From a virus, in IMG/VR virus record IMGVR_UViG_3300024359_000009, positions 3,232 through 67,231 of that record: a DNA stretch of 64,000 nt; one strand, 5' to 3'. The stretch's first letter is position 1, and each line of letters starts with the position of its first letter. Both the position numbers and the translations under genes were made by a program. The notes below the pieces were generated by a model. The model saw only the letters and a list, made by a program, of their open reading frames with translations. It had not been told where the DNA came from and did not search any database. Shown here in pieces: positions 1 through 64,000 of this stretch.

Positions 1-77
1 AGAATTATTTAAACTGTTTAATACAAGTGATATTGAAAGTTTAGTAAAAGAAGTTAATAATTTTAAAAAAGATTTAG

Positions 78-416
78 ATGGCTGATAAAAAAATAAAGTT
101 TGAATTAAACTTACTGATCAGAGAAGGAAGAGATAAGGATGAAACTGAATTAGGAATGCAAGTAGAAGGAAATGGTAATGATTTATCATTTGCTGTATTT
201 TCAAATTGCCTAAGTCATTTCAAAAGAATGAAAGAAACTGGAGAAGATCCAGAAGGAGAAGTAGTTGTTGATATTTTTCAAACAATAGCAGAAGGATATA
301 TAGGAGGCTTAATAGCTTTTAAAGAATCTAATGATTATAAATCAGAGGCTATGGAAGAGATTGATAAATTAATCGAAAAATTCGTCTCACTCCACACTGA
401 TACTTACAAAAAATAA
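78..416 (+). CDS. hypothetical protein
   Basis: 112-aa ORF, co-oriented with the replication arm; no motif recognised. Confidence 0.6.
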   Translation: MADKKIKFELNLLIREGRDKDETELGMQVEGNGNDLSFAVFSNCLSHFKRMKETGEDPEGEVVVDIFQTIAEGYIGGLIAFKESNDYKSEAMEEIDKLIEKFVSLHTDTYKK

Positions 417-442
417 TTATTTTGTAGCTTAAATTTAAAGTT

Positions 443-598
443 ATGAGGTACAGTAAAAATTCAACAGTAAGATTAAAAAAAGATCCTGAAAATCAAACAG
501 GTCAGATTTCAAAAGTATTTGAAAGACACGGAGAGTATTTAGTAATATGGGATGATGGTACTACATCTATTGAAACAGATGAAACCATTATCCTCTAA
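443..598 (+). CDS. small hypothetical protein (51 aa, SH3-like beta-barrel pattern)
   Basis: Not in the ORF track. ATG at 443 gives MRYSKNSTVRLKKDPENQTGQISKVFERHGEYLVIWDDGTTSIETDETIIL then TAA; it fills the gap between neighbours. Confidence 0.6.
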   Translation: MRYSKNSTVRLKKDPENQTGQISKVFERHGEYLVIWDDGTTSIETDETIIL

Positions 599-609
599 AA
601 CAAATAAGT

Positions 610-1008
610 ATGTTTAAAGAAACAGAACAAGCATTCGCTAAAAAAGGAGATCCAAGAGAAGACTTAGAATCTTTACAAGGAGCTATTAAAGCAATCGAAG
701 TAGAAATAGAAGCTGAATTAGCAATAGATCAAGAGCAATCTATGTTTAGCTTTGTAAGACCTTGTGAACAAAAAGTTAAGGTTAATCCTGGACATCAAAA
801 ACAATTAGAGTTATTAAACTTGTTTTTTAAAGGAGATGTTCCAGAAGAAATTAAAAACTCTCTGGATGATAAAGGAGAAGCTATTGAAATAGTTCCGAGA
901 GTAAGTGTTATGAGTCTTAGTAGCACAGAGAGTATTAGAGTTCTTAGTTTAGTTAGAACTATCTACAAAGAGCAAGAAGCAGCATTGTTGGAGAAACTAA
1001 ATGGATAG
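610..1008 (+). CDS. hypothetical protein
   Basis: 132-aa ORF ending 2 nt before the polymerase start. Confidence 0.6.
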   Translation: MFKETEQAFAKKGDPREDLESLQGAIKAIEVEIEAELAIDQEQSMFSFVRPCEQKVKVNPGHQKQLELLNLFFKGDVPEEIKNSLDDKGEAIEIVPRVSVMSLSSTESIRVLSLVRTIYKEQEAALLEKLNG

Positions 1009-1010
1009 TT

Positions 1011-3002
1011 ATGGAAGACGGAGCTTCTCAAGAATTGGAGGGGAAAAAAGAAACAAAAAAAAGCACTACTATACATTTTATCAGCAAAAAACCAAGAACA
1101 TTCGATAGTCTAAATATTAAGCATAATCAAATTTCAGCAAAAGAGATTTTAGACTACTGTTTATCAAAAAAGATTCTTGCTGTTGATACAGAGACTGAAG
1201 GATTGGATTTCCTTACGAAACGTGTAATTATGTTTCAAATAGGAGATGCAGAAAATCAGTTTGTTATTGACACACGAGATTACGACATATCGTTTCTTAG
1301 GCCAGTGTTAGAATCAAGAACTATAAAGAAATTATTACACAATGTAAAGTTTGACTATAAATTCATCAAGAAATGTTACAATATAACTCTTGAGAATATT
1401 TATGATACTATGATTAGTGAAAGAATTTTGAGTACAGGGAAGGATATATTACCTGGTTATCACAGTTTAGAGCAAGTATGTTTGAGAAGATTAGGGAAAC
1501 AGCTGGATAAATCCACTCGAAACCAGTTTATCAATTTGGGTGGTCAACCATTCACAGATAAGCAAATAGTTTATGGCGCAGAAGATGTTGAAAATCTTAT
1601 TAAAATAGCTAAAAGCCAAATAGAAGAGGTCAATAAGTATGGTTTAGGACCTGTTTTAGAGCTTGAAAATGAGGTGTCTTTAGCTTTTTCTGATATAGAA
1701 TACAATGGGATCGGTCTTGACGTTGAGAAGTGGAAATTAATAGCTGATGACTCTAAAATAGAATTGGACAATGCATTGAAAGACCTGAATGAAGAAATCT
1801 TTAAAGATTCTTTATTTACAAGGTATATAAATAAAAATGTTCAAATAGATATGTTTGCAGAGACTGCTGAATATGAGGTACTTATGAACTGGTCAAGTCC
1901 CCTCCAAGTTCTTACTTTGTTTAAATTGATAGTTCCTACCTTAGAAAATGTAAATGCAAAAGAACTCTACACAATTAAAAATAGACACGTTATAATTAAA
2001 AAATATATACGTTATAAAGAAGTAGAGAAGAAATCAAATGCATACGGTATGGCTTTCCTTAAATATTTAGGAGCTGATAATCGTATTCATACATCATTTA
2101 ACCAAATCCTAAACACTGGTAGAGTAAGTAGTCGTGATCCAAATATGCAACAAATTCCTGCTGATAATAAGTATAGGAATTGTTTTATTTCTGGGTACGA
2201 TGATTGGGTTTTTGTATCAAGTGATTACAGTTCTCAAGAATTATGTATTATAGCCTATGGTTCTAAAGATCCAGTATGGCTAAAAGCATTATCTGAAGGA
2301 AAAGACTTGCATTCTGTTTGTGCAGAGTTGGTATATGGTAAAATTTGGGAAGATGCCCAAGATCCAGATTGTGATTTTTACAAGATAGATCCAGTTACCA
2401 ATGAGATGCAAAGGTCAAAATGTAATTGTAAAGAGCATAAATCTTTACGAAATGGTGTTAAAACCATAAATTTCGGATTAGCTTATGGTATGTCCAAGTT
2501 TAAGCTGGCTGACACTCTTCTGATAGAAATAGAAGAAGCAGCTATGTTAATTGAAAAGTATTTCTCTTCTTTTCCAAGTATTAAAAAATTCTTAGATTCT
2601 TTGGGAACCTATGGGTTGGATAATGGTTTCATTAAAACTTTTGCACCTTATAAAAGAATTAGGTGGTTTAGTAAATGGAAACCAAATATAAGAAAAGATA
2701 GAGATTTATTTAAGGAAGTAGGTAGTATAGAAAGAGCATCAAAGAATACTCCAATACAAGGTTCTGGTGCTGATATGTGTAAGTATGCATTGACTTTAGT
2801 ACGAGATTACATAGCAGAGCATAATGTGCCTGTTAAAATTGTAATGGCTGTACATGATCAAATCGATACTATAGTGCATAAAGATTATGCAGAACAATGG
2901 AAAGAGGAGTTTACAGCTCTGATGAAGAAATCTACGCTACCTATAATTCCAAATGGATTATTAGAAGCTGATACTAATATCAGTGATTTTTGGGAAAAAT
3001 AA
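1011..3002 (+). CDS. polA: family A DNA polymerase (3'-5' exonuclease plus polymerase, no 5'-3' exonuclease domain)
   Basis: Exo I AVDTET, Exo II HNVKFD, Exo III YGAED; TGRVSSRDPNMQQIP; motif A DYSSQE; motif B RNGVKTINFGLAYG; motif C VHDQI. Confidence 0.95.
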   Translation: MEDGASQELEGKKETKKSTTIHFISKKPRTFDSLNIKHNQISAKEILDYCLSKKILAVDTETEGLDFLTKRVIMFQIGDAENQFVIDTRDYDISFLRPVLESRTIKKLLHNVKFDYKFIKKCYNITLENIYDTMISERILSTGKDILPGYHSLEQVCLRRLGKQLDKSTRNQFINLGGQPFTDKQIVYGAEDVENLIKIAKSQIEEVNKYGLGPVLELENEVSLAFSDIEYNGIGLDVEKWKLIADDSKIELDNALKDLNEEIFKDSLFTRYINKNVQIDMFAETAEYEVLMNWSSPLQVLTLFKLIVPTLENVNAKELYTIKNRHVIIKKYIRYKEVEKKSNAYGMAFLKYLGADNRIHTSFNQILNTGRVSSRDPNMQQIPADNKYRNCFISGYDDWVFVSSDYSSQELCIIAYGSKDPVWLKALSEGKDLHSVCAELVYGKIWEDAQDPDCDFYKIDPVTNEMQRSKCNCKEHKSLRNGVKTINFGLAYGMSKFKLADTLLIEIEEAAMLIEKYFSSFPSIKKFLDSLGTYGLDNGFIKTFAPYKRIRWFSKWKPNIRKDRDLFKEVGSIERASKNTPIQGSGADMCKYALTLVRDYIAEHNVPVKIVMAVHDQIDTIVHKDYAEQWKEEFTALMKKSTLPIIPNGLLEADTNISDFWEK

Positions 3003-3411
3003 CAAAAACATGGGTAAAATTGTTGGAGATGTAAGCAGTTTTGGAACTCTCTGGATAGATAACAAGACTGAAAAAGGTTTTGTAACTTTATCTTATAAAG
3101 GGAAAGTCCTGGACAAATGGGAAGAAGACAAAGAAGACAAACAAGTACTGGCTATGTCAGTGCATAATCCTACTAAATACCTTATACATAAAAAAATGTT
3201 ATGGTTTACAGTAGGTGATCATGTTTTGTTTTGTCCTAAAGACCTTCGTGCAAACGATAGAACTATAAAAAGTTGTAGTTTTAGAGTAAGAGATGTACAT
3301 TGGGATTCAAATGGGGTGGTATATAGTGTATCACTTGAGAATGTTTATGATGCAGTAATACAATATTATTTTGTAGATGTGTCGTACATTCGATTAATGA
3401 CTAAAAGATAA
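2983..3411 (+). CDS. hypothetical protein (true start may be ATG 3010)
   Basis: 142-aa ORF filling the gap between polA and the helicase. Confidence 0.55.
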   Translation: MIFGKNNKNMGKIVGDVSSFGTLWIDNKTEKGFVTLSYKGKVLDKWEEDKEDKQVLAMSVHNPTKYLIHKKMLWFTVGDHVLFCPKDLRANDRTIKSCSFRVRDVHWDSNGVVYSVSLENVYDAVIQYYFVDVSYIRLMTKR

Positions 3412-3415
3412 AATT

Positions 3416-4720
3416 ATGTCTGTAAATGCAATTAAGGATAAAGTACAAAGAGCAGCTTTAAACAAATGGTTTGTTAATGGCTGTAAAGGTACTCTTGAAA
3501 TGGCTACAGGCGTTGGTAAATCAAGGTGTGGGGTTCTTGCTTCTCAGTATGTTGTAAAACATAAACCTGATGCAAGAATATTAATAATTACCCCTACACA
3601 AACTATTAGAGATGACGCATGGGTAGGAGAATTTACTCAATGGGGAGCTTCTGAGTTGTTAAGTACAAATGTTGAGATTCAATGCATACAAACAGTGTAT
3701 AAATGGAAGAATGAGCATTTTGATTTAATAATAGCAGATGAGGTACATAATTACGTTCCAGACGTACAGAACAAGGATTTCCAATATTTTAAGTTCTTCC
3801 TGGAAAATAAATTTGATAAGATACTTGCATTAAGTGCAAGTATCGAATCAAGTCTTAAACCGAGATTATGGACTATTGCTCCTATTGTTGAGACAATCTC
3901 GACTGCAGAGGCGTTAAGAATGGGGTTAATAGCTCCTTTTAAAGTATTCAATTTAGCTATTCCCCTTACTAAACAAGAGCAAGGAGAGTATGATAAGGCA
4001 ACGGAAGTGTTTGAAAAAACCTTTTCAATCTTTACAGATTCAAGAGGATTTAAAAACATTCAAGTATTGTTCAAGTGTCTAAACCCTGTCGCATTTAAAA
4101 CATTCCTTCAAAAAGAAGGATATAGTGCGAAAGATTTTAGAGACATGAGAGCTTGGCCTCAGTTATGTATGAATGCTATGAAAACAAGAAAAGATATTAT
4201 CTACAATGCAGAGAATAAAATCCAAGCTGTTGTAGAAATACTTGAAAAGTTTTCAGATAGAAGAGGTATAGTGTTTTCACAGTCTATTGACTTTGCAAAC
4301 TCGGTATCGCAAGAATTAGGTCCAAAAATAGCAACTACTTTTCATTCTAAACTTACTAAAAAGGTTAAGAAACAAATGTTAGATGACTTTAACGATCTAA
4401 AAACTTCTACAAGGGCTATTATATCAGCCTCAGCGTTAAATGAAGGTGCTAACCTTAATGATGTATCACTTGCTATAATTGCATCTGGTACATCCAAAGA
4501 AAAAGACTTTATCCAACGTCTTGGTAGAGCTGTCAGATTGAAAGAAGGTAAAGAAGCATATATGATTCGTCTGTATGTAGAAGGTACTAAAGAGCAATCT
4601 TGGTTAGCTAAAAGTCAGGAGAATTTTCCTGGCTGTTTTATTAATAATATTTCTGAAATTAACAACGAAATTTACAATCAAAAGAGTAAAGAAGTAACAA
4701 AAAATACTTATGTTTGGTGA
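3416..4720 (+). CDS. superfamily 2 DEAD/DEAH-like helicase
   Basis: Walker A MATGVGKS, DEVH box, LSAS motif III, motif VI QRLGRAVR. Confidence 0.92.
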   Translation: MSVNAIKDKVQRAALNKWFVNGCKGTLEMATGVGKSRCGVLASQYVVKHKPDARILIITPTQTIRDDAWVGEFTQWGASELLSTNVEIQCIQTVYKWKNEHFDLIIADEVHNYVPDVQNKDFQYFKFFLENKFDKILALSASIESSLKPRLWTIAPIVETISTAEALRMGLIAPFKVFNLAIPLTKQEQGEYDKATEVFEKTFSIFTDSRGFKNIQVLFKCLNPVAFKTFLQKEGYSAKDFRDMRAWPQLCMNAMKTRKDIIYNAENKIQAVVEILEKFSDRRGIVFSQSIDFANSVSQELGPKIATTFHSKLTKKVKKQMLDDFNDLKTSTRAIISASALNEGANLNDVSLAIIASGTSKEKDFIQRLGRAVRLKEGKEAYMIRLYVEGTKEQSWLAKSQENFPGCFINNISEINNEIYNQKSKEVTKNTYVW

Positions 4721-4728
4721 TTATTTCG

Positions 4729-4736
4729 TATATTTG
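4729..4736 (+). promoter_or_regulatory. putative Bacteroidota-type -7 promoter box (TATATTTG)
   Basis: Matches TAnnTTTG in the intergenic gap upstream of 4781; a TTTG lies at 4713-4716. Confidence 0.5.
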
Positions 4737-4780
4737 AGTAAGGAGAATCGGTGTAAAATCCAAAAAATTTAAAGTAACTT

Positions 4781-5383
4781 ATGGTAGTAGAAATAAACGT
4801 GGACTCTCTCTTTGAGGAGAGGCTAAGTCCGTCTCAATATCTATTATTGTTCCTCTGTTTTGAAAAGAAATTCAATACGGTAGACAAGGTTATTCATAGA
4901 GGTTTTATTACAAACGAAGAGTTAAATGAACTTATAGAGAAAGGATTTATACTACAAAAAAATATAGATTGGTCTGAAGTAGAAAGTGAAAAGATTACAT
5001 TTTCCAAAAAAATGCTTACAGACCTATTTGTATCCGATGTAGATGCTTATTTTCATGAGTTGTTTAGTACGTTTCCTATAAAAGTGTCCAGTAATAGAGG
5101 TATGAGAATGCTTAGACCTCAATCATCAGATGCTAAAGAAACAAAAGAGTGCAAAGCAAAGTATAAAAAGTATCTCGGAACTGCGAACCAAGCAGCAAAA
5201 CATGCTCACGTTATGAATTGTCTTAATGCAGAGTTAGCTTTTAGAAAGCAAAACAATTCATTAGGATTTATGAGAGCATTTATTACTTGGATAAACAAAA
5301 ACGAGTGGCTTACTTACGAACATTTAATTGATTTAAGTAACACAACTAAAACAACTATATCGTATGGAAACACACTCATCTAA
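4781..5383 (+). CDS. putative replication initiator / helicase loader
   Basis: N-terminal wHTH-like part; C-terminal FHELFSTFP...FITWINKNEW resembles phage initiator C-termini; overlaps the dnaB start. Confidence 0.5.
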   Translation: MVVEINVDSLFEERLSPSQYLLLFLCFEKKFNTVDKVIHRGFITNEELNELIEKGFILQKNIDWSEVESEKITFSKKMLTDLFVSDVDAYFHELFSTFPIKVSSNRGMRMLRPQSSDAKETKECKAKYKKYLGTANQAAKHAHVMNCLNAELAFRKQNNSLGFMRAFITWINKNEWLTYEHLIDLSNTTKTTISYGNTLI

Positions 5384-6368
5384 GCCTAAATTATTGGCTG
5401 TAAAACCTATTGTAGAATCCACCAGAGAAGCTGCAAGGTATATTAACGATAGAAGGTTAGGGCTTATAAAGTCTTTAACAACTCCTTGGTTTAAATACAA
5501 TGAGATAGCTATGGGTGGTTTGGAATGGAATACTATTCATACAATAGGTGGTAGGTCAGGTTCAGGTAAAACTGCAATATTAAACCAATTAGAAACCCAG
5601 TTAGGATTTTTAAACGAGGACGAAGATTTTGATATTTTATCGTTTAACTTTGAAATGTTATCTCGTAATCTTGTTGGTAGAAAGTTTGCAAGTGCATTAG
5701 ATAAGACAACACAAGAACTGTATAGTGGTAAGTTAGGTCAGAAGCTTGACGATGAAACTTATGCAAAAGTATTAGAAGAAGGTGCTAAAATAGCTAAATT
5801 GAACGTTCATTATGTAGAACATTCAGGAACAGTAGAGCAAATCGAAAATACTATCCATAATTTTATTGGAAAAGCTCTGGAGAAAGATCCAAACAGAGGT
5901 CTTGTTGTTTTGTTAGACCATACTATCCTTGTACAAGGTAAACAAGGTGAATTAGAGAGAATTGTTCTTGGAGAATTAATGACAATGTTTAATAGATTAA
6001 AGAAACTTTACAAAATAGCATTTGTAGTTTTAACTCAATTGAACAGAGATATTGAATCTTCAGATAGAATGACTGATCCTCATCGTCATTTTCCACTTAG
6101 AAAAGATGTATTTGGAGGTGATATGGTTTATCAGTTTTCAGATGTAGTAATGGTTTCTATGAATCCAGAACAAATGGGACTACAAAGTTATGGGCCTCAC
6201 GGGTGGCCTGTAGCTGGTTATGTATATTGGCATTTCATAAAAGTAAGAGAGGGTGAACCTTGTGTTGCTCAAATGAAAAACATGCTGAAATACAGTAGAA
6301 TTGAAGAACCCGAACATCCTATGCAAGTAACAAAACCTAATAATGGTTATGATATGAGCAAAGTTTAA
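5364..6368 (+). CDS. dnaB: DnaB-like replicative helicase
   Basis: GGRSGSGKT, FNFEM, LLDH, LTQLNRDIE, QFSDVV, KVREG motifs. Confidence 0.92.
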   Translation: METHSSKPKLLAVKPIVESTREAARYINDRRLGLIKSLTTPWFKYNEIAMGGLEWNTIHTIGGRSGSGKTAILNQLETQLGFLNEDEDFDILSFNFEMLSRNLVGRKFASALDKTTQELYSGKLGQKLDDETYAKVLEEGAKIAKLNVHYVEHSGTVEQIENTIHNFIGKALEKDPNRGLVVLLDHTILVQGKQGELERIVLGELMTMFNRLKKLYKIAFVVLTQLNRDIESSDRMTDPHRHFPLRKDVFGGDMVYQFSDVVMVSMNPEQMGLQSYGPHGWPVAGYVYWHFIKVREGEPCVAQMKNMLKYSRIEEPEHPMQVTKPNNGYDMSKV

Positions 6369-6399
6369 AAGTATTTATTAACCAATAAAAATAGAGAGT

Positions 6400-7068
6400 A
6401 TGGCTACATTAGTCCAAGTGCTTGGTGAACCTGGTACAGGTAAAACCTTTTCAATGCGCAACTTAGATCCAGAAGGTGTTTTATACATCAATGGTGATAA
6501 GAAAAACATGCCTTTCCGTGGGTGGAAAGCAAAGTACAACAAAGAAAATCGTAATTACGTATCTACTTCAGATATTTCTATGATTATGACTTTGTTGAAC
6601 AAAGTTAATACCGATCAACCTCACATCAAGGTTATCGTTATTGATACTTTAAATTCTATTATGTCTGATAAAGAAATGTCAGAAAGAAAGAAGAAAGGTT
6701 ACGATAAATGGATGGATCTTGCTGGAGATGTTTACGATTTATATCGTTTAGTAGCTTCGTTAAGAGAAGATTTAACAGTTTTCTGCATTGCTCATACAGA
6801 AGATTACTTAGGTAAAGACGGTATTCCAAGACAAAGATTGAAAACAAACGGAGCTAAGTTAACTAAGTTAAACTTAGAAGGTTTAACAACTTACACGTTG
6901 TATGCGGCAATTGTCAGAGGAGAAGGAGAAGTTACTTACTGTTTTGAAACTCAAAACAATGGTTATAACACAGCTCGTTCACCAGAAGGAGTGTTCGAAT
7001 CGTTTCAAATACCTAATGATCTTGCAGCAGTAGACAAAGCAATCAGAGATTACGAATTAGGAGAATAA
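6400..7068 (+). CDS. AAA_24 / Sak4-like ATPase (putative recombinase)
   Basis: GEPGTGKT Walker A, IVIDT Walker B, IAH motif; sits next to an SSB-like gene. Confidence 0.75.
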   Translation: MATLVQVLGEPGTGKTFSMRNLDPEGVLYINGDKKNMPFRGWKAKYNKENRNYVSTSDISMIMTLLNKVNTDQPHIKVIVIDTLNSIMSDKEMSERKKKGYDKWMDLAGDVYDLYRLVASLREDLTVFCIAHTEDYLGKDGIPRQRLKTNGAKLTKLNLEGLTTYTLYAAIVRGEGEVTYCFETQNNGYNTARSPEGVFESFQIPNDLAAVDKAIRDYELGE

Positions 7069-7102
7069 TTAATTAATTACAAATTTTTAAAAATAAACAT
7101 AT

Positions 7103-7690
7103 ATGTATAGTTTAGATCAATCAGTACAAGAAGAATCGAATAATTACTTTTCAGTAGGTATTCATGAAGCAGTAACATTAAAAGATATTTCGTTAGAAAC
7201 AGCTTCTAATGGAAATCCGTATTTAAAATTTCACTTTGAAGGAGATAAAGGTGAGCAAGTATCTCACACAGAATGGCCAATCGCAAGTGATGACGCTAAT
7301 TTTGAGAAAAAAGTTAAAAACTTCTTAATCAGAATCAAGCACATCTGTACTAAGTTTGTACCTGCAGAGGCTGTCAACATCTCTGCACCGACATTCGAGG
7401 ATTTTGCAAACCAAGTTATTGCAATGGTTAAACCAAATATTCACAAAACAAAATTGAGAATTAAATTGGTTTACAATTACAGAAACTATGTTTCAATTCC
7501 TAAGTATGTTCCATTTGTAGAGGCTATGTCTGTTACATCTGACAAATCAAGATTGAAAATCGATCCAGGATTTGACAAAATGGAAAAAGAAGATGGTGAT
7601 GATCCAAAATTGGGTAATGGAGCTGCACCAGCTACTCCAACTGCAGGAGCACAAGCACCTGGAGCACCAGATGATGATATGCCTTTCTAA
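7103..7690 (+). CDS. putative single-stranded DNA-binding protein
   Basis: Beta-rich N-terminus, Pro/Ala linker and acidic C-terminal tail DDDMPF typical of SSBs. Confidence 0.7.
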   Translation: MYSLDQSVQEESNNYFSVGIHEAVTLKDISLETASNGNPYLKFHFEGDKGEQVSHTEWPIASDDANFEKKVKNFLIRIKHICTKFVPAEAVNISAPTFEDFANQVIAMVKPNIHKTKLRIKLVYNYRNYVSIPKYVPFVEAMSVTSDKSRLKIDPGFDKMEKEDGDDPKLGNGAAPATPTAGAQAPGAPDDDMPF

Positions 7691-7711
7691 AAGAGCATTC
7701 TAATTATTAAT

Positions 7712-7742
7712 AAAAGAGTGTGGCAAATGTCACACTCTTTTT
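7712..7742 (+). terminator. intrinsic terminator
   Basis: AAAAGAGTGTGGCA-AA-TGTCACACTCTTTTT hairpin with a T-tract after the SSB gene. Confidence 0.8.
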
Positions 7743-7753
7743 AATTTAAAGAT

Positions 7754-8806
7754 ATGTACGATACTAATAATTTACTATCCTTTGACACTTTATTACAAAA
7801 TGTAGAGCCATATCAGATATTTAGTTATTACTTGGGGAAAGATATAAGACTTAGTAAGGCAATGCAGAGCCCACTAAGAAAAGACTCTAATCCAAGTTTT
7901 GCTCTACATATTTCTAAAACTGGTTATTTGTATTACAATGATTGGTCTACTGGAGATTGGGGAGGACCAGTGCAATTTGTTAAGAAATTATTTAACTTAC
8001 CAGATCTGTACTCGGCTGCATCTAAAATAAATTATGATATGGGCTTAGGTTTGTATGATGATAGGATGAGAGGTGATTCTCCTGAAAAGTATCATGGATT
8101 TAAAACACAATTTAGTCAGTCAGAGATTGAACTAATTGCAAAAGAAAGTTCTATTGATATTAAAATCAAGCAAAGAGAATGGTCTGAAGAAGACTTGGAG
8201 TATTGGGCTCAATTTGGTATCACAAAAGAAATACTTGTTTATTACAATGTATTTCCATGTGAAAAAGTGTATGTTAATAAGACAATAATATACGTTGAAA
8301 ATAAACGGGTGTTTAAACCTGCTTATGCTTATGTATATTTCAAAGACGGAGAGTACTCTTATAAGATATACCAACCTTTAACTCCAGAGTCTAAATGGAT
8401 TTCAAATGTAGATTTATCAGTCTTACAAGGATGGGATCAAATGCCTAAAACAGGAAAAACTTTGATAATTACTAAGTCTCAGAAAGATGTTATGACTCTT
8501 TTTAGCTTAGGAATATCAGCTGTAGCATCACAAGGAGAGTTAATAGGAGTGAAACCTCATATCTATCAAGATTTAAAAGAGAGGTTTAAATTCATATACT
8601 TTTTAAATGATTTTGATAAAGCTGGTGTTATAGGTACTAAAAAACAAAAAAAGTTAGTTCCTGAAATTAAATACTTTTTCTTACAAACATTTGACACTAA
8701 GAAAAATGGTTTTAAAGATGTGAGTGATCATAGAAAAGGACATACTGCTTTACAAACTGTAGAGCATTTAAGAAATTGTTTAACCCGCTGGAATCCCCAG
8801 CAATAA
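7754..8806 (+). CDS. dnaG: DnaG-type primase
   Basis: SPLRKDSNPSF (degenerate zinc-binding domain); TOPRIM elements IITKSQKD, DFDKAG, KDVSD. Confidence 0.85.
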   Translation: MYDTNNLLSFDTLLQNVEPYQIFSYYLGKDIRLSKAMQSPLRKDSNPSFALHISKTGYLYYNDWSTGDWGGPVQFVKKLFNLPDLYSAASKINYDMGLGLYDDRMRGDSPEKYHGFKTQFSQSEIELIAKESSIDIKIKQREWSEEDLEYWAQFGITKEILVYYNVFPCEKVYVNKTIIYVENKRVFKPAYAYVYFKDGEYSYKIYQPLTPESKWISNVDLSVLQGWDQMPKTGKTLIITKSQKDVMTLFSLGISAVASQGELIGVKPHIYQDLKERFKFIYFLNDFDKAGVIGTKKQKKLVPEIKYFFLQTFDTKKNGFKDVSDHRKGHTALQTVEHLRNCLTRWNPQQ

Positions 8807-8816
8807 AAATATAGAA

Positions 8817-9299
8817 ATGGGATATACACATTATTGGGATAGACCTATTAAATTCAACGAAAAAGATTTCGAAAAATTTACAGGAATGTGCCACAAAATA
8901 ATAGAAACATGTAAACCTACAAGTCCAGTTGGAGGGGTTTATTATAAAGGAGAAGAAGTCAAAATAGTAGGTGTAAATTCTAAAAAAGATTCTAAGCCAG
9001 ATATATCTGGGGCACACGTAAAGTTTAATGGTGAGGGTGATTTAGGACATGAGGCTTTTATAATTGAAAACAACCCAGATCTTGTAGATGCTTTTGGGTT
9101 TTGTAAGACAAATAGAAAACCATACGACATTGTGGTAGTAGCCTGTTTAATAGCTTTTAAAAGAGTTTTTGGTACTGCTGTAAGTATTAGTTCCGATGGT
9201 GGATTTGAGAATTGGAAAGATGGAATAGAATTTTTTAACGCTTGCTTTCCAGATGATATTGTGCATGAAGGAGATGTACATAGCTGGATAAATAGATAA
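8817..9299 (+). CDS. conserved phage protein of unknown function (MGYTHYW...FCKTxRKPYD...SSDG pattern)
   Basis: 160-aa ORF with a motif pattern I recognise from phage hypotheticals; function unknown. Confidence 0.6.
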   Translation: MGYTHYWDRPIKFNEKDFEKFTGMCHKIIETCKPTSPVGGVYYKGEEVKIVGVNSKKDSKPDISGAHVKFNGEGDLGHEAFIIENNPDLVDAFGFCKTNRKPYDIVVVACLIAFKRVFGTAVSISSDGGFENWKDGIEFFNACFPDDIVHEGDVHSWINR

Positions 9300-9302
9300 G
9301 GT

Positions 9303-9863
9303 ATGTCAAAAATACTATACACAGCAACAATACCTAAGTTTAAAACTCACGTTAAGCAAAGTGCTAACAAATGGAAGAAAATTAATGGACAATCTATTTA
9401 TACAGGTGCTCATCATAGAGTGAGACATTTGTTTATGGAACAGATTCATTCTTATTTAACCATGTTTATATCTCCTATAAATGGGATGTTAACAGAATAC
9501 CCACTTGAGATCAACGTTAAAATTTACGCTCCTATAAATTATGGAGATGTAAAGAGACTTAGAGGAAAAATAAGTTGGAAAAAACCAGAACCAGGGTATG
9601 AACCTTCGTGGGACTTGGATAATTTTGCTTGGATTTGGATTAAAGGAATGCAAGATGTTTTACAAAAACAAAAGGTGTTACCTGAAGATACAGTTAAGCA
9701 TATTAGAAAAGTAAGCTACGAGTTTATTCCAATAGAAGAATTAGAAGACAGAAAGATGGAGTTAATGATTTGTACAGCAGATACTTATTGGACTTCTTTC
9801 TGGAAAAAATTATTTACTAAAATTACACCAAATGGAAATCAAAAAACCCTTGATCTTAATTGA
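9303..9863 (+). CDS. RusA-like Holliday junction resolvase
   Basis: DLDN and QDVL...LPEDT acidic motifs of the RusA family; replication context. Confidence 0.6.
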   Translation: MSKILYTATIPKFKTHVKQSANKWKKINGQSIYTGAHHRVRHLFMEQIHSYLTMFISPINGMLTEYPLEINVKIYAPINYGDVKRLRGKISWKKPEPGYEPSWDLDNFAWIWIKGMQDVLQKQKVLPEDTVKHIRKVSYEFIPIEELEDRKMELMICTADTYWTSFWKKLFTKITPNGNQKTLDLN

Positions 9864-10677
9864 TGGAGATATTATTGTGTACAGAGCAGCTTTTGCTTGT
9901 GCAGAAATGTCGGACTGGAAAGATGTAAAAGATTACATTTTAAAATACATGCAAGAAGTTACTAATGATTTAGATTCTACAGAATACATAGGATTTATTC
10001 AAGGAAGTAAAAACTTCAGAAATAACGTAGCTACTACCTCTGAATATAAAGGTAACAGAAAATCTACTTCAAAACCTTTTTGGTATCAAAGTGTTAGAGA
10101 CCATTTAATACAAGCGTACAAATTTGTACTTGTAAACGGAATGGAAACAGATGACGCTCTAACTATTTTACACAAAAGGATTAAAGATAGAGAAACTATT
10201 ATCTGCAGTGTGGATAAAGATTTGCTACAATCACCTGGAAAACATTATAATCCAACTACAAAAGAACTTGTTCTTTCTACAGAGGATATAAGTATGAAGC
10301 TGTTAGCTACTCAAGTTATAACAGGTGATTCCACTGACAACATTAAAGGACTACACAGAGTCGGTCCTAAAAAAGCAGAGGCTATATTAGCTGAAGCTCA
10401 AGACTCTGGGGATTATCTGCCTTTGGCTTTTCAAGCCTATTTGTCTTATTACTTCAAATTAAAAGAGAAGGATAAATTAGACATAACAGATTCAGAATTG
10501 TTTTTGAAAGCTTCAAAACATTTCGCAGAAACTTATGAATTAGTGTTTTTACTAAGAGATATGAGTGAAGAAGATTTCCCTACGCCAGAAATAAATGATT
10601 TGTTAAACATTGAAAACCCATTAATACATGGAGCAGGAAAAAAATCTGAAGGGACTATCGAAACTATCTTTGATTGA
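9832..10677 (+). CDS. 5'-3' exonuclease / flap endonuclease (T7 gp6-like)
   Basis: LIDGDIIVY, NFR, YKGNR, ETDD, DKDLLQ, GDSTDNIKGL, GPKKA (H3TH). Confidence 0.9.
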   Translation: MEIKKPLILIDGDIIVYRAAFACAEMSDWKDVKDYILKYMQEVTNDLDSTEYIGFIQGSKNFRNNVATTSEYKGNRKSTSKPFWYQSVRDHLIQAYKFVLVNGMETDDALTILHKRIKDRETIICSVDKDLLQSPGKHYNPTTKELVLSTEDISMKLLATQVITGDSTDNIKGLHRVGPKKAEAILAEAQDSGDYLPLAFQAYLSYYFKLKEKDKLDITDSELFLKASKHFAETYELVFLLRDMSEEDFPTPEINDLLNIENPLIHGAGKKSEGTIETIFD

Positions 10678-11209
10678 TTTATCAAAGATAAAAGCAACAA
10701 AAACAACTGATTTCTTATTGCCTTTATTAGGCTTTACTAAAAAGTTTTATGAACCTTATTTAGTAAATGCCTACTTAGGTGATTATGATTTAAACGGTTA
10801 TGAAGAAAAGAGGATATACATTGTTCTCAGTAACCATGACATGAGTACAAAGCACATGAGAATAGAAGACGGTTTGAAAAACATGTTAGAATTTGTCGAT
10901 TTTTACGACATACTGGATGGTCAAATGTCAGTCTTTATTATGAAAGTGCCTGAAACTTTTGAAGAAGATTATTCCAAGTTTTTACTTGGTAAATACTCTG
11001 AGTTCTCTGAAGAAGCGAAAATCGCAGTTCTGAAAGGAAGATCAGAGAACAGCTCAATGCCTTTAATATTTAGAAAAGACTCTAAGTTAAAAGAGTATTG
11101 GGAAGAAAAAACAGGTTCTACAATCCCAGATGGATTAGAAGTATGGCCTGTAATTAATATAGACAACGAATTGCTCTATAAAGAAAAATTTATTTTAAAA
11201 ACAGATTAA
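10628..11209 (+). CDS. hypothetical protein
   Basis: 193-aa ORF in the operon, overlapping the upstream gene. Confidence 0.6.
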   Translation: MEQEKNLKGLSKLSLIDLSKIKATKTTDFLLPLLGFTKKFYEPYLVNAYLGDYDLNGYEEKRIYIVLSNHDMSTKHMRIEDGLKNMLEFVDFYDILDGQMSVFIMKVPETFEEDYSKFLLGKYSEFSEEAKIAVLKGRSENSSMPLIFRKDSKLKEYWEEKTGSTIPDGLEVWPVINIDNELLYKEKFILKTD

Positions 11210-11219
11210 AAATTATATT

Positions 11220-12284
11220 ATGTACACTATTGGAGATCCTAAAAAAGCTCAAGGAGCAAACCCACAAGCAGTAATGCCTTTTGAAGAAACAGCAGTTGAA
11301 GATGCTGTAATAGTTGAAGAAAAAGAAGAAGAAGTCGGTAAAACTGTACCAACTCCTTCCCAACCTCAGCAACCACAACCTCAAGCACAAGCTGCTGATT
11401 TAGGTATGTTTGGGAATATGTTTAGCCAGTCTATCGAGACTATTATTAAACAAAAAGCTGAGGATATGAGACCAGAAGTGGTTTCAATATTAAAAGCTGA
11501 ATTGCAAAAATTAAAACCTACAAATGTTAGGATTACAGGTAGAAAAGGAACTGGTGTTGTTGAAGGATATACACATAAACATTTTCGTGAAGCTGTTTTC
11601 TTATCAGAACAAGAAAGACAGTTAATGATGGTTGGACCAGCAGGTTCTGGAAAAACTACATTAGCAAAACAAATAGCAAAAGCTTTTGAAATACCGTTTA
11701 CTTCTATATCTTGCTCTGCAGGTATGTCTGAAGCACATTTATTAGGTAGAATGTTGTTTGATGGAACTTATGTACCATCTGATTTTATTACTGCTTATGA
11801 AAATGGTGGTGTATTCTTATTTGATGAAATAGATGCAGCTGACTCTAATACTTTATTGGTTGTAAATTCTGCGTTAGCAAATGGATATGTATCTGTTCCA
11901 AATAGAAAAGATAAACCACACGCTCAAAGACATGAAGATTTCATCTGTGTTGTAGCAGGTAATTCTTGGGGACATGGTTCTGCTGCTTATCAAGGTAGGG
12001 GATCTTTAGATGCTGCATTCTTAGACAGATTTTCTGTTGCTAAACTTAATCTTGATTACGATGAATCTTTAGAGTTAGAACTTGGTGATTCTCAAATAGA
12101 AGTGGTAAAAAGAATGCACCAAATAAGAAAAATCGTTACTTCTAACAGGCTGAAAAGAATTGTATCTACAAGAACTATTGTATCTGCAGTTCGTCAAGCA
12201 GAAGCTGGTCGTTCTATGGCTCAAATTGAGTCTGTATTTACTACAGATTGGGCTGAAGATGATAAACGTAAGATAAAAAAGTAA
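11220..12284 (+). CDS. MoxR/CobS-like AAA+ ATPase
   Basis: GPAGSGKT, FLFDEID, AGNS, LDAAFLDRF, STR sensor 2. Confidence 0.88.
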   Translation: MYTIGDPKKAQGANPQAVMPFEETAVEDAVIVEEKEEEVGKTVPTPSQPQQPQPQAQAADLGMFGNMFSQSIETIIKQKAEDMRPEVVSILKAELQKLKPTNVRITGRKGTGVVEGYTHKHFREAVFLSEQERQLMMVGPAGSGKTTLAKQIAKAFEIPFTSISCSAGMSEAHLLGRMLFDGTYVPSDFITAYENGGVFLFDEIDAADSNTLLVVNSALANGYVSVPNRKDKPHAQRHEDFICVVAGNSWGHGSAAYQGRGSLDAAFLDRFSVAKLNLDYDESLELELGDSQIEVVKRMHQIRKIVTSNRLKRIVSTRTIVSAVRQAEAGRSMAQIESVFTTDWAEDDKRKIKK

Positions 12285-12415
12285 CAGAAGATGAAGCTAA
12301 ATTAGGGGCTACATCTTGAGGTGTATTTGAAGCTATGGAGAAGATGGGTAATGTATATCATTACCCTTCTCCTTACTTCGGTTTAAAATCCTATACAATT
12401 TGACAATAAAAAAAT

Positions 12416-13480
12416 ATGATTGAATTTCAACCAGCAAAAGGGGATTTAGTATTAGATAAAATACCTAAAACACCTCAATTTTATAACGAAATAGATTCAA
12501 AAAGATCTTATGTTTTCAGAGATTCTAAGGATATTATACATGAATTTACAGAATTTGATTCATTGTATCATATAATCTCTACTGTGGAATCTCTACACGA
12601 TAACCAAGATTTAAAAGGGTACATTAGAAACAATAATCCAGATGGTGAAAACGATGATTATCGTTATTCAGAGAATAACGAATGGACTTACGGAACTACT
12701 TATCCAAATAGATTAGCTACTATGGATGCTTTATTAAGCTCAAAAGTAGAAGATACCATGTGGATAGCTATTGATAAACTTAGAAATTCTTTATTAAAAG
12801 ATAAAGATATTCAAAGATTAATGGAGCTTGCTCCTACTATTAAAAAGACAAGAAAGTTTGGTATGTCTGGTGATGAACTCTGTATAGATAGAGTATTATC
12901 TGGAGATCCTCAGCACTGGCAATATACAACAAAAGGTAGAAAAAATAATGTGGTTAGAATTGCATTAAATATTTCTATGTCCGCTGGTAACAAAGCAGAT
13001 TCATTTTTAAAATTAGCTGCTGTTGCATCTGTTGCTGCTGATTTAGTAAGTAAAGCTGGTGCAGCATTAGAATTTACAATGATTGCATTTTCTTGTAACG
13101 TATGTAGAGACGATGAAAATCCTTATAGAGACGAGAATGGTAATACTATTGGAAAGTACACTCGCCAAAGCGTTTCTGGATACTTAGCTCCAATTAAAAA
13201 AGCAGAAGAACCTTTTGAGTTAACAAGGATTGCTTCTTTAGGTATTCCTGGATTATTTAGACATTACATATTTTGTTTAAAAACAGCAATAGGATCTACA
13301 AAACCATCAAGGGGATTAGGAAGTTCTTATACTACATCTCCTGATATTTTAAATAGATTTGGTTTAAAACATGTGATAGAATTAAAACATGCTGATAGCC
13401 AAAGTAACCAGAAGTTATTTTTAAACGACATATTTTCTGAATTAGCAGGTGTTAATGTAGAAGATATGGAACCAGCGTAA
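12416..13480 (+). CDS. VWA-like (CobT-like) partner of the AAA ATPase
   Basis: Directly follows the AAA gene; GDELCIDR..SG motif then VRIALNISMS (degenerate MIDAS DxSxS). Confidence 0.55.
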   Translation: MIEFQPAKGDLVLDKIPKTPQFYNEIDSKRSYVFRDSKDIIHEFTEFDSLYHIISTVESLHDNQDLKGYIRNNNPDGENDDYRYSENNEWTYGTTYPNRLATMDALLSSKVEDTMWIAIDKLRNSLLKDKDIQRLMELAPTIKKTRKFGMSGDELCIDRVLSGDPQHWQYTTKGRKNNVVRIALNISMSAGNKADSFLKLAAVASVAADLVSKAGAALEFTMIAFSCNVCRDDENPYRDENGNTIGKYTRQSVSGYLAPIKKAEEPFELTRIASLGIPGLFRHYIFCLKTAIGSTKPSRGLGSSYTTSPDILNRFGLKHVIELKHADSQSNQKLFLNDIFSELAGVNVEDMEPA

Positions 13481-13482
13481 TT

Positions 13483-13827
13483 ATGATAGAGGGATTCGAA
13501 ACAGAAACAGCAGAGCTTACAGATTATGAAAAAGATACTTTATTACCATTATTGGTAAAAGGATTGAACAGTAAAATTGGAGTTGAAAATGCTATTACTA
13601 ATGGTCAAATAGTTAAGTCTATGACTGAAAAAGGATATAAAATATCAAGTGTTAGAGTACGTAAGATAATTAATTATATACGTATTAAACACTTGGTTTA
13701 TAACCTTGTAAGTAGTAGTAAAGGATATTACCGTTCTACTGATCCTGAAGAAATAAGAAAGTATGTAAAATCATTAATGCAAAGAGCTACTGCAATTGAA
13801 GAAGTTGCTAAAAGTTTTATTGTATGA
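13483..13827 (+). CDS. winged-helix DNA-binding protein
   Basis: AITNGQIVKSM...SSVRVRKIINYIR...SSSKGYY wHTH pattern. Confidence 0.65.
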   Translation: MIEGFETETAELTDYEKDTLLPLLVKGLNSKIGVENAITNGQIVKSMTEKGYKISSVRVRKIINYIRIKHLVYNLVSSSKGYYRSTDPEEIRKYVKSLMQRATAIEEVAKSFIV

Positions 13828-14198
13828 GTAAAAGTAACAAAAACTATTCATTCGCTATCATTGCACTAAGGTACAATGGTAGCGAACCTGTTTATAAGAA
13901 AGTAGTGTTATTTAGTAGTAACACACATAAAAAAAGCAAAAGAGCTAAATTCTTGGATGACAAATTGAAGGAATATGGTGAAACATTTCAATTAAGTTAT
14001 GAAGATATAGTAATTGAAACTTATGATCCTAATGTTATAGATATTAATCTATGGGAACTAAGAAAATTTACAAGTATAATACGTATTAATGGATATTATG
14101 TATTCTTCGAAACAAACAATTATTATTTTGTATCTACAGAGGCTGACTATACTAAAATATTCAAGGTGTCAAAAGAAGATAGTATATTAAAACAATAA
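13824..14198 (+). CDS. hypothetical protein
   Basis: 124-aa ORF with ATGA overlap; last gene of the + arm. Confidence 0.55.
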   Translation: MSKSNKNYSFAIIALRYNGSEPVYKKVVLFSSNTHKKSKRAKFLDDKLKEYGETFQLSYEDIVIETYDPNVIDINLWELRKFTSIIRINGYYVFFETNNYYFVSTEADYTKIFKVSKEDSILKQ

Positions 14199-14228
14199 GG
14201 GAGGTAACTAATTTGTTGCCCCCCTTTT
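14197..14228. terminator. bidirectional terminator between the convergent arms
   Basis: AAGGGAGGTAAC-TAATTT-GTTGCCCCCCTTTT hairpin exactly at the strand switch. Confidence 0.7.
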
Positions 14229-14244
14229 GCTTAATCAAGACGAT

Positions 14245-17200
14245 TTATTTCCAAAGCATGTATTTAAGCCTATCTTCTGGAGCAGTCATTGCTCTACCCT
14301 CTTTAAGAATAGGTATCATAGCCTCTAAATCTTTTAATATTTTTAAATCTCCTTTGTTGTATAAACCTGTATCACGCTTATACCTTGGAGCTCCGTCACC
14401 AAAAGCAGTACCACCAATTACTTCAAAGGTACTTCCAAAAAGTCTTATAATTCCTTCAACTGTACTCATAGAAGCTGATGGTGATTTTAATATTTTAAGT
14501 CCTTCTATTGGATTTGCATACATGGTCATCTCTCCATATAATCTATGTAATTGGAATAAAGACATATTTTCAATCCAGCTTCTTTCCTCATCTTCATCAT
14601 CCAATCCTGCCAACATAGCTATTAATGAGAACACAGCCAATGTAGTCACTAATTCAGCCTTAGTTCTACGCATGTTTTTACCTTCAAAAGATTCTAATTG
14701 TCCTTTTTCTTTCTTGTAAACATCTCTTAATCCCATTATACCTACATCGTGAGCTTTAACTCCTCTGTATAGTTTTCCTAAAAACTTAATAGCTGTTATA
14801 TAATTTCCTTCTTCAAATTCTTCTAACCTCTGATTATAACGTTTATCGCCATATCTTCTTTTAAATGAAGGATACAACCATTTTCTAAATAAAATAGCCA
14901 TACGACCAGCCCAGGTATGTTGAGCGTTAATTAAATCTTGATTATTATAAACACCGTGTAATTTTTGACTTATTTGTTTTAATCTTTGACTGTGTTTTAT
15001 GACATCCTCTGTAGATACATCAAAATTATCTTTGACTTTTAATTCTCCATCAACTTGTTCAAAGGCATCTAAAAGAGTAGCTTCATTACCATTTTTGTCT
15101 TTAATTTTCTGTCCTTTTAAATAGGCGTACATCAAAGTAGTTTGTATTTCATGCTCACCACCTTTTTGCATAAAAAATGCAGCATCCGAACTCATCATTC
15201 TTTTCCACATTTTATTACCTTTCATAGCTCTACCGTACTCATCATATTCTTGAAGAGCGTCAAATAGTTCTACTAATTGTCCACCCATACTTTCTGGCAT
15301 CTTTTTATTTACATCCGATATAAAACCAGACATATTAGCAAGATATTCTTTTTGAGCTGATACAAAATCTTTCTTAGTAAACCATTCTCCAGCATGGGCT
15401 TCTACAAAGTTCATTGTTTTACCCATTGTTAAATTCGACATTCCAGAAAATAAATTCAAAGCAAGTGATCTAAAACTACTGTATTTGTTTATAGCGTCTG
15501 CTAATTTAACTTTAGGTATTTTTTTACCATTAATTACTATGAAATCTGTATTCTTAACTTGACCATAAACAACCATGTCCAAGAATAAATCAAATTGTTT
15601 GTACAAATTAGTAGTGTTTCCATCTACATCTTGACTTTTATCTTCTTTATCACCAAAAATCTTTGAAGAATCCAAGATTGTTTTTCCTCCAGAGGTTTTT
15701 GATACTTTTCTATCTGCTAAAATAGTTTTCAAAACTTCTAACTCATGTACAATACTGTTCATTTGAGCATTATTAATAGTCATACCACCAAATCGTTGTA
15801 AACTATTACCTAAATCATACGAAACATCTTCTGCACTTATTTTACCTTCACCCTCACCTATCGGAGCATGGAATAGAACTGGGACATATTTATTAGAACT
15901 TGATTCTAAAGTATCACCGAAACCTACATCATCTAATTGAAGAGTAAATGTATCTAATAATGCTTCTTTTGCAGCTTTATCAGGTCTTAAACCCATGGCT
16001 ATTTTCTCTTTTCCTGTTTGTCGGATAGAAGGAAGCCATAATCCTTTTTTATATTGAGCAGGTAATCTTTTTTGAAACTCAAAATACTTAGTTGCAAAAT
16101 AATTGTAAAATTCTAAATCCTTAGAACCTTCAGCAAATCTACTAACAGCTTCTTTTTTACTTATTAGTCTCCCTGTTGTATTTCCATTCTCATCTTTTTC
16201 ATAGAAAATTTCATAAAGTTTTTTAGGGTTTCCTATATCAACACCTTGCTCTTTTCTGTGTTTTTCAAAAGCATTCACTTTTTTAGTAATTTCTTGTTCA
16301 AAAGTAAGTGTTTCTAATCTTCCTTTTTCTTTTGTAGTATTAACAAGTTTTGTAGCAAGTGCTATAATTTCATCTGGAGACTCAGCTAAAACCTCAACCC
16401 ATCTTTGCCATGAACGTACATCTTTTTTACCTTTGATTAATTGAGCTCTTATATCTTCTTCTGATAAAGTAGTGTTTGTGTTAAGCTTACTTAAAGCTTT
16501 AGCAAGTAATGGAATACCTAATTTTTTATACTGTAAATTAAGTGTTGAATGTAATCCTACGATAGATTTTTTAAATCTTTCACTTTTTTCTGGATCCATT
16601 ACAGCAGCAAATTCTTCTGTACCCTCGATTTCCTCAATCAATTGTCTTAAAAACTCACCATCATACGCAGCGATATACTCTGAATAACGAAGAATTTCTT
16701 TTGCTGTGTACTCTCCAGTCTCAAGCATAGTTTTGAACTTCAAGTTCACACTAAGCATATCACTTTGAGCTTTCAATAAAAACTTGACAATAGCTGTTTT
16801 TGCATCTTCTCCACTAAGTAATTTTTGAAGATGCTCTAAATTCTCTTTTATATTTTGAGCTTTTTTATCATCAGCAATAGCTGTTTTAGATATTTGGTCT
16901 ATTTTTAATTGAAGTACGTTTTTAGCTTTATCAATAAGTTTTTGAGTAGATAACAAAGCATGTTTAGCTTCTTCATCTTCTTCAGTAGTATTTTCTTCTA
17001 CATCTTCGTCTCCATCATCTTTCCCTAAGTCAAAATATACTTGGTCTTTTCCAGATAGGTTACTTATAGATAAACCAGTAGTATCTCCACTAAGAACACC
17101 AGACGCTAATTCACCATAGACTGACTCTACTTCTTTGTACAGAGCTTTTACATCTGCTCTTTTAAACAATTGTTTAATCCTTTCCCAAATACGTTGTATG

Positions 17201-18189
17201 GTACTTAGAACAGATTGATTTTCATTTTGAGATTGGAACTCAGATACAAGATGTTTACCGATAAGTTTACCTACAGTTTCTGTAATTAGCTTTTCTTTAT
17301 CATTTTTGTAAACCTCACCGTATTGTTCTTTTACTGCTTGAAATTCATTTGTTTTTTCAGCTAAAGAACGCAGTCTCTGAATTAATGGGTTATCTTTTCC
17401 AAGTAATTCGTATATGAAGTGACCTACTTCTTCTGGTAAAGTGTTTAAATCTGCTTTACCTTGTGAAATAAGTATTAATTTCTTAGCCATATCAGCAGCT
17501 CCAGATGCATCTAAACCAGTTTTTTCTACTAAAGATGAATATGCTTCAACCGTAATTCCAAATGGTGCTAAAAACGAAATTAATTTTTGCTCTAATTCTA
17601 AGTTTCTTTCCTTAGCAGCTTCTTTTCTAACTTCATGTACTACATCATTTTCAGACTTAATATCTAAAGCAATTTTGTACTGAGTATCAGAATGAATTGT
17701 AAGTTCTTTAAACCCATCTAAAGCAATATCGATTCCTTTAGAATGCATTTCAGCAGTGTATCTACGCCTATCTTCAGCAGTTGGAATACCTTTTATACCA
17801 TAATAATCTGCAACAGTTTTCATAAATTCTGTTGGATTTTTATATACTTGGATATTCTCTGAATTAACAATAACAGGATGTACGTGTCCAAATTGTTCAG
17901 CATACGATCTATCTGCAGTAAGGTAAATTCCTCCACCTAACTTAGCAGCTCTATCGCCTTTGTTATATTTATATTTAGACACACCAGGTCGATCACCACG
18001 ATATAAGATCATAGGTTCTCCATTAGCATCTTTTACCTTAGAGTTACCAAATTCTTTTTCAAAAGTTTTGGTTTTAGTTACTACCCATGTTTTAAAAGCC
18101 TCATTCTCTCCGAACTCTTTACTTAAAGAGTCGAAGAGAATTGATTTTTTTCCATTAGGAGCATTTACAAAAGTTACATTACAAGCCAT
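14245..18189 (-). CDS. large virion cargo/ejection protein with an N-terminal ADP-ribosyltransferase-like domain and a degenerate zincin domain
   Basis: SKVKDANGEPMILYRG...GIYLT...ELTI (ART-PolyVal-like); TLPEEVGH; helical C-terminus with a hydrophobic segment; lies downstream of the RNAP gene as in crAss-like phages. Confidence 0.7.
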   Translation of the reverse strand: MACNVTFVNAPNGKKSILFDSLSKEFGENEAFKTWVVTKTKTFEKEFGNSKVKDANGEPMILYRGDRPGVSKYKYNKGDRAAKLGGGIYLTADRSYAEQFGHVHPVIVNSENIQVYKNPTEFMKTVADYYGIKGIPTAEDRRRYTAEMHSKGIDIALDGFKELTIHSDTQYKIALDIKSENDVVHEVRKEAAKERNLELEQKLISFLAPFGITVEAYSSLVEKTGLDASGAADMAKKLILISQGKADLNTLPEEVGHFIYELLGKDNPLIQRLRSLAEKTNEFQAVKEQYGEVYKNDKEKLITETVGKLIGKHLVSEFQSQNENQSVLSTIQRIWERIKQLFKRADVKALYKEVESVYGELASGVLSGDTTGLSISNLSGKDQVYFDLGKDDGDEDVEENTTEEDEEAKHALLSTQKLIDKAKNVLQLKIDQISKTAIADDKKAQNIKENLEHLQKLLSGEDAKTAIVKFLLKAQSDMLSVNLKFKTMLETGEYTAKEILRYSEYIAAYDGEFLRQLIEEIEGTEEFAAVMDPEKSERFKKSIVGLHSTLNLQYKKLGIPLLAKALSKLNTNTTLSEEDIRAQLIKGKKDVRSWQRWVEVLAESPDEIIALATKLVNTTKEKGRLETLTFEQEITKKVNAFEKHRKEQGVDIGNPKKLYEIFYEKDENGNTTGRLISKKEAVSRFAEGSKDLEFYNYFATKYFEFQKRLPAQYKKGLWLPSIRQTGKEKIAMGLRPDKAAKEALLDTFTLQLDDVGFGDTLESSSNKYVPVLFHAPIGEGEGKISAEDVSYDLGNSLQRFGGMTINNAQMNSIVHELEVLKTILADRKVSKTSGGKTILDSSKIFGDKEDKSQDVDGNTTNLYKQFDLFLDMVVYGQVKNTDFIVINGKKIPKVKLADAINKYSSFRSLALNLFSGMSNLTMGKTMNFVEAHAGEWFTKKDFVSAQKEYLANMSGFISDVNKKMPESMGGQLVELFDALQEYDEYGRAMKGNKMWKRMMSSDAAFFMQKGGEHEIQTTLMYAYLKGQKIKDKNGNEATLLDAFEQVDGELKVKDNFDVSTEDVIKHSQRLKQISQKLHGVYNNQDLINAQHTWAGRMAILFRKWLYPSFKRRYGDKRYNQRLEEFEEGNYITAIKFLGKLYRGVKAHDVGIMGLRDVYKKEKGQLESFEGKNMRRTKAELVTTLAVFSLIAMLAGLDDEDEERSWIENMSLFQLHRLYGEMTMYANPIEGLKILKSPSASMSTVEGIIRLFGSTFEVIGGTAFGDGAPRYKRDTGLYNKGDLKILKDLEAMIPILKEGRAMTAPEDRLKYMLWK

Positions 18190-18202
18190 ATATCAAAAGT
18201 AG

Positions 18203-21200
18203 TTATTTTGAACAACTAAGTCCTAATTCACCATCATCTATTTTTTTATTTACAATATCACCTTCTGATTTAGGCATTATTATATTTATACCTCCTGGTT
18301 CACTCATACTATTCAGAGAAACATCTGAGCTACCAGAATATTGCTCAAAATCTATACCTGGAAGTTCTTGTTCTGGATTATACTCATCTTCAAACAAAGA
18401 ATCATCTGCTGTTTCTTTTGATTTTTTAGGAGTAGTTTTTTTAGGTTCTACTACTTTAAAATCATTGTTATCTGGATGTATAGAATCTGGATTCTCTTTA
18501 GTAGGATATACTTCAAAGAATTTGTGCTCTTCCCCTAATGGAGATATAACTTGATACTCAGCATATCCTTTTATAGCATCTACTATTTGAGATTGTCTCT
18601 TATATAATCTCCATTTTTTATTTTCCGTATCCCACATTTTAATGTAGTAAGGGAATCCAGCTGGAGATTTTAGTTCTGCTTTTACAAGATCACCACTTTT
18701 TCTTTGTATGTTAAATAAATTAGCAGCATTGTCTGATGAAACCCCAAAAGTATGTGGGAATTTTTTCTTACCAGTTATACTTTCAGCCTCTTTAGTTACA
18801 TCTAATTTATTAGCTCGTAACGAAACTGATTTTAATAGTTTATCTGCTTCAAATCTATTACGTATAATTTGGTCAACCATATTATATTGTCCTGATATAT
18901 CACCTAAAGCATCATCATTTTTTGTATCTACAGCGTATGCAGTAAGGTGTTCATTAGCGACATTTTCAAAAGCTTCTAATTGATCTGCAATATATTTAGA
19001 AAGACTTCCTAATGATTGTCCATCTTCATTTAAAGTTAAATCTTTCCATAGTCTTACTGGAAATAAATCGATAAATGTATTAGGTCCATTTTGGAAACCT
19101 GATGTTACAATTCCATACTGAATAATTCTACGCATATTTAAAGAAAGAGCATCTACAGCTTTTTGCTTTTCTACAGCTGACAAAGTATTGAATTTAGGAT
19201 AACTTGATTTTAATACTTTTTCAGGGTAGTAAACAAGCTCTTCAAATGCATCTACAAAAGATGATTTAGTCTCACCACTGTAAGAAGCAGTATTATTAAA
19301 TTTCAACATTTGTAGTGAATTTCTTGAGTTGAAATTATCCGAACTAACCATACTTAAAAAAGTATTGTTTTGTAGATTGTATTTCTTTTTAAGAATATCA
19401 ATTTGTTTTGCTGTTGAACGCTTAATATCAAATAGTTTTCTTTTTATAACATCTTGATCAGAGTCACTCATCATGTATTTTTGTACAGGTGAGTCTTTAC
19501 CAAACATAACGTATGAGAATATATCCGAATTAATTTTGTTCAATAAGTCTTTATCTCCAATGTATCCATCTTTTTGATGTGTACTGTAAGCAATACTGTC
19601 TTTGATAATAGAAAATACCTTAGAATTGTAAGGCATAAATTCAGAGATTATATTTTCAGCACCAAGTATAGCTTCATCGTAATACGCTTTAATCCTTGGA
19701 ACAGCTGCATCCTCTGTATAGAGATTGTTAACCGTTATCGCACCTCTTCCTTCTTCTACATAAGTTTTATTATTTTTCCAGATTTCTATATCTACAAGAC
19801 CACTCATTTGTGTGAATCTATCTGGAGACATCATTTTATTAGTTTTTGCTAAATCTGTACCTGCTTTATGATACTGTACAAAATCTAATAATACTTGTTT
19901 TTGGTACATCAACTCATCTTCAGACATTTCATCTAAAGATTTTGTAGCTTTTAGAACTGCTTTTAAATTTTCTGGAGTTATTGTAACTCTGTTGTTTTCA
20001 GCAGCGTCATAAGAAAGTTCTTTCCCTGTTCTACCTACTTTAGGTAAATCAAATCTTTCTGCTACTTCTGCTGCTAAAGTAGTAATGTAAGCCCCATCAG
20101 TTGATAAATTATTAGCATTAGTTAATTCTCTGATTATTGGTTGATTAATCAAATCTACAGCAATATCATTATTATAACCAAGTCTGTTTAAATAAGCTAC
20201 TACGTTTGCAGTAAATGTATTTATATTCAAAGAACCAGTAATAGGATCTTTAGCATTATCTAACGATGCATTTTGATTCTCATTTGTATAAATAGAACGA
20301 AGGACTCCATCAAATCCATATATTCCTGATAAATCATTTGCTTGATTATCTTTAGTACCTATTTCCTTACCATCTTGGTCCACTGTTTTAATGTAAACTG
20401 GAGTAGATGTTGCAATAGAAACGTCTTGCGCTATCGCTTGTCCTACAGAGTGTGATGAGAAAATACCTACCAATGCTTTAGCATCTTTGTTTACCATCTC
20501 TAAGTGCATGTCTGTATAACCAGATGAGAAATTAAATGTACTTGTTTTCTCAAGTAAGTTGTAATCACCATACTCCTCCATCTTATTAGGATAAGTAGCT
20601 GAATCTAAAGGATTTACAACCTCTTTATTATTGTGTTTAGAAGTTAATATACCAAATCTTGTAGCAAATAAAATGTTTTCTATTTGTTTATCAGATAATG
20701 CATCAGCACTTTTTGTACCTTCTACCATTTTTTTCAAAGAGTTTTGAAACGGTACTTTTTGAATCCCCTGTTTTAAATTTAAAGAATCAAAAATATCTGA
20801 TAAATATTTCTCAGTACTAACTATTTTATCTTTAGAAACATTATTTACTACTTTATCAATGTTTTCTTTCCAACTTTCTAATCCTTCTACAGAGTCTCCT
20901 CTTTCTTTCGCTCTTTTTATAAAAGTATTTTTATTAGTAGTAATTACTTTATCAAAATCACTTTGAAAGTCTTTAAGAAACATCATATCTGAAACCATTA
21001 AAGTGCTTCCGTCTTTTTTAGCCTGTTTTTTAGCTTGTCCCCAAACCTTTTTCATAGCTTTTTCAAACAAAGCTTCATTTTTAGGATCTTCTTTTCTCCA
21101 TTTGTTTAAAGAAACACTTGATCTTTTACCTTCTGGTAATCCTAATAACTCTGCTACTTTTGGTTTAAAGTCTGTATCAAAATCTAAAACATCTTGTCTA

Positions 21201-24200
21201 TTTTTTCTTAAAGTAGATTTTCCTAATCCTGGATGTCCCCAAATTATAGAATGTTTTTTATTTTGTAAAGCAGGATAATACAAAAACATCTTATCGACAT
21301 CATAATCTGAACCAGTTTGCGTCACAATCTCATGTGGCAACATAATCTGACCTTTAGATGTTGGAGGTAATATTCTTTTTACTATTAAAGGTAACATAGA
21401 TGATTTACCTTGTGTAGGGATACGGTATCCAATAATTTCTAACACAGATTTATCAGGCATTTTATCATGGTCTATAATACCGTTTTCATCAGCATATTCC
21501 AAAATACCTAATTTCTCTGCTTCTTTATAGGAGATGGCGCACTCAGCAGCTTTCATATCTCCGTTCTCAAACGAATAATACTTCAACCTGTTTTCAGTAT
21601 CATCACCGTACTCAGCTACTTGTACTGCGGCATCTCCTGGTAATCTTTGAGTAAGAACTCTTGATTTATATAAAGAAGCTAATGCGATTTCAAATTTCTT
21701 AGCGTAAGCTGGGAAAGATAAAGGCATTGCAAAAGAATAATCTCCTGATTCTAATTGCTGTATTTCTAAAGCGATACTGTAATTATCTGGTAAATCTCTT
21801 GACTCAATTTGTTCTATAAGTAATTTTTGAACCTTTTTCAAAAACTCTAATTGGTTTTCTCTTGAGTTACTTTTACCATTCGCTAAGTATTTATCGTACC
21901 CTAAGTCCTCTCTAAGTTTTTTAGAAGCACGTTTGATTTTCTCTACATATACAGAGTTGGAAACAGACTTTATTTGTTCTGTTGTCATAGCTTCCATTCC
22001 TTCTACTGTATTGTACACAGCACCTGGATCCATATTAGAAGTAATCAATTTAACAAATTGAGAACCGTCTTTTGGATCAGTACCTTTATCAGTTGGTAAA
22101 ATAAATGGACTTCTTTCATTCTCTGAATAGATAGTCTGAAGAGTCATGTTAGATAAATAAGATCCATCTTGAGAATAAGTATTTACACCTGACTTACCTA
22201 CTTTTACAGCAGACTCCATATTCACTACATCTATAGGATCCATGTTAGAAAATTCACCAGTAGCTTCCATTCTTTGACGTAATTTATCTAAAGATGGAAC
22301 TTGCTTAGTCATACCAGCGTATAAAGGAACAGTAGAGTGTTTAATTTGTTTAAACGACACTCTTTGTAATGCTACATCGTATTGTTTTCCCCAGTAAAAA
22401 GTTTTTAATGGTTTTAGTGCAAGTTTATTTACCCAGTCTGGCCAAGAAGATACTGGAACTTCTTTTTTCCAATACTCATTATATGCTTTTTCGTGAGAGT
22501 GTTCTCCTTCCATAGTCCAATCACCTCTACTCATCATTGAATGACGGTGAGCTTCAAGAGTTGTGTATCCTTGTGCATCAGCAGAATTACTTCCTTTACG
22601 ATACATTCTAACTATTTTGATAGCATCTTTCTTCTCTGTAGATAGAGAAGAAGTAGATTTTTTCATTCCATCTTCTGTAAGGTATGGTTTTGCCCAATTA
22701 GACTCACCAACTAAATTTTCAGCGATATTAACTGCAGAATCTACAGACATAGAAGTTTCTATATCTTTCATAATAGCCATGGACATCTGCTTAGGTTTTC
22801 CGTACATTGAGTCTATTACATGATCGATACCTGGGGTAATAGTTTGGTAAGAACGTTTACCAGCATCTGTTACAACTGATAAGAACTCACCTTTAACACC
22901 ATTGAACTCAGCATCATTTGATATATCTGCAGTTTTTGTTTTATACAGAGCTAAATCCCCCATTTGGAATTTGTTTATTTCTGTTCTCCAAACAAGTTCG
23001 TTCATTAAAAATTCAGAAACTTGGTCATCTATCTTGTTTACTTGCTCACCATCTATAGTTACAGAAGTACCTCCAAAAGAATCTACCTTTACCATATCGG
23101 TATAGTAAATACCGTCTTTTTCAAATAAGACACCAGCTTTAACCATTCTATTTTTACCACGTAGAACTTCTCTATCTAAAAACGCATCTAAGGCTTTGTT
23201 AACTTTTGCGTAGTTTGTTTCTGTAGAGATTTCTTTTAAGCTTCCATCTGTGTTAAACAATCCGTAAGTAGAGAAGTTTAAATCAGGTATAGACATAAAT
23301 TTCAATCCATTAGCAGCTTTTCTATTTAAAGTACCATCTGGATTAGTTCCTTTATAATGTAGATTTTCTACTAACTGGTCATCTCTTAAAGCTTCTGGAC
23401 CGAACAATTGTTCCTGAGTAAGTCTAATACGAGCAGCTTCTTGCATTACATTTCTTTTCAAGACATGTTTTGCAGCTTCTTTTACATATTTTACTCCAAT
23501 ACCATTACTAATACTCATCTCAGCAGGTGCTTTAGCATTTTGTAATGTAGGAACTTTCATGTATAAAGACCTTCCTTTATCTGCTTTCGTACCCATACTT
23601 ATATAAGAGTAACCTGTACTTTTTCTGTTACCATTGTTTGCAAACATAGCCATACGTGTTAACCATGCTTGTTTTTCTATCATTTGGTCAAAAGAAGTAC
23701 CTTTTCCTTTTTCTTTATCCTTAGCAGTATCAAGTTCGATTATATCAAACTCTTCTCTCATCTTAGGATTATTTTTTAATAACTCAAAAAATAGAGAACC
23801 ATGTACTCCTAAATTACCATCTGGATTGTAGAATACATCTTTAGAATATGAGTCTTCCCACATCTTTTCGATATTTTCTACTGTAGAAACATCTTGTTTA
23901 AATTTAGAAATATAAGAGTTTAAGTTTATAGAATAAACCATTTTACCCTCACCATTTACAAATGAACCAGTGTATAAATCCGTAGATACATCTTTAACTA
24001 ATTCAGCTATTTTAGTAATTGTTTTTAACTGACCTTTATTCTGAGTAGAAACGTATGGATCAACTCCTTTTCCAGATTTTATTTTTTTAGTTTTTACATC
24101 ATACCCAAGTTCATTCATAATAAATTTGAATTTCCCTTGTACATAAGACTTATTAAAATCTTTTGGAGAATATTTAGTAGCAAGCATTTGAAGTACAGGA

Positions 24201-27200
24201 GCGTCAAACTCTATACCTATGAAAGAAAACACTTCATTAATTGCTTTGTAATAATCTACTGGATTTTCTTGAAGCTTTTCATTACTCAATGTCTCATAAG
24301 AATCAGCCATTTTTTGAAGCACTTCTTTATTAACAGTAGCTGTTTGACCTTGCTCTTCAACAAATAAATTCTTAGCGTTTTTATTACGAGCCCATCCTTC
24401 TAATATCTGTTTTAAAACACCAGTACGATTTGTTTCAATAAGTTTCCACTCCATGTTTTCACCTGAAACAACTGTCATAAACTTTAACTGTGTTTTAGAC
24501 ATTACAGCTTTAAACTTATTTTTAAGTTCTGGAGACCAGTTTTGATACTCTGTATATACAGAGGAAATCATTGGGTTCCATGCTGATAACTCTTGTAATT
24601 TATCTTCCATCTCAGATATATCCACATCTGCTAACTTACTTGTAAGCATTGAATATACTTTATGAAAATCAATAAAAGTAGGAAGCATTGTAAACTTACT
24701 TCTTCCATTTGAAATAGTTTTACCTGTTTTTTTGTCTACTATTGTAGGAGTAGGAACAAAACTTAAAGCTATTTTAACTTCTGATGCTAATGTTTTCTTA
24801 GGATCACTTAAAGCAAAGTGTGAATTATGTATTCTTTCAATAGATGTAGATTCGTTTTCACCTTCTTCAACTACTTCTTCACCAAATTCAAGGACTTCAT
24901 TTTCTACTTTCTTAGCATCGTATTCTGTAAATCCATCTGTTGTTTTTTGTCTTTTTACATTTGAACCGTGTAGTTTTAAACTATCGATTAATAAAGAACC
25001 AAACCCAGGATCTGAAACAATACCACCTTCAAATTTATCATTCCATTCAGAGTCTTGTAATGATTTTTCTAAATATCTACCTGATAATGTTTTATTAGCA
25101 GTAGGATTTTTAGAATTTAAAAATGTAGTACCTTGTTTTAATAAAATGTCTCTTGTTTCATTAATAGCAGTCCTAACATCTTCTACATACTTATTAGATG
25201 TAATCATCTCAGTAATAGAAGTAGCAGTTGTTCTACCATCTGCAATCATTTTAGGTATTACTTTTCTCATCAATGCGTAACGCATTGTGCTTACCATATC
25301 ATGTTTGAACTCTTCTGTGAATCCTTTTTTTCTTCTAAGTTTAAAATCATTTGGATTAAAATATTGCTTATCCATGATTGATTTTGCTCTTTCTGAAAAC
25401 GTTACGTTACCATTCTTAATGTTTAAGAATGCTTTATTCATAATAGAATTAGAAAGGTAAACTGAATCTCTGTTCAACATCTGAGAACCTTTTATACGCA
25501 TCGCTAAAATTGCTTTTCTAATTCTATCAAAGAATTTTTGAATAGCAATTCCTACTTTAGTTTTCTTTATTTTGCCTTTTGACTCTTCAGACTCCATAAA
25601 AGTTCTGAATGCTTCGGCCATTTCTTCTTCATAATAAACTTCAGCTAACTCAGCTTCATTTTTATTAGGATATGTAGTTTTTAAATCTTGGTATTTTTGT
25701 GAGCGTTTATTTATTTCTCCAAATACTTTTTTAGCCGCTTTCATTAATACTTCTTTTTCTTTAGAAGTAGAAGCTAAATCAAGAACTAAGTGAAAAGCTT
25801 CGTGATAAGCAGTTCCTTTTTTACCATCTCTTGCTAAAAACACCATTCCATTTGAATAAGCACCGTATGCTTTTTCTCCTTTTATAAGAATAAATTTAGC
25901 TTGAGCCATTGGAGCTAAATGTTCTTCTCCGAATGTATCTATAATCCAGCTAATCTCTGTATCAGTTAAGATGTTCAAAGGATTTTCTTCAAATTTAGAC
26001 TCAACTTTTCTAAAAACTAAGTCTTCATCATTCGGATCTATATCCTCTGTATTGATTGTTTCTGTACCATCTAACTCTTTTTCTGGTTCTAACTCTTGTG
26101 TGTTATTATCAATTTCATTTTGAGTCGGATCTGAATCAATAACATTATCTGTTTCAGAAACTATTTCAATATTAGCAGGTGTAGCTTCTCCATCTGTATT
26201 GCTTTCGTTTTTAACTGCATTATCTTGCTGTTCTAAAGCTGTTAATTCAGCATCGTATTTAGCGTTGATTTTGTCTATTTCAGTATGTTCTTTTACATAG
26301 ATCTTCTCATTTTTATAATCTCCTATTAAATATACAACATCATTAGTAAACACAGGCTTTGTAGTATTACTATTAGTAGTACTTGCGTTATGCTTTAATC
26401 CTGCTGTTTTTAAATTAGCTCTGGGTACTACTGCAATATAAGGATCTCCACCTGCTTTTTCTGCAAAATCCATTACCACATTAAAGCCTTTAGTTCCATT
26501 TCCAAAGTATATACTGCTATACTTAGGATTATTATTATATCCTTTTTGACTTAAAACACCAGTTTCAGCAGCATTTATAAATCCTTCTTTAGATAAACTT
26601 CTATAAGCTAATTGATCATTTATATAATTAGATTGATTTTCAGGTGTTAACTCTACTGAATTTTCTATACTTAACAACTCTACCTGCCTTCTTCTTTTTA
26701 TATCAGCTTTAGTTTTAGCTTTAGCTACATCCAAACTATCTATATCAGATGTTACTTCTACTGAAGGAGTAACAATTTGAATTTTTTTATTTACTGGAAT
26801 TAATTGCGCCTTAGAATTTGTAAACTTTTGTCCTGTGCTTAATCCTGTAACATCGGTAGTAAGTATATTCTTACCTTCTAAGTATTCAGAGTATGAATTA
26901 TATGTTTCTCCAGTAGTGTGGTCAATTGTAGCTGTGTTGCTAACAATATTCTTTTTACTGACATCATAATTTTTACTCATTATAGCATCCTTAATAACTT
27001 GTCTGAAGTCTTGTAATGCTTCAAGCATCTCAGGAGTTAAAGTCTTAGGGCTTTTAGGATCGAAATATTCTTGCTTTGGTTTTCCGTCATCATTAAGTAA
27101 TGGCTCACCATAGTTGTATTCTGGATTACCAGTTGATGATTGGTAAACAGTTGCTAAAAATCTTTCACCATTTAAAGCTTGTCTTAAATTGTTAATTCCT

Positions 27201-30200
27201 TTATCTCCGAAATCATAAAATCCAATAGATAATATTTGACCACCTACTCTTAATTTTATCTCTCTATTGTTTGCAAAAAATAAAGGTCCATTAGCATTTT
27301 CAGAGTCTTCAATATTATGATTAGCTATTGTTCCTACAATACTTTTAATAATAGCTGCTTTATCATTACCTTCTAATTCACTATTTAAAAGAATATTATC
27401 TATAATGTGATCTGCATCTTTTTCTGATACTTTTTTAGTTTCTAAACGTACAGGAACTTTATCACCATTAGCAGAAGTAACCATTGCGTAAACTCTACCA
27501 TCTTCTACTTTTGCTTCATATTCTTTTTCAACGCCATTTTCCGTATAAATAACAGTACCATTACTACCAACACCTAATGTAAAATCTTTTCCAAAAGCAC
27601 CTAAAACTCCTATTGGATTTTTAGCAGATGAACCATCTGGTTGCTTTTGATTTATAACAAATCCTTTTCCTTTTTTATGTATCATAACTGGTACAGCTCC
27701 TGATTCATCTGAATAAACATCAAAGTTTGTCCTTAAATCGGATAACTCTTCTACGCTGTCAGCAGCAATTTTTTGTACTGGAGGACCATCTGGAGTTAAA
27801 TGAACTGTAATAGGTTGATTATGTTCACCTGCGTCTGGGAATATCTCTTGTCCAGCTTTTTCATGTCCTTGAGGATATACATATTGTCCTTTTTTAAGAT
27901 AAACTACCTGGTCTTTTTTTGCATTTTCAGGTTTAACCCAGTCTTCAAACGCTAATACTTCGCTTTCTAATACAGGAGTCTCGTTTAAATCTGCTGGAAC
28001 TATATAAATAGGCTCACCTTTCATACCTTTTGTTAGCAAAGGAACTGGAGCAGATGATTTATCGTATCTAAACTTATCCATTCCAAACCCTTGCCTTATT
28101 ATAGGCATACCAGTTGTCTCATCCAATTTAACTGGATACCAATATAAAGGAATAGCAACTGCTTTCTCAGCTTCTGTAAGATTGTCTTCTGTTTTTCTTA
28201 CATACTTAGTAGCTAATTTTGGAATAGGATTACCATTTTCATCAGTAGCTTTTACAAAGAAACCTTTTTCACGAACACCCATCTCGATGTTATTAGAAGT
28301 AGGAGTCTCAGGATTATCTATCTGCAGAGATATAAATTGCGTATCAACTGTTGTTACAGCATCTACTGGCATTGCTTGTAACTGAGGTTGCATTTTAGCT
28401 TCAGCCTCTTCTTCAATATCTTCTTCTTCTGTAGTTTCAACCTCTGAATCAAGATCTAAAACAGGGGTGTTCTCTAAACCGTACTTAGCAGAATTATCAC
28501 CTTCTTTTTCAGATAACTGAACGATACGAATATCTTTAGTATCTAACATTGCATCTGGATCAACTCCAGCTTCTTCTAATTCTTTATCTCTTTGTTCTAA
28601 AGCAGCTTCCTTATCTTTTAATGCTTGTTCAAAAGATTGTAGTTCTTGTACTCGTTCATTCAGTATCGCTGCTTCAGATGACTTTATATCATCTCCCAGT
28701 AAATCTAAGTTATCAGTGATTTCTTTTACTGTATTAGCCTCTTCTAAAAGCATTTTAGTACCATCAGATAATTCTGCTTTTCTTTCTGGAGATAAATTTT
28801 CTAATGTTTTATTAGGAACTTTTTCCCCCAAATCTTCTGCAGTAGCAGTAGGCTCTGTTTCTTGTACAGTTATTTTACCATCTTCACTCAGACTTACTGT
28901 TGGAACACCTAATATTTCATTTAAACTCTGTTGTCCTTCAGAAGGAGCATTTTGAGTAGGAGCTTCTTCTTTTTCATTTGTTGGAGCTTCTACTTTTTTA
29001 CCTGGTTGTTTTTTAGCAGCCTCAGCAACTTTTTTAGCAGCTTTAGGTGTTAATCCTAATTCTTGTTTTAACGACTCTGCCTGTGTATCTATATGCTGTA
29101 ATACTTCAGTTTGAGCTTGTTTTCTTTTATTGTCTAAAGCAATAGTTTCGTTTTTAGAAACCTTTTCTAAAAAGTCATATAAAACATCTAAACGAGAATT
29201 TTTCTCAGGATGATTTGATTTCTGTACAGAGTTAATTAATGATTGAATACCATCACGAGTTAAACCATTATCGATTATTTCATCTTGTATTCTTTCTCTA
29301 AACGCATCTTCCCTACGTCTTTCAAATCTATTTTTACGAATATCATCTGCTTTATTTTTAGCAGCCCTTTTACCTTCAGATTTTTTAACCATCTGAATAT
29401 ACTCTGAATCTAATTCATTTTGTATTTTAGAATTTTCATCAGCTTCTTTTTCATTATCTCTTTTTAACTTTAAAGCAAAGGCAAAGGCATCATTTTCTAA
29501 TGCTAATTCTTCATCTGACATAGATGCATACGAAGGAGATAACCCAGAACGTATTTCGTTCATAGCTTTTTCAACTTCTTGTATGTTTTCTTTTGCTTCT
29601 TTTGTGTATTTTTTATAATTCAAAGCAGTAGCCCTATTAACTACTGCACTACTTTGTAGTTTAGGAGAAGCAAAACTAAATTTATTATAAGCATCTTCTG
29701 TTTCTTCTATAAACTCAATAGCACTTTCAGCTCTTTCTTTATAGTTAGAAGGCATACCTCTTTCATCAATAGCTTCTTTCTCAGGAATACTTGCCATGTG
29801 TTTATACGCTGCAAGTAAAGACTCAGTAGTACCGTCTTGCAAACTGTTTTTAACCTGACTCCATAACATATTATCAGCAGCTGCACTTACTTTTGCTTGC
29901 GCTTGTTCTATTTTCTTTGTGTCTCCCTCTGCTTCTGCTTTTTCCAGTTCTTTTTCGGCTGCTTTTTGAGCTTCAGCTTTTGTTTTGAAATCCGCTGCAG
30001 AAAGAAAAACACTTGATAATGTTCCATTTTTAGCACTGCTTTTCTTTGCCATATTATCAATCTCAGCAATACGTGCTTCTTGTTTTTCAAACTGTTCTAA
30101 TTCTTGTTTGTACTTACCAGACGCTTTTCTGTACGCCATACCACCAGCTCCTTGACCAATACCACCAATAGCCCCAAGCGTACCAGCTTCCCAGAAACTT

Positions 30201-31477
30201 GCATCATCAGCATATTTAGCCATAGAATTACCGTCAGCTAACGCTGATAAAAGATTATCCTTACCTCCTCCAGCAATCGCTTTTTTACCTTCTCCTTCAG
30301 CTATAAAGTTTATTTGTTCTTCTCCAAATTCTTGTACACCCTCAGCACCTAATGTTCTTAGTCCTGCTTTTGAAAATAATTTTTTAGGGGCCTCAAGTAA
30401 AGTTCTTGATGCTAATGTTTGAGCACCAGCACGAGTAAACATACTTGCACCAGTTAAATTCAAAGCAATATTTGCTCTGTTAATGGCAATTATATTAGAA
30501 GCGTCATCAGCAGCTTTGGCTTTAGCTTCTTCTTCAGTAGCACCTAAAGAAATATAATGATCTAAATTTTCTTTGTAAACTGTTGAAGCTGACATTACTG
30601 CTTCTGTTTGATTCAGAGCTGTAGCTGTAGCTAATGTGGATGTTCCTTTAGCTAATTTTTGTACCCACTTAGCTGCGTTAGCTGTTAATCCAGCAGCACC
30701 AGCACCAAACGTAGCACCTACTACAGCACCTTGCGCTGCAAAAGCTCCTATTGAAGCAACTAAAGAAGAACCGTTTTCAAACCACCATGCTGGATCTCCA
30801 ATATCAAAAGCCTCTCCTGGCTTTTCTCTGTAAATAGCAAAAGAGTCATTCATTGCATTTTTATACTCTTCCATTTTATCTGAAATAGGATTACCTACTT
30901 CATCATCTTGATTGTAGTAATCTTCTATATCAACCATAGAAGCCATACCACCTACAAAATCAAATATAGCACCACCCACAGCTCTAACAACCGCATTACC
31001 AGCTTGCTCAACTCCACTTTGTCCTTGAGCTCTACGTAAATCTAACTCTTGAGTACCAACCCAAGGTTTAACTTGGTCCATATAATCAGAGTAAGCATCT
31101 ACATCTATGTCATATACTTTATTTGCGTTTAATCTCGCACCAGCACCTTCTTCGTATTTTCCTGGATTCTTTTTATAATCTTCAAGCTGTGCTCCTCTAA
31201 GAGGTAGACCTGTTGAAGGATCTAAAACAGTTTCATTTAAAGCCTCAGAAATAGTTTTTTTCTTTTCTTTTTCACGCTTTGCTGGTCCAGGACCAGGATT
31301 AGCAGGAACACTTTTTTGAAATTGTTCTTCTTGTTGTTTACGAAGTCTTTCTAATTCTTGTTCTGAATAAGCTACACCAGTAGCAGGATTGATTGCGCCA
31401 GCCCCATAGCCACCGTCTGTATTGAACATTATATTTTCTTCCATGATAATACTTTTTACTAAAAACAGGTAGATCAA
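18203..31477 (-). CDS. giant virion RNA polymerase polyprotein (crAss/phi14:2-type two-barrel RNAP; probable start ATG 31444)
   Basis: GYRIPTQ at 21411-21430; GSDYDVDK with catalytic DxDxD at 21293-21307; DAQGY and LDNAKDP motifs; HEAFH zincin; Gly/Ala-rich hydrophobic N-terminal helices. Confidence 0.9.
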   Translation of the reverse strand: MIYLFLVKSIIMEENIMFNTDGGYGAGAINPATGVAYSEQELERLRKQQEEQFQKSVPANPGPGPAKREKEKKKTISEALNETVLDPSTGLPLRGAQLEDYKKNPGKYEEGAGARLNANKVYDIDVDAYSDYMDQVKPWVGTQELDLRRAQGQSGVEQAGNAVVRAVGGAIFDFVGGMASMVDIEDYYNQDDEVGNPISDKMEEYKNAMNDSFAIYREKPGEAFDIGDPAWWFENGSSLVASIGAFAAQGAVVGATFGAGAAGLTANAAKWVQKLAKGTSTLATATALNQTEAVMSASTVYKENLDHYISLGATEEEAKAKAADDASNIIAINRANIALNLTGASMFTRAGAQTLASRTLLEAPKKLFSKAGLRTLGAEGVQEFGEEQINFIAEGEGKKAIAGGGKDNLLSALADGNSMAKYADDASFWEAGTLGAIGGIGQGAGGMAYRKASGKYKQELEQFEKQEARIAEIDNMAKKSSAKNGTLSSVFLSAADFKTKAEAQKAAEKELEKAEAEGDTKKIEQAQAKVSAAADNMLWSQVKNSLQDGTTESLLAAYKHMASIPEKEAIDERGMPSNYKERAESAIEFIEETEDAYNKFSFASPKLQSSAVVNRATALNYKKYTKEAKENIQEVEKAMNEIRSGLSPSYASMSDEELALENDAFAFALKLKRDNEKEADENSKIQNELDSEYIQMVKKSEGKRAAKNKADDIRKNRFERRREDAFRERIQDEIIDNGLTRDGIQSLINSVQKSNHPEKNSRLDVLYDFLEKVSKNETIALDNKRKQAQTEVLQHIDTQAESLKQELGLTPKAAKKVAEAAKKQPGKKVEAPTNEKEEAPTQNAPSEGQQSLNEILGVPTVSLSEDGKITVQETEPTATAEDLGEKVPNKTLENLSPERKAELSDGTKMLLEEANTVKEITDNLDLLGDDIKSSEAAILNERVQELQSFEQALKDKEAALEQRDKELEEAGVDPDAMLDTKDIRIVQLSEKEGDNSAKYGLENTPVLDLDSEVETTEEEDIEEEAEAKMQPQLQAMPVDAVTTVDTQFISLQIDNPETPTSNNIEMGVREKGFFVKATDENGNPIPKLATKYVRKTEDNLTEAEKAVAIPLYWYPVKLDETTGMPIIRQGFGMDKFRYDKSSAPVPLLTKGMKGEPIYIVPADLNETPVLESEVLAFEDWVKPENAKKDQVVYLKKGQYVYPQGHEKAGQEIFPDAGEHNQPITVHLTPDGPPVQKIAADSVEELSDLRTNFDVYSDESGAVPVMIHKKGKGFVINQKQPDGSSAKNPIGVLGAFGKDFTLGVGSNGTVIYTENGVEKEYEAKVEDGRVYAMVTSANGDKVPVRLETKKVSEKDADHIIDNILLNSELEGNDKAAIIKSIVGTIANHNIEDSENANGPLFFANNREIKLRVGGQILSIGFYDFGDKGINNLRQALNGERFLATVYQSSTGNPEYNYGEPLLNDDGKPKQEYFDPKSPKTLTPEMLEALQDFRQVIKDAIMSKNYDVSKKNIVSNTATIDHTTGETYNSYSEYLEGKNILTTDVTGLSTGQKFTNSKAQLIPVNKKIQIVTPSVEVTSDIDSLDVAKAKTKADIKRRRQVELLSIENSVELTPENQSNYINDQLAYRSLSKEGFINAAETGVLSQKGYNNNPKYSSIYFGNGTKGFNVVMDFAEKAGGDPYIAVVPRANLKTAGLKHNASTTNSNTTKPVFTNDVVYLIGDYKNEKIYVKEHTEIDKINAKYDAELTALEQQDNAVKNESNTDGEATPANIEIVSETDNVIDSDPTQNEIDNNTQELEPEKELDGTETINTEDIDPNDEDLVFRKVESKFEENPLNILTDTEISWIIDTFGEEHLAPMAQAKFILIKGEKAYGAYSNGMVFLARDGKKGTAYHEAFHLVLDLASTSKEKEVLMKAAKKVFGEINKRSQKYQDLKTTYPNKNEAELAEVYYEEEMAEAFRTFMESEESKGKIKKTKVGIAIQKFFDRIRKAILAMRIKGSQMLNRDSVYLSNSIMNKAFLNIKNGNVTFSERAKSIMDKQYFNPNDFKLRRKKGFTEEFKHDMVSTMRYALMRKVIPKMIADGRTTATSITEMITSNKYVEDVRTAINETRDILLKQGTTFLNSKNPTANKTLSGRYLEKSLQDSEWNDKFEGGIVSDPGFGSLLIDSLKLHGSNVKRQKTTDGFTEYDAKKVENEVLEFGEEVVEEGENESTSIERIHNSHFALSDPKKTLASEVKIALSFVPTPTIVDKKTGKTISNGRSKFTMLPTFIDFHKVYSMLTSKLADVDISEMEDKLQELSAWNPMISSVYTEYQNWSPELKNKFKAVMSKTQLKFMTVVSGENMEWKLIETNRTGVLKQILEGWARNKNAKNLFVEEQGQTATVNKEVLQKMADSYETLSNEKLQENPVDYYKAINEVFSFIGIEFDAPVLQMLATKYSPKDFNKSYVQGKFKFIMNELGYDVKTKKIKSGKGVDPYVSTQNKGQLKTITKIAELVKDVSTDLYTGSFVNGEGKMVYSINLNSYISKFKQDVSTVENIEKMWEDSYSKDVFYNPDGNLGVHGSLFFELLKNNPKMREEFDIIELDTAKDKEKGKGTSFDQMIEKQAWLTRMAMFANNGNRKSTGYSYISMGTKADKGRSLYMKVPTLQNAKAPAEMSISNGIGVKYVKEAAKHVLKRNVMQEAARIRLTQEQLFGPEALRDDQLVENLHYKGTNPDGTLNRKAANGLKFMSIPDLNFSTYGLFNTDGSLKEISTETNYAKVNKALDAFLDREVLRGKNRMVKAGVLFEKDGIYYTDMVKVDSFGGTSVTIDGEQVNKIDDQVSEFLMNELVWRTEINKFQMGDLALYKTKTADISNDAEFNGVKGEFLSVVTDAGKRSYQTITPGIDHVIDSMYGKPKQMSMAIMKDIETSMSVDSAVNIAENLVGESNWAKPYLTEDGMKKSTSSLSTEKKDAIKIVRMYRKGSNSADAQGYTTLEAHRHSMMSRGDWTMEGEHSHEKAYNEYWKKEVPVSSWPDWVNKLALKPLKTFYWGKQYDVALQRVSFKQIKHSTVPLYAGMTKQVPSLDKLRQRMEATGEFSNMDPIDVVNMESAVKVGKSGVNTYSQDGSYLSNMTLQTIYSENERSPFILPTDKGTDPKDGSQFVKLITSNMDPGAVYNTVEGMEAMTTEQIKSVSNSVYVEKIKRASKKLREDLGYDKYLANGKSNSRENQLEFLKKVQKLLIEQIESRDLPDNYSIALEIQQLESGDYSFAMPLSFPAYAKKFEIALASLYKSRVLTQRLPGDAAVQVAEYGDDTENRLKYYSFENGDMKAAECAISYKEAEKLGILEYADENGIIDHDKMPDKSVLEIIGYRIPTQGKSSMLPLIVKRILPPTSKGQIMLPHEIVTQTGSDYDVDKMFLYYPALQNKKHSIIWGHPGLGKSTLRKNRQDVLDFDTDFKPKVAELLGLPEGKRSSVSLNKWRKEDPKNEALFEKAMKKVWGQAKKQAKKDGSTLMVSDMMFLKDFQSDFDKVITTNKNTFIKRAKERGDSVEGLESWKENIDKVVNNVSKDKIVSTEKYLSDIFDSLNLKQGIQKVPFQNSLKKMVEGTKSADALSDKQIENILFATRFGILTSKHNNKEVVNPLDSATYPNKMEEYGDYNLLEKTSTFNFSSGYTDMHLEMVNKDAKALVGIFSSHSVGQAIAQDVSIATSTPVYIKTVDQDGKEIGTKDNQANDLSGIYGFDGVLRSIYTNENQNASLDNAKDPITGSLNINTFTANVVAYLNRLGYNNDIAVDLINQPIIRELTNANNLSTDGAYITTLAAEVAERFDLPKVGRTGKELSYDAAENNRVTITPENLKAVLKATKSLDEMSEDELMYQKQVLLDFVQYHKAGTDLAKTNKMMSPDRFTQMSGLVDIEIWKNNKTYVEEGRGAITVNNLYTEDAAVPRIKAYYDEAILGAENIISEFMPYNSKVFSIIKDSIAYSTHQKDGYIGDKDLLNKINSDIFSYVMFGKDSPVQKYMMSDSDQDVIKRKLFDIKRSTAKQIDILKKKYNLQNNTFLSMVSSDNFNSRNSLQMLKFNNTASYSGETKSSFVDAFEELVYYPEKVLKSSYPKFNTLSAVEKQKAVDALSLNMRRIIQYGIVTSGFQNGPNTFIDLFPVRLWKDLTLNEDGQSLGSLSKYIADQLEAFENVANEHLTAYAVDTKNDDALGDISGQYNMVDQIIRNRFEADKLLKSVSLRANKLDVTKEAESITGKKKFPHTFGVSSDNAANLFNIQRKSGDLVKAELKSPAGFPYYIKMWDTENKKWRLYKRQSQIVDAIKGYAEYQVISPLGEEHKFFEVYPTKENPDSIHPDNNDFKVVEPKKTTPKKSKETADDSLFEDEYNPEQELPGIDFEQYSGSSDVSLNSMSEPGGINIIMPKSEGDIVNKKIDDGELGLSCSK

Positions 31478-31482
31478 AAATA
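31475..31482 (-). promoter_or_regulatory. putative -7 promoter box (TATTTTTG) upstream of the RNAP gene
   Basis: TAnnTTTG match about 30 nt upstream of ATG 31444. Confidence 0.4.
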
Positions 31483-31532
31483 CAAAATATCCTTTAATCT
31501 ATAACTGTTTTTAGTAAAGTATAATCTAAAAG

Positions 31533-32360
31533 TTAATAACTACCAGTATAAACTTTTTCCAAAACATCTCCCATTTCTGCTAATCTCTCTGAATAAGGAG
31601 TAAGAGCCACTCCGTTTTTACTTGTTGCTGATTCAGCTATCATAGGTTCTCCTTGGGAGTTATAAACTATTATACCAATATGGTCAATACCATACTTTCT
31701 ATTTTTATCAAACCCATGGTCTCCAGTATCAAATGCTATCACCATTCCTTCTTTTAAATCTGATTTTTTAATAGATTTCCAATCTGTATAAGTTTTATGG
31801 TCTTTAGAATTAACCCATAATCCTTGAGAACTTAAATCATCTGTTGGAACTGATTTATTTAAGTCTGTAAGTACTTTATAAACAAACCCCGAACAGTCTA
31901 TACTATTCCCACTTTTATCTCCAAGATTATATGTTTTATCTCGCATAGAAGCAACAGAACGAACTATAGCTTTACTTGTACTATTTGATGGTAGTTGATT
32001 AAAAGCACTCACAATTTCATCTCCTTTTAAAGATGTTCCAGAAGGCTTTTCATTTTGCTCCAGAGTTTGCTGTGCGTATGCTTCAGCTTTAATATCATTC
32101 AAAGTTTTTGGAGTTGCTCCATTTTTTTCTACCATATTTGATTTAACTACATTTGATTTACCTTTTAAGTTATCAGTAGTCAATTCTTTTGCAGGAGTAA
32201 CAGGAGCAGGTTGCTGATAAGCTTGCTGTTTTATTTGGTCTAATGTAATTCCAATATTTTGCTTTGGAATTACAGGTTGTAATGGTTTTTGTGGTGCTGG
32301 TGGCTCTTGTTCTTGTATGCTTGAAGTAGTAAGAACAGGAGGAGTATTAGGCAATGGCAC
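31533..32360 (-). CDS. NlpC/P60 peptidoglycan hydrolase, probably the -1 frameshift extension of the upstream cargo gene
   Basis: IDCSGFV and DHIGI catalytic motifs; Pro/Gln-rich linker at the N-terminus; frame stays open upstream to the A9 run at 32410-32418. Confidence 0.85.
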   Translation of the reverse strand: MPLPNTPPVLTTSSIQEQEPPAPQKPLQPVIPKQNIGITLDQIKQQAYQQPAPVTPAKELTTDNLKGKSNVVKSNMVEKNGATPKTLNDIKAEAYAQQTLEQNEKPSGTSLKGDEIVSAFNQLPSNSTSKAIVRSVASMRDKTYNLGDKSGNSIDCSGFVYKVLTDLNKSVPTDDLSSQGLWVNSKDHKTYTDWKSIKKSDLKEGMVIAFDTGDHGFDKNRKYGIDHIGIIVYNSQGEPMIAESATSKNGVALTPYSERLAEMGDVLEKVYTGSY

Positions 32361-32392
32361 AGCCCCTCCTCCTTGTTCATTACTTGGGATAT

Positions 32393-35338
32393 TTACTGAG
32401 TTATTGGACTTTTTTTTTCAACCTCCTCTTGTTCAAATATAGATGGATCATATTGTATTCCTAACATATCCATTAAATTTCTATATGTTTGATTCGGAAC
32501 GTTTACTGCTTTATATGCATTTTTATATTCTTTATCAATAGATTGTAGTAGTATTTTACTATCATCTCTACTATCCACATCTACAGTAAATCTTTTAGCT
32601 TCTAAAGCTTTACCAGTCAACATACCATCTGTCATTGTTAAAAATAACTGACCTTCAGGAGAGTTAGCATCTATAGGAGGTAATTTTGTTGTTTTAGGAT
32701 CTATGTTACTTATAAAAGTATGTAAATCTGGTAACGTTTGTTCCAACCCATTATAAAAAGTTGTAGATGGAGATAAATTTTCACCACTATACTGATAATT
32801 TTGAGATCCAGTTTTTTTCATTTGGATGGTATTATCAACACCTTGTAATATAAAACGATTATTTACAGGTATTTTAGTAAGTTGTGGAATATTTATCTCT
32901 GTTGAATAATTATTTTTAGTATCTGATATTTTTAAATTAGCGTCTGCATTTTCAAAAATCGCATCAGTTGTAACCGTATTATTTAATCTATCTTTTACAA
33001 AATCAACTGCTCCAGATTTATCTGTTACATTAGCTTGATTCAAGTAGTTACCTAAATGCGTATATAATGAGCCTGAAGCATCTCTACTTGAGTACATGGT
33101 GTAAGAAGTAGGTACTTTTGTAGCTTTTCCAGTATCATCGTATGTTGTTAAAGTACCTTTTACTATTATTGGAATATACTCTTCACCTCCTCCTAAATCT
33201 AATTCATCCATTCCTACATGAGAAAACTCTTCAGCTACAAAACCTGTTAATAATTCTGGGTTCTCTGTAGCAGATATAGCCTCTCCTGTTGTTGTATTAT
33301 AAACAACAGCATTTTTTTGATTAATTATATCTGTTGCTGATGATAATGCATTTGCGTAAGATTCGTTAGCCATTTTCTTTTGTGGTTCAGAAGCTAATCC
33401 TTTTTCTATTTCAGGAATAGCTAAAAATCCAGTAGAATATGCAGGTGTTTCGACACCTACTTTTTCGATATGGTTATTGTACGCATCGTAATACTCTTGT
33501 TTCATATCTTCTGCCATAGCATCAAAAACATCATCAAACTCTTGACCATGTGATGAACCTCCTCCTTTATGTTTATAAAAATAACCACCTAATTTTATTA
33601 ACGCTTGTTCTTGATTTTCAGGCCACTTTAAGGCATCTGTTACTTTTTTTACTGCTTCAGGATCTTTAGTGGCTAAAGCTTTTACAAAAGTAGCTCTATC
33701 TATTCCTGCTCTTTCAAAAAACTCTGGTTTTGCCTCAGCACTATATCCTTGATCTATTACATAACTAAGTCTTTTAGCAAATTGCACAAACTCTTTATTA
33801 TCCATATTAACACCAGAAGCTTCATTTATAGCTTGTCTTACATACTCTGTGCGTACATAGTCTTTTACATTTGAAATATCTGATGTAACTTCCCCTAACT
33901 CAAGATCGTTATCTTTAATGATATTTCCTTTAGCATCTTTTTGAAACTCTACATTTTTATAAAAATCGATAGTATTTGTCTTACGATCCCACTGTCCAGT
34001 TCCTTCTAATTGACGTTTTATTTTAACAGCTTCTACTCCTTCATTGTTATTTTGAATAGTATTATCTTCCCAATTATTTCTTGTTTGTACAAGTGTATTT
34101 AATTTATTTATAGCAGCTTGTTGCTCTATCTGATACTGTTTATACTGAGATGCAGTAATTGGAGGGGTAACATTATTTCTAACTGCTTCTTCGTATGCTT
34201 TTATCTCTGCAGAATGCTCTTGGGTTTGTGCTGCATAAGATCCTTCCAGTTGTGCTACTTCTTCTGGAGAAGTATATCTTTTAGAATTAGTATTGTTAAC
34301 ACCAGTTACTTGATCAACACTTGTCTCAATTGCTGGAGGAACAACTACTTCTTCAACTTCATCAGCTTTCTTTCTTTTATATGCTATGGTCGCAGCAAGT
34401 TGTGCATCGTTTTGTGTATGCGCACCTATTTCAGTATATGCAGCGTAATCAACTGCAGCTGCGATACCTTTATCAATATAAGCTTCTTTATCAAAAACGG
34501 TTCCACCGTTTTGTTCTCTTAATTCTTTAATTAAATAATTAGCCCCGTCTTCACTATGACCTTGACTCATTAATTCTTTCTTTTTAATAATCTCAGCTCC
34601 CCTATCTTTTTGTTCAAAGAAAGAAGTAAAAGCAGGAGAAGAGTTTACATAGTTTTTAGCAATACGTGTAGCTTCTTCAGCAGTAACTTCTGAATTGTCT
34701 TCCCATCTAAGAACACCAAAATTATCAGCTTGCATTATACGCCCATCCTCTGTATAGATAGGTGTCTTGTTTGCTTTGATACCTTTTAAATACTCTTGAA
34801 CATTTTTAGCCATTTCAGGAGTTTTCTTAGCCATTACATTTTCCCATTTATTAAACGATCTATAATCATCTACTTCTCCGATACCAATTTGATTTTTAGC
34901 TTCTATATCAGCCATAGCTGCTGCATATACTTCTGGATCTAAACTCGCTTTTTCTTCTTCAATAGCTTTTTTATTTGCTTCATAACCTTTAGAAAAACTT
35001 CTAATATCTTGTAACGCAACATCATTAGCTGCTTGAGAACCAAGACCTATCATTTTATTATACTTCTCCGTGGTCGTCAGCTTTTTATCATTTAGAACCC
35101 TTTCTTGTTCAGTGTTGTAATAATTAGCTCTTTGTTCTAATTTACGAGCATTAAAATCATTTGTAGCACGAATGTCTTGATATTGTTTATCAAGCAGAGC
35201 CTGCTGTTTAGCCAACTTTTCAGTTTGACCTGTTCGCCATTTTTTGTTTTCCAATAAAGCACCAAAAGGAATTGGATTCGCTTCTGGCATTAATGCAGCT
35301 CCTGGAGCTAAAAATTGATATTGTGGTGTATATCCCAT
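32393..35338 (-). CDS. virion cargo/ejection protein
   Basis: 981 aa, helical, no Cys seen; N-terminal NPIPF motif; lies between the first cargo gene and the RNAP gene. Confidence 0.65.
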   Translation of the reverse strand: MGYTPQYQFLAPGAALMPEANPIPFGALLENKKWRTGQTEKLAKQQALLDKQYQDIRATNDFNARKLEQRANYYNTEQERVLNDKKLTTTEKYNKMIGLGSQAANDVALQDIRSFSKGYEANKKAIEEEKASLDPEVYAAAMADIEAKNQIGIGEVDDYRSFNKWENVMAKKTPEMAKNVQEYLKGIKANKTPIYTEDGRIMQADNFGVLRWEDNSEVTAEEATRIAKNYVNSSPAFTSFFEQKDRGAEIIKKKELMSQGHSEDGANYLIKELREQNGGTVFDKEAYIDKGIAAAVDYAAYTEIGAHTQNDAQLAATIAYKRKKADEVEEVVVPPAIETSVDQVTGVNNTNSKRYTSPEEVAQLEGSYAAQTQEHSAEIKAYEEAVRNNVTPPITASQYKQYQIEQQAAINKLNTLVQTRNNWEDNTIQNNNEGVEAVKIKRQLEGTGQWDRKTNTIDFYKNVEFQKDAKGNIIKDNDLELGEVTSDISNVKDYVRTEYVRQAINEASGVNMDNKEFVQFAKRLSYVIDQGYSAEAKPEFFERAGIDRATFVKALATKDPEAVKKVTDALKWPENQEQALIKLGGYFYKHKGGGSSHGQEFDDVFDAMAEDMKQEYYDAYNNHIEKVGVETPAYSTGFLAIPEIEKGLASEPQKKMANESYANALSSATDIINQKNAVVYNTTTGEAISATENPELLTGFVAEEFSHVGMDELDLGGGEEYIPIIVKGTLTTYDDTGKATKVPTSYTMYSSRDASGSLYTHLGNYLNQANVTDKSGAVDFVKDRLNNTVTTDAIFENADANLKISDTKNNYSTEINIPQLTKIPVNNRFILQGVDNTIQMKKTGSQNYQYSGENLSPSTTFYNGLEQTLPDLHTFISNIDPKTTKLPPIDANSPEGQLFLTMTDGMLTGKALEAKRFTVDVDSRDDSKILLQSIDKEYKNAYKAVNVPNQTYRNLMDMLGIQYDPSIFEQEEVEKKSPITQ
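32410..32418 (-). other. candidate -1 frameshift / slippage site (GAA AAA AAA AGT, A9)
   Basis: A_AAA_AAA heptamer 5 codons before the stop; the -1 frame reads KSNNSVNIPSNEQGGGAVPLPNTP straight into the NlpC/P60 ORF. Confidence 0.65.
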
Positions 35339-35357
35339 TACCGTATATTTAATTTTA

Positions 35358-38300
35358 TTAACCTATATTAGTTCCCATTCCAATCAGAGAAGTTCCAGCA
35401 CCTTTAACAAATTTACCAAGCCCAGCCCATCCAGATCGTTTTTGAGCATTACGTAAATCAAGTTCTTGTTTATTGAGCTCGTTAACATATTGAGCGTATT
35501 CTCTATCTTGTTGCCCCATGTTTTGATACATACCACCAAGCATTCCTTGTTGACCTGCAAGACTTCCATATAAACTTGCTTTTTGAGATTGTAGACTTCC
35601 TTCAGAAGAACCAAGTTGATTCATACCTGCTGCTTTCATTTTTTGAGTATCTAAATCAAACTTATTTTTGTAAGCTTCTATTGATCCCATCTGAGCTTGT
35701 CTTTGTCCTTGGACATTTTGTGCTCCTGCTAACATCTCAGCTCTTGAGCCTGCACCACCACGTAATGCGTACATTTGATTACCTGCAGCATTAGAAGCGT
35801 CAGCTCTTTGTTGAGAAACATCTAAATCACCCATTCCAGCATAAATATCTCTGGATGCTTGAAAATCTCTAACTGCTTGTGAATCCATATCACCTACAGT
35901 TTCACCCATAGCACCAAGATTTCCAGACGCATTTCCAAATTGATTTAATGCATTTTGTTTTTGCTCGTTTTGAAGTCTTTCCCATTCATAAGGATCTTTT
36001 CTTCCTTGAGCAAAATCATAAAACATTGTAGGTAAAGGTGTTGCAGCACCTACTCCTGCTCCTATATTTTGTAACATTGATCCATCACCATGTTGAGGTA
36101 ATTTACCTCCATACTTAGCTATTGCAGGTATTCCAGCAGCAGCCATAACAGACTTTGTTAAAATTTTTCCAATATCTGATTGAGCCATATCTTTTGAAGA
36201 ATCTTTTTTATCTTCAGTTGTAATTTCTGGCATATCTTCTGTAGCATTTCCTTCTCTGTCTTTAGTTTTATCCATCATTTCTAAAGCTTCCTCAGACAAA
36301 CCACCTTGATCAGGTTCTTGATTGTTATAGAAATCTAAAGCAGCGTTTCTATAACCTCCCTGTCCAGTGTACCCGCCATAAGCAAAGTTATATTGCATAC
36401 TTAAATTTGGGTTAAAATAACTATCTTTTCTCATAACATTATTAATTCCTAAGTTAAAGTTACCCTTTTTATTTGAATAATTATAAGAAGCATTTAATTC
36501 TGGATTAAGTTTTTTACGAGAAGCAGGATAACTATTTACTTCCACACCAAAATTACCTTTTTTTGTAGGTTGGTTATATCCTACGGACAATCTATTAACT
36601 TTAAATTTAGAATTATCTTGAATAGGTATTTCACCATTCACAGCTGCTCTTAATCTATTTTTTGTTCTAAGTTCTAAATCTGTAGCAACTGTATCACCAT
36701 TTTCATTTCCTGAGCGATAAGCGTTTAAATTTAAACTACCTCCATTAGGAAACATAGTAAGATTACCACCCATTTCTTCCATAGGCATTTGAGACATTTG
36801 TTGTGCCATCATATCTAAAGTTTCTGGAGTTGGAGCATTTGGAGGTACAGCGTTAGCATCTAATGCTTTAGCAAATTCCCCTGCTTCTTCTGCTCTTCCA
36901 GGTTGAGCTGGAATACCTTGTTCAGCTTTCATTTCTTCTTGCTCTTCAAATAACTCATCTAATTTAGCATTATACTTATCAGCCATTATTTGAGAAGTAC
37001 GTCTTGAAATAGCTTCAGAACTTTTATTTTTTATTACGTCTTCGTACTTACCTATCTTCTTTAAAAGTTTATCTGCTTCTTCAGAGAATGGTCTTTTAGT
37101 TGTAGGACTTTTTAATTTTTTAGAAAATATTCTACCTTCAGTTGCTCCAGATGTAGCCATCTTAACTCCTGAGTTTGGATTTGCAGAGCTCTCTTTATGA
37201 TCTACTCCGTTTATCATAGCACCTCCGTCAGCTCTGTATGATAGAGAAGGATTCCCTCCACCACCATTAATTTGTATTCCATCTCCTTGTATCACTTCTC
37301 CACCCTCTGCTTCAAACTGAGAAGGAGTAGAACCACCTAATTTCATTTGCATAGGATACATTATACTTGGAAAACTTTCACCATCATCCTCATTAAAATT
37401 TCTTTTTCTTCTTAATTTTTCTTCTGCTATTGCTCTTCGCATTTCCTCTTCGTCTTTATAGATAGCACCATAAGCAAATGATTCATCTTCATTTGGGTTA
37501 GAGGAAGTTCTATTAAGATATGGAATAGGCATCATTTCTGTAGCAGGATATATAGCATCTAACCTTTTTGTATCTTCAAAAGTAAGAGGTCCTTCTTTTA
37601 TGTATCTTCCTTTTTTTCCTTCTTTAGCTCTTTTAGCTTGCCTTTTTGTTAATTTACCACCTAACGGACCACCTTTTGCGTAATGTGTATTCATAGTTCC
37701 TCCTAATTTAAAATTAAGTATTCTTTTATCAGCATAGTCCCACCCTGGTTTATTTTCTACAGCATCTATTAATGCATCTTTAGCTTCATCTACAACACCT
37801 GTATCATCTAACAATTGAGCTTTGTTTGCTAATTTAGCTGTTTTATTTACTGTATTAAAAGCATCTATGGCTTTTTGATTAGCTTTTTGTAAAGTAGGAT
37901 CAATATACTTAATATTATCTTTTAATGATTTTGTTAATGATCCTGATACGTTATCATAACTTTTAACTTTATCGTATGATTTACCTATTGTTTTAAATAA
38001 TTTTTCTTTTGTTTTATTTGAAACAGGTAATTTATTAACTGTTTTATTTGCTTTTATTAATGTTTCAAAAGCAGGACCTAATATCTTACCAGACTTCCCT
38101 ATTTTACCTAATAGTGGTAATGCTCCTAATAGTTCAAAAGCTGTTTCTCCAGAAAACAAACCATTCTTATCATACGAATCTTTTACATCTCCCCATGAAG
38201 TCATCCCTGTAGGATCTAAAAATTGTATAGATGGTTTAACAAAATTTTTATAATATTGAGTAGGTCTTTCTCCTGTAACAGTAGCTGTAGGCAGATGTCT

Positions 38301-38942
38301 ATAATCAGGATTCATAAATTGTGACTCATCGTAAACGATGTTATCATCTACAGATTGAGCATTTTTATATAATTCTTTGGATTTAGAACCATCTGGATCA
38401 TCTAAAAGAATCCATCCTCTATTATTTTCATCTGGTACATTTACTAACCAATTACCTTTTTCATCTAAACCATATCGTACACCAGGTCGTTTATCATAAG
38501 TAAATATCTGAGAGGGTTTATTTAAACTACCACCGTTAGGAAACATTCCTATTGCAGCTTCTTGTCTAACTACTTCAGGCTCAACAATTTCTGGTGTCAT
38601 AGGAGCTACTCCTGATTGTTCAGCTTGTAGTTTTTCAGCATCTTTTTCAGCTTGACGTTCCGATATTTTATTACCAGCCATACTGCCAAGCTTTGCACCA
38701 GCCGATGCACCAGCAGGACCACCAAGAAAAAATCCTCCAATTCCACCAGCCACAGCTCCAATAGCTCCAGCATTCTTGCCTAACCATTGTCCAAAACCAT
38801 GTTGAGGTATTTTACCACCATAAGCCATTTGGTATTGTTGATAAGCATCTGGAAACGCTTTTACCAACTCTTCTTCTGTATAAGATTTATTACCAAATGA
38901 GTACGTTGGTTTTTTTACTGGTATTTGTTTTATTGTAGACAT
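35358..38942 (-). CDS. modular cargo/ejection protein with repeated xxGG motifs
   Basis: Glycine-zipper segment, EAEGGEV...H...RIFS domain, at least nine xxGG motifs, Gln/Ala/Met-rich C-terminus; follows the muzzle gene as crAss cargo protein 1 does. Confidence 0.7.
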   Translation of the reverse strand: MSTIKQIPVKKPTYSFGNKSYTEEELVKAFPDAYQQYQMAYGGKIPQHGFGQWLGKNAGAIGAVAGGIGGFFLGGPAGASAGAKLGSMAGNKISERQAEKDAEKLQAEQSGVAPMTPEIVEPEVVRQEAAIGMFPNGGSLNKPSQIFTYDKRPGVRYGLDEKGNWLVNVPDENNRGWILLDDPDGSKSKELYKNAQSVDDNIVYDESQFMNPDYRHLPTATVTGERPTQYYKNFVKPSIQFLDPTGMTSWGDVKDSYDKNGLFSGETAFELLGALPLLGKIGKSGKILGPAFETLIKANKTVNKLPVSNKTKEKLFKTIGKSYDKVKSYDNVSGSLTKSLKDNIKYIDPTLQKANQKAIDAFNTVNKTAKLANKAQLLDDTGVVDEAKDALIDAVENKPGWDYADKRILNFKLGGTMNTHYAKGGPLGGKLTKRQAKRAKEGKKGRYIKEGPLTFEDTKRLDAIYPATEMMPIPYLNRTSSNPNEDESFAYGAIYKDEEEMRRAIAEEKLRRKRNFNEDDGESFPSIMYPMQMKLGGSTPSQFEAEGGEVIQGDGIQINGGGGNPSLSYRADGGAMINGVDHKESSANPNSGVKMATSGATEGRIFSKKLKSPTTKRPFSEEADKLLKKIGKYEDVIKNKSSEAISRRTSQIMADKYNAKLDELFEEQEEMKAEQGIPAQPGRAEEAGEFAKALDANAVPPNAPTPETLDMMAQQMSQMPMEEMGGNLTMFPNGGSLNLNAYRSGNENGDTVATDLELRTKNRLRAAVNGEIPIQDNSKFKVNRLSVGYNQPTKKGNFGVEVNSYPASRKKLNPELNASYNYSNKKGNFNLGINNVMRKDSYFNPNLSMQYNFAYGGYTGQGGYRNAALDFYNNQEPDQGGLSEEALEMMDKTKDREGNATEDMPEITTEDKKDSSKDMAQSDIGKILTKSVMAAAGIPAIAKYGGKLPQHGDGSMLQNIGAGVGAATPLPTMFYDFAQGRKDPYEWERLQNEQKQNALNQFGNASGNLGAMGETVGDMDSQAVRDFQASRDIYAGMGDLDVSQQRADASNAAGNQMYALRGGAGSRAEMLAGAQNVQGQRQAQMGSIEAYKNKFDLDTQKMKAAGMNQLGSSEGSLQSQKASLYGSLAGQQGMLGGMYQNMGQQDREYAQYVNELNKQELDLRNAQKRSGWAGLGKFVKGAGTSLIGMGTNIG

Positions 38943-38958
38943 AAAAAACTTGTTTTAA

Positions 38959-38966
38959 CAAAGATA
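38959..38966 (-). promoter_or_regulatory. putative -7 promoter box (TATCTTTG)
   Basis: TAnnTTTG in the short gap upstream of the cargo operon. Confidence 0.55.
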
Positions 38967-38979
38967 CTAAATTACCAAT

Positions 38980-41900
38980 TTATCTTGCTGAGAACCTGTA
39001 AAAAGTTTTCAGGTAGTGTAATAAGAATCTTCTATCATTTATATTATCAAATTCAAAATCGGCAATCATAATCTTATCACGAAGCCTATCTTTAAACTCT
39101 CTGTTTTTATCTAAATTAACAGGATTAAAAATATCTATATCTACTGGAGTAGCTCCAAATGAGTTCAATACTGCGTTTCTTGCAATAGCTGATTGCCACT
39201 CTCTGTCTACTCTTCGTATATTATTTTTTGGAACAATACTTACCCAGTCTGTATTTTGATACGTAGTATTACAACGAATCCTACTAAATGTTTCTTGGTC
39301 TATCTGAATAGGATTAGAATCATTAGAAAATACCTCTGTGTAGTATCCAAAGTTATCAAACACTTTAGTAATACCTTTACCATCATTAATGATAAGTTGT
39401 AATGTAGAATTAAAAATGTTACCATAGAACTCACCGTACTTTCCTTTATTATGTCTATACAGAGCCTCCGAATTTATTGGGTTTGGAGATAGTATATTCA
39501 CACCATCGTTTAAGTATATCGTAGGAGCGTGATCGTAGAATCCTGTGAATACTTCATACGCCTCGTTATATACAATAGTCTCTTCTACAATCTCCATGAT
39601 TTGTACATCGAATAATAAAGCTGTTTCACCTAAGTATTTCCCGTAAAGGTCTTGATCTATTATACCAGTAGCATCTACCGCACCATTGAATATTGCATCA
39701 GATCCGATAAATGAACCAACAGACATACGTATGTATACAAAATCCGTATCAGAAGTTGTTTCTGATATTAAAATACTTTGGTCAACACCTTCTACATTAA
39801 TTTCAACATAGTTACCTATGGATATAGATAATATACCTAAACAAGTCTTCGAAACTTTTAATGCATTTGTCATGATATTATCACTTGGAAAAGCCTGGAA
39901 TGTGTAACGAGCAGATGCTTTACATAAAGAAATAGGCTGTCTGTTTAAGAATGTAAACCAAACTTCATTAAAACGTGTTGACCAAGTAGAATGTATACCC
40001 TTATTAATCAATGGGTTATCATTAGTTAAAAGATTACCAACCAGTTTATCAAAGAACCATGGATTCATACCTGCTTGCATTGAAACTGGTACTAATTGTT
40101 TTCCTTTAATCGAATACATTTGTTTATGGTATGAGTCTATAAACATTAAATTCGTATTCGTAGAGATTGGAACCCATTGATGGAAACATCCTATATCAGT
40201 AGAGATGTATTCGAAATCATGCAGTACATCTCCAAAACCAATTTGTAGACTTCCTGCAGGGCCGCCTGTAATTGATCCCCTTGGATTTATTAATAAGTAC
40301 CCACATCCGTGATCTTGGAAAAAGAATATCATATCATTATGATTGATAAGTCTATTTACAGGTCCTAAACTTCCTTCCACATCTTTGTATAAGAAAGCGT
40401 CAAACTGTCTCCAGTTATCGATTACCTCACCATTAATCTTTCCTCGTGAGGCATAGATTCTATTATCAAATGTTTCCAGTAAAGGAACTCCAACAGGTCT
40501 ACCTATAAAGGATATAAAGTCGTCTTCCCTACTATACAGAGACTCTGCTTCGTAGGTATCATGTGCATAAGTTATATCACTTGCAGGAGGGTAACTACCG
40601 TCAGGTTTTGCTTTGTTCAAGAAGTGTCTTCCGTTTCTTAATGTAGTATTGAACGTACTAACTAAAGGAACTACAACTCCATCTCTGGATGTATATGTGA
40701 CAGGATCAATCGGCTCTTTACCATCCACACGAGTAAAATCGTATTGTGCGTGATAAACATCTCCACCAAAAACACTGAATGTATTTAACGCTGATGAACC
40801 TGATTCTTTCTGAATGAACCCTCCAGTACTCTGGTACACGTTATTAGCTCTCGCTGCTTGAGTGTTACCACCGTATTGGTCTAATAATTCTCTTTCATAG
40901 GTTACCAACATAGGTCGCCCATTTAATCCTCCACTCTGTGTAGATGTATTTCCAGGAAGAAATAATTCTACTCCTCCTCCTAATGTAACAAATAGACATA
41001 AACCACCATCTACCTGTTCTTCACTATTTGACATATCTGCGGTTGGAGGCGTACTGTTCGTAAACTGTACGGTAGGAGATAGTGTTGGTATAGCTGATAA
41101 TACTGCTCCTGGTTGAATCTCTCTTGTAAACTCTAATGGTATTGTTTTCTTACCATTACTTCTTACTTGATCTCCATCTGTAGGGTCTCCATAACCATTT
41201 TCAGTTCCTGGGTGTATTACAATCTTCGTTGGTTCAGAAACACCACAATTCAACATAGTATTGTTGATAGTTAAATCCTCTTCTATAATCTCTGTAAATG
41301 TACCGTCCACACGTATACGATCTCCTAACGAACTTCCAACCGTATTAAAGAATTGTAACTCTGGGCTATAAATAACCAAACTCTTCTTAGCGTCTGCTGG
41401 ATATAAAGTAAGATCATCATAATCAGGATAAGCATCTTTTCTTCCTTCTACCATTGGTCCAGAGACATTCCACCTTAATAAATTTCCTCCCTTTCTTGGG
41501 AACAAGTATAAGTTATCATCACTTTCTACTTGGCATAGTTGATGAGCGATTCCCTGAGCAAGTTTAGTTCTATCCGATACTTCCCGTTTTACTCTTACTA
41601 TTTCGTACCCACTTATGCTGTCTAAAAGGTTAGCGGGAATTTCTATATCAAACTCTAATCCAAGTTGATTTAATTCTACTCTGTCCCCTAAAGAATCGGA
41701 AACAGATTTCAACATATCAGCACCACCTACATAAGGACCACCAGCAATAGTTTCTCCCCAAGGGTAGTTACCATAAGCTCGTAGATTTCTACGCATTTCC
41801 CATCTTTCTGGAAATTTAATATCACCGATCCAGTTTACAAATCCTGGATTCCCTGCTAAATCATATAGTACTATTCCAAATCTATATACTTCTCCAGGAG

Positions 41901-43770
41901 AATACCCTCTAAAGATTACATTAACGAAAGGACTCTTATGATTCAGAGGTGTAGAGATGACTGGATACTTTTCATCATTCGTTCCAAACTCATATACAGT
42001 ACTCTGTTTTCTTGACTCTAAGAGTGGTGCAGCACTGTTCATCATATTTGCAGGATCATAAAAGTATCCTTCAGTATTTGCACCAGTTATTTCGGATTGA
42101 GTTATGAACTTATATTTAACATATGGTCCTTCCCCACCAAGAGTAACACCATCAGTCTGCCATTTAAAAGGTAGGAAATTACTATTCCAATCTACTTTAT
42201 TATAAGGATTGATAGCGTCTCTTACTACAGAGGATACACTGACATCTTCTGGATCTTCGTACCCCCAATCTGCATCAGCAGTATTCAACCCAGGTACATA
42301 ACTTTTAATACTACTTAACTCTCCTGTTACTGAGTAAGAGTTACCATTATTATATGCTGGGTTACCACTTATGTTATTGTCCACCAAAGAGTTACCAAAA
42401 CGGTATGCTCTTGCGTGAAACTTCAAAGTATCATTTTTAGGTGCAGAGATATTCCCTACTATAAGTCTATTGTCTTTGTAACTGAGTGTTTTTGCTTTTT
42501 CAAAAGGAACACCAAATATCTTATACTCTGTATCAGACAAACTAAAAGAACTTTCCTCTCCTGTATGTGTAATGACAATTGAGTTAGAAGAAGGTATTTC
42601 CAATGACTCAAAGACATTAATCTCTGGAGTAGACTCAGCTGCCCCATAGTATAATGATATTAATTCTATAGTATCGTAAGTACTATCAATATCTTTAATA
42701 GATACAGATACACTCTTAGTGGTAACAGTTGAAGGATTTGTTCCAGAGTATTCTCCCAATTGACTCCATTCTGTTCCTGACTCACTATTAAGTAATACAT
42801 TGATAAGTCTACTTGCTGGAGACACTTTAGATTGTGCTCCTGTAGAACTTGACAATCTATATGCATATTGATAGATACCTGCTTTCAAAGTACCGCCCGA
42901 ATTAATTGAATTTAATACTGGTCTTGAGAAATCGATTGAAGGAGTAAGACTTAGAAATGCAGGATCGACACCTAAACTTGTACTTATGGAAGCTACATTT
43001 AAAGCTCTTACATTGTTATGGTTATCTGTGAAATAAGTTCTTTGAATCTCTTCGTTCTCATAACGAGCTACCATCTCGATCGGATGTTCTGTAGAGAATC
43101 CTATGTCATCATGGGTATATCTAATTTCAATACTATATGTATCAAATACTTTGTCGTAAGTTGCTACCCATACTTGCCCATTTCCGCCTTTTTTTGAGGT
43201 ATCATTTGTAGTACAGATTATTAATTGATCTCTTATTTCAGTATATCCTATGATTTGTAAGTCTGTTTGACGAGTCGCAAATTGAGTGCCTATTGTGTAG
43301 TTAGATTGTCCAAGAGAATTCACGGATAGTATAGCTGCATTCTCTGAATAAACAGATACAGAATTTGCTGATGTTCGAACTACTTTGATTCCCATTATAG
43401 ACAAAGCAGATGTAGGATCGTTTGCAACATCCATTACCTGATTAAAATAGTCTTCAAACCCACCAGATATTAATTGGAAAGCCTCTGTTATAACGCCTGC
43501 CGCAGTTTCTACTGTAAAGTTATCAGTTACACCTGCTATTGGTGCAGCTACACCTACAATAGGTGAAACCTTAAACACACTTGGGGATGTAGGGATAGTC
43601 AACTCAAGAGTGTTACCTTTTACATTTGCTAAGGCTCCTCCAGAATCTTCTCCATCATCACTTAGTCTGAAGTTCCGAGCATCTCGATATGACGTAGGTT
43701 TAAGCCTATCCTTACTAATAGATTTATTCATTCCTTCTTCAAAGGAATTTGTCTGCATCTTTCTTCCCAT
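38980..43770 (-). CDS. tail stabilisation / muzzle protein
   Basis: N-terminal NSFEEGMNKSIS...YRDARNFR; YFTDNHNNVRALN; YRFGIVLYD; C-terminal RLRDK; crAss gene order. Confidence 0.8.
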   Translation of the reverse strand: MGRKMQTNSFEEGMNKSISKDRLKPTSYRDARNFRLSDDGEDSGGALANVKGNTLELTIPTSPSVFKVSPIVGVAAPIAGVTDNFTVETAAGVITEAFQLISGGFEDYFNQVMDVANDPTSALSIMGIKVVRTSANSVSVYSENAAILSVNSLGQSNYTIGTQFATRQTDLQIIGYTEIRDQLIICTTNDTSKKGGNGQVWVATYDKVFDTYSIEIRYTHDDIGFSTEHPIEMVARYENEEIQRTYFTDNHNNVRALNVASISTSLGVDPAFLSLTPSIDFSRPVLNSINSGGTLKAGIYQYAYRLSSSTGAQSKVSPASRLINVLLNSESGTEWSQLGEYSGTNPSTVTTKSVSVSIKDIDSTYDTIELISLYYGAAESTPEINVFESLEIPSSNSIVITHTGEESSFSLSDTEYKIFGVPFEKAKTLSYKDNRLIVGNISAPKNDTLKFHARAYRFGNSLVDNNISGNPAYNNGNSYSVTGELSSIKSYVPGLNTADADWGYEDPEDVSVSSVVRDAINPYNKVDWNSNFLPFKWQTDGVTLGGEGPYVKYKFITQSEITGANTEGYFYDPANMMNSAAPLLESRKQSTVYEFGTNDEKYPVISTPLNHKSPFVNVIFRGYSPGEVYRFGIVLYDLAGNPGFVNWIGDIKFPERWEMRRNLRAYGNYPWGETIAGGPYVGGADMLKSVSDSLGDRVELNQLGLEFDIEIPANLLDSISGYEIVRVKREVSDRTKLAQGIAHQLCQVESDDNLYLFPRKGGNLLRWNVSGPMVEGRKDAYPDYDDLTLYPADAKKSLVIYSPELQFFNTVGSSLGDRIRVDGTFTEIIEEDLTINNTMLNCGVSEPTKIVIHPGTENGYGDPTDGDQVRSNGKKTIPLEFTREIQPGAVLSAIPTLSPTVQFTNSTPPTADMSNSEEQVDGGLCLFVTLGGGVELFLPGNTSTQSGGLNGRPMLVTYERELLDQYGGNTQAARANNVYQSTGGFIQKESGSSALNTFSVFGGDVYHAQYDFTRVDGKEPIDPVTYTSRDGVVVPLVSTFNTTLRNGRHFLNKAKPDGSYPPASDITYAHDTYEAESLYSREDDFISFIGRPVGVPLLETFDNRIYASRGKINGEVIDNWRQFDAFLYKDVEGSLGPVNRLINHNDMIFFFQDHGCGYLLINPRGSITGGPAGSLQIGFGDVLHDFEYISTDIGCFHQWVPISTNTNLMFIDSYHKQMYSIKGKQLVPVSMQAGMNPWFFDKLVGNLLTNDNPLINKGIHSTWSTRFNEVWFTFLNRQPISLCKASARYTFQAFPSDNIMTNALKVSKTCLGILSISIGNYVEINVEGVDQSILISETTSDTDFVYIRMSVGSFIGSDAIFNGAVDATGIIDQDLYGKYLGETALLFDVQIMEIVEETIVYNEAYEVFTGFYDHAPTIYLNDGVNILSPNPINSEALYRHNKGKYGEFYGNIFNSTLQLIINDGKGITKVFDNFGYYTEVFSNDSNPIQIDQETFSRIRCNTTYQNTDWVSIVPKNNIRRVDREWQSAIARNAVLNSFGATPVDIDIFNPVNLDKNREFKDRLRDKIMIADFEFDNINDRRFLLHYLKTFYRFSAR

Positions 43771-43776
43771 GTCTTT

Positions 43777-44529
43777 TTATTTAAGTCTTTTTATTTCTCT
43801 TATACTGTTTCCTGAAAAAAACGTATCATGTTGATTTATCATAGGTTTTAAACGTACCCAAGAATTTTTAAAGTTTTCTACTTTATCTACGTTAGGCATC
43901 ATCGCAGCACTTGCTGCTCCTCTTACGTAGAATAACCAATTACGTTCTGAATCTCTATACACAGCTTCATTAAGATTTCCTTTACGCCATTCTTTTCTAT
44001 CCATCATAAATTGACAATAGAACTTTAACGCCTTATCAAAATACACATTATCTGGAACCATTGGGTATCCATCCTCATCCACTTGTATAGCTTTATATGC
44101 CATAACAATAGTTCCTGATTCAAACGAAGTAGCGATACAACCATTTTGTATGTAATAATGAGACATGTTACCAGTACCATTGTCAGAAAGTTGTGGAAAA
44201 TTTTCATCGTCTATATCTTGTGAGTTTAAATAGTTTGTATTTAATCCTGATTCTGAAGGTCCTGGGCCCATCGTAGAACCCATTAACTGTAATGGAAAAC
44301 CATTATACGAAATCTGCATTACATGGTGAAAATCATACGGTAAAGGATGATTATGATTTGTAATGTCAATTTCTACAAATCTATCTACATATTGTGTTGC
44401 AGCACCAATTAATTCTAATGCTTCAGCACACCATTCAATAATATCCCATACCTCTAAATCTTGAGGAGAGTCAAAATCTCTGTATAGTCCATCTACTATA
44501 CCTTTCACACTTTTATGTTGATAAATCAT
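43777..44529 (-). CDS. tail tubular / ring protein
   Basis: IIEWCAEALELIG, LPYDF, DEDGYPMVPD motifs typical of crAss ring proteins. Confidence 0.75.
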   Translation of the reverse strand: MIYQHKSVKGIVDGLYRDFDSPQDLEVWDIIEWCAEALELIGAATQYVDRFVEIDITNHNHPLPYDFHHVMQISYNGFPLQLMGSTMGPGPSESGLNTNYLNSQDIDDENFPQLSDNGTGNMSHYYIQNGCIATSFESGTIVMAYKAIQVDEDGYPMVPDNVYFDKALKFYCQFMMDRKEWRKGNLNEAVYRDSERNWLFYVRGAASAAMMPNVDKVENFKNSWVRLKPMINQHDTFFSGNSIREIKRLK

Positions 44530-44540
44530 ACTCTATGTAT

Positions 44541-44984
44541 TTATTCGTAATAATCTACTTCTCTAAACTCATCTTTTAACAAAGCTGCTAATTGACGTTT
44601 GTTTTTTCTGGCTGCTGTAAAACTATACATACTTTTGTTTATAAAAGTAGCGTTTTTCTTTTTCCAATAAAATCTAAAGTTAAATGAATTAGTATGATCA
44701 TTCATGTGATATACTTTTTGACCTAACTCTTTTGTTTTTTTCCAGTCAGGCTTCATGTTCTTAGGTTTAAAATAAGTTTTACTTTTTTTAATTCTAATTG
44801 AACCTAACCTATAAGGCATTTCAAATTCAAATGCTTCGAATAATATAAGCTCCATTACTCTCTGATTAAAACTCTTTACTACTGCAGAGTATGTTTTAAA
44901 GTCAGAAGCTGTATCTCCATATGCTTCTTTATAAAGCAAATAAGCGTCTTTTAATGTTTTTGTGTCTGTAAATACGTTTGCCAT
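44541..44984 (-). CDS. IHF/HU-like protein
   Basis: FEMPYRLGSIRIKK, PDWKKT, YHMNDHT, F.W, F.AAR pattern; conserved position in the crAss tail module. Confidence 0.75.
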   Translation of the reverse strand: MANVFTDTKTLKDAYLLYKEAYGDTASDFKTYSAVVKSFNQRVMELILFEAFEFEMPYRLGSIRIKKSKTYFKPKNMKPDWKKTKELGQKVYHMNDHTNSFNFRFYWKKKNATFINKSMYSFTAARKNKRQLAALLKDEFREVDYYE

Positions 44985-45670
44985 TATTTAGTGTCTTGTG
45001 TTGGTCCTGATATAGCATTGTTATTTGTATCTTCTGGAGCTTGAAGTAATATTCCCATACGTTTTACCAACATTTCAGTAATCCTACCCGCCATCTCTAA
45101 TGTTATAGGAAAAGAACTATCCCATGTGTAACATTCTTCTGGAGCACATTTTTGACATTCTGTTATATCTTCAGGATCTTCTAATAAAGCTGATATTTGT
45201 AACGTAGAAGCACTTTCTCCTACTAAATACATATATTCACCCTTAATATACCAACGTCTATCATTTTTAGTGTACTTACTGTGTTTGTGCCATTGTTGTC
45301 TATGGAAAGATGTTTGTGTGTAACTTGTACCACTTGTTAAAGACATAACAGCTATCACACCGTTTTTATGCCCTCTCTGTATAGTCACAGGCATTTTACA
45401 TTTACTTCTATAAACTTTATCATCACATGAAGGATAACATCCTGGATCAATAGAAGCGTCTATTTCTTCAAACTCCATTACAAAATGCTGAATCCAAGAG
45501 TCATGTATTTTTCCTTTTTGGGAAAACTCTTGTCTGATAAGTTGAGCCCTTACTTGTGTTATCCAGTAAGCTACTTGTCTATCTGATGGTTTTGTGTCGT
45601 CTGATTGAACTCCACCTGTTACCAGGTTTTTCAAATCAAACACCATTTTATTCATTGTTACAGCACCCAT
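44984..45670 (-). CDS. tail ring / tubular protein
   Basis: SDD...SDRQVAYWI...RAQLIRQ, LEDPED and FPI motifs; gene order. Confidence 0.7.
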   Translation of the reverse strand: MGAVTMNKMVFDLKNLVTGGVQSDDTKPSDRQVAYWITQVRAQLIRQEFSQKGKIHDSWIQHFVMEFEEIDASIDPGCYPSCDDKVYRSKCKMPVTIQRGHKNGVIAVMSLTSGTSYTQTSFHRQQWHKHSKYTKNDRRWYIKGEYMYLVGESASTLQISALLEDPEDITECQKCAPEECYTWDSSFPITLEMAGRITEMLVKRMGILLQAPEDTNNNAISGPTQDTK

Positions 45671-45692
45671 AGTGTTTATATTTTTCTTTAAT

Positions 45693-45728
45693 AAAAAAGG
45701 AGGATTAACAAGTAGCTATCCTCCTTTT
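45693..45728 (-). terminator. intrinsic terminator
   Basis: Inverted repeat AAAAGGAGGAT...ATCCTCCTTTT with a U-tract on the - strand. Confidence 0.75.
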
Positions 45729-45761
45729 AATCTTTTAAAAGTACCTCTCTCTATAAAAGAC

Positions 45762-46076
45762 TTACGCTTCTCCTTCTAAAAATTTGAACGCTTGACCTAC
45801 GATTAACGGAAGGTAAATATGTCCGATAAGTTTTTTTAACAATGTTACATCTTCTACCTTTAAATCTATAACCTCTTTAGCGTTATAAATATCCTGGGAC
45901 AAATTGTATCTTCTTGCTTTTTCCTCACCACTCATTTCATCATTTTCTCCAGGTGTTAACAATGCTGTTATGCAAATGTCTTTTAAGTTCATTTTAGAAC
46001 TTTCTGGATTCTTAGGATCTGCTGGTATCGATTTACCATCCAAAGTTTTAAATTCTTTTACTAAATTTACTTTCAT
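45762..46076 (-). CDS. hypothetical phage protein
   Basis: 104-aa ORF with its own -7 box and a downstream terminator. Confidence 0.65.
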   Translation of the reverse strand: MKVNLVKEFKTLDGKSIPADPKNPESSKMNLKDICITALLTPGENDEMSGEEKARRYNLSQDIYNAKEVIDLKVEDVTLLKKLIGHIYLPLIVGQAFKFLEGEA

Positions 46077-46101
46077 TTCTCTCTCTTTTAAACTATTTAT
46101 A

Positions 46102-46109
46102 CAAATATA
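46102..46109 (-). promoter_or_regulatory. putative -7 promoter box (TATATTTG)
   Basis: TAnnTTTG upstream of 46076. Confidence 0.5.
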
Positions 46110-46110
46110 A

Positions 46111-46821
46111 TTAATTTTTATACGCTAATTCCATAAATAACCCATTTATTCTATCAAAAGTTTCAGTGCTATGTCCTATAACATCATCTAACTCAAATGC
46201 TATAACTTCATATACTGCTAATAATAATTGAAAATTATTTTCATAAAAGTCACACGCAAAAATACTTTCAACTCTTTTATTGTATCTATCAATAGTAGAA
46301 GATCTTATACCATGAAATTTATTTATAACTTGTTTAGCTTGATCCTTGGTTAATCCTTCATTTATAAATCTTTCTAATAAATCTTTATTTAAAGAATAAT
46401 TACATTCTTGTAATGATGTAACTATTAAATGTTTTAATGATACTCTTGACAATTCATTAGTAGCATTGTAACATACTTTTAACATAGATACTTTTGTATT
46501 TTCAAGCAGTATATTTAAAAAATCTATAAAAAATTCTGATTTAGATGTGTCTAACTTTCCATGTGTGTAAAAATCAAATCTGGATCCTTTAGAGTTTTCT
46601 AATTCTAAAAACAAATCATGTTGTTCTAAATCTGATATTTTATACTTAAATTTTTCTTTTCCTTTAAAAGAATGTATTATAGCTGGTATGTTTACTTTTT
46701 CTATAAACCTTCCAATTGATTTTCGTGTATAATATATAAAAATAGCACTAATAATTACAATTCCTAAAACCCATTGATTGCTTATATATGTAATTGTTTC
46801 TCCAAATAAATCTGTTAACAT
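46111..46821 (-). CDS. membrane-anchored hypothetical protein
   Basis: One N-terminal transmembrane helix (WVLGIVIISAIFIYY) followed by a basic patch and a soluble helical domain. Confidence 0.6.
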   Translation of the reverse strand: MLTDLFGETITYISNQWVLGIVIISAIFIYYTRKSIGRFIEKVNIPAIIHSFKGKEKFKYKISDLEQHDLFLELENSKGSRFDFYTHGKLDTSKSEFFIDFLNILLENTKVSMLKVCYNATNELSRVSLKHLIVTSLQECNYSLNKDLLERFINEGLTKDQAKQVINKFHGIRSSTIDRYNKRVESIFACDFYENNFQLLLAVYEVIAFELDDVIGHSTETFDRINGLFMELAYKN

Positions 46822-46845
46822 GAGAGTGTGTTTTAATAAAAATTT

Positions 46846-46997
46846 TCAATCCTTAAAAGTACGTATTAAATTCAAATTTACTTTTAAAAAACTCTTTTTT
46901 ATGCATTTATTTATTACATCCTCTGGAGTAAGATCATAATAATTTTGAAAGTTATAAATCCAAGCTCTCTACATGCTATTATATCTCCTGTTCTCAT
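46846..46997 (-). pseudogene. internally deleted remnant of a permuted papain-like (YiiX/YaeF-type) gene
   Basis: MRTGDIIACR is joined out of frame to AWIYNFQNYYDLTPEDV...; these look like the N- and C-terminal ends of that family with the middle missing. Confidence 0.45.
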
Positions 46998-47019
46998 GGT
47001 ACTTTATTTAATTGGATTT

Positions 47020-47250
47020 TTACGGTATTAGCTGATTAATAGTAGCGTCACCTTTATAAACTTTGTTTTCTAAAATTGATGCTAATGTAAAATTAGTTAA
47101 ATAAGAATTAACAATACTGTCCATTTGCTGTTTAGTTTCCAAAATATCTTCATACAAAAATGTTAAAGTTTGCTGATTGTGTTTTACATCATAAACAATC
47201 TTTGTTCCTTTTGTATTTAATTCGTTTTCTAATCCTGTGAAGTCTTCCAT
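47020..47250 (-). CDS. small hypothetical protein (possible fibre chaperone)
   Basis: 76-aa ORF tightly packed after the fibre-like genes. Confidence 0.55.
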   Translation of the reverse strand: MEDFTGLENELNTKGTKIVYDVKHNQQTLTFLYEDILETKQQMDSIVNSYLTNFTLASILENKVYKGDATINQLIP

Positions 47251-47254
47251 AATA

Positions 47255-47896
47255 TTAATAATTAAATTTCAAATGTGGTCTTAAATTTTGTCTGCTCAAT
47301 GAAGTTGGTAAAGAACCATCTGAATAGTCAAAACCCCCTTTTTGGTTACTTGCTAAAGTGGAATCTGTGTCCCAAAAAGGATAATTACTTAAGTCGTATG
47401 ATCCTTGATTATTAATCCACATTACAACAACACTATCTGTACCATTATAACAAAAATTATCTGTAAAGTCTAAGTTTTTCCAACCTGAAGAGGCTGTTTG
47501 ATACCAACTGCCGTCTAATACTGTTGTTTCGTCATTTACAATAAGTGAACCATTTGCACCTACTAAGCTTAAATTATTTCCACTACCCAAAGTGTTTATA
47601 GTACCTGGCAAAGTTATTTGAGACGTATGATAAATCTTTATAGTTTGATTAAGCTGTGTTATTCCACTCGGTTCTGTGTATGCTTTAGAAAGCTGTAAGC
47701 CTGTAAATTGCTTTGCGTTACCAAGCTCAAAAGCACTCATTATCCATATACCTAATGAATATCTGTAATAACCACTATAAGGCGTATAAGAATTAACTGA
47801 ACCTGAACCACTCAAAACAGTATAATTAGTTCCAACAATAGGCGCACAGGATTCGACCTGTGCGCTTGATAAAATTCCATGAGTAGATAAAATCAT
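47255..47896 (-). CDS. putative receptor-binding / fibre accessory protein
   Basis: MILSTHGILSS N-terminus; Ser/Thr/Gly/Asn-rich beta-sandwich with FCYNGTDSVVV...RP. Confidence 0.5.
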   Translation of the reverse strand: MILSTHGILSSAQVESCAPIVGTNYTVLSGSGSVNSYTPYSGYYRYSLGIWIMSAFELGNAKQFTGLQLSKAYTEPSGITQLNQTIKIYHTSQITLPGTINTLGSGNNLSLVGANGSLIVNDETTVLDGSWYQTASSGWKNLDFTDNFCYNGTDSVVVMWINNQGSYDLSNYPFWDTDSTLASNQKGGFDYSDGSLPTSLSRQNLRPHLKFNY

Positions 47897-47904
47897 TTTT
47901 TTTT

Positions 47905-48480
47905 TTATTGTAAATTACCACCAAGAGACCAAGTATCTGTGTTGGTTTTTATTAATGTAAATAACGAATACTGCCCCAATGATATAGTCTTATTTAGATA
48001 TGATTCAATAATAACTCCTCCAGTAGGCAAAAATATAGTTTGTCCTGCACCCTTTTGTTTTACTAAAATTTGGGTTCCAATTGGAAAAGCCACCGAGCTA
48101 TTTAATGGTATTACCAAAGTGTTACCACTTCCATTGTTCATTGAAACTAATTTATTAGCATCACTTAAAACAAGTGTATATGACGCACCTGTTTGAGCAT
48201 TTTCAGTAATTAATTTATCAGACTTTACTTCTATAATTTCATCAAGTGCTGCAATTAAATCTGTTTGTGATGATAATGTTCCTGTTATATCTCCCCAAGC
48301 AGTTGAGCTAACATAAGCATCATTAATTACTCCGTCAGCATTTTTATAATAAACAATCTCTGTTGCTAAGTCGTAAAAATAAGTATCATTTGATACACTA
48401 CTCCAATCAGCACTTGAATCTGTCTGCACGGTGTATTTAACACCTGCTGCCATTGTTGTTGTTACCGTAGTTACTGCCAT
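47905..48480 (-). CDS. tail fibre-associated protein
   Basis: WGDITGTLSSQTDL and YTLVLSDANKLV...FPIGTQI...W.LGGNL modules common in phage fibres. Confidence 0.65.
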   Translation of the reverse strand: MAVTTVTTTMAAGVKYTVQTDSSADWSSVSNDTYFYDLATEIVYYKNADGVINDAYVSSTAWGDITGTLSSQTDLIAALDEIIEVKSDKLITENAQTGASYTLVLSDANKLVSMNNGSGNTLVIPLNSSVAFPIGTQILVKQKGAGQTIFLPTGGVIIESYLNKTISLGQYSLFTLIKTNTDTWSLGGNLQ

Positions 48481-48481
48481 A

Positions 48482-48763
48482 TTAAATAGTATTTGCTGTT
48501 ATAAAATTATCTAAAGCTGTTTTTTGATCTGCTGTCATTAGATCGTATTCTAATTCTTCAAAACTTTTCGGAATACCGTCAGTAATCTCATAAAATTTCA
48601 TTATTCTTTTTATAGGTTGACTAACATTTACTGTTGTCAAGTCCTGTGTATCAATAAACATTGATTCAAAAACAGGATCATTAAATTCTGTTTCTTCTTG
48701 TTGTTCCATATCAGAATCATACCTGTAAACAACTTTTTCTATTATGTCAAATTTTTCTGTCAT
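48482..48763 (-). CDS. small acidic protein (possible fibre chaperone)
   Basis: 93-aa ORF whose start overlaps the stop of the fibre gene. Confidence 0.55.
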   Translation of the reverse strand: MTEKFDIIEKVVYRYDSDMEQQEETEFNDPVFESMFIDTQDLTTVNVSQPIKRIMKFYEITDGIPKSFEELEYDLMTADQKTALDNFITANTI

Positions 48764-51700
48764 TATATTAAAATATTTCCTTGTGAATCACTTGTATTTA
48801 CTATACCTTGACTTATATTAGCCGTATTTACAGGAGTTGTTGAACCCTCAAATGAATTATTTGCATACTTCCACGTTGAACCTCCTGCTCCACCATATCC
48901 ATCAATGCAATAAGCTGAAGCATTTGCTACTTTAAATGATGAATTTACAATTTCTAATTCTAAAAGTACATTTGATGTTGTACAATGTCCTCCTGCATTA
49001 TTCCATTTACAAACAACTGTTGAATTGTAAAGATTAGGTCTAAAAGTTGTGATATTTGAAGATGACTCCACATAACAATTATAAAGTGCTTTTGTTCCTG
49101 TACCACTAAAAGCATAGTTTGAAGATGAAATTAAAGTTGAGTTATGAAAATCTCCTTGCCCACCAATACCACTTGTTGAAATACCAACACAATTCTTACC
49201 ATTTGCACACGATATACCTGCACTACTTGTACTTATTCCAACACAATTTGTTGGTCTTTGAGCATTTATTCCTATTGAACTTGTAGACTTACCTGTTGAT
49301 TCGTAAACTTCCCCATTGCAAACAATGCCAGTACCATTTGTAGTTATACCGACAGAATTATAAATTCTACCTGTACCGTTATAGATAGCATCTCCGTTAA
49401 CAATTTTTGCGTAACAATTTACTATTTCTCCAGTTGCAACATATATTCCATTACCATTTGAAGCACCTGTACATTGTATATTAGTGTCGTATACATTTAT
49501 TGCACCAAAAGGGTTATAAACACCTCTTAAAACTGCTGTAATATTAAGTCCGTATAATGATCCTAAGCCTGTTGTTCCACTTCCATAAGTGTTAATTAAT
49601 TGACACCCATTTCCTTTAACAGTTGCACCTGAGTTATTATGTTGTAAACAATAACCATTTGCATTTACGGATCTACCTGTTCTAATAATTGTTATATTAT
49701 TTAAGAAAACAGTTCCACTTGAATTAAAAGTAAAAGCGTGTGTGTCAGCGTCAACACTCAGTTTATAAATATGTCCATTCCCATTAACTGTAATGTCGGG
49801 AATTAATGTAACTGTTGTTGAAGTTGTTTCTTCAATATCAGCAAACATTTCAATAGTATCTCCTGCACTTGCCGAAGCTAAAGCCAAAGCAAAAGTAGAG
49901 TAATAAGTGTATGTCCCACTTGAATCTGAAATACCTAAAACTCCTCCACTTCCTCCTCCTCCTATTAATCCATCAACGTACTCTTTATCAACTAATGATC
50001 TGTTGGTATAATTAGCTGAGTAATCTGCTACATAAACAAGACCCTGAGAATTGATACTATCGTCAATAGTCCAAGCAGCATCGTACATCTGCATCTTATT
50101 GGAACTACCACTTACATCATCTTTATAAGTAAATAAAAGTTTACTTGGTAGTGCTTCTACTGTTGAACCTTTTGTGTATGCTGCGTTTACTCCTGTAAGT
50201 GTTGCTCCTCCACCTATAAGTATAACATTTCCGATATTTCCACCATCAATTCTTTCAAATTTAGAATAGCCAGAACTGAATAATAGAAAGTCATTTGTTG
50301 TAGTTCCATGTATTAGGTTAGTACCCATATTAATAGCTCCAGTCATAGTCCCACCAGAAAGAGGTAGAAAATTAGAGTAAATGGTTCCTTGTAATGTAGC
50401 TATCGCAGCAGTAGTCCAACTTTCTAAGGCAACAACCCCTGAAGCATCAGGAAAAGACCAAGTTCGGTTAGCAGTTGGTAGACCTATAAGATCTAAAGTT
50501 ACATCCGCTGTAGTACTTAAAGACTGAATTGTTCCAGTAGATGACCTAAAATGAAAGGAAGTCGAGTTAGTAACATCTTCTAAGAAAAAGGAGCCTCCTG
50601 ATGCGAAGTACATTTTTTGTGGAAATGATGGGTCGTAAAAATCAACGATTTTGTTACCATTCAGATTAATATCTCCAGACATAGTTCCTCCAGCAAGTGG
50701 GAGATAGTCAGCTAATCTTCCATCAATATACCCTTTATCTACTAAAGAACGTGCAGTGAAGTTCGCATTGTAATCAGCAGCGTATTGGAATCCTCTGGAA
50801 GAAGAAGATCCTCCATCTACTACAAATGAATGCTCTGATTCATCCCAAGATATTTTTGGTGTTCCTGTAACTCCTACTCGTATTAGGTCAATATCTATAT
50901 CGGATCCTGGATTAAAAGCTAAAAAGTTATCTAATGCTAAGTTCGTACCATCAAAAGATAGTCCCCCACCATATAAGAATCCATCATTAGAACCATTCAT
51001 ATAAGGAATCCTTCCAGAAATCCCGTATGCAGGAGTAGGAATAGCAGCTAAATTAACTCCTATAATACCCGTTATGTTATCATAATTAATCGTTGCGTCA
51101 CCTGATAAAGCTAATCTTGCTCTTGCATTTGTGTAATAAAGATTTCCAATACCTTCTATTAAGTTGTCTGTATCCTTCGCTGCAAAATTTGCATTAAATC
51201 TTGAAGTAGTGAAATAATAGTTTAAAGCTCCCTCTGATAAATCGTCTGTACTCTTAGAAGTCAACCTCGCATCAAAACGAGCGTTTGTGTAGTAGTATTT
51301 ATTACCGTCTAATTCTGTACCTGCTCCTGTTGCTGTTCCGTCAGAACCTTCATCTAAATCGTTGGTATCCAAAGGTATAGCACCTATCAAACCGATTTGA
51401 GCGTCTACATATTGTTTTGTAGCAGCATGTAAAGCATTTATTGGATCAGCATGTAAAGTAGCAAATCCACTCATAGTACCTCCAAATAAAGGTAAGAATT
51501 TATCTACATACTCTTTGTTAGCTAAATCTTCATCATTTGTAGGAGTAGAAGAAGACGTAATTTTATTAGAACCCATATCTAAGTTTCCAGTCATAGGACC
51601 GTTAGAAGCATCTAATTTTAATCTACTTGACTCTAAGTTTCCTATAGAATTATTTATTGATGTTAAATCTACATTAGCAGCATCTAAAATCATCTGACCT

Positions 51701-51804
51701 GTAATATAGTAGTTTTCCGTGCCTCTTCTTACACCAAACCAATCTGATACCTGTAACGAACCTCCACTTGGTAATTCTGATATTTTTTTATTTTCTGCAG
51801 CCAT
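48763..51804 (-). CDS. tail fibre / tailspike with a C-terminal beta-helix
   Basis: KKISELP N-terminus; LPLxGGTMxG, TDDLxEG-NxYYTNAR and ATKQYVD repeats; Gly/Ser/Asn/Cys-rich beta-helix-like C-terminus. Confidence 0.8.
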   Translation of the reverse strand: MAAENKKISELPSGGSLQVSDWFGVRRGTENYYITGQMILDAANVDLTSINNSIGNLESSRLKLDASNGPMTGNLDMGSNKITSSSTPTNDEDLANKEYVDKFLPLFGGTMSGFATLHADPINALHAATKQYVDAQIGLIGAIPLDTNDLDEGSDGTATGAGTELDGNKYYYTNARFDARLTSKSTDDLSEGALNYYFTTSRFNANFAAKDTDNLIEGIGNLYYTNARARLALSGDATINYDNITGIIGVNLAAIPTPAYGISGRIPYMNGSNDGFLYGGGLSFDGTNLALDNFLAFNPGSDIDIDLIRVGVTGTPKISWDESEHSFVVDGGSSSSRGFQYAADYNANFTARSLVDKGYIDGRLADYLPLAGGTMSGDINLNGNKIVDFYDPSFPQKMYFASGGSFFLEDVTNSTSFHFRSSTGTIQSLSTTADVTLDLIGLPTANRTWSFPDASGVVALESWTTAAIATLQGTIYSNFLPLSGGTMTGAINMGTNLIHGTTTNDFLLFSSGYSKFERIDGGNIGNVILIGGGATLTGVNAAYTKGSTVEALPSKLLFTYKDDVSGSSNKMQMYDAAWTIDDSINSQGLVYVADYSANYTNRSLVDKEYVDGLIGGGGSGGVLGISDSSGTYTYYSTFALALASASAGDTIEMFADIEETTSTTVTLIPDITVNGNGHIYKLSVDADTHAFTFNSSGTVFLNNITIIRTGRSVNANGYCLQHNNSGATVKGNGCQLINTYGSGTTGLGSLYGLNITAVLRGVYNPFGAINVYDTNIQCTGASNGNGIYVATGEIVNCYAKIVNGDAIYNGTGRIYNSVGITTNGTGIVCNGEVYESTGKSTSSIGINAQRPTNCVGISTSSAGISCANGKNCVGISTSGIGGQGDFHNSTLISSSNYAFSGTGTKALYNCYVESSSNITTFRPNLYNSTVVCKWNNAGGHCTTSNVLLELEIVNSSFKVANASAYCIDGYGGAGGSTWKYANNSFEGSTTPVNTANISQGIVNTSDSQGNILI

Positions 51805-51815
51805 AAACTTTCTTT

Positions 51816-52355
51816 TTATTCGTAGAAATTGTAATTATTCATTGAGTTCATATATTCTTTCCAAGCTTTAGAATCACTTGCTAATAAACAAGTAGTATTC
51901 TCTAATTGAATACAAGAATCTTCTATCGGTTCTTCTAATAAGAACAACCCTCCAGATTCTAAAGCTAAACAACAAGGTCCTGATGATGGTAATGGTGGAA
52001 TACCTGCTGGTATTTGTAAATCTCCATTAGCATCTGCAACAACTGATTCTTTAGGTCTGAAACATATATTCTTACAATATTTTTGAAACCATGCAAATAT
52101 TTCATCTAACTGTTTTTCTGTAATACAGTTAATATTTCCCACTTGATCTCCTGCGTAAGAAATAGTAGATAAATTTTCATATTCACAAATTACATCTAAG
52201 AAAGCATTTGCTAACTTAAATTCTCTCATTTCTTTCTCTTCTACTTTATCTCCTTTCTGTGTATCACAACAGATAGAAGCACCTTTATCTGCTATACATT
52301 CAGAGATTAACCATCTTCTATGCTGTAAATCAGCTTTTGTGTAGTATAAAGGCAT
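51816..52355 (-). CDS. putative tail hub / fibre adaptor
   Basis: Cys-rich; NCITEKQL and LALESGGLFLLE motifs; position in the tail module. Confidence 0.5.
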   Translation of the reverse strand: MPLYYTKADLQHRRWLISECIADKGASICCDTQKGDKVEEKEMREFKLANAFLDVICEYENLSTISYAGDQVGNINCITEKQLDEIFAWFQKYCKNICFRPKESVVADANGDLQIPAGIPPLPSSGPCCLALESGGLFLLEEPIEDSCIQLENTTCLLASDSKAWKEYMNSMNNYNFYE

Positions 52356-52360
52356 ATCTT

Positions 52361-53380
52361 TTATATTTTAATTACTGGTATCATTGCATAATACGGAGGT
52401 AAAGCATTTGCTTCAGCATTCGTATTGGTAGCCTCTGTAGTGTCAAATGCAGACTCTGTTGATATATTGTCATCAGTAGTACCTGTTACGCCATTAGTAC
52501 TCGCTGTACCATACTCGGGTTGAACTATCGTGTGTGTATGAGCACCTCCTTGTATCCACCCACTATTATACAAACTTGGTGTTTGATTTGTTAATCTAAT
52601 ACCTTCCGCACCTCCTGTACCACCGTCTTGATCTCCTAAGAAGCTATGTCCATGCGCACCACCACTTACGCTTACATCTGTTGTTCTTGGGTGAGTATGT
52701 GCATCTACAACAATTCCACTTGTTCCGTGTGTATGTGTAGGTAAATTATTTTCTAATAGAGTAATATTATCATGTGTGTGGTTTTTAGTACCACCTTGTG
52801 CATCCTTAGCGAAGTCTGCGTCTGATAAACTATAACCAGCTAAAAACTTTCCTCTTAAATCAGGGATAGAAATTGGACCAGTACCATCTGATTTATTTTT
52901 AATCACTCCATCACAGATAGCCCAACCTAATAAGTTAGCACCTCCAGAACCTGATAAATCTTTTCCGTATCCACTTGCATCAAAATTTGCAGTACTTAAA
53001 TAAAAATGTTCTACTTTTCCAAGTGGATTCATTTTGTTCAACCATAAAGCCAATTCTGTACCTACAAAATCATTGTAAGTGTTATATGTAACATCTAAAG
53101 ATGTTAAAACATCTCCTGCTATTCCAGAAGAAGGATTACCATCTGCTCCATCTGCTCCACGTAGATCGTCTGTAGCATAAGTAGTACCATCCGTAAATGT
53201 AAATGTAACAACACCAGTTAAAGGGTCATAAATAGATGAAACTATTCCTCTTCCATCGTTTCCAGGATTACCTTGAGGTCCTGTTGGTCCTGTTGGTCCT
53301 AAAGGTCCTGTCGGTCCTACTGGTATTCTTATATTTGCTGGGTCACAACTGCACCCATTATTTCCGCAACTTCCACACAT
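52361..53380 (-). CDS. short fibre protein with collagen repeat, tail-collar domain and HxH motifs
   Basis: GPTGPLGPTGPTGPQGNPG; GWAICDG...PDLRGKF; five HxH motifs; C-terminal LPPYY...IKI. Confidence 0.8.
   Translation of the reverse strand: MCGSCGNNGCSCDPANIRIPVGPTGPLGPTGPTGPQGNPGNDGRGIVSSIYDPLTGVVTFTFTDGTTYATDDLRGADGADGNPSSGIAGDVLTSLDVTYNTYNDFVGTELALWLNKMNPLGKVEHFYLSTANFDASGYGKDLSGSGGANLLGWAICDGVIKNKSDGTGPISIPDLRGKFLAGYSLSDADFAKDAQGGTKNHTHDNITLLENNLPTHTHGTSGIVVDAHTHPRTTDVSVSGGAHGHSFLGDQDGGTGGAEGIRLTNQTPSLYNSGWIQGGAHTHTIVQPEYGTASTNGVTGTTDDNISTESAFDTTEATNTNAEANALPPYYAMIPVIKI
53277..53318 (-). repeat. 9-bp tandem repeat encoding collagen Gly-Pro-X triplets
   Basis: ggtcctgtt-type units repeated about five times. 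Confidence 0.7.
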
Positions 53381-53391
53381 AGTTTATATTT

Positions 53392-54027
53392 TTATGAACA
53401 TCCACAACCACAGTCACTACTGTTTATGCAAGCTAATTGTTCTTTTACTTTATCAATTTTTCCCATTGCTGCGTTATACAACATAGATTTATACATAGCA
53501 TACGTTGCTAATGCATCATCTGTAGAACCTCCGTTACAACAATCTTCACACGTTACTTTCGCTAAAGCGTTATGTACTCTACATTTGGCATTATGAGCCA
53601 AAACTATGTATTTTGTAGCTATTGGTAAAAATCCAGTTTGATTTGCGTCTTCTACTAAATAACGTATTGTATAAACACCATCAGGTAAAACAGTATCGGC
53701 AGTATATCCTATATCTTCTGGGTTTATTTCAAATGTATTTGCTGTTCCTGGATTTATAAAAGTAACAGGCACATCTAAACCATAAGTATACGAAGTGTCT
53801 TCTGGTCTCATAACCTCAATTAAAATACCAGTTGATGTCAATACAGAGCCTACATCCGTTCTTTCTGGATTAGGAGTTCCAAATCCACTCGGATTTGTTG
53901 AAACATTATAATCACCAGTAGTTTCTTTTAATGCAAGAATCTTTCCACTGTGTGATTGTGCTGCCTCTAATTTTAAAAGTAAGTTGCTTGTTACGCTAAC
54001 TCCTGTGTATGGACTTGTATATGGCAT
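53392..54027 (-). CDS. putative tail hub protein
   Basis: TGDYN..NPSGFGTPN and LPDGVYTIRY motifs; Cys-rich C-terminus CGCGCS. Confidence 0.6.
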   Translation of the reverse strand: MPYTSPYTGVSVTSNLLLKLEAAQSHSGKILALKETTGDYNVSTNPSGFGTPNPERTDVGSVLTSTGILIEVMRPEDTSYTYGLDVPVTFINPGTANTFEINPEDIGYTADTVLPDGVYTIRYLVEDANQTGFLPIATKYIVLAHNAKCRVHNALAKVTCEDCCNGGSTDDALATYAMYKSMLYNAAMGKIDKVKEQLACINSSDCGCGCS

Positions 54028-54069
54028 CGTGTTTAATTATTGTATTTGTGAAAACCAAATTTTAATCCT

Positions 54070-54077
54070 CAAAAATA
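54070..54077 (-). promoter_or_regulatory. putative -7 promoter box (TATTTTTG)
   Basis: TAnnTTTG downstream of a terminator and upstream of the tail operon. Confidence 0.45.
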
Positions 54078-54122
54078 AAGAATTTATTTGATTTTTTTGT
54101 ATTATGTTAGATATTAATTATT

Positions 54123-54153
54123 AAAAAAGGGTTAAGAAATACATCTTAACCCT
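54123..54153 (-). terminator. intrinsic terminator
   Basis: AGGGTTAAGA-N6-TCTTAACCCT hairpin followed by a U-tract on the - strand. Confidence 0.8.
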
Positions 54154-54180
54154 CTCTGTATAAAAATAGAAATTTAATTC

Positions 54181-55209
54181 TTACAATGTAATCGCTGGGA
54201 AAGCTTTAGGCGTAGAAGCCATGTAAGCATTTAAACGTGCTTCAAGGTACTCTGCTGGAGAGTTAGCTGTAGCACTTTCTTCTACTGCGATCAATAACGT
54301 AGATGGAGATGCAATTGCTCTATCTAAAGATGCACTTTCGTGAACATCATCAAATTCAATTACATAAACATTGTACGAAGCACCTGCTTTAGCAGCTGTG
54401 TAAGGAACTGGAATTGGGAAACCAGTACGGTTTAAAGCACCATCGTATCCTACTGCATCATTTTCCAATGTAGCAATTAGTTCGTAAGTACCTGCACCTT
54501 GACTTGGTCCGTTTGAAGCAGCACCAGTAGTTGTTCCGTTAGGATTAGCTACATTGTAAAGGTATCCAAACTCATCAACTTGAGAAGCTAATGTATCGAA
54601 TCCTTCATCTAAAGAAACTTCAAAAGAAACTTGCTCATATCCGTCTAATGGATTGAAAGTAACTTTTTTACCAGTTAAGCTAATCCCAGCATCACCTGCC
54701 ATAGCAGCAGCTGTTAATAATGTAGCACATACTTGGTCTGCATTAATTAAAGCTACGAAATCAGTCTCAAGAGTTGCTCCAGTTGGAGTAGCAGTATAAG
54801 TTTTAGAAAAACTTCTTCTGTATTGTCTCTCAGAGAAAAGCCCTTTATCGTGAGTGAAATTGATGTGCATTGAAAATAACAATGCAGAAGCTAAAGGAGT
54901 AATGTCTCCTGAAGTACCGTTTTCACCGATATAAGTTACTTGCTCAACAGCAGCAGCTGGAGCGATACCTTGGTACTTACGTACATTAGCACCCTGAAGT
55001 GGTTGACCAAATTTAGGGCTTCCTAAAACATTAGTTCCCATTACTGGTGTGATTACATCTGAATCAGAGATAGTCTCAGCAGCACCTAACGCAGTTCCAT
55101 CTCTTTTTAATAAAAGAAATTCACCTTCTGCTAAGTTAGCTGGAGTAGTACCTGTCTGTGCAGCTACTCTGTTACTTACTAAAACTTTAAGTGTTCTATC
55201 GTGTGACAT
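54181..55209 (-). CDS. auxiliary capsid protein (putative)
   Basis: Ala/Thr-rich, codon usage like a highly expressed gene, third gene after the MCP as in the crAss capsid module. Confidence 0.6.
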   Translation of the reverse strand: MSHDRTLKVLVSNRVAAQTGTTPANLAEGEFLLLKRDGTALGAAETISDSDVITPVMGTNVLGSPKFGQPLQGANVRKYQGIAPAAAVEQVTYIGENGTSGDITPLASALLFSMHINFTHDKGLFSERQYRRSFSKTYTATPTGATLETDFVALINADQVCATLLTAAAMAGDAGISLTGKKVTFNPLDGYEQVSFEVSLDEGFDTLASQVDEFGYLYNVANPNGTTTGAASNGPSQGAGTYELIATLENDAVGYDGALNRTGFPIPVPYTAAKAGASYNVYVIEFDDVHESASLDRAIASPSTLLIAVEESATANSPAEYLEARLNAYMASTPKAFPAITL

Positions 55210-55234
55210 TTTTTAAAATTTTTACGATTAATAA

Positions 55235-64000: not shown

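Follow-up and report, generated by a model that had tools for sequence, protein, structure and literature searches.

A nine-adenine run may recode a putative virion protein gene of a marine crAss-like phage into a predicted NlpC/P60 hydrolase

In the genome of an uncultured marine crAss-like phage, of which we analysed a stretch of 64,000 nucleotides (referred to as the window in the rest of the text), a gene coding for a predicted peptidoglycan hydrolase follows a run of nine adenines (A9) near the 3′ end of a 981-aa gene (P0001), in a frame shifted by one base. Because this hydrolase gene is start-less and sits one base off-frame behind the run, some copies of the 981-aa protein probably carry the enzyme as an added domain, as far as the sequence can tell. 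With a probability of roughly 0.6, we consider the hydrolase ORF to be a C-terminal extension of the putative virion protein that is added by recoding at the A9 run. This explanation is the best supported because the run is unique, the only GTG available as a start is abnormal, the 19 codons preceding that GTG look like coding sequence, the linker is predicted to be disordered and the enzyme occurs as an in-frame domain elsewhere.

The 3′ end of the 981-aa gene reads GAG GTT GAA AAA AAA AGT CCA ATA ACT CAG TAA on the minus strand. The initial annotation had pointed out this gene end with its A_AAA_AAA heptamer, the TGA of the −1 frame immediately before the run and the opening of that frame through a linker into a peptidase, and all three were found again on the minus strand at the positions given in Table 1. 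The heptamer is read AAA AAA in the 0 frame. Upstream of the TGA the −1 frame is full of stops, and a −1 shift anywhere in the 24 nt between this TGA and the 0-frame TAA, a stretch that includes the A9 run, yields a fusion with a predicted length of 1268 aa (976 + 292). Codon usage scored the −1 ORF at +240.6 bits, compared to −360 and −456 bits for the other two frames. That the downstream ORF offers only a GTG as a start also holds, the first ATG, GTG or TTG codon being this GTG and the first ATG lying 75 codons further on.

Table 1. Features of the junction and its surroundings (positions in the window)
Feature	Position	Strand	Remarks
981-aa gene (P0001)	32393..35338	-	ORF; probable internal or ejected virion protein, crAss001 C2 position
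GAGGAGG (Glu-Glu codons)	32422..32428	-	3 nt 5′ of the run
−1 frame TGA	32418..32420	-	adjoins the run on its 5′ side; final A shared by TGA and run
A9 run, proposed slippage site	32410..32418	-	0 frame includes A_AAA_AAA
0-frame stop TAA	32393..32395	-	15 nt past the run; short form ends SPITQ
−1 ORF, proposed trans-frame extension	31533..32417	-	294 codons plus stop
19 codons from run to GTG	32361..32417	-	translated only via −1 entry at the run
Pro/Gln/Gly-rich linker, −1 ORF residues 1-100	32118..32417	-	predicted disordered
Shine-Dalgarno-like AAGGAGGAGGGG	32363..32374	-	Gln-Gly-Gly-Gly in −1 frame; paired in hairpin stem
Stable hairpin	32328..32384	-	starts 8 nt past TAA, 25 nt past the run
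GTG	32358..32360	-	only candidate start before Met95; gives 275-aa ORF
Internal ATG (Met95 of −1 ORF)	32133..32135	-	candidate start of a free 200-aa hydrolase
NlpC/P60 catalytic domain	31587..31937	-	PF00877, residues 142-258 of 275-aa ORF

The record from which the window was taken spans 67 kb and is 70% complete; the window genome has a G+C content of 33%. In keeping with a phage of the Crassvirales type, the muzzle gene at 38980-43770 matches PF25731 (crAss_MUZ, E 1.6e-144), and there are PHROG matches to families annotated as terminase large subunit, portal and major head protein (E 1e-113 to 1e-156), which we take to be crAss-specific. The muzzle gene is followed by a 1194-aa gene, the 981-aa gene and a giant ORF, so that the 981-aa gene comes second after the muzzle gene. 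In the distant relative G001 the genes are likewise arranged as muzzle, 1906 aa, P0021 homolog and giant ORF. In crAss001, gp45 and gp46 are flanked by gp44 on one side and the RNA-polymerase-associated gp47 on the other (PMC10172136), and the likeness of their products, the cargo proteins C1 (gp45) and C2 (gp46), to those of the 1194-aa and 981-aa genes is one of gene position. At the sequence level similarity was undetectable: a profile of the 981-aa family (7 sequences) gave hhalign probabilities of 0.18% against gp46, and hence no sign of C2-family similarity, and of 0.07% against gp45, both below 1%. The 981-aa protein matched neither Pfam nor PHROG, and its homologs range from 872 to 1141 aa. 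Judged by synteny alone, it is probably an internal or ejected virion ("cargo") protein. Its earlier description as a cargo protein is compatible with a gene position that fits crAss001 C2, but no resemblance to gp45 or gp46 is detectable. The main text of the crAss001 study (PMC10172136) mentions neither "hydrolase" nor "lysozyme".

Pfam analysis assigned the 275-aa ORF to NlpC/P60 (PF00877, 31.4 bits for a cut-off of 23, E 2e-7), and a six-frame search of the record gave 32.1 bits. The Cys of the DCSGF motif and the His of DHIGI align with the motifs of the solved hydrolase 7cfl, and these catalytic residues (C175, H246) are invariant in an 8-sequence alignment. The −1 ORF therefore encodes a predicted NlpC/P60 peptidoglycan hydrolase, in agreement with the peptidase named by the initial annotation. 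AlphaFold2 predicted a confident fold for residues 101-294 of the −1 ORF, preceded by residues 1-100 with a pLDDT below 50. Hydrolases of the same subfamily (51-57% identity) form an in-frame domain of larger proteins elsewhere, either C-terminal after a long low-complexity linker (P0033, 1379 aa) or internal (P0030, 1908 aa). In two other relatives, P0028 (209 aa) and P0029 (316 aa), the called protein is a separate one that begins at its own Met.

The 19 codons that separate the run from the GTG look translated. Their codon-usage score of +11.3 bits is comparable to that of in-frame windows (mean 14.7, sd 6.7); among 38076 off-frame windows 0.008% score as high, and among 5000 shuffles 0.56%.

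The run itself is genuine and not an assembly artefact. Exactly the same 981-aa protein is encoded on 40 contigs and four further full-length 981-aa variants on 8 contigs, while the 275-aa product is filed in two forms that differ in their first letter alone (52 and 25 contigs). The same split was called in JGI, ENA and Logan assemblies, so the arrangement is stable across dozens of contigs and sequence variants within a close clade. RNA contigs were available across the site for two of three RNA runs (X19 record 8 and X20 record 11, both Illumina), and both cross the run gap-free with A9, although contigs drop rare variants and cannot reveal a minority of A10 transcripts. Homopolymers are error-prone on some platforms, and a true A10 would turn the two genes into a single 1268-aa ORF; since the split recurs on dozens of independent contigs and the RNA contigs keep A9, we regard such an error as extremely improbable. 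The initial annotation had asked for the run length to be checked for A10, and neither the assemblies nor the RNA contigs examined show A10.

Homopolymer length also changes easily at the DNA level, and an ancestral fusion could have lost one A (A10 to A9), with a population that toggles between A9 and A10 or a hydrolase that is being lost. Fused architectures do exist elsewhere, and the end of RNA contig X21 record 15 coincides with the final A of the homopolymer (32410), as it would at a graph branch, a weak hint coming from one low-depth run. However, all five full-length forms (48 contigs) are 981 aa long, and protein searches recovered no fusion whose N-terminal part resembles P0001, neither among homologs of 539-1717 aa nor in an all-length search. 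Moreover, every variant seen has an undisrupted hydrolase ORF, and P0003, which is 82% identical to the 981-aa protein, retains the same EKKSPITQ end at the protein level. Intact hydrolase and conserved end favour maintenance over decay, and we hold a DNA-level switch or decay to be improbable.

Runs of this length are rare in the window. Coding-sense counts were 1240 for A3, 565 for A4, 245 for A5, 83 for A6 and 36 for A7, followed by a single A8 and a single A9. Extrapolating the decay of approximately 0.44-fold per added base predicts about 28 runs of at least 8 A, compared to 2 observed; the genome purges A-runs longer than 7, and the A9 run is the only coding A-run of at least 9 in 62 kb and the sole coding homopolymer of that length in the window. 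The A_AAA_AAA heptamer, which had been put forward as a notable mark, occurs at 14 in-frame positions in the genes of the window, junction included, and does not single out the site; the unusual trait is the length of the run. An A10 lies within a 146-aa ORF of G001 with no visible frame change, indicating that long A-runs can occur in genes of these phages without recoding.

Alternatively, the hydrolase could be a gene in its own right, with translation beginning at the GTG at 32360 by means of the AGGAGG upstream, perhaps coupled to upstream termination that opens the hairpin, the A9 being coincidental and the free 275-aa protein being packaged or acting through its disordered N-terminus. 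An AGGAGG located 4-7 nt ahead of a start is a textbook ribosome-binding site. The motif occurs 23 times on the minus strand, mostly within genes, from which we roughly estimate the chance of such a placement at 0.004. The hairpin folds at −27.2 kcal/mol (z = −4.64, with 0 of 200 shuffles folding as well), carries the motif in its stem and the GTG in its apical loop and, beginning 8 nt past the upstream stop, resembles classical translational coupling. The 275-aa protein is called on 77 contigs, and P0029 has its own Met before the Pro-rich region. Yet the GTG is abnormal compared to the other starts of this genome. Thirty-nine of 42 ORFs start with ATG, and two of the remaining three carry an ATG in frame a short way downstream (3010, 31444). 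The G-rich leader of the GTG has an A+T content of 0.45 (mean 0.80 and minimum 0.60 for 41 real starts), and the segment from −30 to +30 folds at −23.1 kcal/mol (mean −4.0, sd 2.7 and minimum −12.7 kcal/mol for the same 41), outside the range of these ATG genes in both respects. Their leaders are A/T-rich, unstructured and devoid of Shine-Dalgarno motifs, and no GGAGG was seen in the 25-nt leaders of the other listed ORFs. Bacteroidia ribosomes disregard the Shine-Dalgarno sequence, initiation being tuned by mRNA structure (PMC7797042, PMC6847099, PMC9976891, PMC13000453, PMC10798248). The leaders match this type of host and, by themselves, would suggest that the phage infects one blind to the motif. 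Furthermore, the geometry of the hairpin suggests that a ribosome finishing the upstream gene would get no further than the base of the stem, short of the GGAGG pairs, and initiation at the GTG leaves both the unique A9 and the 19 coding-like codons unexplained. Altogether we find independent translation from the GTG unlikely.

The functional enzyme could also be a free protein of about 200 aa starting at Met95 (32135), for instance an endolysin, with the linker as a remnant of an older fusion. This residue aligns with Met1 of P0028 (57% identity), is invariant in a 3-sequence alignment and follows an A/T-rich, unstructured leader (A+T 0.80, local folding −5.0 kcal/mol). In addition, of five peptidoglycan-hydrolase families sought in the 67-kb record, NlpC/P60 was the sole match, and lysozyme, amidase_2, SLT and M23 gave none; the record being incomplete, a lysis cassette could be encoded beyond its ends. 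Met95 has a start-context score of −2.5, in the lowest tenth of real starts. The 75 codons from the GTG to Met95 score a coding-like 73.4 bits and remain open in a genome of such low G+C content, and an untranslated linker would leave about 260 nt of noncoding DNA between the two genes, unlike the other listed gene junctions. A free enzyme as the functional product thus seems to us a poor prospect, but a start at Met95 can coexist with recoding.

How the −1 frame would be entered is constrained by the surroundings of the run. A run of 9 A/T allows efficient slippage by bacterial RNA polymerase, and E. coli genes are strongly depleted in AAA_AAA_AAA (PMC5009743); with nine adenines, the run reaches the approximate threshold of 9 A/T for transcriptional slippage. 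On the ribosomal side, A_AAA_AAA is less shift-prone than A_AAA_AAG in E. coli (PMC5009743). No stimulatory structure was found 5-9 nt downstream of the run (the 63 nt that begin with the run fold at −7 kcal/mol, z = +1.65 versus shuffles), nor was any Rfam frameshift element. From work on dnaX, Shine-Dalgarno-type stimulation of −1 shifts operates at a spacing of 10-14 nt. The GAGGAGG upstream of the run is closer than that and is therefore probably incidental. Of the programmed −1 frameshift originally proposed, recoding at the run thus stands as the best-supported reading, whereas the ribosomal mechanism lacks a stimulator at 5-9 nt, the nearest hairpin being 25 nt away.

Several observations count against recoding: G001, in which the P0001 homolog is directly followed by the giant ORF, has no NlpC/P60 domain at the junction or elsewhere in its genome; P0028 and P0029 stand alone; the A10 of G001 occurs with no visible frame change; the protein searches described above recovered no fused gene; and the run has no nearby 3′ stimulator.

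Slippage at the 3′ end of a gene yields short and long forms of structural proteins in phages T7 and T3 (10A/10B), Lactobacillus phage A2 and Listeria phages A118, A500 and PSA (PMC5009743). The likeness lies in two forms made from one gene, both able to enter the particle. There, the added part is in most cases an Ig-like or decoration domain of a capsid or tail-tube protein, whereas here an enzyme would be carried by a probably ejected internal protein, and the site differs from theirs as a bare A9 run without a nearby 3′ stimulator. Slippage at 9 A/T also occurs in Thermus thermophilus dnaX and in Shigella spa13 and related type III secretion genes (PMC5009743). In dnaX and spa13 an A/T9 run, alike in length to ours, suffices to give two products in a set ratio with no RNA stimulator, but these are cellular genes, while ours is a phage gene in which slippage is proposed. 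The dnaX site of E. coli (A_AAA_AAG, with an upstream Shine-Dalgarno sequence and a downstream hairpin) shares a heptamer of Lys codons and the −1 shift. There, the shifted frame terminates at once, giving a shorter product, and the hairpin lies a few nucleotides downstream. In contrast, the shift here would lengthen the protein, at A_AAA_AAA, with the hairpin 25 nt away and GAGGAGG 3 nt upstream. T7 gp16 is an ejected internal protein whose wall-cutting domain is an ordinary in-frame part. Both cases would deliver peptidoglycan-degrading activity from inside a podovirus particle, except that here the domain would be added by recoding to some copies only.

In the recoding scheme that we favour, most transcripts and ribosomes would read GAA AAA AAA AGT through to TAA and yield the 981-aa short form, and a fraction would switch to the −1 frame on the nine adenines. 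Either RNA polymerase would add one A on the T9 template to give an A10 mRNA, or two Lys-tRNAs would slip back by one base. Both routes would produce an identical 1268-aa protein made of residues 1-976, a Lys, some 100 residues of disordered linker, which may act as a tether, and the NlpC/P60 domain. The hairpin covering the Shine-Dalgarno-like motif and the GTG could hold internal initiation low, and fusion to an abundant internal protein would bring a few enzyme copies into the particle. The anatomy of the junction, the genuineness of the A9 and the abnormal GTG site are established; slippage and its rate, the inclusion of the long form in the particle and its part in crossing the cell wall at infection are inferred, as are the minority share of the fused subunits and the action during ejection put forward in the initial annotation.

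More tentatively, marine crAss-like phages might load a few copies of a wall hydrolase by transcriptional slippage at a bare A9 run ending the cargo gene in the C2 position, with the error rate of the polymerase setting the ratio of plain to enzyme-bearing protein and a dedicated hairpin silencing the internal start; the same logic may recur order-wide with different enzymes. If true, this possibility would amount to a general, unannotated rule for the packaging of low-copy enzymes.

The 981-aa ORF P0001 of this marine crAss-like phage, which codes for a probable internal, ejected "cargo" protein, carries near its 3′ end a run of nine A's (A9). The initial annotation had proposed that a -1 shift at this run appends a cell-wall hydrolase encoded by the ORF behind it. 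Its junction sequence proved exact: the 0-frame TAA lies 15 nt after the run, and in the -1 frame a TGA adjoins the run and is followed by 294 open codons. The assignment of the downstream product to NlpC/P60 also held, as the domain exceeds the Pfam cut-off, its Cys and His line up with a solved structure, and AlphaFold2 gives a confident fold for residues 101-294 of the -1 ORF. Upstream of the run the -1 frame contains many stops, of all three kinds. We also considered an alternative genetic code and rejected it, since that upstream frame holds many stops besides TGA. A short helix motif occurs twice in the linker, and in the -1 ORF AlphaFold2 places helices at residues 59-66 and 106-122. 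The second copy is kept in all fused and stand-alone relatives of the hydrolase, with E112, A115 and Q116 invariant; the motif may belong to the hydrolase module as a helix for docking or wall binding.

Positions of the junction elements and of other features mentioned in the text
Feature	Position	Strand	Detail
crAss-type muzzle gene	38980-43770	-	PF25731, E 1.6e-144
981-aa cargo ORF (P0001)	32393-35338	-	
A9 run	32418-32410	-	
Hairpin	32384-32328	-	
First possible start in -1 frame	32360	-	GTG
First ATG in -1 frame	32135	-	Met95
End of open -1 frame	31533	-	
Helix motif, two copies	32052-32120 and 32204-32252	-	TL-D-IK, then AY-QQ
Start region of 4424-aa ORF	31442-31477	-	listed start TTG 31477; in-frame ATG 31444, with A/T-rich leader, more likely
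ORF listed from GTG	2983		ATG 3010 more likely start
A8 run	1055-1062	+	44 nt into DNA polymerase gene, 1011-3002; only other coding A-run longer than 7
11-T run (A's on coding strand)	47896-47906	+	adjoins ATG of ORF 47255-47896
146-aa ORF with A10 run, in relative G001	L011:17107-17547	-	A10 encodes Lys-Lys-Lys, 113 nt before stop; no obvious second frame

As far as assemblies can tell, the A9 run is genuine. The exact 981-aa product was found on 40 contigs and four near-identical 981-aa variants on 8 more, while the 275-aa hydrolase product, filed in two forms, was found on 52 contigs in one form and 25 in the other (JGI, ENA and Logan assemblies). On three short ENA contigs the hydrolase and the 3′ end of the cargo gene are called separately, with tails EKKSPITQ or EKKSQITQ. 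A search allowing 539-1717 aa yielded no fused product, and neither did one across the full set of 1.84 billion representatives. The 24 sequencing runs identified all come from seawater, as metagenomes or metatranscriptomes, and are available as contigs. RNA contigs cross the run without a gap in two of the three RNA runs (X19 record 8 and X20 record 11). In the third, X21, the contig of record 15 stops precisely at 32410, the last A, and nothing of 32330-32409 is covered; this end weakly hints that reads with different run lengths made the assembly graph branch, or it may reflect low depth. The DNA run X1 has no contig over 31300-33142, a coverage hole that provides no evidence either way. 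Since contigs hide minority variants, they neither demonstrate slippage nor rule it out. The P0001-type protein P0005 ends in SQITQ in place of SPITQ, a difference that would be silent in the -1 frame if it arose by a single C-to-A change; we gave it no weight because its contig family is full of odd substitutions.

Coding-sense A-runs of lengths 3 to 9 number 1240, 565, 245, 83, 36, 1 and 1 in the window. Extrapolation of the roughly 0.44-fold decay predicts about 28 runs of at least 8, compared to 2 observed, so long A-runs are avoided in the genes of this phage. The A9 run is the only coding A-run of at least 9, and this sole exception falls within the 24 nt in which a -1 shift joins two ORFs, for which a rough estimate of coincidence is ~4×10−4, or ~5×10−3 when a dozen -1-phased junctions are allowed. 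The A_AAA_AAA heptamer to which slippage had initially been attributed is present but unremarkable, as 14 in-frame positions were counted. One caution on the run argument is that the A10 of G001, a distant relative, lies in a gene without visible frame change. Coding A-runs drop less sharply in that genome (28 A7, 6 A8, no A9 and one A10). The 11-A run before the ATG of ORF 47255-47896 indicates that a long A-run can also form a leader directly 5′ of a start codon.

We scored the stretch between the run and the GTG by codon-usage log-odds trained on the phage's own genes. Its 19 codons reach +11.3 bits (in-frame windows, mean 14.7, sd 6.7), a value attained by 0.008% of 38076 off-frame windows and 0.56% of 5000 shuffles. 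Because the upstream -1 frame is closed by stops, entry into these codons requires a shift at the run. From the GTG to Met95 a further 75 codons score 73.4 bits, which marks the Pro/Gln-rich region as coding. A free form of the hydrolase starting at Met95 is possible, and no other wall hydrolase was detected among four further families searched in the incomplete 67-kb record; initiation at Met95 alone cannot explain the 75 coding-like codons that precede it.

Among the listed ORFs, 39 of 42 begin at ATG. Two others, listed from GTG 2983 and TTG 31477, each have an in-frame ATG just 3′ behind an A-rich leader, giving 41 ATG genes. The 20-nt leaders of these genes have a mean A+T content of 80% (minimum 60%), and their -30 to +30 regions fold at a mean of -4.0 kcal/mol (sd 2.7, minimum -12.7). 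For the hydrolase GTG, leader A+T is 45%, with 9 G's, and the region folds at -23.1 kcal/mol; the full hairpin reaches -27.2 kcal/mol (z = -4.64), an energy attained by none of 200 shuffles. The hairpin pairs a Shine-Dalgarno-like motif, which encodes Gly-Gly-Gly of the linker, and holds the GTG in its loop. No GGAGG was seen in the listed leaders of other ORFs. AGGAGG is frequent inside the phage's genes, with 23 occurrences on the minus strand versus about 9 expected, which fits a host that does not read the motif. Leaders of this kind are described as typical of Bacteroidia, where ribosomes work without Shine-Dalgarno pairing, and mRNA structure and upstream A's modulate initiation (PMC7797042, PMC6847099, PMC9976891, PMC13000453, PMC10798248). 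The phage presumably infects a member of the Bacteroidia.

Virion proteins with a frameshift-made C-terminal extension are well known in phages (T7, T3, A2, A118, A500 and PSA), as are 9-mer runs for transcriptional slippage; A9 is reported as a length for efficient slippage by bacterial RNA polymerase, and ribosomes also slip or slide on such sequence (PMC5009743). Either one extra A in the mRNA or a -1 tRNA slip would yield the same 1268-aa product, whose tryptic junction peptide would begin SNNSVNIPSNEQGGG. No RNA structure was found at the usual 5-9 nt downstream of the run. Since it is moreover the length of the run, not the heptamer, that is unusual, we lean towards transcriptional slippage. 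The hairpin lies 25 nt from the run, too distant for a classical stimulator, and would instead suppress internal initiation at the GTG. Alternatively, it may couple initiation at the GTG to upstream termination, and both readings may hold together. A search of Rfam returned only a chance-level match elsewhere in the window. Altogether, the hydrolase ORF is best explained by recoding at the A9 run, with a probability that we put at roughly 0.6.

The window has a G+C content of 33%, and its parent 67-kb IMG/VR record is rated 70% complete. PHROG families matched terminase, portal and major head protein. The replication module lies on the plus strand, and the minus strand downstream of the muzzle gene contains ORFs of 1194 aa, 981 aa, 275 aa (the hydrolase), 4424 aa and 1314 aa. 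Every one of the 24 listed minus-strand ORFs, which make up the structural and cargo module, has TAA as its stop, and TGA (4) and TAG (1) are confined to the 18 plus-strand ORFs. Six-frame searches of the record revealed no Phage_lysozyme, Amidase_2, SLT or Peptidase_M23 domain, leaving NlpC/P60 as the only wall hydrolase detected among the five families searched, and a lysis cassette may be missing from the 70%-complete record.

Relatives of P0001 are few. P0003 is 82% identical with the same EKKSPITQ end, five distant proteins of 872-1141 aa have other C-termini, and three more matches are short or partial; none of these relatives contains a hydrolase domain. GenBank phages gave no match by blastn, nor by tblastn with the hydrolase, P0001 or the protein query P0020, and IMG/VR scans with the hydrolase, P0001, alignment A2, P0018, P0020 and P0030 confirmed no relative. 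A single metagenome scan recovered only a 5-kb contig (L002) ending after residue 311 of the cargo gene. Of the three loci retrieved with the hydrolase alignment A3, the one in IMG/VR, L003, is a tape-measure-type gene of high G+C content whose domain is 30% identical, and the other two, L004 and L005, lie in Micavibrio genomes; all three were set aside as unrelated. The only usable relative, locus L007, was found with the P0001-type protein P0021 in G001, a complete 81-kb genome with the order muzzle, 1906-aa gene, P0001 homolog and giant ORF. By this order, the P0001 family corresponds in position to the crAss001 cargo protein C2, though its profile showed no sequence similarity to crAss001 gp45 or gp46. 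NlpC/P60 is absent throughout G001, suggesting that only the window's own clade has the hydrolase junction.

Relatives of the hydrolase on other contigs are either called stand-alone, as are P0028 (whose Met1 aligns with Met95) and P0029 (with its own Pro-rich N-terminus), or fused in frame. The same hydrolase subfamily is C-terminal behind a long low-complexity linker in P0033 (1379 aa), an internal domain in P0030 (1908 aa), and an in-frame domain in P0031 and P0032 (about 640 aa). The P0001 family profile gave hhalign probabilities of 0.1-0.2% against P0033 and P0030. By hmmsearch and blastp, the sole match was P0030 with P0021 (blastp E 0.001, 8-sequence database), too weak for use, and the 1906-aa protein of L007 showed no homology to P0030. 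On these comparisons, the fused proteins are a precedent for the kind of protein expected from recoding, not established orthologous fusions. P0030, P0031 and P0032 have in common a C-terminal module of ~380 residues after the hydrolase domain, with no Pfam match, and P0030 matches P0033 over ~144 N-terminal residues (blastp E 1×10−7).

A literature search at the level of the articles found no crAss-like phage in which recoding adds a wall hydrolase to an internal protein, and a term search of the main text of the crAss001 structural paper (PMC10172136) returned neither "hydrolase" nor "lysozyme". The hosts of this phage appear to start translation without Shine-Dalgarno pairing. If recoding occurs at the A9 run, gene callers mis-annotate the hydrolase as a small stand-alone GTG gene, and the virion of this phage group would hold an unannotated 1268-aa protein. 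It would explain a low-copy wall-degrading activity in the crAss-like particle, carried on an internal protein, and recoding in phage structural genes would gain a further use, an enzyme-carrying extension of an ejected protein.
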